Part shown: piece after piece, positions 1-64,000 of the stretch
How positions within the stretch are numbered: the stretch's first letter is position 1
How the letters are laid out: each line of letters starts with the position of its first letter
Source: Polymyxa betae A26-41
Taxonomy: Eukaryota > Protista > Endomyxa: Phytomyxea
DNA: 64,000 nucleotides
NCBI GenBank assembly: GCA_003693705.1
Contig: RBZT01000435.1
Location: 248,001 to 312,000, forward strand
Direction of reading: 5' to 3'
The notes under the pieces: model-generated
The model's input: only the letters and a program-made list of their open reading frames with translations
Told to the model about the DNA's origin: nothing
The model's database searches: none
Program-made: the position numbers and the translations under genes

Positions 1-135
1 CACAATCGGCAGAATGGTATCAATCTGATTGTCGGTATATCAGGAGAGACTTCTGACAAATGTTGCAGGACGTCGGGAAGCACAGAATGGGCGACATTTG
101 ATTAGGCAGAAGATCGATGGTCTTTATACAATGAT

Positions 136-1642
136 CTATCTAATCGGATGAACACCGAAGAAGTCCAACGCTTTCGTCGCCTTAGAGTCTGTCACGTTGA
201 AAACAGCATTGTTGGCGCACAGCTGCGTATTAGAGAGATCGATTGGCGCCGGTCGATGCTCGGTGAAGGATAATCCACTCAGAGCGTACGATGAATGATA
301 CAGATCGGGCGACTTATCGGGTTTGTCTTTGATGCCGCCAAGTTTCGATTGGCAACAGCATAGGATATAGCGACGCAACGCCTCGGTATCAAACAGCCAA
401 TCACGAACTTGATCTTGCGGCATTAGAATCAGGTCGACTAACGGAAAGATGCCTCCGACCCAATACGAATAGCAGGAATCCACCAGCTTGTTAGTTCGAC
501 CTTGAAACCCCTAAACAATTCCAGAATTAAGACAAATCGACAGGCAACCGTTCGCCAATAATTACGCCTTCAATAGACAATTGCCTTCGCGACGCCCTGA
601 TAAACACATGTTAGAAGATATATATACAGGTTGTGTATAGCATACCATCGCAATATACGTTGAGCCGAGAGAGCATCAAGTTCTCCCATCAACAATAACG
701 AGGCAAGCCCACAAAACGCATATCTGCCGAAAAGTTCAAGAACTGAAATCTCGTCGCAAACAATTAACCGAACCCTCCATGAGCTTCATTTCCTGGCTCG
801 CCACCTGAAAACAAACCGATTCAGAAGAATCAATCACACGATAAATGATAAACGCACCGAAAGCGCCCTCGTAGGTTTGGCAGCGTTTCACCCATTCGGC
901 AACGCTGACTTTGAGTTCAGGTAAGGTATCGAGACAGCAGATGGCCGCCACAGCAACTGCACAATATGTCGCTCGAATATCTGCAAAATGAATCAGCAAC
1001 CCGAATCTGAACAAAGATCAAAGCCGAACCGATTTCGCCTTGGTCGTGCATGAGGAACGCGCCTGATTCCTGCTTTAGCGATAGCAGGAAAGGCCCGAGA
1101 GATTTCCTATCAATGGCAGCGTATGCTTTCTCGGTGCCGATTTCAACCAGCGTCATAACCGCCGCATATCTATCAACATTCAAATAACAATCGCATGACA
1201 ATCAAAAACAGACGTTGGAGCCAAATGTGGTAGCTGGCCAGGACCGCCGCCAAATCCTCCATTTGGATGCCGACATCGTGTGAGGAAGTCAATGATGCGA
1301 TCCTGAATATCGGAGATGGCATCAAGTTGGTCCAGCAACGCCAGCGAATGGACAATCCAGAAACAGAGCCAGGGTCGGGAGGCGTCTAGCGAAACTGCCC
1401 AGGGCGGGAGCGTCGTCAATGCGAAGACATTGAAATCAGTATGGGCTAATCGCTTCAGGGTTGTCTATGCCCGGCATCAGCATGAGCAAGACGATAGGAA
1501 ACAGCTGCCCGACATCACCGTTCTTGGAATCGGTTAACAGACCGATGCAGGCTTCCTCGACCAAACGCTGAGACCGAACGCTGGGAAATTCGTTGTCGGA
1601 TTCGTCGATGGGCACCTCAGTAACTTCGTCGACATCAGCCAT
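136..1642 (-). CDS. FNTB: Protein farnesyltransferase beta subunit (multi-exon)
   Basis: Exon motifs LDASRPWLCFWIVHSL, GGFGGGPGQLPHLAPT, GGEPGNEAHGGYAFCG, QGRTNKLVDSCYSYW and DKPDKSPDLYHSSYALSGLS, joined by short GT-AG introns. Confidence 0.93.
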
Positions 1643-1785
1643 GACGACGAATAGAGCTTTGATAAGACGCAATTTTTCAGGCTGCATTAACGAAAAAACA
1701 AACAACGAGCATCAATGAGAAGTTTTGTCGATTTATTTATGACAGAAACATTAGATAAAACAAACAGTTGGCGAAATGATGACAA

Positions 1786-2810
1786 TCATACGAGCGATTG
1801 AGACGAACTTTGGCAGGTAATGGAGTCCTCCCTGGAGCTGATCGGGATCGATTCTTCGGGCACAACGATGAACTCCCAGCCGGATACCTGCAGCGTATCT
1901 ATCGGCAGCAGCCAGAATAGTTTTCGAGACCCGAAAATTGATTCGAAATTTTTCCAACGACCCTGATCGTAAGGGTTCAGGTTCGGCCTGATGAAGCCAT
2001 ATTCGAGCGTGGTCTGGTTTAACAAAACCAGATGAAAGTGAAAGGCGGTGAATCCGAGCAGAGTAATGCCAAATGCAATCGACGATACCACCGAAAACAG
2101 AGCCACTATTTCCAGGGTGAAATGCTTGCTTGGAGAGGAGTGAAATACTGAGAACATGTCGGCGCCAACACCAGCAATGTAAATGAGGCAACCTGCAGAT
2201 ATTTATCCAGTTTTCTGAAAACTGAGTGGAAAATTTCACATACCTATACAGCACCAGAACAGGAACAGGAAAAAGTATTTATAATTATAATGGCCAACAC
2301 AGTTCGCTATCCAAGGACCTGAAGAGCCAATAAGTCTTATTGCGGCGTAACTTTACAAAATCCTACAATGGTGATCCATTTTTAGGCAGCATTGGCCGCA
2401 CATTGAGCAATGATGAGCTCGATCTGGCTTCAATGAAGAGCACTTAACACATCTCCTACAGTCTGCAAGATCGATATATCCAGGAGCTGGATTGTCAATT
2501 GGCGAATTCGATGTAAATACCTAAAAAAATAGTAAATATGGAGGTCCTTGAATTCAGAAACTCGGCAGCGTACACAGCGAATATAAGATATTAGAGCCAC
2601 CAGAGCAGCAGTGGTGAACGCAATAGTAAATGCAATCGCATGGAACGGGTTCGAAGCGTATTTCCGAGCCATAAAAACGAATACAAAAGTGATCCAGTCT
2701 CCTAACACAATAGCAAACACGAGCAAGATCGGGCTGAGAATCACTGCGCGCTTGACGATATTCGCGATCCAAAGGGTCGCGTGAAATACCCCATAGCAGA
2801 CCCGGCGCAT
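1786..2810 (-). CDS. DHHC palmitoyl-acyltransferase (multi-exon, start approximate)
   Basis: Manual translation near 2365-2455 gives [31 protein letters not shown] helices and C-terminal NQTTLE / [11 protein letters not shown] motifs are present. Confidence 0.92.
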
Positions 2811-3058
2811 ACGACCGGTCGCCTGCCGCTCAGCCTGACTGCCGTCTGGCACGACAACGGGGTCGGTCGTCTTACCAGACGACGACGACGACGCAATGAT
2901 CTGGATGACTTTCTCTATAGACAGGCACAGGCAGAGAGGGTAATGTTACGAGGGGGCTGCGTCCTTCACGATGGGTTGGTCAGTTATGCTACCAAGAGGG
3001 TTGCGACGGTTTGCGTGATAATCTAGAAAATTTTTGATTGATTCTTGATAGAGAGAGT

Positions 3059-3688
3059 TCAGGAAGGCGGCGGTCGTGACTCATCCTGAGCGTCCTTTCG
3101 CTTCCAGACCAGACGCGTCTGCCGGATCTCAATTTCGGAAGACAGCGCCTTGCACATATCGTAGATGCAGAGGGCGGCGATTGAGGCGCCCGTCAGCGAT
3201 TCCATTTCCACGCCGGTCTTGTAATGGGCTCGAACGAGGCATTCGACTCGAATCTCTCGATTCGAAACCGGGCGTATGGAAACCTTTCATTCTCTGATAA
3301 AATGATGCTCGTTTGTTTGGGAAGGGCTTACTTTGCATGCTTCAATTGGCAATGTATGGCAGAATGGAATCAGATCGCTCGTCTTCTTCACAGCGTTCGT
3401 TCCAGCTACGATCGCAGTTGCAAATACAGGTCCTTTAGCGGTCCATACTTCGTGGCTGTTCTCAAGACCGAGCCGCTTTCCGACATGCTCTGGTATGATC
3501 ACAGAACATGATGCCAACGCGGATCTCTCAATATTCCTCTTCTCACTGATATCCACCATTCGGGGCTGATTACTACTCGAATCAATATGCGTTAACGACG
3601 TCTTTGTCGAACTCATCGTCCGCCTCCCGATCGGCTTCGCTTTCGTCACGCGAGAGACAAGCAACAAGAACATGCTGCGATGTGACAT
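3059..3688 (-). CDS. moaC: cPMP synthase MoaC (Cnx3/MOCS1B type) with probable mitochondrial presequence, 2 exons
   Basis: [37 protein letters not shown]. Second exon reads [25 protein letters not shown]. Confidence 0.93.
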
Positions 3689-3758
3689 ATTCGAGATTGA
3701 AAAATGATTTTAAAAGTCCGCATCTGTGGGACATTTTCAGGGTCGTGCTGTCCCCTCA

Positions 3759-4203
3759 ATGGTCAGCAGCAGCGCCAGATCGGCCGTCTGCGCCTGCAAA
3801 CGCAAGGCGAGCCAGTACTGCCCCGACGAACCGGTCCCAGCCGACGAGATGTTCGAGCTGTCCGACGAGATGAAGGAGTTCCTGTTGGAATCGCGAAAGC
3901 GGCGCCTGGTCCGCGATCAGGAGAGGAGAGAGCAGCGGGCCGCCGATCTGAAGCAGAAAGGTTTGGGGTGGTGGGGTGACCCCCGCCATAGTCTGGTCTT
4001 GGCGCTGTACTTAGGTGATGACAGAGCAGCAATCCGAACGTGACCAGAAGCAGCGCCAGGCGCAGCTGGCCGAACTGTATGGTGATCGTCGGGCCGAGAT
4101 CAAGCAGGTCGAACAGGAGATGGACGCCCGGTTTCAGGCAGCTGTAGCTAAGACCGGGGCTGTTCTATGGCCGGCTGTCGCTCTCTCATTCGGAAGGTCG
4201 TAG
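3759..4203 (+). CDS. GEMIN8: Gemin8-like SMN-complex protein (intron about 3961-4024)
   Basis: FELSDEMKEFLLESRKRR and RQAQLAELYGDRRAEIKQVEQEMDARF...LWPAVALSF match the recalled Gemin8 pattern (LYG..I..ME....F...YWP.IPLKF). Confidence 0.7.
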
Positions 4204-4425
4204 TGGCCCCCCGAATTCGAACCTCTTTACATCACATCCTTCCGCTTCTCTCATCTAATTTATCATAAATATAATAATCGCTCTCGCTTTCGCTCCTATT
4301 CAGCTTTGATCGCCATCGGAAAGATAAATGATTGTGTGATCCAGTCCGCAACGGAGTTGGCGAAGATAGTACGACCAAGGAGGTTGTTCGACGTCCACAC
4401 CAGCTTATAGACGATCTCTTCGAGC

Positions 4426-5314
4426 ATGTCGGTGACGCAGCCGGGCCATACCGTCTATATCAACAACATCAATGAGAAGATCTCGAAACGGGGTACGACG
4501 CCGTCTGTGGTCGTTGTACTGGGGCGGTCGCTGATTCTGGGTCCTTTGTGTTGGTTCAGAACTGAAGAAGGCCCTGTATGAGGTCTGTGGCCAGTTCGGG
4601 TCGGTGATCGATATCGTCACTCTGAAGACGCCCAAGATGCGAGGCCAGGCGTTCGTCATCTATGACGATGTGAATTCGGCAATCAAAGCCCATCGTGATC
4701 TTGCCAATTTCGATTTTTTTGGAAAACCGATGGTATCATTTTTTTTCAAAAAATCTTTTATTTGAAGCCCAACCGATCCCTTTCAACGTTAAAATCGCAG
4801 ACGCTCTTTTTTAATCGCAGACGAAAGAGTTTAAGGTTCATTTTTAATCGATCGCAGACAAAGGGGTTTTAAAGTTCATTTGTACAAACGGATGTTTGAA
4901 TCTTGAAAATTTCAGAGGGTGGCGTTTGCCAAGACCAAATCAGATTACATTGCGAAACGTGATGGGACGTATGTTGAGCAGCATCGTCCAGCTCATCAAC
5001 CGGCCAAGAAACCTCGAACCGAGATCACGACGACCGAAGAGGGCGCCATTGTCATGACCGGCGCCGATCTTCGACAGCCGCCCAATGCGATTCTGTTCGT
5101 CCAGAACCTACCGGTGACGGCGACCGAGGGCATGGTCGCCTCCTTGTTCGAGCAATATCGCGGCTATCGCGAGGTCCGTCTGATCCCTTCCAAGCCCGGC
5201 ATCGCCTTCGTCGAATTCGAAGACGAATACGCGAGTGGGCAGGCCATGGAAGCCCTGCAGGGATTCAAATTCACGCCCACGAATCAGCTCACCATTTCTT
5301 ATGCGAAAAAATAA
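4426..5314 (+). CDS. SNRPB2: U1A/U2B''/SNF family two-RRM snRNP protein, U2B''/SNF-like, 3 exons
   Basis: TVYINNINEK, DIVTLKTPKMRGQAF, AFAKTKSD and RRM2 PPNAILFVQNLP..GIAFVEF..ISYAKK. Confidence 0.9.
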
Positions 5315-6331
5315 ACTATCTTTGGTTGTGGTTCCGGGAAGGATTGCTGCTTATATAGGTCAGCGAAGCATTCTCCCGATGCAATCAATCGTTAAATCAT
5401 TGGTTAATACGTTCAGAAGCATCTCATATATTGTGCTATCAACTATCTACAGACAAAACGGCTCTGCGTATTTCGACGTCGTAGCGTGTTTTTCAAACCT
5501 GATTCCGAGCGTGAAGCTGATCGAAATCTGGGAAGCGAAGACTCCAAATATCAGATCAGGCAAATCAAGAAGCGCGGTCGGTAAAATCTCGTCGTGGTGG
5601 CGCCCTTCTTGAAAATCAGCCTACCATCCTGTTTCCGATTCGACTCAGTAGAGCATTCCTTAGCCGAGGTTGACGAACCTCATCGAAAATCGACGTTGAT
5701 CAGTGCAGACTTGGGCCAAACCCTGATCTTGAGCAATGTTCTGAAATAGGTCTGTAGTCGTCGTACTGATCCTCCAAATCAGATTCGGTGATCCAGAGCG
5801 AGACTGAAATATTGTAGAGACCACCGCCAGCAAGCACGGGAACGTATAGATGCTGTACACTGTCTGATGTGATTATCATAACCTACCTCTTGTTAATAAA
5901 ATCCTGCATCTACGTACTTCAAACATTCACTATCCGGCATCGATATGAATTTATATGCCACCCCTTGACCGATTATTCAGAGGGCCTCGGTCCATTGGCT
6001 TACAGTTTGACGATGGGAAGCAAACTGAAATTATCGTGGTTTATGCAGGCATAGCCACTGAGTTTGCTTCTCTGGGGCTTTCCGACCACTACTGTCGACT
6101 GAGAGCATTCGTATCAGATTCGGAAACACTTTCGTCGGTAAAGCGATTTCGTAGACAAAGTCCAGCCAACCAGAACGACTGCCGACGCCTAATTAAACGA
6201 ATAGTGCTCGAATTGGGGAGTGGTCAGGGCGATCAGCACACAGTTAAATCTCGTTCAGATAAAAGGCATCTTGTAACACCATAGATAGCCAAATGAGATA
6301 AGTTGCAAAAATAATCTTGAGTGATAAATAT

Positions 6332-8084
6332 TTAAACACGAGCTTTATATAAATTCAGTGTCGTGCTGCTTAACGCTGCCAACATTCCATTCGTATAAGA
6401 CATATCCACAACTCTGAGCATAAAGATGAGTGGCAATTCGGTTGAAACACGAGACCTCACCCATTCTGTTGCAAATGCAATGGTGTACTCTGATCAGGAG
6501 ATGAAACATTCCATAACCAAGCTGATTGCGTCTCCTGATCCCCTGAGCCAATCCAGCGTTCACCAGCATGGCGAAACATGATCGTCCTGCACAGCGTTAC
6601 TCCAGTCGAATAGGCAGACGTTTCGGCTTCAACAGCCAGCGACTTCGCATCTATCACCGCATGCGTCGCATAGCGAGGCTGCTCGGCCCGCAAACTAACC
6701 AAAATCGCCGACGATTCCGAATCGATTGAAGCCCCGATACATCGCTTCTCGTCGACTGGCAAATCGGTGAACGACGAAATCGATAAATCCGGATCCAAAC
6801 ATGCAATAGCTGCATGGCCTGGGCCAGTACAGACGATTCGTGACGAACTTAACATGCGCAGAGTCGAAATGGGACGGGGCGTTCGAATGCTACTTTGTGA
6901 CAGAGCCGCATTCGGACGTCTTAGATCGAAGGCGATCACCTGGCCGTTAGCAGTTCCAGCTAATATCGTGAAAGGATCTGTGAAGCAGCATGACCAGACC
7001 GGGAACGTCGTGTCGAAATCGGCGATGCAGGTCTCGGTTTTCAAGCTGGAAATCTTCAGGTGCTTGTCGAGCGAGGCCGACGCCACCAATCCTTCGCTGT
7101 TCGAGTGCAGGTCGCGAATATCGCCTTGATGCAAAGGCAGTAAGCGATTGTGCGAATGCAGATCGAGCAGGCTGAATCGGCGATATCCGAACTGATGATT
7201 GCCATCGGCTGCACATGAAACCAGGAGTGAACTGCCGACCGCATGCAGGACGCGGCTGTTGGTGACAGCAACGGATTCAACACCGACGAAAGGAGCATCA
7301 GATTCGGCCAATGTCGCGTGCAGCCGAGTGAAGCGTTCATGAAGCCGGCCATATTTCTGCCGAAGGTTCGTGAGCTCGGATTCTGCACGCCGACGAAGGG
7401 TTTTCTCTTGTTCAACCTGATTCACATTTATAAGGACAGCTCCATTCCAAATCAACGGCAAACGAAAATTTAGAAGGAGCATGTGTAGGAAGAATAACAT
7501 TCTAAAATTCGATTTTTGGACAGCAGAAAGCCGAGGTTTACTTTGACGGCGAGGTCGTGAATCTCGCCGGTGTCCTTGACAGCAAACTTCGACGTGAACA
7601 AGACGGTAATATCGCTCAGCTTCGCCCGCTTCTGGCATTCGGGACAGCATGATCGCAGTTCGATCCATTTGCGAATGCAGTTTTTTCCTATGGTAAAGCC
7701 TCACATCAGCTCCAGCTAATTGTGCAGAGTGAATCTCAGCTTACCGAACAGATGGCCGCATTTTAAGCAGCAGATTCGATGCTAAATACAGCCTTAATCA
7801 AAGCCCTGATATTCTTGAAGTTTACATACATCGCCAGAACTGTGCCATGGTCTGGTGCATATCGAGCAGCTGGTGTTGGTATCGTCCACGACATCGACGG
7901 CCTTGCACTGGATAACTCGGCCAGGGCGTCCGGGTCGCCGCTCCTCGACGAACTCGCTATCGGCACTGCTGTCTTGATCGTTGTCGCTGGGCACCGCCGG
8001 AGCCGCCTTCGCCTTCACCATTTCGGATTGGGACCGGGACCCGCAGCACACCTTTACAGAATCATTCTGTCTTGTAGACTGCAT
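6332..8084 (-). CDS. RFWD3: RFWD3-like RING + coiled-coil + WD40 E3 ligase (start uncertain)
   Basis: CSICTRPWHSSGD|HRICCLKCGHLFG...CPECQKRAKLSDITVLF, then EQEKTLRRRAE, WD40 repeats, last exon ending LAALSSTTLNLYKARV. Confidence 0.85.
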
Positions 8085-8782
8085 AAACAGCGCATGTTTC
8101 ACTCCAGTCCATCTCTGCTTGGCGTCTTTGCTTTACGCTACTGTCAATGCCATTTCCTTTTAACCTCCAGCTGCTCATGATCATACATTCTGCCACGCTG
8201 TATGAGTTTTGACAGTTAGCGTCAGGTCTCACGACACAGTGATATTTGAACGCTGCTGTTTGCTGCTGGTCTGAAGTTGTGGATCAAGATGCTAGGGTCG
8301 TCTCCGGATTCCGATTAGCAAGAAATATTTGACTTCTGTTTAAGCGCTTGACATGAAGAACGCGCCTGATGGAAATGCTTCATATCGACTGTCAGTACAT
8401 CAATCAAAGAGACCAGAACCTGTTGCTCTAGAAGGTGTTCTTAATATCGTGCAATAGGATGATCCAAGCTTTAGTATGTGCCCTTTTGGGTATTGGGAAA
8501 ATTCAAATTGAAACTAGAACGAATTATGTCGTGCAGAAATTCAGTATTGAAAGCACAATTCGACGAAATCACTGGCTGAATCTTCCTTTCTGGTTCCTTC
8601 ATCAAAAACTATGATCAACTAAACAGGAAAACTCCAATTATCTACAGTAAAGCAATGTCTCGTGAAGAGCATGTGCTGCATTTCAGCCATGCAACCCATG
8701 AAATGAGCCATAGGATGCTTTCATAGGTAGAATGGATGAGAGGCAACCCGTGCTCATCACGAGTTTAGTGAACAGTTGATAT

Positions 8783-10869
8783 TTAACGAGATTTAATATC
8801 CTTACGAACAACACTGATCAAATGAAGAGGGATGCCCATGCTCGTCTTTAAGTAATCGCAGATCTCTTTATCAAACCGGCCTTGAATCAAAACCTCATAG
8901 AGGGTCATCTTCGATTTGCCCGGCAATGGCTTAACAGTTGTCGAGCATGCGAATCGCTTCTGCCCTTGCTGAGCAACGACATTCGAGTCCAGACCGAAAG
9001 CTTCCAGGTTCTTTACTCGAGTTCGAATCTTCTGTCCGACCTTGTCCACGATGATTTCGATATTGGGCGGAGCGCCTTTGCTGAAAACTGGTTCTTCGTC
9101 GCCGCTTACAATTGCAGTGTACATTACAAGATTTCGCTCGAGGCGCTGACCAAGATCTTTCATTGAAACCTCATCAGGGCGTTCTTCGGAGGCAGTAAAC
9201 ATCGCCTCTTTCAGGGTATCATCGAGACGAACGAGACCTTTATCCAATCGCAAGCCATGCGCTTGAATATAGTTATGCAAACGTTTCTTGCAGTCTTCCA
9301 TAGCGAAGAGCTCTTTTGAAGGCGCCGAACCGAACAGGAATCGGACATGTTTGTTCGGTTCGTATTTAGTCGCCACCGTAATTTTGCTGAAGTCTCTCGG
9401 TGCCTTCTGCTGAGGCTTTGCTTTTGAGCCGCTATTCGCAGCAGCATCGTTATCACATCGAAGCTCGTCGGTGTCTCGATTAATGCCAACCAAGGTGATC
9501 ACATTCTTATGCTCTTTGAGCTTGATCAGGTTCCGTTTAGCAAAAGCTTTAAACAGCTTTCCAAACGATTTGTATGATGAGTTCTTGACATTGAGGGAGT
9601 TGCTGGTGGCAGCATATGTATGATCGGCTAACATAGAAGCCGAGAGAGGAAGATCAGAATCACTTATTCGCGTCTTTAGTGCAGTAATAAGCGCCCGTTC
9701 TAACAGCTCGTCCATATAATTCATATCAACAGTTTCGACTTCATCGTTAGGCTTTGGCTGCAAAGTCAGCATATTGGTAGAGACGATAATACCGTCTTTG
9801 ATCTTGATCACGCCACGCTTGGCAAACATTCGGAAAAGCATCTCCCAGGTTCGATAGGGCGTCGAGCGAATATTGAATCGCGGGTCGCGAGCCGAGACGG
9901 CATCGGCCACTTCACCACACGCGATCGGAACAGACGCAGATTGAAGAAATTCTGTAGCTGCAGATTCGATGGCAGTTTTAAGATCTTCGATCTGTTCGTC
10001 AGAACCAGATTCCAAGTTTGCTGGCTCGAGATTGAGATCGTTAATCGCATCTGCTTGCTTACCAACATCCTCGTTAGCATTTCCGTCTTCGGCTTCAGTG
10101 ACTGAAACATCGACAGCGGTGCTTTCTGAATCAGCAATGGGACCTGCTGAGATGCCTCCGCTCGGAACAGACTGATCGCCATATTGCCATAAACCATCTC
10201 CAAAAACATGGAAGATTTTTGTACATTTTCCCTTTCCTCCGCTTTGCAGAATGCTGTTTTCATTCATGAGCATCACGCCGACCGCTGATCGATCGTAAGA
10301 TAAGAATCGAAAATGCGATCAGCAGCAATACCGATAGCGTTGTAACTCCCAATAGCACAGATAGCAACGATTTCATTTACGAGGACGCCTGTAAGTTCCG
10401 ATCCAGGTTGAAGGCCAGGAACCATGAGATCGGCGCCAGATAACAGCCTAGAATGGACTTGGCAAGGAATGACAAGTCGTCTTGCCATATTTGGCAAGCG
10501 CCATCTGTTAAAGTTCTTGTTAGACTAAACTATAATGGCATCTTTGGTAACATACAATGTGTAAACCGATGGGAGAATTAGATCTCCTTTGCCATTGGGA
10601 TCAAAGAACAAAGGCAGCTTTAGGATGGAATCTGTGTATAAAACCTAAGCGCCATGGATTCATATGCAGTTATAAACTAGACGTTGTATTATTACAGCAT
10701 ACTGTGTCGTTTTATCAAGCGTTAAGGTGGGCTGCTTTACAGCAATTAGCGACGACCATTCGTCGCGGCTGACACTCGGATACGAGGTTGCTAAACGAGC
10801 TTGAAGTTGCTTCACCTTCGACCCACTTAGCGCCGAAGAAGCTCGAACGACCAACTCGTTCTTGAACAT
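8783..10869 (-). CDS. EIF2D: eIF2D/ligatin (PUA, SWIB, SUI1 domains)
   Basis: N-terminal MFK, RLLSGADLMVPG, GKGKCTKIFHVFGDGLW, VKNSSYKSFGKLFK and SUI1-like C-terminus (KRFACSTTV..VLIQG). Confidence 0.9.
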
Positions 10870-11498
10870 CGCCGGACGAATCGAATGATCTTTCATGATG
10901 CGCGGACTTGCGTTCTCGTATCGACACCATCAACACAAGTCTCTGAAATAAGTTCGTGCATGATTTGTGCTTTCTCTAAGTCGCTGTATGACACAAAATT
11001 TCTAACCAAGACAACGGGATTCGCTATCTGACCATAACCAGGCCGATTTCAATGGGTGTCATTACGACCTATGAGTGACCCATCATATAGAAGAGGTTGC
11101 GCCTTCTTCAGGGATTTGGCGGGTCACAGGGAGCGAGTGGAAGGGAGTGACGCGCGCAAAATTCAACCGATACAAAGGGCAGCCCACCCGCCCACCTCTT
11201 CGATCTGACTATAGTGCGATCTCATATTCGGTCGCATAGGTCTCTAACGAGCATTTTACTATCACAGTTCTCATCGCTTCAACCTCCTAAGAGAGCGCAA
11301 CTCCTACCCCGAAAGGTTACTACTATCTTTACCGATTGGAGTCCGCCATTACTCATTCAGTTCGTTTTGCCGCTCGTTCGTTCGTCATTATCGCTGCATT
11401 CTCGCCCATTCTGTTTTAGTACTTTCCAAGTCGTCATTTTCTAAAATGTTCTCTTGGTTGCAACCTTCAGAAAACCTCGGTCGCTCATTGCATTCTAG

Positions 11499-11838
11499 AT
11501 GGTAAAGAACGACGAGAAAAAATCCCCTACCAAAACTAAGAAGGCTAAAGGAGCCGGTAAAAAAGAAAAGAAGGCGGGACCAAAACGGGCCGTCAGTGCC
11601 TATATTTATTTCGTGAAAGCTAACCGAGAGAAAGTTCAAGCTGAGTACACCGATGCTTCATTCTCAGAGCTGGGAAAGATTCTTGGAAAGAAATGGAAGG
11701 AGCTAACTGATAAAGAGAAGACTCCATATGAAAAGCAAGCAGCAGCCGACAAGGCTCGCTATGAGAAAGAGAAGGTAACTTTCGTTTTCAAATTGATCTG
11801 GATTTGCCTCTGACAGATTTTTCTAGGCCGAAGCATAA
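11499..11838 (+). CDS. NHP6-like single HMG-box protein
   Basis: PKRAVSAYIYF..FSELGKILGKKWKELTDKEKTPYE..DKARYEKEK. A terminal intron about 11775-11826 adds AEA*. Confidence 0.93.
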
Positions 11839-11979
11839 TTCTATTGACCAAGTCATTTATCTTATAATAAATCACTGATTCGAAGTGGATTTGCACTTCA
11901 CCTGGATTCAGATTACTGGTTTATTTTTTAGATTATGGCTTGTCTAGTTGTCCTTGATAGATCTAAGTTATATTGCATT

Positions 11980-13066
11980 CTATGTATATAAGGCCGACAT
12001 TCGAGCTAGTAGATGTCCTTTAATTGCGGCTAGACGGAACAAACGATTAGCTTCATCTTTGTCTTTAGGAAGACCTAATCCCTCTTCCCAGCATCGAGCA
12101 AGTTCGAATTGTGCACCTGGGTGGTCTTGACTGGCTGCCAGCCTAAACATTCTAACAGCATGATCTAGATCTTTGGGGATATGCTCGCCCAGCTCGAAAG
12201 CGATTCCCATCTTATGCTGAGCATCAGCTAATCCTTGAGCAGCAGCTTCTCTCCACCATCTAATTGCCAATATGGGATCTCGTTCAATACCTGCGCCCTT
12301 TTCATAACATCGACCGAGTTCATACTGAGATCGAGCATGGCCAGCTTCTGCCGCCGATTTCCATAATTGTGCTGCCGCCCTCATGTCGTGCTTTACTCCA
12401 TGACCCTTTTCAAAACATAGACCAAGACTGTACTGCGAATGTGGACAGCCTTGCTGTGCTAGTCTTTGCCAACAATTTACCACGTCTTCGATCTCAACAT
12501 GGGCCCATATCGAAGCGGCCATAGGCTCATTTGGAGTGCCAGGCGCAAAACTGGCTGTGAAAGTCTTATCATCTGACAGCCTGCGCGTCTGATTGAATCT
12601 AGAATTGCAAAAGCGTTTTCTTGAAGGCTCTTCACCCTCTATTGACCGTCGTCTGCGATACTTTTCGCAGGGCGGCACCTCGCGAGCAACGGAGTGGCCT
12701 TCAAGAACATCGATCGACGGGGCTTTCATGAGGAATATCGTCCTATTAACGGGTCGTCGTGATCGTAACAACGTACCGGGGAGCCGGCTCGAAAATATCT
12801 CGACGATCACGTTCTGGTACGAAACAACCGTTAGGGATGTGCAGCCAGAATCAGCAGGAGAGAGTCAGCGGACCTCTCTCGTAACAGAAGATGAAGTCAT
12901 GAACGTGGCCTACCACTCCATGTTCTAATAAGATGTCATACGCTTTCTCTGGGCTTCTTGAACTTCCTCTGAGGCCGAGTCCAACTGTCCAAGTCTGAAA
13001 GTCTCTGGAATCTGAAACTTTTGGCTCTAGCCTGTGAGAGTGACATTCATGGACGGAGCTGCCCAT
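11980..13066 (-). CDS. Sel1-like repeat protein (5' exons tentative)
   Basis: Repeated AxQGxxxAQyxLGxCyExGxGv motifs in 11980-12480. Confidence 0.85.
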
Positions 13067-13565
13067 GCTGTTAGGATTGTCTACCAATTAGATCGTAACG
13101 GATGATGAAAGCTATCTGCCGCTCCCGGTTTGGAGAATCCAAGCGATTGCATTCCTGGGCCGAAGGATATAACCTGTTTCTAATTCCATTAACGATCACA
13201 GTCATTCATCATCTTGATGCTGCATACACTGAACAAACTAAAAAACTCGATCGTATCAGTAGCTATAACTGTTATTGATTTGAAAGGAATTGTGAGACCA
13301 AGTTTCCATTCGGGGATATCCAACCATTAATCGGGTTCTATGATGGAGACCATTGCTATTAGTGTTGCTGAGTACTTTACAATACCTACAAGCAACGGCC
13401 AAAGCTGATCTATATTGATCGTATTCTCATGAAGCAGCAGCAGACAATAGATCAGCGATGACTGGGGGAGGATGACTGCAATAGAGCACTGTTAAAACAA
13501 TCTGATGAATCATTCACAGTCATATGATATTTTCCTTCCATCAAGGTTGATTGAATCTTTATAAG

Positions 13566-14935
13566 TCAACCACCGATAGTGACCATTGGTCGGTTTGAAG
13601 ACCTTGCAATTTCGAGCATTTCAATACCGGCATGTCTGGCTTTCTTGGAATTCACCGATCTGCAAATCAAATCCTCGAGCTCTTCGTTGGAGCTGCCTTG
13701 TCGCATAGCATCTCTCAGACTAACTTCTTTGCTGTCGAACAGACAAACCTAGATCGTCGAACGGCGTTAGATTGAGAATGGCGCCGATTTCGGCATACCT
13801 TGAGGTTGCCATCGGCCGTCAAGCGAAGACGAGTGCAGGAATCACAGAAATGTTCACTGAATTTCTGATTAGACAAGAGCGTCCAAATTCAGCTCACGTA
13901 CCTCATCGAGCTTATAAATCCTATTCTTCCTTGAAATCCGGGGATCCTGTAAACTTTAGAAGTTTCGCTCGGTTCCGTCGGGCATTTCTGAATGTCCGGA
14001 AAACGCTGCTCGCAAAATAAGGTAAAGACGTAACCATATTGAAAACAACGTACGAGTTTGATGGATTGTAGCATATCAAAGTATGGCACAAATTTGCCTC
14101 GATCGAAATTGTTTTCTGCGAATGGCATCAGTTCAATAAAGCGAACTTCAAGGTTGCGAAATCTTGTGAATTCCACAAAAGCGGCCAATTCATCAGAGTT
14201 TACGCCTCGCATGACTACACAGTTCACTTTGACAGACTTCAAGCCGGCCTGTAAAGCGTTATCCACTGACATCATGACTTTGTCATGTCCTAAGCGCCTA
14301 GTTATCATCTGAAACCTCGACGAGTCTAAATTAGCAATGAGACTCAGTAGAGTAAACTTGGTGATAGTCTTTACCCATCGTGTCGAGGGAGATATTTACA
14401 GCATTCAGACCAACATTCGCCAACAAAGGAAGAAAACGCGAAAGCACAATCCCGTTTGTGGTCATGGCGATAGTCTTCAAGCCTTCTGGTCTCAACTGGT
14501 TTAGATTGGAGATTATATCCACGATGTCTCTATAATTTTCATTACATTTCCAGCATGAAACAAATGTATCCCCATACCTACGAAGAAGAGGCTCGCCACC
14601 ACTTAGGCGAATCTTATCGACACCTTGCTTAACAAAAATGGAAGCAATACGAAATATTTCGTCAGCGGTTAGAAGCAAGGAATTCGCGGTCAACGGAACG
14701 CCATTTTCTGGCATACAATAACGGCACCGAAGACTGCATCGCTATGAGCCTGATGAATCTCCTGACGCTTTCTAAGAAGTTGTAATACCTCGGTAAGCGA
14801 GATTCGAAGATACGAGTGGAAACGCCCAAATCTGTCTGATAAGACTGCGCCAGCTGGTCGCTCACTCGTCGCTGCATTGTTTAGTCGACGACCTGCTCTC
14901 GGCAATTGCTGTAGCAAAGATCGCTGCAGCAGCAT
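13566..14935 (-). CDS. moaA: GTP 3',8-cyclase MoaA (Cnx2/MOCS1A type), radical SAM, multi-exon
   Basis: [16 protein letters not shown]|[38 protein letters not shown] and C-terminal RPMVTIGG*. Confidence 0.95.
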
Positions 14936-15149
14936 CGGTAGAGCCAAGCGGCTGTAAAGTTCAAGGCTCCGAGATGATAAAAGACTTCAGATAAATTGCG
15001 GCTCGGACGTGAATGCAGGCAGTATGTTCATCCGAGATCCAGCAAATGAAAAAGGACATGTATCGGAAGTAAAATTCATTTATTTGCTGCTCTGAAATCG
15101 CTCTCCTAGCAAGTCGATTGGATCATTGAAGAAGCGATCGTCTTAAACG

Positions 15150-15743
15150 ATGTTTAAAGGCAGGCCTATGTATCAAGGGGAAACAAACCCGGTTGTGAAA
15201 GCATTGTATGCACTCTGGATTGTCAACTGGTTGCTTATCGCCGGCTTCTGCATATCAACCTGGGTTGCTGTTAGCTCTGGAGGTGTGGGCAGCGCTGGAG
15301 CATTCGTACTGATATGGATAACGTTGATGTTCATTGTCACATACCTTTGGAGTATCCTCTATATGCACGATGCCGACTGGCGAACAGGATTTTATACGGG
15401 CGCGTTCTGGGCTGCCAATATATTCCTTTTTTGCATTGCTTTGATGGAGGTAATACCTAGCTTGTAAACCTTGATCATGGAAAACGATTCTTCTCAGGTT
15501 GTTTACGCTGCGTCTCTAGCGAACACCTGGGGCCTGTCTAGTGGTCCATTCGTAGCAGTTGCCGTTTTTACTGGTCTCTTAACCGCTACTATTTTGATGT
15601 TTGCAATCAACTTATACGCGGCCCATCCCCAATTCGTCAACGAGCGACACACAGCAGGATTGAAAACAGCAAAAGTTGGCGAATACACTGGCGACGTTCG
15701 AACTACTCATCCTATGGGCACGCCAGTCGTCGGCGCTGTCTGA
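15150..15743 (+). CDS. Uncharacterised ~4-TM membrane protein, 2 exons
   Basis: Two hydrophobic ORFs joined in frame by an intron at about 15450-15498. Confidence 0.7.
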
Positions 15744-15998
15744 ATCATCCATCGACAACAATTAATAAAATCGCTGATTCCCGATGCATCATTTGTCTAA
15801 AGATGAGGAGAGAACTGTAAAACGACTGACTGCGACTGGATGCTGCGCTACCTCCTCTGCCCGTGTGCCTAAGTGAGAGGTACTCTCTCTGATCTCTTCA
15901 TAGAAGCAAGAGATCTCTCACCAACACGCCAGCTCGATCCGATTGTACGCCGCTGACCGGCACACATCTTAGACGACTCAGCTTCCTTTTCAGCGGCA

Positions 15999-16202
15999 AT
16001 GAGCGACGATCAGCTCGCCAAGAAGAACCTGGAGCTCGAACATTTAAGGAAGGAGGCGGACGTTCTGAAAGAGGCGATGCAGCCGGAAGCTGCCGCGTCC
16101 AAAATTGTACAGTTCATACAAAGCAAACCAGACCCGTTCCTGGAGCACGATAACGAATGGATTCGAGATCGGAATGCCGGCTGCGCTTGCGCCATCATGT
16201 AA
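15999..16202 (+). CDS. Heterotrimeric G-protein gamma subunit
   Basis: 67 aa, N-terminal coiled coil, DPFL..NEW motif and CAAX end CAIM. Confidence 0.88.
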   Translation: MSDDQLAKKNLELEHLRKEADVLKEAMQPEAAASKIVQFIQSKPDPFLEHDNEWIRDRNAGCACAIM

Positions 16203-16421
16203 CAACTGCATCAACTTCTAGATCGTCTCTGCAACCGATTGCTACGTATATCGCTCTCAAGATTATTTTGACCAACATTAACCGATATTGGAACCGACGG
16301 TTCAAACACCTTAATACAAGGGTTGTATAATGTCCGATTACTTTCCCGAATTGGTCGGATGCTTTGCTGATAGAAAATAGTGAGCTAAAGAAGCTTAATC
16401 ACGAAATTATTGACTCTGGAT

Positions 16422-16452
16422 TCTGTCACATAGAATGATTCTATGTGACAGA
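16422..16452. repeat. Perfect 15-bp inverted repeat with 1-nt spacer
   Basis: TCTGTCACATAGAAT-G-ATTCTATGTGACAGA. Confidence 0.95.
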
Positions 16453-16510
16453 GAATCTATATGATGACTAACTTGGAGGTAACGCATAACACACTACGTA
16501 GTAAGCAGCA

Positions 16511-17661
16511 ATGAATGACGATAGCGGCGATGAGGCCGTGACAGCAATGGCGTCTCCAGTTGCCGACCGAACCGCTGATTACACACGCTCAGATCCTAGC
16601 AGCGAGCCCGAACTCATACAAGCTCTGCCCGAGCATCTCAAGGCCGGGCGCACCATCTATGTTCGCGGGCAACGTGCTTGCATCATCGAGGTTCTTTGGT
16701 TCTGCTTGATTGCAGGCTGAGCCGCTTATGCTGTTTAGATTGATTTCCCGAATATCTTCTGGTGTGTAGATGGCACAGAGACGGTTAAGCATCGAAATTA
16801 CGAAGTTGATCAGGAAATGTTTCAGGTTGTACAGGTGTGTAGAGATTCTTGAAAATTAAAACAACATTTAATATCTCCTGTTTAGGGCACAGAAGGTATA
16901 AAAGATATCAATAATCCCGCTCGAAGTGGTACATCGTCGAGACCTTTATTCCCTATGCCGACCGGCGGCACTGCTGATGCCTTAACATCCGACAATGCCG
17001 ATAACAGCGATGACCAGACGTCCCTCATGGATTCCCTGATGGGGCAGCTGAGCTTTAGGCCGCTTTCGGTATACTCTGAAGAGCATGGCGCTGATATCAG
17101 CTGCTTCGACACGAATGCTCGCATTCATCTTCTACATTGCTCTGCATCGCATTTTCGATTTCCCAATAAGCTAGCGTCCATATTTGTTCAAGGTTGCTCA
17201 GAATGTAATATTCAGTACAATTCTATGATTTCTAGCGTAGAGCTTTTGAAGGTCCGTCTGTGTTTGCTGGAATTTAATTTTATCTTAACTGCCTTTAGTG
17301 CTTTTCTAGCGAAATTCGCTGCACTAGCGAATGTGGCACCATTACTATAGAGTCTTGCGCTGACATAACTTTCACATTTCCAACCTCGTCCTCAGCAGTT
17401 CTTATAGTTTGCACGAACTCTCGAAATGTCCTTTTACGTGCAGATCGAGATGGCCAGATTGTTAAGGAAACGGTTATCAGCATTAAAGACCAGCAAGGCG
17501 AAGGCGAAGGCGAAGGGGAGGGCTTTTCAGAGATGGCTAATGCGGCGCCGTTGCAGCATCCTCAAATCAGGACGCTGTGGGATGGGTCATCGTTCGACAG
17601 CCAACCCATTGAGCGCGATAATGCTCACGTTTCGGGCCATATTCGCAATTTGAATGGTTAA
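16511..17661 (+). CDS. CAP C-terminal (CARP beta-helix) domain protein, multi-exon
   Basis: NKLASIFVQGCSECNIQYNSMISSVELL|..CGTITIESCADITF..IVCTNSRNV..PQIRTLWDGSSFDS resembles CAP_C (QFKTLWNG). Confidence 0.72.
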
Positions 17662-17672
17662 TACACAGTTTA

Positions 17673-20600
17673 TTATGGTAATTGAACCGGATCTGGCCTA
17701 CGAGGCCGAGATAACTGTGCAGGTCTAAAGCACAAATGACATGCATTATGAACAGCACAGGACTGATGCAAAGCATGACCGCAAACGAACAGAATATGGT
17801 CGCTGCGATCAAGCGAGCATCCACAAACTGAACATGATGCAGACGACACGATCGGCCTGGCCATCATTTTGCACATTCTGGCAACAGATAAATTATTGTC
17901 TTCTGTCATGATGGCGTTGCAAAGGCGCAACATATCAGCGTCGGAAGCAAGGGTCTCGATCAAAGACAGAATCGTTTCCCGAAATTCGACATAAACAGAA
18001 TCGCTATGATCAGATATGGTTTGCAGCAAAATTGAGCTCAACGGGACGTAGCCTCGCATAGCCGCCAGAATTCCTGAAATATTTGAGCCAACATCATGTG
18101 GATTATATGAATACTTTAAGACCTTGGATTGATTCTACAAGCGCAAATACCACTAAAGGGTCTGATTCATTGTTCCTCCTCTTAACGAAACAGTCGAGGA
18201 CCTGGAGCCATCGCCTCTCGTTTTCGGAAAACTGTGAATGACGTTGGCAGAGAGCAGAAAGGTCTGAGACCGATTGCTTCAATTCCGGAGCCGAACGAAG
18301 AAGCTCTAAGTCTGATAGTCGAATACGACGATTTCGCTCGAAATTACGTGATTGCGCTTCATTTCGTAGTGCAAGCACTAAAGGATCCAACGAATCCAAC
18401 ATGACGTTAAGAGCGCCATCAATGTCACCTGTATAAAATGAGCGTCCTTACCGATCACAAAAACTAAAGATACCAGTGCGCTCAAGTAAGAAACAAACAG
18501 CGTCGACAATCTTGAATTGCTGGCAGATGAGCAGCACACTCTCCATCTTTCGTAAATCAGACGCAAATATGCAATGAGCAAATTATTCTTACAGAGTACT
18601 CGTAATGCGACTTGATGTAGGGCAGGACTTGTTTAGGGTCGAAATTTGCGAGAAGTTGGATAAAGGTTTCGTTGATTTCAGGAGAAGCTTCGAACTCTGG
18701 AATCTCTAGCAGTCCTTGTAGAAACGGGAACTGGAGTTCAGGGATATGACTCAAACTCTTGATTGCATCATGAACTTTATCAGGATAGAGCTCCATCATT
18801 AACGCTGCCTAAAGACGCATATTAGTGAGCATCAACACGGATAGTATAACCCACCGTATGCGCTCCATCGACAGCAACTAATGGCTTAATTCGAGCCAAA
18901 ATCTGTTCGCGCAATGAGCTTGCATTTGCTTCCCGCAATGACGAAAACAGGTATTCGAAAACGGACGGATCCGGCTCAGGGCATGCTAAAAACGCATCCA
19001 AACTGCTGATGACATCACCCGACATTTTGTACAGGTCAATAGTCAACAAGCGATACTCGACAGTACGAGCCGCTACTATCATCAGCGACAGCACTTCGCG
19101 ATCAGGAGGCAGACGAATAAGAATTGTTCTAAGAACGGCCTCCTGATCTCTAGCTGACAGCAGCTGAAATATAACCAGTCGTAGGAACAGCGGCGATACC
19201 AGAACGACACCATCTGCTAACGGTTTTGATAAGGCTCTAGTTAAAGAAGCGAGATCATCCTCAGTGAATGGGTGAAGAGGGATTGGTATAGTCCAGCCAT
19301 AGGGGCAAGTGACACAATCACGAGCGTTAACCATTGCAGATAGCAGAGCGTCAACAGCAACATCACTGGTGATACCGAATTGCGCTGGCTTCTCAGTCTT
19401 GCTGATCAGTCCAGCGAGGACGGATTGTTTAGAGGTTGAAGGTCGCCCCGACGTAGCCCAGATGTCCAGTAGCAACATATCGCCGATTGCTGGAATGAGT
19501 TCGGAAGCATGACGACTCAACAAACGACGTAAAACGGGGGAATCCGAGCTTAGCAGGTATGTTAGAACGTCCTGCTTATCTTCAACGGTTGATGACAGAG
19601 CGAGATAACGTTTTATGTGGCGAACAGCATGATATTCAGCCGGATTGCCTTCTTCGATTGAAGACAACAAGTCTCGGACGGGTATAGAGGGTGCCAATTG
19701 GGTTCGCTGACACAATGAGAAGAGAGCAGACCACATTCGGTTCTGAACGCAAATCGGTCGCAGCTTATCGATATCAGTGGGCTCTAGGACCGAAAGGCAG
19801 CGTTCCAGCCGGGGCGAGTCCCGAAACGCGGAAACACATTCGGTAACGACTCGAAGAGGAACACGACGAACGTCGCTGCTGGTCTCTACGGCATCCAGAA
19901 CGGCGTTTAAGAAGCTGGTGAGATGGCTGGCCGAATGCTTGAACACATCGTCGAACAGGAATTCGACATTGTTGAAACTGATGCAATAGTAAAAGACATT
20001 GGCATAAACGGCCTCCATATCGGAGCCCGAATTTGCCTTCAAGTAGGACAGAATCAGCGTTCGAAGACGAGATGTTAACAGGCTGCGTTCTTCAATATGG
20101 TCTTCGGCCTAAGCAGAGTATTTAATCATCATAGAGCAAACATAGAGATCATTAACCTGGTATAAATCAAGTGCCAGCGATAGTGCTTCTAGCCAACGCC
20201 CTGATTCAGTTAGAGAGCGAATCCGGTAAAGCGGATTCAGCATCGCGATTTGATACAGTGCGCCATTGGCGGCCAGCATCACCAGCGATGCATTCGGTAC
20301 CAGCTGGATCCTGAAACAGCTTAGCGTTGCAATCGCAATCATGCATGTTTGGGTTACGCGTGATCTGAGCTCAAGACTGATTGCAGCGTTGACGGATGGT
20401 TGTACTTGTCGTGGGTGGCGACGGCGACTCCAGCGATGCTCATCGTCTGCAGCTTGGTCATAGACTTTACATCAAGAGCGACCAGTTTGTTTTCGCTGAT
20501 AAAAGCGACGCAGGAAATGTTGACAATCGCAACGAACGCCAACGGAGATTTCGACAGCGATATTTTTTGCAGCTGCATTAACTGGCGATCGCGAATCTGG

Positions 20601-21712
20601 AAGGTCACAATAGCGCCCTGCTGTTCGACAGCCAATATCTGTTCGTATTGGACACCCCAGGCTATGCAGGAGCACATTGATGGAAGTGGAAGACGGCTGA
20701 GCTGAGTTGGTCGTGTCCCGGTTAATTCATAAACTGTGAGATCTTTGAAACATGCTACAAAGGCGCACAGGTTGCCTGCAACTGCAGCGCTTGTGATCTG
20801 ACCCAGATCGCGCTGAATAGGCGCCTTGGATACAGACCAGCCAATGATGTGTTTGTTAAAGAATGTGAGCATTGCAACCCCCTGAGAAACAATGTTCGTT
20901 TGGCAAAGAAACACACTTTTTCTATAAGTGAAAAGCAGGTTAAGGCTCTGGCCAAAGATTGAAAAGCGGAAACAAAATTCAAGCAAGAAATGAAAACAGT
21001 CATTACCTTAACATCAACAGAAACGGCGGAAATGCTGGTGCAGGGCACAGCTCTTAACGAGGTGATGGGATTCACGTGCATTCCCGTCACTGATTTCACC
21101 GTTGCTTTGGAGACGACATCCCACCTAAGGATCCGGGTATAAACAGATAGAACATTATGGTGCAGTTGATCATTGAAAAAGATATAACGAAACTTCATTC
21201 GGGCTTACAGAACGAGAGTCCCATTCTCGTGACCAACAACAAGATGTGACCCAGAACCTGTTATGTCGGCTGCAGAAACAGCACCATATCGGCCTGCGAA
21301 AACTAAGGCGCCGGCTTCGGTATAAGTTTCGAAACATTACGAGACTGATCGTTATCAAATAGCATTGCAGCCGGAACTCCAGCAAGCGGCGACATGACGA
21401 CGCTGCCGCTGGTCGTCCCGATGGCGACATATCGAGCTTGTAGAGCAATACAGGTAGGTTTTCCATGTTGTGCTGGTAAGATCGGAGGCAATCGAATCAG
21501 AGCCGAGAATAAATCAGCAGAAGCCGAAGGGCGCTCATCGTTCTAGGCTAGCGTCAGCATCCTACTCGGCAAACGACATCGCCCGGCATTACATCGGCTT
21601 GCTTCAGTCGATAGAGCTGCAATTCACTAGGGCGTAAGGGACGCTCCGCATCTTCTGGTCGGGGACTGGGCTCGGAATCAGGCCGGATGTCGTCTGTCTC
21701 GAGATGGCTCAT
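17673..21712 (-). CDS. VPS8: VPS8-like CORVET subunit (WD40, alpha-solenoid, C-terminal RING)
   Basis: HGKPTCIAL..YVAIGTTSG, SGRWLEALSLALDLY, FIQLLANFDPKQVLPYIKSH, ERRWLQVLD, MRGYVPLSSIL, CSVC..FVCGHALH..C. Confidence 0.82.
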
Positions 21713-22142
21713 GAACGAACATTAAATCCGTCGTCTGGGGCCGCATCCTCTTAGCTCGTCCTATCGATCCATTATGTCACGTTGCCATCATTGTTACGGT
21801 CACGTTCAGTCTGGCCATGATTTCCTGTCATTATCAAAAATGCTTTCTAGTTAGATATTCTCGCATCTCCCCTCATAACAGTGTTCGAGCCCGCAGGAAA
21901 GTTTTGCCTCTATAATTGTGTCTTTGCTTAAGTTTTATTCAAGTACAGCAAAGAAAAAAAAATTGGCCAAACTCATGGGCCAAGCGAATGGGATTCGACA
22001 ATAAGGCTTTCTTTATGTAAACCAACACCATTTTGAGCCCAACAGGTCGAGATCTGGAAACAAAAAGTTGTGGGTGATTAGAGAAACCCCATCAAGTCAT
22101 TTGATTGTATCTGTATTAGAAAGTCGAAGTTATTCTTTGCAT

Positions 22143-22644
22143 TCAGGTGTCAGCGATTGAGCTCCATTGGCTTGGCTCTGTTGTAGAGTATCTCAACAGT
22201 AATGATTCGATGACGTCCAGCTCTTGTGCCATTTGCCGAAGTGGCTCATCCCAATAAGTACACGATCGCAGCTCATCCAGTTTATGTTGAACATGCTCGT
22301 ATAAGCGCCTGACCACGATTTTCATCAGCTTTTCTTGATCTGCTGATAACATGATGATTCCTTGGCCAAATGAAAAACTGGTCGCTGTTCGCAGATACTG
22401 AAATCGTTGTCTCGAACTTTCTCGAATGTCATTACATTTACAAACGATAAACTCATCAAAAGCCTTTTATAAACTCAACAAAAGCCTTTACATATGGCAA
22501 AAAATTGCATCGTTCCGTTAGCGTTATTCTATCAACTGAAAATGTGTTTGCAGAAGAATTCAGCTGTAAAAAGAAAGCCTCGGTAACCGCAGATTCCTTT
22601 GCACAGGCTGTACAGGGTCGCCAACTGCCACCGCTAAACAGCAT
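22143..22644 (-). CDS. Possible small gene or pseudogene interrupted by a 22-bp duplication
   Basis: Two ORFs become one open frame if one copy of the duplication at 22447-22489 is removed. No recognisable domain. Confidence 0.3.
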
Positions 22645-22793
22645 AATGCTTCTATATTATCATGACCGTTGGCTGATTACGAACACCAGAGCTTTGCTAG
22701 AAAGCTTTCGCAATGAGGGTTCGGTCCATATTCGGTGATAATCAGTCCGCGCCTGTCTTCAACCCTTTCATTCCCAATAACATTGGCTTTACT

Positions 22794-24654
22794 ATGGGCT
22801 GGTCTTGTTCAGCCTGCACTTACAACAATGCCAACATGGCATCGACAGCGTGCGAAATCTGTGGCACAGCTCGACCGGCTCAGGCAGCTGCTGCACCTGT
22901 CGTCAAGGTCTGAGAGATGATCTTGTTGCTAGAATCGTCGTGTTTAATGGTTCTGCTCAGGCTCAGGGAACAGGTTGGGCTTGCCACCAATGCACATACG
23001 TCAATGTGCCTTTAGCGACAAGATGTGCTATTTGTGACTCTGTACGAGCCGATGATATGATGATGATTGATGATGATGATGAAAAGATGCCTCCTTCCAC
23101 CAGCCCAGTTTCAAGGCTGAATGCAATCGATCTTACAGGATCGCCCGCTCCTCAACGTCCAGTAGCGAATGGGGTCGCTGTTTCACAAAATGCCATGAAA
23201 CTGCCCAGCGAATTGGAAGCGAAAAGGCTGTTGGCTGAAGCCCAGGCGAAAGAACAGGAACGCATTCAAAAAGAGCAAGTCTTAAAGTCCAAGCTGAAAG
23301 AGCAACGAATGCGAGACCTTGCTGAAAGGAAGGAAGAAATCGCACGCGAGAAGCGGGAACTTGCAAAAAAGAAAGATGCTGAACGCTTCGAGTCTACGAA
23401 ACAGCTCTTCGAAATGGAGAAACGCCACCAAGAAGAGCTTCGGCTTGCTAAAGAAAGGCGTAGTCAGGTTGAACAGTCTCTTCTTGATATTCCCAGGTAA
23501 TAATTATCCTCATCTTCGCTTTTTTTTATCTCATTTGATGCATAGTGCAATTCGGTTTGTTCATGAGCGTTATGGCATGGAAGCTGTTAAGGTAGTCAAT
23601 CAAATCTCTTAAATCGAAACGCTTATTGGGGTCAGGACGTCTTATCGCTTATATCGAAGATTCTTTTCAACATTATTCGATCGCCGAATGAAGAGAAGTT
23701 TCGGATGATTCTGACTTCCAGTCCGTCGTTCCAAAACCGGATCGAAAGCCGCTTGGGGGCGTCAGTTCTGATGAAGCTGCTTGGTTTCCAGTATCAGCAA
23801 TTAGAAGACGGGACTGGCCAAAAACGAGAAGCTCTCTTCATGGCCTCTCCTAATCTCACATTCCTCCAAACTGAATACGAGAAAATGATGGCTTTATTGA
23901 ATCGTCCCGAGACCCGCCTGCACACATACCTGCCACCACCGTCTCAAAACGAGGATATCCCACTACTCTTTCTCATGTCTTTTCGTCAAGTTCTTGATAA
24001 CATCGTCGTTGCGCCAACCTCGTGCGTCGCTGGCAAGGTTACATATCTCTCTCGTTGTTTTTTTAAGGGATTGTGACAGTATTTCAGATTGACAGACGCT
24101 CCGACATTTACAAAGCTTTCTTCGCGGCATTCGCCCCTGCCGCGTCAGTTCTGAAGGAATTCGACTTTGAATTTCAAGATGTTTTCTGGACGTGGAAGGG
24201 AAAGAATTTGATCAAACTGCAGAGAGGAGTTCGTGATCTCGACAAGGAAATCCTTAAACGACTATCGAACTGTTCGATTGTCAAAGCACTGGATTATGTC
24301 AGTGGTCATAATTCTCGTTCTGCAACAAGTGCTTTAGTAGAGAAAGTACAAGCTGTGCTGACAAATATCGTCAATGATATGCATCAGACAAGTCGTCATG
24401 TCGTTCCGTTACAGCCATTGCTCGTAAGCCTACCGTTTTGTTCGCGAACGTTTTTCGCTCAGCGATAATTGTAGAAACTTACTGGACCTATTGATGGCCT
24501 AAGAGAGTTCTTGACCGCATTAGGATTCCATGTAGATCCCGAATTGAAAATTGCCAGAGTACCTTATCCATATCAGAACGGAATTGAGCCGTATCGTTTG
24601 GGTTTGGAGATTGTCCAAGTAGCTTGGAAGAGAATATTAAAGTCATTAAGATAA
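22794..24654 (+). CDS. Two RanBP2-type zinc fingers + coiled coil + PUB-like domains (probable p97 cofactor)
   Basis: WSCSACTYNN, WACHQCTYVN, ILFNIIRSPNEEKFRMILTSSPSFQNRI..LMKLLGF and further PUB-like repeats (EFLTALGF). Confidence 0.8.
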
Positions 24655-24753
24655 GATTGTAAACATTTCACTTCTGTATTCGACGTTTCATCATGAACAG
24701 AGATGTTAATAGTTGCATTAATAAACATGAATCGAGCAGAAGTCAGATAATAA

Positions 24754-25715
24754 TTACAGTGGTTTACTACTATTACTTGAAATGTTCGATTTCCTGCGCT
24801 TTTTGAAGCTGAACTGGATTTTCTGATTACCATCGACAGCCGGTTTCTCATCGACTTTTTCATCCTCTCGCTGCTTTTCAGCCCTGGCTTTTCGAGCTTG
24901 GATTCTTATTGCAGGAAGGCCATAATCATTCTCTAGTTCTGCGATTTGTTCGCGCTCTGTGTATTCATCTATGTCAACATAAGAAGTAGGCACCATATCT
25001 GGGTTCGGTAACGATTGCACTGGCTCCTCTTCGTTTTCAGGCTCCTGCAAAAATTTAAAGACAATCAAAGCTATTGAATCCACTAACCTCCAGGATTTCC
25101 TGGGTTTGCTCGTGCACAGGAACATTTTCCCAGACGCCAATCCCCGTGGCTTCGTCGATTTCAACGTCAGCACGTTTTACATAATCAATAAATGTCGGAG
25201 GTGGTGGCTCTGACGAGAAGAATTTGTGCTCTGGAAATCGGTCATCAGGATCTTCGATTACTGGTACCTGCTGCTGGAACTCTTCTTCATCTGGACCTCT
25301 ATATACTTGAGGTCCAGCACGAGATGGAGCTGCTGTCAGTGAAACAGGTTCGTATAGATAATTGCCTCCAGCGGCAAGCGCGGACGAACGAATAAACCCG
25401 GAATGAGCATCGCCATGAAGTGCAGCGACGGCAGCTTGTTCAATTGCGCGAATTTCGGCTTCCTTGTCCTGCTGCAATCGCTTTTGATCGAATTCGCGCC
25501 TTCTGAGCGCCTTCATCTGCTGCCGCATATTGTTCTGATGTCGACCAGCAGCTTCATGCTGGCGGATTTTCTGTAATGGACGTTAAACCGATGGGAGCCA
25601 GTACGTCTGTCACACCAACGTTGGGATGTCCGTCGACAAAGACTTTGCAGACATTGCACCAATGCTTATCGTTGGGCCTGGCCCAAGTCGCCGTCGTATT
25701 TGGTAGTCGACTCAT
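24754..25715 (-). CDS. U1/matrin-type zinc finger splicing-associated protein (WBP4/ZOP1-like)
   Basis: KHWCNVCKVFV..HEAAGRHQNNM followed by coiled coil. Ends with ATGIGVWENV and FSFKKRRK. Confidence 0.75.
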
Positions 25716-26108
25716 CGCTCTTGAATAATCCCGGACACCGGATAGACAGTTGCGAATATATGAATCTTCGACGGTGGACCAGCAAGACGAACTGGACTTA
25801 AACACGTGCTGCGACGAATTTATTTCCGAAATATCACTAAGCAGTTTGAGGAATTTCGGTAAACGAACGTTGTTCTGTTAGGAAGCAAACTTGCTCTATC
25901 AATCGAGAATTCAAGATATTCGTTGAACCTGTGGAACCTGGAAAAACGGAACATTTTTTAACGAGAAAGCATATCTTCTCGATTTATTATTAGCAAATCC
26001 TGCGACTAAGCTCTGCATTGATTGAGCTCGGTTATGTTAGTAATAATGCCACATCATCTCTGTCAAATTCTCCTATTGCTAGATTGAACCTTTTCCTAGA
26101 CCATTCAA

Positions 26109-28197
26109 TCAGAGTGGAATAGTTGATATGAAAACTGAGAACCTCTCTGGTGGTGGTTTCTTTAGCCATGCCATGTTGATATCATATGCAGAACCGCATT
26201 GCATTAACCTCTTATAGCTTTCACGTGATACTGGTCCTATTTTCGGCACAGATCGGGAGTGATTGAGCAAGGATAGTCTTAAACTCTTGAGCGTTCGATT
26301 CGACCTCAATGTTGCGTTCGATTTGCTGTTGTGCAATGTTTGTTCTTCCTCCGCATCGAGTTCATCCAATCTTTCTAAAGAAAAAATTAGGATGAACGGG
26401 AACCTAGCCGAAACCCATTTACCGAATCCGGGATCCTTCTGTTTTGCAGCCACAGGTTTAGGAGAAGCTGATCTAGGATGCCTTGGGGGGTGGGGATGTT
26501 CAGGCATCGATAAGCCGAACTCTCTCATGATGGTTTGAGGGTTGAACTGGCCGTTCAGCTTGATGTGTTCAAGTTTCATTGCCAATTCCTCCTTCTTTCG
26601 CCTCGCGCCCATGGCTAACTTTCGTCTACGTGAATGAGCAGTTAGCAAAGAACGCAAGGTTTTTTAAACGAAAAGTAACCCAAACTCAATTCTAAAGTTG
26701 AGGGAATGAAAAGGTTACCTCTGCTCGATGAGTTTCTTGGACTTCCTTTTAACAGCTTCAGTAATCTGATTCTCCAGTTCGATTCGCTGGCGAATCATCA
26801 TGCAGCGATACTCGTGAGCACGTTGCTGCCGTTGAATAGTCTCGATTCGTTCTAGTTTCTGCATCCGCTCCAGTTCGCGAATGCGTTGCGTTTCCCGCTG
26901 CCGCTCACGTTGCAGTTCAGCCTGATGTTGCTGTTCAGCAGCCTCCTAGTTTGATTATTTAGCGCAATTCGAGAGACAGATCAGTAAGCTACCTTCTCAG
27001 CGAAAGCTTTCTTTCTAGCTTCGTACTTGTCAATGTTAGCCTGAAGAGTCGCTTTGACCTTTCGCATGTGGTTCTGACTCTCCTCAACCGTTTTTTGGAT
27101 TTGAAGGTTTCTTTCAGCTTCAAATCTGGCACGACGGCGTTTAGCTTTGGCATTCTTCCGTTCGAAATCCCGTTTCTTTTGTTCAAGAATCAATTGCTCT
27201 TTTGTTTTCGCTTGTTCAACGCGCGCTTTCAATGCTTCAGCTTGCGCTCGGTGCGTTTCTATTTCTTGCTGGCGTTTTTTTGCTATTGCTTCCAACTTCC
27301 GTTTTTCGCGATCCTCCAGAATTAATTCGCGCTCGTAGGCGGCTCGCTCATGTTCAGCCTGCAGAGAATTTGGGCATGGGATCCTCTAACGTGGCTTCTC
27401 TAACCTGCATTTGTTGAAGCATCGTTTCTCTTTCCTTTTGTTTTCGCCGGCGTTCAAGTTCTTTCTGTTGAGCCAAAGCCTTTCGCTTCTTTTGTTCTTC
27501 GATTTCCTTCTTCTTCATAAGCTGCGCTTCTTCAAATTCTCTTTGTGCGATCTCCTCTGAGGGAATCGACAATTAGAATAGAGATGAAAAGGCGAATTTT
27601 TTACCTTGTCGCCTCAACTCTGCTAGTTCTTCTTGATATTTCTGCTCCTCTACAAGCAGTCAGGCATTATAACCTGAAAAACCTGGTTTGGATACCTTTC
27701 AATTTCCGTTGTCTTTCCCATTCTTTGGCATGTTCAGCTTTTTCCAGTGCACGCTTCTCTTCCAGAGCGAGCTCTTTTGCTCTCTTGGCCTCATTCATCA
27801 TTGCAATCTCTTGCATCTTGATTTCGTACTCAATGAATTGTTGCAGTTCTTTATGTTGGGCTTCTTCTAATTTTTTCAGTCGGGCCCTCTCTCGCGCAGC
27901 AAAATCTTGTGTGGAATGCTGATTCTGAGCCTCTACGACTCCGTTCCTTTTTGCCGCTTTCCTTCTTTCTTCTCGTTGAACTTCCTCTATGACTTTCTCC
28001 CGTTCGCTTATTATCTCATTTATGAACTCTTCTCTTTTTCGATCGTAATGCTGTTTACGCATCTCTTGAAATTCCAGCAGCAGATTCTCTTCAGCAAACG
28101 ATGCCAGATTTCGCGGCTGAATTCCTGATTCTAGAATACCAAGGCGATTCATCGCCTCTTTTGTTCGCGGCGATTGAGGGTTAATTTTACTCGACAT
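26109..28197 (-). CDS. Long K/E/R/Q-rich coiled-coil protein, multi-exon
   Basis: INPQSPRTKEAMNRLGI start and successive coiled-coil exons. Confidence 0.7.
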
Positions 28198-28664
28198 TTT
28201 GCGAGTATTTGCAGCAGATGAAACGTCAGAATCGACGTTGTACAATAGCTCAGTATGAAAGTCTGGTCTTGTAAACGGCACACGCCATTAACATTTCAAT
28301 CATAATCGAAATCTGAATGAATTCAATACATTTTTGGGCAAAATGATGGAAAATCAAGAGCCGGTTTTTGATCTCAACTTTGGCTTGGAGGCAGCAGGTG
28401 ACATCTATAAATAGATTTTCTGCTCAATCCCGTTTTAAGTACAACTTGCTGTCGACAATTGGTCATGCACGCCGGACGCCAAGATGGAGATCTGCAGTTG
28501 ACCAGAACCGTTTAAAAGTCAACGTCTCGCTTTTGGCAGGCGCAGAATCGGGAGTGGAGCCATCTGTGTGCTTTGCCTCGTCATTGTGGGTATCGCTGTG
28601 GCCTGTGGTCAAGGGGTTGCGTCCTACTGGGCGTAAGATTCCCTATCGCCTAGCTAGCAGAGCG

Positions 28665-30793
28665 ATGACAGATCCAGACATACTTCATGAATTGAGGCTG
28701 CTTGCTGACCTGGGCCAGAATCTGCATCGTCTGCAGGCCGTCCACGATGGCCTACAGAGCTCTCTGTCTGCGGCGTTGCTGGATTCGGGGCCTGTCCCAA
28801 AATCCGTTTTGGAAGCTGCTCTGCATTTAGACTATGCGAACGATGTTCTTAGGAAAAAGTTGGCCCTGGAATGTGAGGAAAAACGAAACCATATGGTATG
28901 GTTAGCTTTTTCGTCTTCTATAATGCTAACGTCTTTGTTAGATCCGCAGCTGTAAATCCCGATTCGACACTTCATTCATCGTTCAATTAGAAAATGCCTT
29001 TCAATTAGATTGGTACTCAAGCTCCTATGCCGTTTTGCATGGAGCCGAACCAAGAATCCCTGATGGGTCTGGTCCCGCTGTTGAAGATAACGTCTGCAAA
29101 TGGGGGTTCGATCGCGATCTCAAAGAGCAAATTGTATGTGCACTTTTCTGGTTTTATCAGATTTGCTGAAGGCTGGTTGAAGCTTGACGCATTGCAACCG
29201 GCCTCCGATCATCTTGATAGTGGCGAAAGAATAGAGGATACCGACTCTCATTTTCAAGAAAGTACATCTTCTGTTTCTGCTTCTTTCAGAAGCCTCAGTC
29301 TGCAAGAAGCTCCTAAAAGAAGCTCCCATGTGCGAGATACGCCATTTGATTATGGGTTTCCGCAGGAAGCTTCTCCTTACCGATTCGATGGGGAGCCGGA
29401 ATCTTCAATTTTGTTGCAGCCTTTAAGTCCAGGTTCCGGGAATGAATCAATTAAAGCTGGAAGCCTGCATCAACTAATTGAGCGCCTGACCGATGATAAG
29501 ACACAGGATCTTAATCTGAGATTCGTGTTTCTGCTCACTTATCACTCGTTCACTTCCTCAAGTGAGTTCCTCGATCTTCTAGTGGAGCGCTATTGCCTAC
29601 CTCCTCCTCCAAACGCTACGCCAAATGAAGTTGTTTATTTCCAAAATAGTAATGCTAATTTCGATTGCAGCATTCTGCTCTAAATTCCTTTCCAGACAAA
29701 AGGAAAGGGATTCGACTAAAAATTTTCAGCGTATTGAAAAAATGGGTAGAAGATCACTATGCCGATTTTTTCCAAGATGATGATCTAAACACCCGCCTAA
29801 AGGATCTTCTGAGAACATGTTTCGCTGTACAAGTTGATTTTTGCTTGTTTATGCATAATCTCAATTCGATTGCAGGACGAACCATGGTCCCGCAAGTTAT
29901 CAGCTACTATTCTGAATGTTATCCAGAAGCAAGAGTCAGGAAGCTCTAGAAATACTCTTTTAGATTTCGAACATCGCGCTCCATCTCCTGAATTTCGCTG
30001 TTTCGCTTCTGTCGATGAGATTGAGTCCAAATTCACTGATATATCACCATTAGAAATCGCCCGGCAACTCTGTATATCTGATTTCGAAGTATTTTGTCGG
30101 ATTGAGTCCCGCGAGTGTTTAAATCAGGTAACTAGCTTGGGCTTTTATTATATTCCCTGATCCTGACGATGTAGAAAGGCATGGTCGAAGCCTAATCGGA
30201 ATTCGCAAGCCCCTAATATCATGAGAATGATCCAACGATTTAACCATGTCTCTCAATGGAGTCAGTGGGTGGTTTTAAATGCTCCAACAAGGTCTCAGCG
30301 TCAGCTCTGTCTTCGGCAAATGATCAAGATTGGGGAACGTTGCTTGGCTTTGAATAACTTCACCTCTGCATGTGCCATATATGCTGGTTTGGAATCAAAT
30401 CCGGTGTATCGATTAAGGAACGTTTGGGAGGCTCTTCCGTCTAAAATTGTCAAATTATACGAAGCTTTGCAGGGCACCTTCAAATCCGACTCGAAGACCA
30501 AACAGCACTTTAGGACGATACTGCAAGAAGCCATCCCACCGTGCATACCTCATCTTGGGCTGTTCTTGTCCGACTTAACGTTTATTGAAGATGGAAATTC
30601 AGACGAGATAGGTGGGCTCATTAACTTTTCGAAGCGAAGAAAGCTTAGTGAAAGGATAATGTGGATAAAGCAATATCAGCAAGTTGGCTACCAGCTAACT
30701 AAAGTTCCCGTGCTGCAAGAATATCTCCAACGTTCTCTCATCCTTCGTAGCGATGATGAGTTGTACAGTTTAAGCAAGCAAATAAAACCGTAA
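28665..30793 (+). CDS. Ras guanine nucleotide exchange factor (REM + CDC25 domains)
   Basis: IKAGSLHQLIERL, FLLTYHSF, VLKKWVEDHYADF, EIARQLC, LNNFTS, PPCIPHLGLFLSDLTFIEDGN, INFSKRR. Confidence 0.93.
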
Positions 30794-30947
30794 CTATTTA
30801 TTTATGCTACGATTTGCATCGAAACTGACCGGAATGATTCATGTTCGTGAATCATCATCCCTTTCAGATGGTTTTAAACATCAGCAGATATCACAAAGAA
30901 AACCAGTTTCTAGAGGATATTTGTCGCCATAAGGCCAGCAGTAGCCG

Positions 30948-32270
30948 ATGGCAACTGTTACATTTTATTACCTAGCAACAATCATGATGGTGGCAATGGC
31001 CACAGCCGATTATAAGATGCTTGGGATTGCTCCTGAAGGGACCCAGCTGCTAATTGAATGCCAACCTGGCAACAATATGACTACTATTGTCTCTGCAACT
31101 TATGGGGTCGCCAACTGTTCAACCAAGAACGTGATGGAAATAGTTGCACCGTTATGCCTTGGCGTGCCTTCTTGCAGCATTCGTGTTGACGACCGAATGT
31201 TTGGAGCTGACAATCGTTGCCAAGGGCAGAAGAAAAACCTTACTGTCGAAGCTATGTGCTCGGAGAAGCCTTCGTTAGCTTCTGAACCGCAGCCTCCAGC
31301 AATCGCAGAGTATCTCTCATTCGGTATGGTTCAGCGGCTTGCCTCAATTGACGGATTGCAACTATCGGAAAATGATGTTCGCGCGCATTTCGATGCTTGT
31401 GATCATGATCATGACGATAGAATTAGCGATTCCGAAATCGACGAACTACTTCGACGTTTGAACCGTGGCAATGGTGAGGTCAAAAGCGATGAGCCTAAAC
31501 ATAAGAGTGAAAAACCTAAGAGCGACAAGGGCGTTATCACAAATTCAACGCTAAACAATTCACCCAGCGACAATACATCAGCCGGGCGACTTCATGAGCT
31601 GATTGATACGCTATCCAGACTGTCGGATGATATCAAGACCTTGCTGAAAGGCAACAAGACTGTATCGCCTGCTTCAAACGCTGGCAACACGACTCCATCA
31701 CCTGCTCCGAATGGATCTATCACTGCTCTATCACCGGCTCGAAATGGTGGTAATACAACCGCCGATAACGAAAGCCAAAAACGTCTTGCTTTCCAGAAAA
31801 TGATGTCGCCACCTCCGACGACTGCAATGATACTAACTTCACCACCTCCTATGCCAAAAAAGCAACAGGGTGCACCTAAGAACAGCTCGAGCGTTTTCAC
31901 CTCCAGAGATGTGATCTTGACGAACGGATCTGGCGGTGGCAACGACACCGATCCATTCTCGACACGAACCGTCGTCTACATTCCAACTGGGCAAAGTCGC
32001 AAGCTGCTGTGCTCAGGCCTGATCACCAGTGTCTGGTTCTCAACCTACTGGTGGCCCGACAGTCCGGTGACCGAGCACATTAGTCAGGAGCCGGAATGCA
32101 AACACGAGGAGGATGTGGCTTTGGAGGCCTTGAAACAAATGTGTCTACAGAAACCAGACTGTACGGTAACAACTCCTGCGGCCACCTTAAGCAACAAATG
32201 CCCACTATCGTTGAAATACGTAACGGTTGCCTACAAATGTACGATATCACCTGCGAAATTGCCACAATAA
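30948..32270 (+). CDS. Secreted protein with two SUEL/Gal-lectin-like domains, an EF-hand-like loop and a P/S/T/N-rich linker
   Basis: Signal-peptide-like N-terminus, IVSATYG..C..CLGVPSCSI..FG..C..L.V..C, DHDHDDRISDSE, second Cys-rich lectin-like domain. Intronless. Confidence 0.75.
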   Translation: MATVTFYYLATIMMVAMATADYKMLGIAPEGTQLLIECQPGNNMTTIVSATYGVANCSTKNVMEIVAPLCLGVPSCSIRVDDRMFGADNRCQGQKKNLTVEAMCSEKPSLASEPQPPAIAEYLSFGMVQRLASIDGLQLSENDVRAHFDACDHDHDDRISDSEIDELLRRLNRGNGEVKSDEPKHKSEKPKSDKGVITNSTLNNSPSDNTSAGRLHELIDTLSRLSDDIKTLLKGNKTVSPASNAGNTTPSPAPNGSITALSPARNGGNTTADNESQKRLAFQKMMSPPPTTAMILTSPPPMPKKQQGAPKNSSSVFTSRDVILTNGSGGGNDTDPFSTRTVVYIPTGQSRKLLCSGLITSVWFSTYWWPDSPVTEHISQEPECKHEEDVALEALKQMCLQKPDCTVTTPAATLSNKCPLSLKYVTVAYKCTISPAKLPQ

Positions 32271-32478
32271 ACGTAGTTTATCATTGTTTGAAACATTGAT
32301 GTTTCAAGGTGCTTTTCGAATCAGTTATTCAAACCTTTTACCAGTAGCGAACCGATTATATCGAATGCAATAATATGGTAAAGCTTGAACCGAGATACGA
32401 AGACCCAATTCGGGAAGTTGATAACACGTGACGAATAGTGCGAAGAGGTTGTCTTCGTCATTTTATTAAACGTTGCCA

Positions 32479-32944
32479 ATGGTACGAGCTAAAGTCAAGA
32501 AGATCCTGGCGCTGGCCAAGGGTTTTCGCGGCCGATCGAAGAACTGCTACACGATCGCCAAGCCGCGAGTCGAGAAGGCTCTCCAATATGCCTATGTCGA
32601 GCGCAAGCTGCGGAAGCGGCAGATGCGAAAGCTGTGGATTCAGCAGCTAAACGCTGGCGTTCGGCTGCATGGCGTCCGATATGGGAAGTTCGTCAATGCG
32701 TTGAACCAATCGCCAATCGAATTGGATCGGAAGATTTTGGCCCAGATCTGCCAAACAGAGCCGTTCACTTTCAAGGGTATCGTTGAGCATTTAACTTCGA
32801 CCTATAAGATCCCGCGAATGGAAGATATTCGAAGGTTCCTTTCAAGCGTGTTTACTTTGCTATGGTTTAGTTATTGCCAACAGGGACGAAATTCAACATG
32901 GTCTTGTTGCCTCAACTTTCCGCCCGGCTGCTGTTCATTTGTAA
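32479..32944 (+). CDS. MRPL20: Mitochondrial ribosomal protein bL20
   Basis: KKILALAKGFRGRSKNCY..KALQYAY.ERKLRKR..RKLWI..LDRKILA. One intron near 32836-32883. Confidence 0.92.
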
Positions 32945-33488
32945 TTACCTATTGTAGCATAACACTTCATCTATCACGACAAATTATAAATCCTTATTCT
33001 CATTGAACTTATAATGTGGTTTAAAAGAAGCTGTAATAGGATTTGCACGAAATATTTTTGTTTTAATGGTCGTGTCGTACAAAATTTAATCGATTTCCCT
33101 ATGACGGAAGAACAGTATTTTTGCTAAGACTCTGAAAATATGCAACATCTTTATCTATAATTCTTTTTCTTGCCAAAATCGCCCTCTTTTATTAAATCGT
33201 GCAGCGATTTAGCATCAAGGGAACTGGGTAGAGATAACGGCGCCAAATCTCCAATTCTTGTTCTGTACTTCAGTAACATGGTGACATAAATGAGTGCGCA
33301 GAATATGGATAGCCTGTGACTGACACAGCTAAGTGGCACGACACACAGTGGGTGACGTGGACGCAGCCACTTGCGCAGCAGGCGCGGGCACCCACGATCA
33401 ACGTGACCTCCCATCAGCTCATTCTGCGAGTGTCTCTCTCTTGTTTGTATCTCGTCGTTAGTCGATTCGCGTCGCGCCTCTCAGAGCC

Positions 33489-34674
33489 ATGTGTGATGAT
33501 GAAGTCCAAGCCCTAGTCGTCGACAACGGTTAGCGGCTCAGCAGCGGTAGCGCTTCGCATAGGCACTGACCCATGTTTCCCAGGATCCGGTATGGTCAAA
33601 GCCGGATTCGCTGGCGATGATGCTCCTCGAGCCGTCTTTCCCTCGATTGTCGGCCGCCCTCGGCATACCGGTATCATGGTTGGCGCTACCCAGAAGGACG
33701 CTTACGTCGGAGACGAGGCCCAAGCCAAGCGTGGTATTCTGACCTTGAAGTACCCGATTGAGCACGGTATTGTCACAAACTGGGATGACATGGAGAAGAT
33801 CTGGCACCACACCTTCTACAATGAACTTCGTGTCGCTCCTGAAGAACACCCAGTTCTATTGACTGAAGCTCCTCTGAACCCCAAGGCTAACCGAGAGAAG
33901 ATGACACAAATCATGTTCGAGACCTTCAACACCCCTGCCATGTACGTCGCTATTCAGGCTGTCCTTTCTCTGTACGCTTCTGGTCGTACTACTGGTATCG
34001 TTCTGGATTGTGGTGATGGTGTCTCGCACACTGTTCCGATCTATGAAGGTTATGCTCTGCCTCATGCCATCCTTCGTCTCGATCTGGCCGGCCGTGATTT
34101 GACTGACTACCTGATGAAGATTCTGACCGAGCGTGGTTACTCCTTCACTACGACGGCTGAACGAGAAATCGTCCGAGACATCAAGGAAAAGCTTGCTTAC
34201 TGTGCTCTTGATTTTGACACCGAGATGTCCAACTCTGAACAGTCCTCCGAAGTCGAGAAATCGTACGAACTTCCAGATGGTCAAGTCATCACTGTCGGCA
34301 ATGAGCGATTCCGGTGCCCAGAGGTTCTGTTCCAGCCTGCCTTGATCGGTCTTGAACAGGAGGGTATCCACCAGTTGACCTACCAGTCCATCATGAAATG
34401 TGATGTTGATATTCGTAAGGATCTGTACGGCAACATTGTCCTGTCAGGTGGTACTACCATGTTCGATGGCATTGCCGACCGTATCAACAAGGAAGTCACA
34501 GCCCTGGCTCCATCTTCGATCCGTGTCAAAGTTGTTGCTCCTCCAGAACGTAAATACTCTGTATGGATTGGAGGATCCATCTTGTCATCGCTATCGACGT
34601 TCCAGCAAATGTGGATCAGCAAGGACGAATACGATGAAGCCGGTCCCTCAATTGTTCACCGCAAATGTTTCTAA
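33489..34674 (+). CDS. ACT: Actin (one 5' intron)
   Basis: [14 protein letters not shown]|[18 protein letters not shown]...SIVHRKCF. Confidence 0.99.
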
Positions 34675-34837
34675 ATCCACGTTTGCTGTCTCATATACCG
34701 TGGGATTGTTCCGTTCTAATTCATTGATAAAATTGCACATTGCTCATATTCAATATTTTTGTATCCAAAGTAGCATCAAAGAATTGTCAGGGAGTGAGTA
34801 TCATAAAAAGAAATTGTCAGGATGTGAATGCTTTTAT

Positions 34838-35847
34838 TTATTCAGCGTCTATATCGTCATCACCGTCTACTTGGCGGTTTTGCATTTCGTAAGCTTCCAA
34901 TTGAGAAGCAAGCATCTTCTCATCCTTCTCAGTAACGGCACGAGCTTCTTGCTTGATGTTGATATCACCACCATGTTCAAGAATGCGCTGGCCAATGACA
35001 TCGCATACTTTCTTAATAAGAACAACGCCTTCCTCTTTGTCTAACGAAACAGTGGATATGACATACAGGGGTGGAGCGATTAATTTGATTGACAATGGAA
35101 AATCTTCAGTAGTCAGCTTTAAGCCTTCACTGAGAGCATCTTTAACAGCGTCGATTCCTGCCAAAACAAGTATTAGCAAATCAGAAAAAGAAAGCAAGAA
35201 CTAGAAGAGCAAAAATAGTCTTTACCCTCGTATCTGAAGCAAGTGACTTCGATATCCGCTCTGATCTTGACAGCTTGGGGAGTAAGACGGCGTTCTATTT
35301 GCTTCATAAGCTCTTCCCGCGTATTGGGGCTCATGTTGAGATCCGCGAAGATAGACTCGGGATCAGAAACAGCAACCTTGAAGGCATTGTAGGCATGACC
35401 GTATTTCTTGTACAGTGGCCAAGCAACGGTTTTAAGAAGCTCTTCCACCGGGATGTGAACTTTTGTGGAAACTTGACGCATGATTGAATGGACGGTCTTT
35501 GATTTGTTCCATTTCAACTCGAGCTTCTCGATATCTTCAGACGTCACACGTCGTTTGGATAAATCGATATACCCTTTCTCTTTATCGACACGAAGGACGA
35601 CAACCGCCTCAGTACGACCGACTCGGATAAGCTTATTAACCGAACGGATTCGTCGCCGGGACAGTTCGGAGAGCAAAATCATGCCTTCGACGCCGTTATA
35701 TTCTAGCAGCGAGACATAGGCCCCCATCTCAGCGATGCTTTTGACCTGAACCATGACGAGCTGGTCGACTTCAGGATACTTCTCCTCGTACATGCGACAT
35801 TGGAGATCCTGGGCTGTGAGTTCGTCATCGTTGTCAACCAGCGTCAT
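34838..35847 (-). CDS. EIF2S1: Translation initiation factor eIF2 alpha, 2 exons
   Basis: [50 protein letters not shown]. Confidence 0.98.
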
Positions 35848-36513
35848 CTTCTCCCAAGAGGAATGTTATCCGCAATAATCTCCGACAGACGGACTCCGGA
35901 ATATCTAAGAATCTATCTTCTGGAAGGGAAAATTCACATTTTATACTTGACCAGGAGTATCTCACATCTGTAAAAAATAACTAACATGTTTGCTCCTCTA
36001 AACTGAAAGCAATGCTGTGAAACAACAGGATAAAAGGTTTGATCAGAAATGAAACGTGACAATAGGTTTCATTATGTAAATTGCTGAAAATATCAGCTAC
36101 TGACTACTGTAATTCTTTTATAACTCTTAAATCAGTCTGTGCGCCAAAATACTTTGGCTTGCTGAGTATGTAAGCAGGCCATCATATATTACAGAAACAG
36201 CAGGATAGCTTGGTTTACGAAAGTTCAAATGAGTTTCCACTTTGAATTTGCCGAGCTAAATCAAATTCCACAAATGGCGAATGTCAAGGAATAAGAAGAA
36301 CTGAGTTCAGATGTTCTCAAGCATGGGGTTTCGGTGAGTATGCCTGAGAGCTTTCGAATCTCATCTTTAGATAGTGATCAGACTATGAGAGAGAGGGAGC
36401 TTATAGACCAGAGAGCAAAATGATAACAGGTTCCGCAGTAATGAGAAACAAAGTCGGTTCGAATTTCTACCTGAGTCTGTTATATGATTTTGGCGGGCAC
36501 TATTCAAATTTCT

Positions 36514-37827
36514 ATGATGCGCCATTCTGGCAAGCGTCCGCCGAGCTTAGGACAGAATCGCACCGATGCTGCCGAAACGTCCTCTAGCGCCGCTAACTTC
36601 AGCTTTGAATCGCCGATCTTGCTGGCTCAAACCAGCTCTGCTCTCGCGAAGGCCTGCGACCTGGTCGACTTAACGCTCGATTCCGAGAACGACCCCAGGG
36701 TGAAGGCGATCGAATGTGAGATATCCGAAGACGAGGTGATAGAGATTCACAGCTCACAAACCGAGAAACCGGTGGTTAATGACCCCAATCAATACGACGA
36801 AGAATTCGCCGATCTTGACGATTTCGATCTCTTAGCCTATGCTTCTGAGCGAGCTTCAGGCCATATAAGTAAGCTTGTAGTGGGTTTTCCGATGGGATTT
36901 TGAAACGGATTAAGGACAAGGTCACTTTACTGCTGTTGAAGAATCCGTCAATTTTGGAAATTACAACGAACAACGATTTGTAGATTCTCAGCTTTCTGCT
37001 CCAACGGGTTCTATCAATTCAGGTAATCTACAAGCTGCGCATGAGGTGTGCTCTGAGTTTTCTCAGACAATGGTTATTACAATGAGCACGATACAAACTA
37101 CAATTATGGCTCTGCAGATTACAATGATGGTTACAGAGACAACAATTTTGTTTCCACCAGGACACCGAATTCTCAGAACCAAAATCAACATCTCATCGAC
37201 TCAAATATAGGGTTTGCTCTAGATTAAAACCAGAAGATTTTAATAACCGCCCATTTGTAGAGGAGGTCAATTCGATTCATTCAGGACACCGAGTTTTTCA
37301 AACCAGGATGGAGAAATCGCCCAACCTGTTATTAGGTCTGTTGTTGGATATATGCAAGAGACGCGTGTTAAAATGTTCTCTATAGAGATAACAAGATGGA
37401 TCCGATCGCACCATATGATCATCAAAGCTACCATGATCGTGGCTTCACAGATTTCGAAAGAAGTTATTATATAGAAAGGAGGGCTCCATTAACCGAAGTA
37501 ACCAATTTTCAAACACCACCAGCTGCGCCACCAATGTCTAGATCATATTCGGCTCCAAGGTATTAGTGAATTTTATTATTGGGGCGTGTGCTGATTTCTA
37601 ACAGAGGGTCTGATGTTGTAAATAATCGATCGAGACTGCCCCCGGCACCCAGATCAGCACCTACAAACAGCAAGAAGTATTGGCGGAAGAGAAGCCATTA
37701 TAAACAAGCTGGGGGTAAGCGAGGGGGAGACGGATCACGAAAATCAGTAAAAACTCTGGCAGCACGATCTCCAGTAACAAAGCAAGAGATAATGGAAAGG
37801 ATAAATAAATATGGAATGGAGATGTAG
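36514..37827 (+). CDS. Uncharacterised low-complexity multi-exon protein with basic C-terminus
   Basis: Coding-like exons separated by ~50-nt GT-AG introns. No domain recognised. Confidence 0.55.
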
Positions 37828-38208
37828 CTCGAATGCAACAGCTCGCTAGTTCGCTGTTGGTGCTGGAATGATGAGTTTGCAGTGTCTTTATAGAATTATA
37901 GCTCACGCCAACATTTATGGCTGGCCTGGCAGCATTCAACCACTCAAAACACCTCACGATGCAATCTTTGGAGATCTTATCCGCCAAAATAAATTCTGTA
38001 AGGACCCTGCTATACAACGATTGCCTGTATAGTCTATAATGTAGGCTTATGCACGCCATCCCATGGGACATTTCATTTGATTTTCTACTATGGCATAGCG
38101 AATGCAAATGAAAGGACAAAAAGCGATAAAATTGCACATTTTTTGTTCGGAGTCCGTGGCGGAAATATTCCGATTGATTACTGATTTTCTGCCATCTCGC
38201 TGCTAAAA

Positions 38209-39569
38209 ATGAAGGAACCCGCTAACGATCAACCGTCGTCATGCACGGTTCGATTTGTGACGAAACTACCTGAGGTGGTCCCCGACCAAGGTCTTGCTGT
38301 TCCCAGCACTCTATCGGTTGATGGACTCAGCGACCTCGTTAATCATCTCGTCGATCAAGGTTCGTCGTTTTCTAACTTTTAAATTACACAACTTGTAAAC
38401 ATTTAACTTCAGTGGTATCTTTTCGCCAAATTTCAGTGTCTGGTTTTAATTCAGTTGAGAGCTGAAATTGAATCTCTAATGTAGATTCACCAATCGATTA
38501 CGATTTCCTGATCGAAGGCGAATTCCTTCGCACGTCGCTTGCCGACTACATCACCGCCGCCAACCTGTCCTTCGAATCCGTCCTGACGCTGGAATACACG
38601 CATCGGCATCCCGCTCCGGAGCCGGAATCACGCCTTCCGCACCCCGATTGGATCTCATGCCTGGCCATCACCGGGTCGGTGATCTACACCGGCTGCTACG
38701 ACAACACCATCAGACAATGGACCTCCAGCTCAGACAAGCCGCAGCGCCAGCTGATCGTCCATACAGGGCCCGTGAAGTGCCTGGCGGTCTCGTCGACGAC
38801 TCTCCTGACTGGCTCCAAAGACAACACCGTTCGTCTCTGGTCGCTTGATGATATGTCTCCGATTGCGATCGGGTCGCAACATGACGACTCGGTGGAATCG
38901 GTGGCATTCTGCCCTTCTAGACAGGATTTATTCGTCTCTGGATCGTGGCATCACACCATTCGGTTATGGGGTGTTGGGAAAGGCCGCGCCGCCCCAGTTG
39001 TAAAAAAATCGAAGTCGAAACGTGGTTCAGAGACGACCCAGACGGCGCTTATTGAGCGCTCTTGCTTGAGCAACGTCCATAGCCAGACCGTCTCTGATCT
39101 ATGCTGGCCGGATGCCGATACGATTTATTCGGTGTCCTGGGATCGGACGCTGTGCCGAATCGACGTCAATGAAGGCACCGTCGTCCAGACCAGGACGCTG
39201 ACCGACGCAGCATCCAGTGTCGCTTTCAGCAGCAGCGCTAACCTGATCGCGGTTGGGCATGCGGATCGGGCGGTCCGCCTCTACGATCCAAGGCTGCCGG
39301 GCGCTCCTGCCAAACTGCTTCGTGGTCATCAGGGCTGGGTTTCGGATCTGGCCTGGGCGCCGGGATCCGCCACAATGTTGGCGTCGAGCTCGTACGATTG
39401 CACGTTGAAGGTCTGGGACGTTCGCAGCACGACGCCGCTGCACACGTTGAAAGCGGATACTGGGGCGGCCGGCGCCAAGACGTTGTGTGTTGATTGGTCG
39501 AAGGATGGCGTCATTGCGTGCGGTGGTACTGATGGCCAGCTGCGTCTGCATCGATCGAAGGCGTGCTGA
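38209..39569 (+). CDS. WDR12: Ribosome biogenesis protein WDR12/Ytm1 (NLE + WD40)
   Basis: VRFVTK..GLSDLVNHL|..YDFLIEGEFLRTSL..ESVLTLEY, HPDWIS, then WD40 repeats. Confidence 0.93.
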
Positions 39570-39699
39570 TCATGAATTAAACCAGTGTTTATTGCAGCTG
39601 GAGTCTGTTCGTTTTATTCTGGATAATTAAGCGTGAATGTTACTGCTGCACGTTGATATAGAAGCTTTGAAATATAAAATAAGTAGATTTACAGTAAAG

Positions 39700-42684
39700 T
39701 CAAGCCAAGTGGTGATGTCGACGCCCGCATGAAGGCGCGTGCAATGGTAGCGGCGGCGAGTCACGCCGTAATGTGAAAACCGATGACCTCGATCCGGTCA
39801 GCATTTGCAGCAACTCCGGTGACGCCAACACACGCTGTAGGGCGCCTTCGTAATCATCTCGTTCGAATACCTTCAGATCTGTCGATGATGCCAGGGCCTC
39901 AAGGAACAATCGCGACGTGACCCAAGGCGACGGCTGGTACAGTATTACCGGTGCCAATTCCGCCACGTACGGGATGATGGCGCTCTCGAACGGGACCGTC
40001 GATTTCTGTTGCCAGACCTGTTGCGCCATCAGCAGCAGCAGCGATTTCTCTTCGGCGCTCTGAAGCTTGCGCAACTCGACCATCAACAATTTGACGAAGG
40101 CATCGTGAACGAAATCTTCACTGGCTGCTGATAGCCGGGTGACGGCTGCCTCGCACAGGTCCTGATTGCATTCCAGCAGCAGGGCGGCGCCCATCCTTAA
40201 TGGCGGTACCTGCGCCAGGCAGATTTCGATCAACTTCTGGTAATCGGTCTCAGAGCGCCAATCATGAAGTCGTTGTGTGAAGACGTCTTGATCAAGATGA
40301 CCTGGCGACGTTTCTAACAACTGCAACGCTGATAAGATATACAGAGAGAGCATAGGCTGCCGTGGACTGAGATGCCGGAAAAGCTGAAGCAGAGACGACG
40401 AAGAAATTCGGAAGGGTAACGGCATCAACCCTGGCCATAATGAATCCGGGACTGAATCGACATCCGCTATGATTAATCGTAGCTGATCAGCAAAGGGGAG
40501 GGCCAGAAACACAGCTTGATTCGCTAAAATCAGATCACGATGGCCGCGCTCGATGAGAGAATCAACTTCGGGCGTCGACAGAGGGCGCCCGGAACCTTCC
40601 GCGCGAATCGCGAGATAATCGGCGACAAGACCGTGTTCGCTGCAAAATCGCAACATCAGCTCGTGATCGTTCGTTGTCCGGAGCGAATCCAGTGCTCGAC
40701 GAACATTGAGGTGTTTTGAGCGCCGGGCGAATTCGAACAGCTTGCTGTCGTCGCGCGATTCAACGTAGGCGTAGAGCAGACAGAAGAACTGACAATGGGC
40801 CAGCTCACAGCGGTTCTTATCGGAAAGCGAAGTGCGTTTGGCGAGGACGTCGCCGACAATCTGGACAATGTCACAATGACGGGAGGCGTCCATGCAAAGG
40901 CGGACGAGTTTGTGGAACGCCAAATTGCTGCGATTATAGAACTCGAAAGCGACCGGAAAGTTACGCTCGACGTTCCAGGCGCGATCACCGGCAAACTCGA
41001 AGAAATCAGCCGGGTCCAAGCGCAGCGATAACGACAGGAGCGAAATCTGTTCCGGAGACGGCAACAGCGCCTGGCCGGAGCGAGTCACGAACGCGCTGAC
41101 GACGATCTCGACCAGGTCAATGATAGTCGACGAACGGAACACACGTCGCACGGCCGTACTGGACCATGTCAGGAGTGGCGGATGATCTTGGACGGGCCTC
41201 GGGAGGTAGTTGCCAACGACGTAGGCTGAGATCGGCTCCGCGGTTGGGATGGTCTGCATGATGGAAAGGGCGACATCGAAATCGGCGCCGAACTCGAAGT
41301 TGACATCGGAAAGCACCAACGATACGATTTCAATCTAAAATGCAACGTGTCATTAACAGAATAAATTACACAGGGAACGGAAGCGTGTGGAAATCGAAGT
41401 TAGAGCATTGGAGAAACGTGGCACAGATAATAAAAGAGGAAAGCGATTCAGGGACAAATGGACTATTTCGACAGATAGAGTGAAAGCCGTCAAGTGTTAT
41501 GACATTACCCGGTACCATCAGTATTACTATGTGTAAATCGATGCCCGCGCTCGGAAATGGTTTATGGTGTAACAAAGGTGGAAGTGATCGGCAAATGAAG
41601 ACTGAAAGCTGTAACGACGGCAAATAATGCAAACGGCAAAGAGACCTTGAGAACGCAATTCGAAAAACTGGTAAGAGAAATCTGACCTTATCGGTAGATA
41701 TACAGAAAATGTAATTATCAAATAGAAAGTGTTGATCTGATTCTGGGACAATCTGTGTAGAGATCGGGCTACCTTTCAGTTCCAGGCTGAACAGTTCCAA
41801 GATTGATCGCGATGATGTGTAGACCGACCATACAGGTCCCTGCCGAGACACTCAATCTCCGCATGGATCGACCAGCCTTGCACGCCTTTACCTCTCGATG
41901 ATGTGTCTGCAGCTGGATACGAACGCCGCTCCGGAATCGTGCCATGCAAACGGCCCGACGCTTCTCCAGCCAATGATAGGCACCAGCAGCGTCTCTCAAC
42001 AAAAGCCGGCCACGTTCAAGTCCATGAACGCCCTGAATCTCGACGATATCCACCTAAACCTACAACGTTAGTATGATATAGGTTCAGGAAGGCTGAACTG
42101 CTTACATCGACATCGATGGCATCCTGCGATGCCAGTTCGACATCCAGTACCAGGGCACCGCCGCGGTTCTTTGCCAGCACTAACTGATCGCGGCCGTCAT
42201 CACGCCACCAGCAGCTAGCCTGGGGCCTCACAGGCGCATCCAGCCGGAAATACTCGAATTCGATATGCGGTGATCGAATGGCCTGGTCGATGTCGACGAA
42301 ATGGACGGATTCGCAACCAACTAGCGCCAGACGAGTGCCGTCCGGTGCCAGCACCAAAGCGGCGCACGGATCCGGCTCGGGCAATGCAAAGGATTTCACA
42401 TAAGGCTGGCAGCGGCCCACCTGGTAATTCAGCCAAAGGCGTCCGGCGCTGACGACGATCAGCAGCTGCTGACTGTCGCCATAGTAATGGGCGGCAACCA
42501 GATCAGCGCCCTGCGACGGCGACGAGACGAAGACCGGCGACAATTCGAACAGGGCGACGCCGGTTCCAACCTCCGCCTGGGTCACTGACTCTGCCGGCAG
42601 GCCCACGTCCGAGACGTCGACGTCGTCATCGACGACGCTGTCGCCGTATTGACCGGCCGTGCTGCTTGTGCTGCAGCGCGACAT
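39700..42684 (-). CDS. Large uncharacterised beta-propeller + alpha-solenoid protein (possibly claret-like trafficking factor)
   Basis: Long ORFs 42016-42690 and 39700-41319 are linked through an internal exon by introns. Family call is from recalled resemblance only. Confidence 0.7.
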
Positions 42685-43466
42685 AGGCAATAGGGGCGGA
42701 TCGCGTCCTGGCCGTGCGTATACCGTAGCGTCGCGATGCCTGCTTGGTTGGGGGGCGGCGTCTCCCAGTCGGCTTGGCCGGAGCGAAATGCTTCAATAGC
42801 CGCTGAATCATTAACGTTTTTAGCGGAGAGCATCAGGGATGAGTAATTGGACGGAACTTGTTCATGGAGAAGAACATTCTAAAACCAAACCAGAGCGATA
42901 AGATAACTCAGGGATGAGTCGTTAACGCAATTCTCGACGAATTGCACTTAGAGAACAGAATCGTCCAACCTTGATTTGAAGTACATTGTTACTAAGAGAG
43001 CGTTTAGGAAAGAATCATGTTATTAAGCATTCCTTAATACGAGAAATAAACACAATTTACTGTTAGGCTTGTGAGTATGCTCAACCCATAAACTGCTCTG
43101 AATTACATTTTCATTCCATAGCCAAATGAAAGGGTATTAACTCTTCCCCTTGTGCAGAATGAAGCACGGTACCAACCCTGAGAACGGCTTCCAGACATCA
43201 GTTGACACGCGGGATCGCTAACGCAGATTTTCGTCAAGAGCAACAGCAATCGGATTCATGAAGCAAACCCAATCTAGGTTGAACGCCATGAGCTTTTATC
43301 TGATCGAGGATCAGCTCGCCAGAGGTTGATATTCTTTCTAACGATGTGTAAATGATCGAGTGAATAATGAGTGAAGGTTTTTCGATGAGGGTGGCGAACC
43401 CCCCTGAAGAGAAGGTGGGGCCCATGATCAGGCTCGGACTGCGGCCTCTCCTGACCTGGGAATTTG

Positions 43467-46400
43467 ATGGTACTCCGCCAAGCCATCAACCACAGTATTG
43501 TTCCAATCCGCTCGCTGCGCTCAGCTGCTTCCCGAATACTCCAACCGTCTCGCAAAAGCGTCATTATGGAGCAGCGTCGTGAGCAGCCCGTTTGGTTGGA
43601 GCCGGTGCGGTCGCTGTCGGCCACTCCGCTGCAGGTCTTCAATAGTCTTACCTTGACCAAGACATCGTTTGTTCCCGTAAAGTCAAAACATGGTAATTGG
43701 AAGTTTACTGTTTCGTATTGATGCTCGCTTATAGCCGCAATAAAAGGTTTCATTGTTGTTCTGGATAGAATCATTTTGTTATTCCTTTTTCTATTATTGG
43801 CTTATGATATACTCAGTCGGCTGGTATGCATGTGGTCCAACCGTCTACGATTCCGCTCACCTTGGACACGCTCGAGCCTATGTGACGTTCGATATTATTC
43901 GACGAATTTTGCAAGATTACTTTGGCTATGACATCACGTTTGTGATGAATATCACTGATGTCGATGATAAGATCATCCTTCGTGCCCGTCGTAATCATCT
44001 ATTCAAACAGTATGCAGAAGACCCTGCGACTACACCTGAACGCATTTCTGCCGATTTCCAGAATTCTATCGAGAAAGCTCAGGCATCGCAAATGAAGAAA
44101 ATCGAGCAGCTTCAATCTCTTGTTGCGAACGCTGAATCTCAGCGAAGGTCTATTTGCCAAGGTCTCGGGATATTCAATTGTTGCTAATCAATGCTATGAT
44201 TTTAGGAAGGAGGAACTCTCAGCCAAAGTCGATGAAGAAAGGCTGAAGCTTGCTAAAATTCAAGAAATATCCGCAAACTTTGCAAAGGCTTCCGGAAAGG
44301 ATGCCATGCTGGAAGCTGGCAAAGAATTCCTGTCAGCATGGCTGGACGACCAGTTGGGCGCTTCTGTCACCGACCATTCTATCTTCCGTCAGCATGCAGC
44401 ATATTATGAAGCCGAATTTCTGGCAGACATGGCACAGCTAAACGTTCGAGAGCCTGATGTGCTTACTCGTGTCAGTGAATATGTCCCCCAGATAGAATCG
44501 TTCGTTGCTGGATTGATTCAAAAAGGTTTTGTAAATCTTGTATGGCTTTCGCAGCGGTTAATTGTTGTTCAGGGTTCGCCTATGAGACGAACGGCTCGGT
44601 GTATTTCGATGTTGACAAATTCGACTCCACTCCCGGCTGTCATTATGCTAAACTATGCCCTTGGTCGGTCGGCAATGAGACATTGCAGGACGAGGGAGAA
44701 GGTGCTTTGAAAGGCGCCGACCGCAAACGCAATCGCAACGATTTTGCGTTGTGGAAGAAATCGAAATCCGGTGAGCCGGCCTGGGAATCGCGCTGGGGCC
44801 TGGGTCGTCCCGGATGGCATATCGAGTGCTCGGTGATGGCGTCTGATATATTGGGATCTCAGTTCGATATTCATTCTGGTGGTGAAGATCTCAAGTTCCC
44901 CCATGTCAGTCCAGGGTTGCGGCCTCCGTTTGTCATTTCTCATCCCTTTGTTTATCTTTCCCCATTATTGGTTGACTATTGATTGCTTTGCCTCTTTGAT
45001 TTGTTGCTACTCACAGAAGCTTTTGCGTTTGTTATTCAGAAAAGCGTTCTTGGACACTGTTTTATGCCTGAAATCATGCTGTGGCTTTGCATTTCTGTTT
45101 TGTGCTCCCAACGTATTGCTGACGGATATTGCAGCATGATAATGAGATCGCTCAATCCGAGGCCTTCTTCGGTTGTCAGCAATGGGTGAACTATTTCTTG
45201 CATGCTGGCCATCTGTCAATTGATGGGCTGAAAATGTCGAAGTCGCTAAAGAACTTCATTACAATCCGGGAGGCCTTACAAGAATACACGCCGCGACAGA
45301 TTCGATTGTTGTTCTTGCTACAAGGCTGGGATAAGTCTATGAACTGTATGTTCTCGTACTGTTTCAAATTCCGCATCGAAATCGTTCTGATGCTCTATAT
45401 AGTCAATAACCAGAGTCTGGATGAAGCAGTCTCTAAAGAGAAGCGACTCAACGAATTCTTTAAATCCGCAGATGTTCACATCCGACGTGGCTTTGCTGGA
45501 AATCAGGTAACTCTTTTATCGACAATCTTTTGAAACACATAACAATGATTCCTGGGTTTTTGTTCTCTTTTCTTCCTTGTTTAAGGCATCCTTGACTGAA
45601 GTTTTGCACTTGTTTAGGTTTGGAAGAAATCTGATCGCGAGATTCACGAGAAGCTTTTGGCAATCCAGTCCACTGTACATGATAGCCTGTTGGATAATTT
45701 CGATTACCCAGCAGCTATGGGCGCCATCTTCGAATTATTGGGCGACAGTAACAAATACCTAGCTTCTAACCCTGAGCCGATGCCACTGCTGCTCAAGAAA
45801 ATCGCCACTTATTTCACTCGAATGCTGAAGATATTTGGTGTTATTGCCGACAACGATCTCGGATTCAGCTCGGAATCTAGTCGCGGAGGCCAAAATGCCA
45901 TGCTTTCGTCGATCCTGGACGCTGTATGTCGCATCCCGAAATTTCTTCTCCAAACTCAACCTGTCATAGCTTACCAACTTCCGCAGCGAGATCCGTCAAT
46001 CAGCCCGTAATGGCGAGTCTGCAAAATCGATTTTGGATGCCTGCGATCGATTACGGGATGATATTCTACCCGATTTAGGCGTGCGGCTTGAAGATAAAAC
46101 TGCCAATTCAATCTGGAAGTTAGACGATCCGGAGACGATGCGTCGCGAAAGGGAAGAAGCTGAAGCACAGGCCAGGATTCGTCAGCTCAAGAAGCTTGAG
46201 ACCAAGTTGAATTTAAAACAGACCGAACTGCAACGCCTTCGGAAAAACCTCGGCGATCCAACGTTATTGTTCAAAACAGACCCACCTTCCTATTTAGAAT
46301 TTGACACCGATGGCCTTCCTACAATCAACTTGGACGGATCCCCCGTCTCCGAAAAGAATCGTGCTAAATTATTGAAGTCCTTGGCCAAGTTTAAAGAGGC

Positions 46401-46494
46401 TCATGAAAAGGCTCGTGCTGACCCTGACAAAGAGCAAGCGCTAAAAGCCGAATGTGACTCCCTTACACTCCAGATAGCGAACTTGTCCATATAA
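43467..46494 (+). CDS. CARS1: Cysteinyl-tRNA synthetase, multi-exon
   Basis: [48 protein letters not shown]|[13 protein letters not shown]. Confidence 0.97.
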
Positions 46495-46898
46495 ACATAC
46501 TGTAGAATCTAGTGTTACAACTATTTTAACGCTATCCCATATGTATTGGCAGCCTAAATGTTTTCAGAACATTTCTTATGTATAAATCTGGCTACCCGAA
46601 GCTGCGGTAGATCTCGAGCAATGAGCCTTGATGCCGGGTTCATTGTACGGCCACCTTCATAGTTCGATTTCGTGTAAGACATTTCAGATTATAGGCGCGA
46701 TGGTCGACTTTTGTCAACTTCTGAGAACAAGCTTGCCTCGTTTGAGCCAGATTGGCGATTATTGCCAAAGTCTGCTCCTTCATTATCCAGGTGCCGATGT
46801 CTTCAAACATGTTTTTATGACTGTTGTTTCTCCCATTAATAATTTTTTTTTATCAAAAACCATGCCAGGATTCTTAGATGTATTGGACAAGAGGGGAT

Positions 46899-47957
46899 TC
46901 ATTGGTGCTCGTGGGCGCACAGGCAGGCACCCATTAAGAGCATACCGCTCAAGAGCGCCCAAGTGACAACACGGTCGTTGGGGTCATATCTTCTGGCCAG
47001 CGGCAACAGCTCCCGAGTCGACACAAACACCATCATGCCAGCCACCATACCATGCGTCACGCCAAACGCGAAATCCGACATGAACGCGATCAGGACAACA
47101 TAACCTAGAACAGCACCCAGGAACTGGACGATTCCGCTCATCGATGACCATATGAACGCCCTCCATCTGCTTCCGGTAGCGAAATACAGCGGCATTGCCA
47201 CACATAATCTGAGAATATTCTGTCAGGAATCGAGAGGGGCCGGTCGCGAACCAACCCTTCCAGTATGTTATGCAAACCCATCGCCACACTAATCGACAGG
47301 CCGACTTTTACATTGCTCAACGTAGCCATGAACGTCGTGAGCCCTTCCGGGCTGTGAGAATGTTAGGACAAAAAAGCAGCTCGTTTGCTCAGATTACATG
47401 TTGTGAAGGGCTACAGCCAGAGCAGCGACCAGTGACGCGCGCCTCAAATCGCGGTCGTGTTTTGCGGAAGCGTTCGCCTTCTCGACGTCGCTATCCGATT
47501 TTTCGGCCGAATCGATATGATCGGGATGGTCCCCATGGTCATGACCCAAACGATGGAGGATAAAGTCCAAAAGGGCAACGAACACCATTCCAGCAAAGAG
47601 AAACAACGTAGCAAGTTGAAAGCCACGTCTTTCGAAAACGTCTTGATCGTCTTTAGGCAGCGAATCCCAATCCTGGCCCTTCGGTACGAACGATCTCGCA
47701 AATTTTTCATTGGATTCCTTCAAAATCTCCACGAACGACACGAAGAGCATGACGCCAGCTGATAGACCCAGCGATCCGGCCAGGATGAGCTTATCCTGAA
47801 GGCGGACGAAGAACGCCGCCATGCTGCCCAAGGTCGTGGCCAGCGAAGCCCCGAACGTGAATAGAAACCCTAGAGGTCATTCAGCTACGAGCTTGGGGCG
47901 GTGTCAGCACCAACCGAGCCAGACATTGGACATTGATTCAGTGATATTGGTTGGCAT
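46899..47957 (-). CDS. ZIP family (ZupT/GufA-like) metal transporter
   Basis: GLSAGVML, His-rich loop HDHGDHPDH, AVALHN..PEG, GLHNILEG, GMVAGMMVFVS.RELLP. Confidence 0.93.
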
Positions 47958-48916
47958 CTTTCGCTGGCCTACACACGAGCTTGGTCGTGTAGTGGTTCGG
48001 GGTCGGGCTCATGGGGACACCCCATCACTCGAGTCGGGTCGGAGATCGCGCACTAAATTTCCGTTCGTGACCCCCCGTGCTCGGCCAATGCTGGACCGCC
48101 AGAGGCGTCTCGTCACCGTCGCCGGCGCTGCTCACTTTGGTTTAGTAAATACCCAGGGTTGGCGTCGGCAGACTGTTACGATCATCATCCCGCTTCGAGA
48201 TCGTTTTTTGGCATTGTAGTCGAGCAGCTGCATTGCTGCAACCTTGCAGCTCGTCCTTTGAGCTGAAGCTTAAAATCATTATGAAGATGTTCTTTCAAAT
48301 TTACGTTGTCGCTTTCATGGGCCAAAATCCTCTTTTAAAGTGATCTTGCTTAACTCTTTGTCTAGATTTCCTTTCTTATTTATATTTCTTATCGGCATTC
48401 TGCTAACTTTTCGTTGTACATTGCTAATGTATCTATTCGCATTTTTTTAGCCTGGTTAAATTGGTCTCATTCTGTCAGCAAGCACTCACGCCAGCGTCAT
48501 TGCTCATACAAGTCTTGTTAGCCCGAAAATTAATGCTTATCATCTACAGGAAACAACTGGTTTCGGGACCAACGTTAGAAGCTTTCCGAATTACGCAGCC
48601 AAGTCTTAATAAACATAAGAAGAGAACATTTATCTCATATTGCAAAAAACATGCTCATATTTATGATCTTTCACGTTCTGCTTTACAAACCCCTCTTATT
48701 AGAAAGTTCAGCATAAAATGAATATACTGTAGTACCATTTGGAGCTTCGCTATCTCTATCGAGGCTTCAAGCTGACATTTTCTGATATCAAAACGGGTTA
48801 TAGCGAGGCGATAGCCACGTCATACCGAGATTGATATCGGCGTCTTCTATGACGAGCTGCTGCTGATAGGTCGGCGTCCATCCCATTCCCATCGTTAGTC
48901 AGACCTGAGCCGACCG

Positions 48917-49844
48917 ATGCCGATCTCGTCGCAAACGGCCCGGTCGGTGACCGGGATCGCGGCTTCCATGAAGATCGACGAGCACCAGCGCAAGGCTCTG
49001 GAAAACACCCGATATTCATATGTTGGTCCTGTTGTTAACACAGGTCGAACCGCTAAACAGGTCGTTAAAAAAGTCGATCGTCGTAAGGCTGCATTGCTGA
49101 TTTTTTAACTGGTTAAGACTCGTACATTTTGTAGCCATTCTGTTATTTGGTTTGTTACAAGAAGCATTCTGATGTTTTGAAACAGCGCTGCGATATGGAG
49201 AGATATTCAGGCGAATGTCGTCGAAAGAGTTACATGACCTCATGCTTGATAACTTGGACCCGAATGAATCCATATTTCAGCTGGAAGAGGGCGTCCAGGG
49301 AGGCGATCAGAAATCTGAAGGCGCCTGCCAGCTGGGGCGCCCATCTGGCAGTCACGTCGTCTGCGTCGAGAAGTCGTCCAACGTCGAGGGATTGTGTGAC
49401 CATTTCCTCCTGCTGGATCTTCGCTCTGTGGAGGCTTTCAATCGGGCGCACATCTCGAAGGCTCGTTCGTACCCGTCCTTGCAGATTCGCAGGGATAAGA
49501 TGACGGTCGAACTCACGAGATTCAAACAAGCGGAGAAGAAGCCGGTTATCGTCTATTCGGACAATGAAAAGGAGGCGACCGAGATCGGGACGTTGCTCAT
49601 ACAGAAACACTTCCCGAACATTTACGTGCTGTCGAGCAGCTTCGAGAAGTACGCCTTCCGGTTTCCAGAGGACATTGTCGGCGACGTGCCGAAGCCACCG
49701 AAGAAAACTGAGAAGAAGCGTTTGCCGCTTAACGTTTACGTACCGAAGCGTGTAGTCGATAACGACGTGACCAGTCAAGGCTCGGTTCGAGGTACAACCG
49801 TAGCGTCGTCAGTGGTCTCGTCAGCTCCATGGAGGCCTGCATGA
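48917..49844 (+). CDS. CEP41: CEP41-like rhodanese-fold centrosomal/ciliary protein
   Basis: NTRYSYVGPVVNTG, EIFRRM, FLLLDLR..AHI..ARSYP, VIVYSDNE, FPNIYVLS, terminal PWR. Confidence 0.85.
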
Positions 49845-50134
49845 TATCTTTCCTCCAGTAATACATTTATCTCATATCAACTTATGCAACATCTAAAATA
49901 GCGCTGACAAAACCTGATCACGTAATCCTTCATTCGCGTTTTTAGGAAGCTTGCGCCATGCGATTTCTATTACCGAGACGAAGAAAGAATTCAATATTCA
50001 TTCATCTGAGTCTCAAGATGACGATTCTCCTGGCAATAAATTTGAAAGAAATGCTCCCAGCATGCATTGATATCACTCGAAATCTCAAAAGTGGACATGA
50101 GAGAGAGGCGATAACAGAGCAAGATGTTTTTAAT

Positions 50135-51523
50135 TCAGTCGGAGCTAATCTGGCCAAAATCTGACGTAATCTTTACATCTTTGAATGTTCCGTCTTCGTT
50201 TAGCATCTCGGGTCTAGCAGCAATACCGAGATGAACAATTCGATCGCCTTGGACATTTGCCGGATTCGTTGATTTCCCTACAACGACTCCATCTTCGGGT
50301 GCCACATATTTCTTAATCACAAACCCGAAGATATCTACAACCGATGCCAGAAATTGATGTTTTGAAACAAAATCCGCGCATCGTGGAACGACATCCAGAA
50401 CGCCACCGACATCGGTCTGCATCCAGTACGAATGGCTGCAGACGACGGTCGGCGGCCTGGTTTCGTCAAATTCCCGAAACTCAGGCACTTCAATCAATCC
50501 AAGATCGTCCAGGACTCTCGCTATTCCAGAATACGTTAATCCGATCAAGGTTCTGTTAAAGCTGGTGGAGTCGCCGATCTCGATTGTGATACAATCGATG
50601 CCTCGCGCAGCGCAGCAGGCTCGCAACGTGCCGCTTCCGCCATCCCCACCCGTCCCAACCTACAATAACAAATCAACAAATGGTAGCATTAAATCCTATC
50701 TGCTGACATTATGGACGATGATTTGGGGCTGGATCAGCCGAGCTAATCGTGCTACAGACGGAATTCGCATGTCTGCTCGAACGTACTATAGTAATAGGTG
50801 ATGAAAGCGCCTCAAGCGCTCGCAACGAAACAGCTTACGAATGAGTTATGGCGCCCGAACGAGGCCGTGTGAAGATCGATCAAAACATCGCAATTAGCCA
50901 CGACCTTTTCGAATAGGTTCTTGCAGTACTGCTGGCTGCGAGTGGGATTGCCGATACCTTTCTCTTTTTTGAATGCATTTCCGAAGCATCGGTTCAGATC
51001 CGCTCCATCCTATACAGAATCGCCATCTGTTTCAATCCATGGCAATTCCACGATGACGAACCTGATAGAACCGCGTAGCATTTTCGAATCCGAACTGATT
51101 ACAGCACGGGATAGCCAGCACGGAACCGCTCAGATTGCAGACGTGCGGCGCCAGATCATGAAAGATCTTCTGAATTGTCGGAATGCCGGCGACTTCATTG
51201 CCATGAATAGCGGCGGTTAGTCCGACAACCTTTCCTGGTTTCGTTCCTTTGGCAAGCATCACCGGGACCGTGATCGGCGATCCGAAAGCATCCATGACGA
51301 TCGTCACCCACATGACACTGATCTCGCCGGCAGGCCAATCACCGATATCCACCAACGAGACCTGAGGAACGGTTTTATTCGGCTTCGCCGAAAAATAGTA
51401 GATGATCTCGCGAATACTCTGGCGCCGGGCCATGACAGGTTCGCGGTCAGCTAATGGCGACCCCATCGGATGGACGGTCTCGTTATCATCGGACTCGGGA
51501 TTTTGAAGATGCTTCTCGCCCAT
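50135..51523 (-). CDS. Succinylglutamate desuccinylase/aspartoacylase family metallohydrolase, multi-exon
   Basis: AAIHGNEVAG, DLNRCF, IDLHTASFGR, ITIEIGD and C-terminal hybrid-like domain. Confidence 0.9.
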
Positions 51524-52962
51524 CTTGGGCGAATGCAGCACCAACCGGTTTACGGCCCTTCCGCTTCGTCCGAGACGACGATCGGCAGATCGAAGGAGCT
51601 GTCAAGCTGAGATATGAAACCGATTAAACAAATGGGCGACTGCCTATACCAGTAGCACTGTATGTTACCTTTCATTACAGTCAGTTTCTGGAAGGTCTAA
51701 TAGAGTTAGTAACGTAATCGGCCCCATCACCCCAACGACTGGGGTGAACGATGACTCAGCCGGCCTTTTGACCAATCTTGTATCTGTATGGTCTAGAATG
51801 CTTCTAGGTTGGTAGGGCTTCGAGCAGACCGGGCAAGAGATGATTTCGGGCGAGGATCTCATGAACCTGTCCACCATCACGACTCTTTGAAAATCGCTTG
51901 TTGATAGCGCCGATGATTTCATGGTCAGGATGGCTTACTAAGGCCAACATCTTGTACGAAGCAGAGCGATGGTTGATTTATGCCTTCGAAACATCATGAA
52001 ATTAACCGTCTTATTGCTTGATTTTGTTTGTTTTTTTCTCATAGGAATCTTTCATGTAATTTGCAATTAGACGTAAGTAACTTCTTATTGGGATTTGAGC
52101 ATTTATTTCCTGTACTGCAACGTCTAATACGCTGTCAAACAACGCCAAGCTGATCAGGATCAATCCATGTTCCAATTCTAAACTGACGATTCTGTATTGG
52201 GCGAAAACGTGTATGTCAAGTGTCATAGCAATGCAAGACTGTGAAAACATGTAGTGGACAGCAGCATCTGAGTTTGCAGTCAGTTGGTTCGGTTTTTCTC
52301 AAGCAATTGAAATGAACGATGAGTAGAGTGATACACCACGCGACCATTTTCGCTTCATATTGAATCAATATGAAAAGATCGCCTGGGAGCAAAAACATCG
52401 TTGTGGTTTGCAGTATAGATTGAGGAAGATTTTACACGACTGACGGAGACGCAGAGCGAGGCTTTCTTGCTTCAGCAACGCCGTTTCGGGTTGCATTCGA
52501 AAGCGCGTCGGGAAATCTAGCGAGTTATTGGTTGGTTAGGAGCAAGTTCAATCATCAAGATGGCACTAATTACAATCCCGATGATCAACTTGAAGCGTGT
52601 AAAAATTCTCCATGTGCACTAATCGACGCTGCTCAACTTCTTGAAAAGATATGAACAAACCAAAAGTGATTGTAATGGAACAGTTAATGCTGAAGGCCCA
52701 GGTTCCATTCTATCAAAGCGATGCCTGAGTACTACCGCCGTTTGTTGACAACCATCAACAACTAGTATAATCGAATCCAGGGTCATGGAATCTGTGATTC
52801 TTACAGAATCTTAAGCATTATTAAATTCTTGTATTAATAAATACGATCGCATTTCGTTATTAGCAGGCGATGCAGGGCGTCGGTTGATCTCTCTCGCCAT
52901 GGCGAATCTGTGCAGACGCAGTTCAGCTGCCATGGCATTGATTATATCAAACGCTTTGTAGA

Positions 52963-53896
52963 TCAGTGATCCTGCTCGAAAATTCCAGGGCAATGCTCTT
53001 TAAGTTCTTGAGCATCGGCGTATTTGGCACCACAGAACAGGCAGAAGAAATAACGATGCCTTAAATACGTCAGAACTTCGTCAAGTTTGTCTTCAACAGC
53101 AATCGCTTTCTGTTCGACGGTCGTCTGCTTCTGTGCATGACGCGTTCGCGTCTCTTCAAGATCCTTGCAATATTCCAGTTCGAAACCGAAACTATCATAA
53201 ACCGGGTCGAAGGTTCCCTTCAACACCGACGAGGTCGGATCGTGACAATCGAACCACATGAAATTCAGAACAACGCCATTCTTCTCATCCAGGTCACGAC
53301 AAGCTCGCTGGGCTTGTTGCAAGCGTTGCTGGGTCTGTCTCAAAGCGAATTTGTTACTCATAGCATGACGGAATCGGTCACCCATCGCTTGCCTAGCTCT
53401 CATCTCCAAGCGTAGCTTCCGCTCCAGCGCTTCATCTTGAGCACGTTTCAGGCCCAAACCGCCCCTCGATCCTTTTACTCAAATTCAGAAAAAAATCAAA
53501 CTATGCAATTAGCATTATACCAATAGAAGAAACATCGATGCCGACTGGTTCATGGGTGGTTCGAGCAGAATCTTTGCCGATTCCCATCCCCGGACGAAAT
53601 CCCATTCGCATCCTACACAGATTTGGAATGTCATTTTCCTGACACCAACGTTGATGAGATCGAGTAAAAAAATCAAAAGTTGAAATAGCAAACGAAATCA
53701 GCAATGATTACAAACAGACATTTAAAGCAATGACATACAGGAGCTGATGGCCTTTGTTGGATTCCGGAATCGGGCAGGACAATCCAGCTTGAAGTCGGTC
53801 GGCGGCTGAAAGGTTAGCAGCCGTCTGCCGTTCCTTGGAGCGCATCGGCTGTTCCTCGAATTGCATCGACATGTAGTCATCATGATCGGATGGCAT
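52963..53896 (-). CDS. GPATCH11: G-patch protein with C-terminal DUF4187-type domain
   Basis: DDYMSM, PIPESNKGHQLL|MRMGFRPGMGIGK, LTYLRHRYFFCLFCGAKY..CPG..EQDH. Confidence 0.9.
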
Positions 53897-54350
53897 GATT
53901 GACGATGCCAGATTGCCAGTTCAAATTTTTTTTCAAAACAAGAAAAATTAAAAACTGCGCCACAGCGCAGAACATAATTTAAGGTCACTTTGAAAGGTCA
54001 CTTTGCAATTAATTAAGGTGTTTTGAAAGTACTGTATCTTCAAGCAAGCGATCAATCCGGTTTACAAAATGTAAGAATGCAGGATGGGCCTGAAAGGTAG
54101 CCAGTTTCGTTTAATCTGGACTTCTGCCCTTAGAGGAAGCTTCTCTAGGGTTGTCATTTGTAATCGTTTCAGTAGTCGTCATATCGCAGTCGCTTTCAGT
54201 TTGCAAAACAAGTACAATTTTCATGTTCTCAGATTCTTGCAAGCACACGCTGCATTATTGTGGATGAAGTTCATCTTGTATTCCACAATTATCGGTAACA
54301 AACATTTAAAAAATCAAAAAAATATCTCTGTACTGAATGAAGCCGAATTC

Positions 54351-54379
54351 GATTGGATGGATTGGATTGGATTGGATTG
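54351..54379 (+). repeat. (GATTG)n microsatellite
   Basis: gattggatggattggattggattggattg. Confidence 0.85.
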
Positions 54380-54823
54380 CACTATTTGTTCGCACCTTTC
54401 GGTGGAGTGGGCGGCACAATAACCCTAGTGCGGGGCCTGAACCGAGGTCCAGGTTCTCCTACTTAATATTTTCGGAGATATTTCAGCCCATAAGCCAAAT
54501 TCGATGATGAGAACAAAAGCCTCTGTAAAAATTCATTATTTCAAATGTACAGTAAAAAATCAATTGCGCCCTATCTCTAGGGATGCGCCTTGAGTCTAAT
54601 CTAAGTTAGCCAACCTTTAGTACATTTGGTCAGCATCCGATATAAAGAGCTGTTTATCGATTCTACAATACCCATCATCAACATTCTGAATAATATATTA
54701 ATCTACATAATTACGCGGTTCGAACGAGCCATCGTACGCTTTCTGAATATTCCTACATATTGCATATTACTTGAAAACATCACAATAACAACAGAAGATT
54801 CCTTCCAAAACTGAAACGGCGCC

Positions 54824-55131
54824 ACGAAGGGAGGAGCTAGATAGTGTACACAGTCTCCGACGAAGGGAGGAGCTGATAGTGTACACAGTCTAGGATAACT
54901 GGATAAGACTCACGGAATCCCGTGAATCTTCTCATTCTTCAAAATGGATATCAACCAATTCCACAAGAATCTGTTCACTTAACCCGCGCGATTCATGTGA
55001 ATGCGGTAATTGCCGCAGTGCTATCGATGACATGCTGGATTAGTGTGCAAAGTCAAACTCTATTAACCCAGCAAGAAGCTAAACTCACATCAGTATACAC
55101 CCGAATACAGTCGCCGTCATAACTACTAACA
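54824..55131 (+). mobile_element. Probable LTR (54874-55131) preceded by a duplicated polypurine tract/LTR start
   Basis: GAAGGGAGGAGC is followed by TGATAGTG and the segment ends CTACTAACA (TG...CA, near-inverted ends). The ~33-bp unit is duplicated at 54824 and 54860. Confidence 0.6.
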
Positions 55132-55589
55132 TTGTATCTACAGGCGAAATTGTTGAACAGCTACGAGATCTTTAGGCGGGGGCGCCTGCGCCATCCAAGC
55201 GGCGCCGGATATTGGTCTCGGAAGATGAGGCGGATGGTCGCTCATCATCCGAACACCCCGAGGCCTCCGCTCAGACAGGTAACTGTTCCACCATTGTTCG
55301 CTAACCCTAACCAGAATCATATGTGTTACAGAAGATCCCTTCGTCGATCTGGAGGCCTCGGAGGGAGAGCCGACAAGTGACGACAGCACCGAGCCCGACA
55401 CCTCCAGTTCGGGCTCGGGTAAGCCTTGTTCTGCCTAGTCAATGTGACTAGCAGATATTTCGAGATTGTTCACTTGTAACCATAATACATACTCACTGTG
55501 TTTTTCTCTTTTTCCTCTTACGTTTACCTCCTCGAGAATAGCCAGTGAATATCGTGTCGGCCGCTGATTGTGCAGACCGATAGCCAGTA

Positions 55590-55850
55590 CAAAACGTTTT
55601 GGGAGTAGGCATGTTCTTCAGAGGATCAACGAGTTTAGGGTCGAACGAAATACCTTTTTGAGATATTACGCGGCCGGTCCATTTCACTTCGCGAAGAAAA
55701 AGGTGACATTCGTCAGGATTGCATTTGACATGAACTTATTCATTCGTGATAGAGTACGATTAAGGGCGATAAGGTGTTCATCCATCTTGGAGTTTCCGAG
55801 AATGTCATCAACCCATAACAGAACGGAATCATAAAGAAGATTATAAACTT
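55590..55850 (-). pseudogene. Degenerate Ty3/Gypsy reverse transcriptase fragment
   Basis: LLYDSVLLWVDDILG..HLIALNRTL..FF [frameshift] EVKWTGRVISQKGISFDP..LKNMPTP. Confidence 0.8.
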
Positions 55851-56131
55851 TTGCTGATCGGACTGAGGCCCGATCAGGAGCAGTAGTGTATTTCATAATA
55901 TAATTTAGTAAAAAAACAGTCACAGAAGATTTTTCCTATGATATCAAGATGTCAACTGAAAACGACAGCCCTAGGTAGAGAGAGCAATGCCACGATGGAA
56001 CGAATGATGGCGCGACCCCTCATGCATTGGAAGACTGATCATGATGATGGCGCGACCCTCATGCAATAGGCTGATAGGCAGCACTGGGCAGATCGCAACC
56101 CACCGCCGGGGTGTCCTTCAACCCAGCTTCC

Positions 56132-56539
56132 ATGTCGTTGAGACGATCTATCCGGCGCATCAATGCCCAGCTGCAAGCGTTGGGAACCGCTGGACGTGTC
56201 GGGGCTGGAATCGTATCGGTCGCCATTGCAGGACGTCTCGCCTATGCTATCGCTGATACCATCACCTATCCGGTAGACAAGTTTTATTCGGCGCTTATTG
56301 GGTGCTGAAAGCTGCTCAAAGTTTTAGCTCGTTTTAGTTTAACCTCTGTCGATATTCTGAGTGTCTTTTAGTTGCAAAAATGGCCTGAAGTTCGCACACC
56401 AATGATTTTCTGCTTGGGATTCGGGACCGGCATAGCAGCATACGCCCTACATGCATCACCTCAATCGGCGCTCTCGCTGGGTCGCCAACCAGCCAAAATT
56501 TACTCGCAGAGCTTCCGCTCTATTAGAAATAACAAGTAA
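56132..56539 (+). CDS. Possible small 2-TM protein, 2 exons
   Basis: MSLRRSIRR..AIAGRLAYAIADTITYP joined to LQKWPEVRTPMIFCLGFGTGIAAYALH. Splice junction is uncertain. Confidence 0.45.
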
Positions 56540-57075
56540 GAAGATGAATCGTTTTCTCTACATTAACGATACCGATTTTTTGCAGTTTATTTTGCTTGTT
56601 TTGATAGAGATCTGATTCCGTTTCTTAGAGATATTCAAGTCGAATTAGGCGCCCCGATAAAGTTTGGTGGATTCCGTCAGCTGCATTACATCCCTGGATC
56701 GATTAATTTCAGTGCCTTAACTGAGAAATATATCAGCCCAGCAGAGCGACTCGCCGCTTTCTGGAGACCTCGCGAAACGCATTTGCTGTATCTGATTCGA
56801 GGCCCGCATGGAACGGCGATCGTCAACCTCAACGACCGATATGGTAAGCAAAGCTGCCAGGTGATCCCAACCAAAGGCGACATCAAAGCCATTATCGTAA
56901 CCGGCGCTGATTAAATCAACCATAGTTCCTGCTGAGCCTGAGGTTGGCGTTAGATAATACGGAAGCGATCGTCATTGTTTTACATGAACCGCCTAATTGT
57001 TTCATTGTCAAATGCGGCTTCGATCTTTGTAGATTGATATTGGCTACATTTCATAGCATTATAGGAAGCGAATAT

Positions 57076-58503
57076 TTATTCTTGATGCGCTTTTCCGACG
57101 AAATCGAACGATACTGGACCTTGCAGCATCCAGAACAGCAGACCTGAAACTATGCTGAAAGCGAATCTGGCGATCAGCGCCGCCAGTAAGCCGTGCGACA
57201 GAACGATGTTCCAGAACAGCGACGAAATTATCATCTGGCAAGGTTCCAGGAAGAAATCGGCGAACCGCCACGGCTTCAACGTCAACGTCGTCGGCAGACG
57301 AATCGTGGATAGCACGAGCGCTGTCAGAAGATCGGGACGACCGCTAAACGTACTGGCGTCTAACGACGTTGACGACAATTTCGACAGAATAGAGCTTATT
57401 ACAAATCTAAGCAGGCTGCCGAGGCTCCATAACAAGCTGATGTTGGATAATTGTCCATAGACAGTAAGGCAAGCGAGACCGGCAACGATCAGAATAGCGC
57501 GAAGAGAACAACGCTCTGAGACAACGCCAACAACAGCCGCGATCATGACAAAGCTGCCGACGTATTTTGTCATGGCCAGATCCAGAAGAGACAGAAGGAA
57601 TGCTAAAGCGAATTTAGTAGCAGATCGGTAAAAGCAAACAAGATTGCAATAAGGTGAACAAGTGCAAAAAAAACAACAGAAAAAAACAACAGAAAAAGCA
57701 TAATAGAAGACAGAAGAAGGATTACCAAGACAATTAACGCCCATCCAACGATGCAGAATTTCATCGAGCATGTCGGCGATGATCGACCTCCATAGAACGG
57801 TCAATGGCCCTGAACGTAAGATCGCTGCCGAATACGGATCGTTAACCAGCAGGCTGGGCGATCGTGGCAGTTGAAACAACAGCCGCAACATCGTTAGAGC
57901 GACGCACAATCCGACGGCGATCGCAACAACTTCCACGATGACCTTCATGGACATGGCCGTCGATAGCAACACCGGGAACAGCTTGGTCGGGAAGCCCAGC
58001 GTCCAGAACAGGAACGCCGACAGCAACAGATTCCGAACGAAACTCTTCACGTACTGCGCTGGCGTCGTGAACGTCGTCGCCGCCGACTTGGTCGCCGATT
58101 CGTCGTAGTACGCCCGCAGGCAGCGCGATTCGTCGACGAGCTTGGCGAGCCGGGGCCGGGGCCGCACCCACCGCCCGAACAGGTTCGCGTGACGAAGCGT
58201 CTCATAACAGACATCGAGCAGCGACAGATCATGGGCCGCCTTCAGCAGGCGCCGTTCCGGGTCCAGCTGCGACGTCCTCGTCCAGAGCGTGTCGAACTCG
58301 GCCGAGTCGCGGGCCGGTACGCCCTCCATCTGATGGTACAGCGCCAGGCAGTAGCGTTCGGCGTCGGCGTGGTCGGTGGGCGCGTACGCCAGCAAGGTCG
58401 CGACCGGAACCGGCGGGCCGGCGTCGTTCGCCAGCCAGGCGTCGGGCGTGGCAGCGGCGGCCGCCTCCGCCGCCGTACTGGCCTGCGGTTGTTGCGACGT
58501 CAT
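57076..58503 (-). CDS. Multi-pass membrane protein, possibly degenerate CPBP/CAAX-protease-like. Probable in-frame intron 57603-57725
   Basis: Many TM segments. IIADMLDEILHRW resembles EExxxR. The T-rich 123-nt segment is bounded by GT...AG. Confidence 0.7.
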   Translation of the reverse strand: MTSQQPQASTAAEAAAAATPDAWLANDAGPPVPVATLLAYAPTDHADAERYCLALYHQMEGVPARDSAEFDTLWTRTSQLDPERRLLKAAHDLSLLDVCYETLRHANLFGRWVRPRPRLAKLVDESRCLRAYYDESATKSAATTFTTPAQYVKSFVRNLLLSAFLFWTLGFPTKLFPVLLSTAMSMKVIVEVVAIAVGLCVALTMLRLLFQLPRSPSLLVNDPYSAAILRSGPLTVLWRSIIADMLDEILHRWMGVNCLGNPSSVFYYAFSVVFFCCFFCTCSPYCNLVCFYRSATKFALAFLLSLLDLAMTKYVGSFVMIAAVVGVVSERCSLRAILIVAGLACLTVYGQLSNISLLWSLGSLLRFVISSILSKLSSTSLDASTFSGRPDLLTALVLSTIRLPTTLTLKPWRFADFFLEPCQMIISSLFWNIVLSHGLLAALIARFAFSIVSGLLFWMLQGPVSFDFVGKAHQE

Positions 58504-58579
58504 TCACGGCGAAAGTATTGCGTGCTGTGTGCTGTTTGTTTGGTAAGTCGGTGATTTGGGTGGTCGTGGCAGGTCGGCG

Positions 58580-59146
58580 ATGAAGAAGATCGAGGAGGAG
58601 CAGGTACGACGGCGAATGTTCGCCGAGGCCCGATTGAAATGCGACGCGACCATCAAGGTGTTTGCTGAATGTGCTAAAGGTGCGTTTTGGTTTTATCGAG
58701 AGACGGATTGTGGGTTCCGGCATGGTTTGAAACAGTTTAAGACCTGCAGAGTTTTCCAACAATTTCTGAACGATTGTTGGATCTCACAAAACAATCAAAT
58801 CGCTCTTTATATAGCTGGCCGTTATCATCAGCCCCATCGCTGCCCATTAATTGGAATTGCTTTAAAGACGATCTGATTTCTGTTCGTTGTTTTTAGTGCC
58901 AACTGTCAGAATCTATCAACGAACAGGCCATTGATATGTATAACAGGCAGGTCTGTGAGTGTGCTCTGGGCGTGTCGCGAACTCAACAAAAAGATGAACG
59001 CCTGTCTGCATCAGTAAGCCGCTGTTTTCGCACGTCCCGGTTCGTCTCAGATCGGCGCTCTCAGGTTCACCAACAGTGAATACTTCGAGCAATACAAACA
59101 GGATCGTCTGGCCACCAACAACGACTCAGCCATTCCATCTTCATAG
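58580..59146 (+). CDS. CMC1: Twin CX9C COX assembly protein, Cmc1 family, 3 exons
   Basis: ARLKCDATIKVFAECAK|GRSVSVLWACRELNKKMNACLHQ|FTN. Confidence 0.88.
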
Positions 59147-59275
59147 CATCGTAGATTTCGTCATAAACGTGCTTATTCACAAAGCCATTTTACGAGATCC
59201 CAGAACCAAAGATTTTTAGCCGATTTTTTTGTAACTTTGTGACGGGCTGTCTGAACGCGATGACAGATCGAAGTT

Positions 59276-60269
59276 ATGCTGCTTCGGGTTCATACGAACG
59301 ACGGTCGCACCGAGGACATCCACCTCGACGATGACGCGAAGATCACCGACCTGCGCCGCGCCATCGCCGATGCATTCGTCGTCGTCAGCGGCGCCGAACG
59401 CGCCCGCATCCGTATCCACGAACCCTTCCACGAACGCCTTCGTCGCCGCCTCAAACACAAGCCGCAACCCAGCCAGTCCGACGTCATCGTCTTGGACGAC
59501 GCGCGGGCCAGTACGGCGCTGGCCGCACTCGGCGTCCGCCATCAGTCGACGATCGTGGTGGAGAACTGCGACGAGATCTCATCTCGAGCGTTTTACAGCG
59601 TGATCAGGCGTCTGCGATCGCTGAAGGAGAGCGATGGCGGTGGTCGTCGTGGGAAGGCGGCCCTCGATCTGGTGCGGACGCTGATGCGAGATCGGATCCT
59701 GAACCCCGACAGGATCTCGGTCCCGGTCGACGCCGTCAAACCCGTCCTCGAAGGCGCCGATTGTTATGCGATTCTATCGCCGCTCGGCGTCGTCCTGAAG
59801 GGTGACCGATTCTTCCTTGATAACGTACGGTCCTATTATTCTGCTCGTTCGTCTCCTTTATTGATGTCGTTAGGTGACGTCTTGTATAGCCCGACAGGTT
59901 CTGTACTGTCTGTATGGGCGGCAGGAATGGGGTCGCATCGAGTCTGAGCAGCAGAAAGCTATACAAATAGCTGTCTCGGCGCCGCCTCCCAAACTGACCC
60001 CGACACCCACCACGAAACCGAAACCCGTCACCGATACCATGCCCGATTATTCGCAGCGTGCGTTCTACATGTTCGTGGCGGTGATCGTCGCCGGCATCGT
60101 ACTGGCCCAATGCGCCCGGCGGTATTCGGAAAGGTCGAATTCCGGATTCGCTCCGGATGGGGTTGCGATAAGAGATTCGCCAAGGCCGGTGGACCAGGAG
60201 AGTACCGATCAGGCAGCGGTATCGCCAGCAATCAAGATACCCGTTGATAGTCTACATAATGAGACTTGA
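59276..60269 (+). CDS. Ubiquitin-like domain + PUB-like region + C-terminal TM protein (intron 59825-59873)
   Basis: MLLRVHTNDGRTEDIHLDDDAKITDLRRAIA...LAALGVRHQSTIVVE fits a beta-grasp pattern. ALDLVRTLM..ILNP..ILSPLGV is PUB-like. TM is AFYMFVAVIVAGIVLA. Confidence 0.7.
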
Positions 60270-60896
60270 TAAACAGAATTTTGTCTCGAGGCAGAACTTC
60301 AGCTCGAGTCTGTTTTAATTAACGCCACTGTACCGAAGATTCTAGAGTTTTGAGTTGAAGCCTTTGACTGGCTGCTGATGGTTTGTTGAATGTAGGACTA
60401 AATCGCTTTTTGAGTGTTTGAGGGGTACCTGCCACGTGCAGGCACCCTCTCAAACGACGCGGTGACGAGACAACCTCATCAATTTCAGCCTTTCAGGTGA
60501 ATGAGCAACAGGCTGCGCCTTCTCAAAAAACTTTGAGTTTGAGTTTAAGCTGACTGCATTCAGAACGAAACTAAAACTCAAAAAGGCTTCGAAACTTCTC
60601 TAATGGAGTACTGCAGATATTTGATCCGATTCACAAAAGCTCTTTGTTTCTGAATTATGCCTCACTAAACATCAACACCAGCAATTAGCCGGAGAGCATG
60701 TCCGAGAATCGAACACGATTAGAAAACAAACGTATGTGCAAATAAACACGCCGGCCTGGAGCAAACAATCAAGCACCGATATGCGATGACTCTTTGTCTA
60801 TTGATGTTCGCAATCCCATAGAACGGGGCAGAATTACAGATCGAAAACTTAGCAACAGAACAGTAGAGATTAACCAGTTAATACAAAGGATGACAA

Positions 60897-62399
60897 TCAT
60901 GGCGTATTCGAAGGTCGAGGACAGTCGCAACGGGGCGAACAAAACCAATGTTCTTGTTTGCAGTATGGGCCAGGCCATTCCGATAGGCAGAAGTAGCTGT
61001 GCACAAGTTACAAACAGAAACAGACAGACAGCCGGAAAAAATTAATACTAAGGTAAAAGGTTAAAAACAACAAATAAAAAACAAGCAATATGATAGAATT
61101 CGTACCACCAGTGACGGCCACAACGTGTCCCGTCTGGATTTCTTCCAATGCATCCGTCTGTCCCATACCCAATATGATGACAGCCCTCCTAAACCAAAAG
61201 ATAAGCGCCGGTCAAGAAATTAATGGTTGAACATACATCGTAGAAGTGAGTAACCGGCGATCGACAGAATGGACAGGGTTTACTTCCAGGCGAAGGCCTC
61301 GTGTTTGACGACGCATTACAGGTGCATTCGGCGGCGGCTTGCAAGCAAGCTCGGCAGAATTGTCGCCGACATTCAGAGGCAGGACAGCGTAATAATCTGG
61401 AAGGCGGTAGTGGACCAACGATACCACATCCGCATCTGGGAAAAAGCGTCGAACAATGACTATTGGGAGCTCAGTTGGTACAGACCTTGGTAGAGGACAG
61501 AATATGCCACCGGACGTCAATGTAAGCGACAGTTCCGTGGCAAACAGCTTAAAACGCTGATACGATTCGACACCGGTAAGACGAAGAGTCTCGATGTGCA
61601 ACAAGGTCGAGCCGGTGCATCGCATTGGACCTTAAAACAATCACAACTGTGACGAAATATAGGTTTTGTCTCAAGAAGAGTAAGCAGAATAAAAAAGGAC
61701 ATCCAATTATAGAACGTACATTGGAGCGAGAATGAATCCGAATCTGAACTGCAGCGAGCCAGATCGCGATTATTTAAAGCAGACGAGACGAATGCGGTGA
61801 AACAGTCAAGGTCGATGCAATGACGACATGTAGCAAACTGAACAGCGACAGCCCGTGAAGGAATCAGGCTCAGACAGCAGCAGCAGCATGTCGTTGTGCT
61901 TTCCTGCTAAACCTTGAACATCTTTGGTTTGGACAACCAACAAAATGAAATGAGCGACAATCAGAATTGTTAAAAGGACCTCGAAAGAGCATAAAACCAG
62001 TTCCCTGTAAAGTGCTCATAAATATCCATACCACAAAAATGCAATCGATCTGAAGAGCGTCCTGGCCTCGACATCTTTGGCTTTCTGCACAAACGTAGTA
62101 GGAATCCTAGAAAGATATTTCAGACGACAGCCCAAAGAATCGAAAAGAGCATTCAGCCGGAACGAATATGAATCAATCAATTTATTACAAAACAGAAATC
62201 GGTTTACGATCTGGTCAAATCGCCGGTCGCAAGCAAAACAGGACCGGGAGTCGCTATCTACGGCATCGCTGCGGCAAAGCGGGCAGCGAACGCGAGCCTT
62301 GCCGCGACGAACGCCCAGCTGAGCGGCTGAAGGCTGAGCGCTACACGCAGCGTCATTGGCCGAGATATGGCACGAAGGGCACCGAACGGCCAATGACAT
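60897..62399 (-). CDS. PRKN: Parkin-like RBR E3 ubiquitin ligase (RING0-RING1-IBR-RING2), 7 exons, 326 aa
   Basis: Exons 62399-62208, 62106-62032, 61906-61720, 61630-61486, 61435-61237, 61188-61106 and 60996-60897 splice in phase at GT-AG. Motifs GKARVRC, RHCIDLDCF, FSLQCPMRC, LRLTGVESYQRF, GGIFCPLPRCG, KPCPFC..GCHH, WCYFCLSEW..C..EHWF. Confidence 0.88.
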
Positions 62400-62684
62400 C
62401 AATGAGAGCCTTGATAAAGGGCGCAACCACGCATCAATCTGAATGAGAGTAACATGAAGATGCCATCCTCTTAGTAGTTGCAATTAGCTAGATGCAACGA
62501 GCTGGTAGAAGGTCAAAGCATAGCATATTGAGTCGGCAACCAGACGATGGTCAGCGTTAGGGTCCCATTCATGCTTTTTCGATAAAATGGTCGTAATCGC
62601 AAACAGGAATAGTAAGCATAGAGTGGTAATTATAGAATTATCGATATATTAGAACTATTAATCAGAGCATGGAGCGAATCAGAG

Positions 62685-63299
62685 CTATACGAACTCAGTA
62701 GCAGTCTTATAAGAAGGTGGCGAATTCGATTTTTGATCTTTCGAGTACAATTTCTGCGAGTCGGGCATGTTAATCTTGACGATGTCGATTTTCTTGATTT
62801 TCTTCTCGTTCCCAGCCTCGATTGACCTTTGACTGCTTCGATCTCCCAGACTGGCCTTCTTTCCAGGTCCTTCGATCGTCTGCGTCTCGTAATGGTCGCA
62901 GACGGTGAGAATCGCCTGGATAGCAGTCCGCAAGATGAACGCCATGCCAGAAACGAAGACCCCAATTAGAGCAGCGCCATAATGTAGCATACCTCTGCCC
63001 TCATATGCAAGCAGCATTCCAATCAAGCCAACAATGAATACAGGAACGAGAGCAATGGTTAGACAGAAAGCTTGAAAGGCGCTGCTAGATAACGGTTGCG
63101 GTTTAGCATCTCTGGAAGTCCAGCTCTGGAAGCAAAACAGCACGAAAGCGATCGTCCAGACGCCAATAAGCTCAGGTTGGGCGTCAAAGCGGCACAAAGC
63201 GCCCGCTGTTGGACAAGAAACAGACTGCACTCCGATTATTGGCGGCAAAACAGCAACTGCTAAGCCAAGCAGGAACAAAACTAGTTTGGCGAAATGCAT
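62685..63299 (-). CDS. Uncharacterised ~4-TM membrane protein with C-terminal PPSY motif
   Basis: Intronless 204-aa ORF with hydrophobic helices and tail SPPSYKTA. Confidence 0.7.
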   Translation of the reverse strand: MHFAKLVLFLLGLAVAVLPPIIGVQSVSCPTAGALCRFDAQPELIGVWTIAFVLFCFQSWTSRDAKPQPLSSSAFQAFCLTIALVPVFIVGLIGMLLAYEGRGMLHYGAALIGVFVSGMAFILRTAIQAILTVCDHYETQTIEGPGKKASLGDRSSQRSIEAGNEKKIKKIDIVKINMPDSQKLYSKDQKSNSPPSYKTATEFV

Positions 63300-63605
63300 T
63301 TCGACACGATTTGGGTATTCTGCAACGGCGGCGCTGCCAAGGACGGGCCGATGATCAGACTATGAGACGAGCAGCGATTAATGGCAAGATGCGGCAACAT
63401 CTGTTCACGACGCCTTCGAACAATCGCGAACAGAAATGACCCAACAAGCTTCTCAAAAATGTTTTCTTCAGTCGATCGCCGCAGATTCCTATCTTTTCAG
63501 AAAGACAAAAACGGGTAAAATACGGAGAAAGCTTGAAAACTGAAAATGTTTGAAAGTCGAATCGTATTAATCAAATACATTTACTGAGAATAAATAAAGC
63601 GTTGC

Positions 63606-64000
63606 TTATTCTGACCTGCCTTCTTCGCCCTGCTCTTCATTGGCCATTTCCAATTTCATTTCAGAGGCGTTCGACTCACGATTCGCACGCTGAGCCATCG
63701 CACTGCAAATCGCTTCGTAAACAGGTAACAATGAAGTCGATGGTTCAGCCGAGAGGAATCGACATTCGCTAACATCATCTTCGTCGTCAACATCAAAATG
63801 AATAAGCAGCCACGGTCCCGGCAAGGTGTTGTCGCCATTAACCGATAAAGCGTGTAACTGAACTAAAGAAAAACTTTCGTCAAATACTTGCTTTTTAAAA
63901 ATCAAAAATGAGGCCGTGAATGGTCAAAGAAGCCAAACTTATGGTAATACAGGAAGCAACTATGGCCATGACGGAAAAAGCATGACGATCCTTACTGTAT
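63606..64000 (-). CDS. 3' part of a gene running off the window
   Basis: Terminal exon ORF 63606-63890, with intron-like sequence and a further exon upstream. Confidence 0.55.

Follow-up and report, generated by a model that had tools for sequence, protein, structure and literature searches.

A predicted Parkin-like ubiquitin ligase of the R0RBR type without Ubl and REP, encoded in a presumably non-animal genome

Introduction

Is there a Parkin-type ubiquitin ligase outside animals, and, if there is, which of the parts of Parkin does it have? Parkin (PRKN/PARK2) was described by Marin in 2010 as an animal-specific subfamily of the RBR ligases (PMC2904391), and PARK2 and PINK1 were both placed among the metazoan-specific genes (PMC3789837). 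Phytophthora sojae has neither PINK1 nor Parkin, and an E3 that is distinct from Parkin and has a similar function was suggested (PMC10912746). Our literature search found no report of a protist or other non-animal Parkin. In Parkin itself, three autoinhibitory devices are known: the Ubl, the Trp of the tether between BRcat and Rcat that docks on RING1, and RING0 (PMC3940038). The regulation of Parkin is seen as a set of such brakes, which PINK1 lifts.

The question is raised by a locus in a 64,000-nucleotide stretch of DNA (the window), which, unlike the known Parkin genes, belongs to an intron-bearing, 27-Mb genome with short introns, presumably that of a non-animal protist. A preliminary description of the locus had proposed a "minimal Parkin" with all four Parkin-type zinc domains and with neither Ubl nor REP. 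A natural Parkin-type core outside animals, with two of the three brakes gone and the phospho-ubiquitin pocket altered, would separate the ancestral parts of Parkin from the animal additions. It would give structural and enzymological studies a naturally occurring minimal Parkin as a comparison, and it would pose the question of Parkin-type, ubiquitin-dependent organelle quality control in protists. Here we report that the locus probably encodes a Parkin-like ligase of the R0RBR type without Ubl and REP in an intact, single-copy gene, and we propose a mechanism and a mode of regulation for it.

Results

Structure of the ligase gene

The gene model was built by reading the reverse complement and locating the exon boundaries. 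The ligase gene occupies 62399-60897 of the minus strand, where seven predicted exons with GT-AG borders encode a protein of 326 amino acids (981 nt including the TGA stop codon). Translation would start at 62399, with the first ATG that follows a stop in this frame. The six introns, all GT-AG, are 48-125 nt long. Seven exons had been proposed, and the number stands, with frame-consistent GT-AG introns and each exon colinear with the ortholog P0001; their description as "in-phase" does not, since the intron phases are 0,0,1,2,0,2 and thus not all 0. The features of the locus are as follows.

62400-62684, minus strand: upstream gap of 285 bp, bounded by the stop of the next ORF on the same strand
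62399-62208, minus strand: exon 1, residues 1-64; N-terminal Cys-rich domain (RING0 position), first part, with C7, C10, C19, C39, C42, C54 and C57, with GKARVRC at 62303-62283 (residues 33-39)
62106-62032, minus strand: exon 2, residues 65-89; N-terminal zinc domain, continued, with C70, C76 and C86
61906-61720, minus strand: exon 3, residues 90-151 and the first base of the C152 codon; RING1, ligands C97/C98, C100, C116, H118, C119, C124
61630-61486, minus strand: exon 4, residues 152-200; end of RING1 (C152, C156), helix with E165, R168 and Y175, and first IBR Cys (C196)
61435-61237, minus strand: exon 5, residues 200-266; IBR C201-C239, linker (61317-61276) and first CxxC of RING2 (C254, C257)
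61188-61106, minus strand: exon 6, residues 267-294; RING2 catalytic core EGCHH (residues 267-271, 61188-61174), with the C269 codon at 61182-61180, and H271, C279, C289, H292
60996-60897 (TGA), minus strand: exon 7, residues 294-326; end of RING2 (C294, C297, C306, H310), HWF at residues 310-312 (60950-60942), and tail with C313, C317, C319

The acceptor of exon 3 is a tandem NAGNAG site (tag/cag, 61909-61904, minus strand), and its alternative form would yield 325 amino acids. P0001 is one residue shorter at the junction of exons 2 and 3, and either of the two NAGNAG sites may serve.

An ortholog supports the exon structure and serves as a proxy

Exon 1 alone, run with HMMER against the full set of 1.84 billion representative proteins, found the protein P0001 (329 aa; UniParc UPI0006B2D44A, via MetaClust) at E 2e-10. 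Local pairwise alignment of each exon showed that the joined exons and P0001 are strictly colinear and identical at 181 of 309 positions (59%). The identities were 32/60 for exon 1 (P0001 residues 3-62), 13/24 for exon 2 (residues 67-90), 31/47 for exon 4 and 22/27 for exon 6. Apart from one residue at the junction of exons 2 and 3, the exon junctions were gapless relative to P0001, and the three split codons of the gene encode C, R and C, identical to the residues of P0001 at those places. The window protein and P0001 have 37 Cys and 6 His in common. P0001 begins two residues ahead of the equivalent Met, with Pro-Gly, and its 5' end may therefore be incomplete.

When P0001 was used in a six-frame search of the 27.09-Mb genome (1001 contigs), only the ligase locus was matched (E 7e-20 to 1e-8), with six of the seven exons detected and none of the 25-residue exon 2; the gene is thus taken to be single-copy. 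By its sequence, the ligase locus is an intact gene, present once in the genome. Word-indexed homolog searches for relatives returned P0001 itself and nothing else, and a search for encoding contigs together with a metagenome scan yielded no further relative. Single window exons gave no Pfam match above the cut-off, and their PDB searches were mostly insignificant, the exons being short. The family statistics below were computed on P0001 or on single exons, and reach the window protein by orthology.

RING1, IBR and RING2 are of the Parkin type

RING1, IBR and RING2 follow one another in the RBR order, and all of their ligands are kept relative to P0001. The Parkin RING1 family PF17978 (zf-RING_14), the profile against which a HMMER comparison had been suggested, matched P0001 at 35.1 bits, and at 40.1 bits when residues 92-200 were searched alone, over a curated cut-off of 26.6 bits. 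The match spanned P0001 residues 95-181 and covered almost the entire profile; in the window, exons 3 and 4 each carry a part of this domain. A generic IBR family matched residues 194-233 at 19-20 bits, and comparison of P0001 with Pfam matched no IBR_1, IBR_2, Ariadne or Rcat_RNF216 family. Five further RBR loci of the genome (on contigs C344, C604, C777, C503 and C621) served as controls for PF17978. None exceeded 15.1 bits, and three of the five matched generic IBR families instead.

Among all PDB sequences, the only RBR proteins matched by P0001 were Parkins, including the IBR of human Parkin (2jmo, E 6.7e-9) and Pediculus Parkin (5caw, E 1.5e-8 over residues 83-313). With the 47 residues of window exon 4 alone, 24 of the 24 matched PDB sequences were Parkins (E 0.005-0.1). 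The top structural neighbours of the ESM Atlas model of P0001 were two Parkin clusters (TM 0.51 and 0.50, residues 33/34-311), below which the RNF144 clusters were ranked. The Atlas search by language-model features retrieved generic IBR clusters only and no Parkin, and an AF2 model of P0001 made without an alignment had a pLDDT of 35.5. These comparisons support the assignment of the window protein as a predicted RBR ligase with a Parkin-type RING1-IBR-RING2, whose nearest known relatives are the animal Parkins.

The N-terminal domain is RING0-like in position and motif

Residues 1-89 contain ten conserved Cys (7, 10, 19, 39, 42, 54, 57, 70, 76 and 86) and no conserved His. The motif GKARVRC, which had been compared with RING0 of Parkin, is present at residues 33-39. 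Homology to RING0 did not follow from the suggested HMMER comparison with the Parkin RING0 family (PF17976), in which all matches were sub-threshold: 12.8 bits for exon 1 (E 0.15) and 9.4 bits for P0001 residues 1-95 (E 1.7), against a curated cut-off of 25 bits. Both of these weak matches share the register GKxRVxCxxC, at profile positions of about 12-33.

As a lead, the spacing C39-x2-C42-x27-C70-x5-C76-x9-C86 resembles that of human Parkin, C166-x2-C169-x26-C196-x4-C201-x10-C212. RING0 of Parkin has two zinc sites, Cys4 and Cys3His. The ligand His215 of Parkin has no counterpart in the window protein, where the fourth ligand of the first RING0 zinc site, a His in Parkin, is missing. Searched against the PDB, a profile of both N-terminal domains matched no Parkin; the zinc ribbon of eL37 ranked first (E 0.016). 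Since RING0 has a double NZF-like fold (PMC3940038), matches to zinc ribbons are compatible with a RING0. We therefore describe the N-terminal domain as RING0-like by position and motif, its homology being unproven. The proposal of four Parkin-type zinc domains thus stands for RING1, IBR and RING2, and is tentative for RING0. The same division applies to the term minimal Parkin, which fits the Parkin-type RBR core and the absence of Ubl and REP, and is tentative for RING0, where the match is sub-threshold.

An unrelated protein of 666 aa (P0002), with about nine tandem zinc-ribbon repeats of about 36 residues (KMCVEC...FGLERGKP.THC..CK), matched exon 1 at GK..(V/H).C..C; the motif is thus also found in non-Parkin zinc ribbons.

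Ubl and REP are absent

The 285-bp upstream gap has stops in all three frames and encodes no ubiquitin-like domain, and no ORF of 90 aa or more within the approximately 5.6 kb upstream of the ligase gene is Ubl-like. PF00240 had 32 matches in the genome and none on the 330-kb contig that carries the ligase gene (C720). The lack of a Ubl that had been read from the upstream sequence was thus upheld, also by the start of P0001 at the equivalent Met. The linker between IBR and RING2 (N240-P253) is 14 residues long and contains no Trp, and that of P0001 is about 15 residues long, likewise without Trp. The linker had been estimated at about 12 aa, and the conclusion drawn from it, that the REP is missing, agrees with these lengths. 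The sequences of the window protein and its ortholog support the absence of both Ubl and REP.

Catalytic and phospho-ubiquitin-binding residues

The catalytic Cys-x-His is C269-H270-H271, within EGCHH; it was correctly recognised in the preliminary description, is kept in P0001 and aligns to RING2 of Pediculus Parkin. H310-W311-F312, likewise noted before, aligned in HMMER to the terminal HWF of Parkin and is also kept in P0001. Human Parkin residues C431, H433 and E444 form the catalytic triad, and through Trp462 and Phe463 at the end of Rcat the catalytic Cys is buried against RING0 (PMC3940038). E444 corresponds to H292. The substitution had been reported as a change from Parkin, and it is present; it is not distinctive, because Pediculus Parkin has His at the same position. 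RING2 holds two insertions of about five residues each, where one insertion had been mentioned. A conserved Cys-rich tail, residues 313-326 (60941-60900, minus strand), follows HWF, with C313, C317 and C319 and then PRP.

HMMER alignments to Parkin placed E165 at human H302, R168 at R305 and Y175 at Y312, in agreement with the earlier by-eye reading of these three positions. K161 and R163 were equated with K34 and R36, and K151 with P8, as had been proposed (the first two kept, the third changed), from an alignment of the RING0 region that is statistically insignificant. The change of K211 to Val was not reproduced, K211 aligning to D85 given C212 = C86. The phospho-ubiquitin pocket is thus altered, with Glu at the H302 position, R305 kept and, only tentatively, Pro at the K151 position.

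The 37 conserved Cys, including the surplus C19, C54 and C57 and those of RING1 and the tail, suggest more zinc sites than the eight of Parkin.

Discussion

Comparison with Parkin and other RBR ligases

The window protein shares with Parkin the order zinc domain, RING1, IBR and RING2, a RING1 of the PF17978 type, an IBR that opens with C-x4-C-x14-C, the Cys-x-His, the HWF at the end of RING2, and the R305 and Y312 positions. Unlike Parkin, it has no N-terminal Ubl and no Ubl-RING0 linker, and its Trp-free tether has 14 residues compared with about 40-45 in Parkin. It also differs by the Glu in place of H302, by the ligand spacing of RING1 (C-x-H-C-x4-C), by an N-terminal domain that has ten conserved Cys, no His ligand and an insertion of about 17 residues, and by the two RING2 insertions and the conserved C-x3-C-x-C tail past HWF.

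In lacking both the Ubl and the Trp that blocks the E2 site, the window protein resembles the engineered delta-Ubl "R0RBR" core and the tether-Trp mutant. Those are constructs of animal Parkin and were reported to be more active (PMC3940038), whereas the state seen in the window is natural and is conserved between two species. With Ariadne/HHARI, RNF144, ARA54/RNF14 and RNF216 the window protein shares the RING1-IBR-RING2 supradomain and, as we infer, the thioester mechanism; unlike them, it carries none of the accessory domains (Ariadne, RWD, TM or others).

Proposed mechanism and relation to PINK1

By analogy with RBR enzymology, RING1 would bind E2~ubiquitin, and ubiquitin would pass to a thioester on C269 and then to a substrate lysine. 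The absence of Ubl and REP should leave the E2 site accessible. Of the Parkin brakes, only the one in which the N-terminal domain occludes RING2 could remain, and its persistence is suggested by the retention of Trp-Phe. Because the Ubl and the tether Trp are missing, the enzyme is probably less tightly locked than Parkin, or differently regulated. The extra tail (C313, C317, C319) and the surplus N-terminal Cys might, speculatively, form additional zinc sites that staple these parts together.

Activation by PINK1-made phospho-ubiquitin appears unlikely, because Glu occupies the His302 position and Pro the tentative Lys151 position. Two PINK1 motifs were looked for in a six-frame genome search. 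DFGCC gave 11 matches, none of them in a kinase context, and HRD[LIM]K-x-DN gave no match; both are weak negatives. Independence from PINK1 is plausible.

Alternative readings of the locus

The likeness to Parkin could stem from shared RBR ancestry and chance motifs, the protein belonging to some other or lineage-specific RBR subfamily and its N-terminus being an unrelated zinc ribbon. Such a reading would account for an N-terminal profile that matches eL37 and other zinc ribbons and no Parkin, for the PF17976 score under the cut-off, for the generic IBR clusters among the Atlas feature neighbours, and for the low identity to Parkins. It is at odds with the PF17978 score, which was over the cut-off here and under it in the other RBRs of the genome, with PDB matches that include no non-Parkin RBR though structures of HHARI, HOIP, RNF216 and further RBRs exist, and with the terminal HWF and the IBR spacing, which are those of Parkin. 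We consider this reading unlikely.

Acquisition of an animal Parkin gene by horizontal transfer, without the Ubl exon or exons and with later divergence, strikes us as quite improbable. The gene has six spliceosomal introns, its identity to the ortholog is no more than 59%, a value that implies a long residence in the lineage, and the similarity to animal Parkin is low (about 37 bits). The treatment of Parkin as animal-specific (PMC2904391; PMC3789837) would speak for a transfer, as would the failure of our searches to return another non-animal relative, but those searches were of very limited reach. That the locus is silent or decaying and has no present function we regard as extremely unlikely: the reading frame is intact through seven exons, every splice site is canonical, and the ortholog shares 37 Cys and 6 His. 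No reads covered 58800-64000 in four RNA runs labelled with the same species, which would fit decay, but these runs were themselves without any reads of the organism, and none of the runs recorded as RNA contains the stretch. The reading as a Parkin-like R0RBR-type ligase is thus the one that we hold to be probable.

Neighbouring genes

A convergent neighbour lies tail-to-tail with the ligase gene, about 630 bp downstream of it.

59276-59947, plus strand: ORF of the convergent neighbour, followed by a later frame with a predicted TM segment, up to 60269

The N-terminus of the neighbour (about 95 residues) gave a weak Pfam match to OTU1_UBXL (E 0.008) and a CLU_N-like Atlas neighbour (0.78), and PF00240 did not detect it. 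Its AF2 model was of low confidence (pLDDT 52.5), and the Foldseek matches of the model were nearly all of the ubiquitin fold (UBX, ISG15, ubiquitin and NEDD8; E 2e-3 to 3e-2). The modelled N-terminus is thus probably a beta-grasp protein. That the two genes are adjacent does not by itself establish a link between the neighbour and the ligase, and we give such a link little credence. It would be part of a broader and, in our view, very unlikely scenario, in which the window protein is a surviving pre-animal Parkin, its zinc domain and RBR core predating Ubl and REP, which works free of PINK1 and phospho-ubiquitin, with the membrane-anchored, Ubl-like neighbour recruiting or releasing it in trans (a "split Parkin").

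Several further features were observed in the genome. The upstream same-strand ORF (62685-63299, minus strand; 204 aa) contains about four hydrophobic segments and matches no Pfam family. Two of the other RBR genes, at G000:C777:21085-21996 and G000:C621:121190-122053, are paralogous and have the RING2 motif CP(E/D)CH..IT; the copy on C621 has TM-like hydrophobic segments at its end and in this resembles RNF144. The RBR locus on C344 has a strong IBR and is possibly of the Ariadne type. In the window, the 500-bp block at 58000-58499 has a GC content of 0.69, compared with 0.41-0.59 in the surrounding 6 kb.
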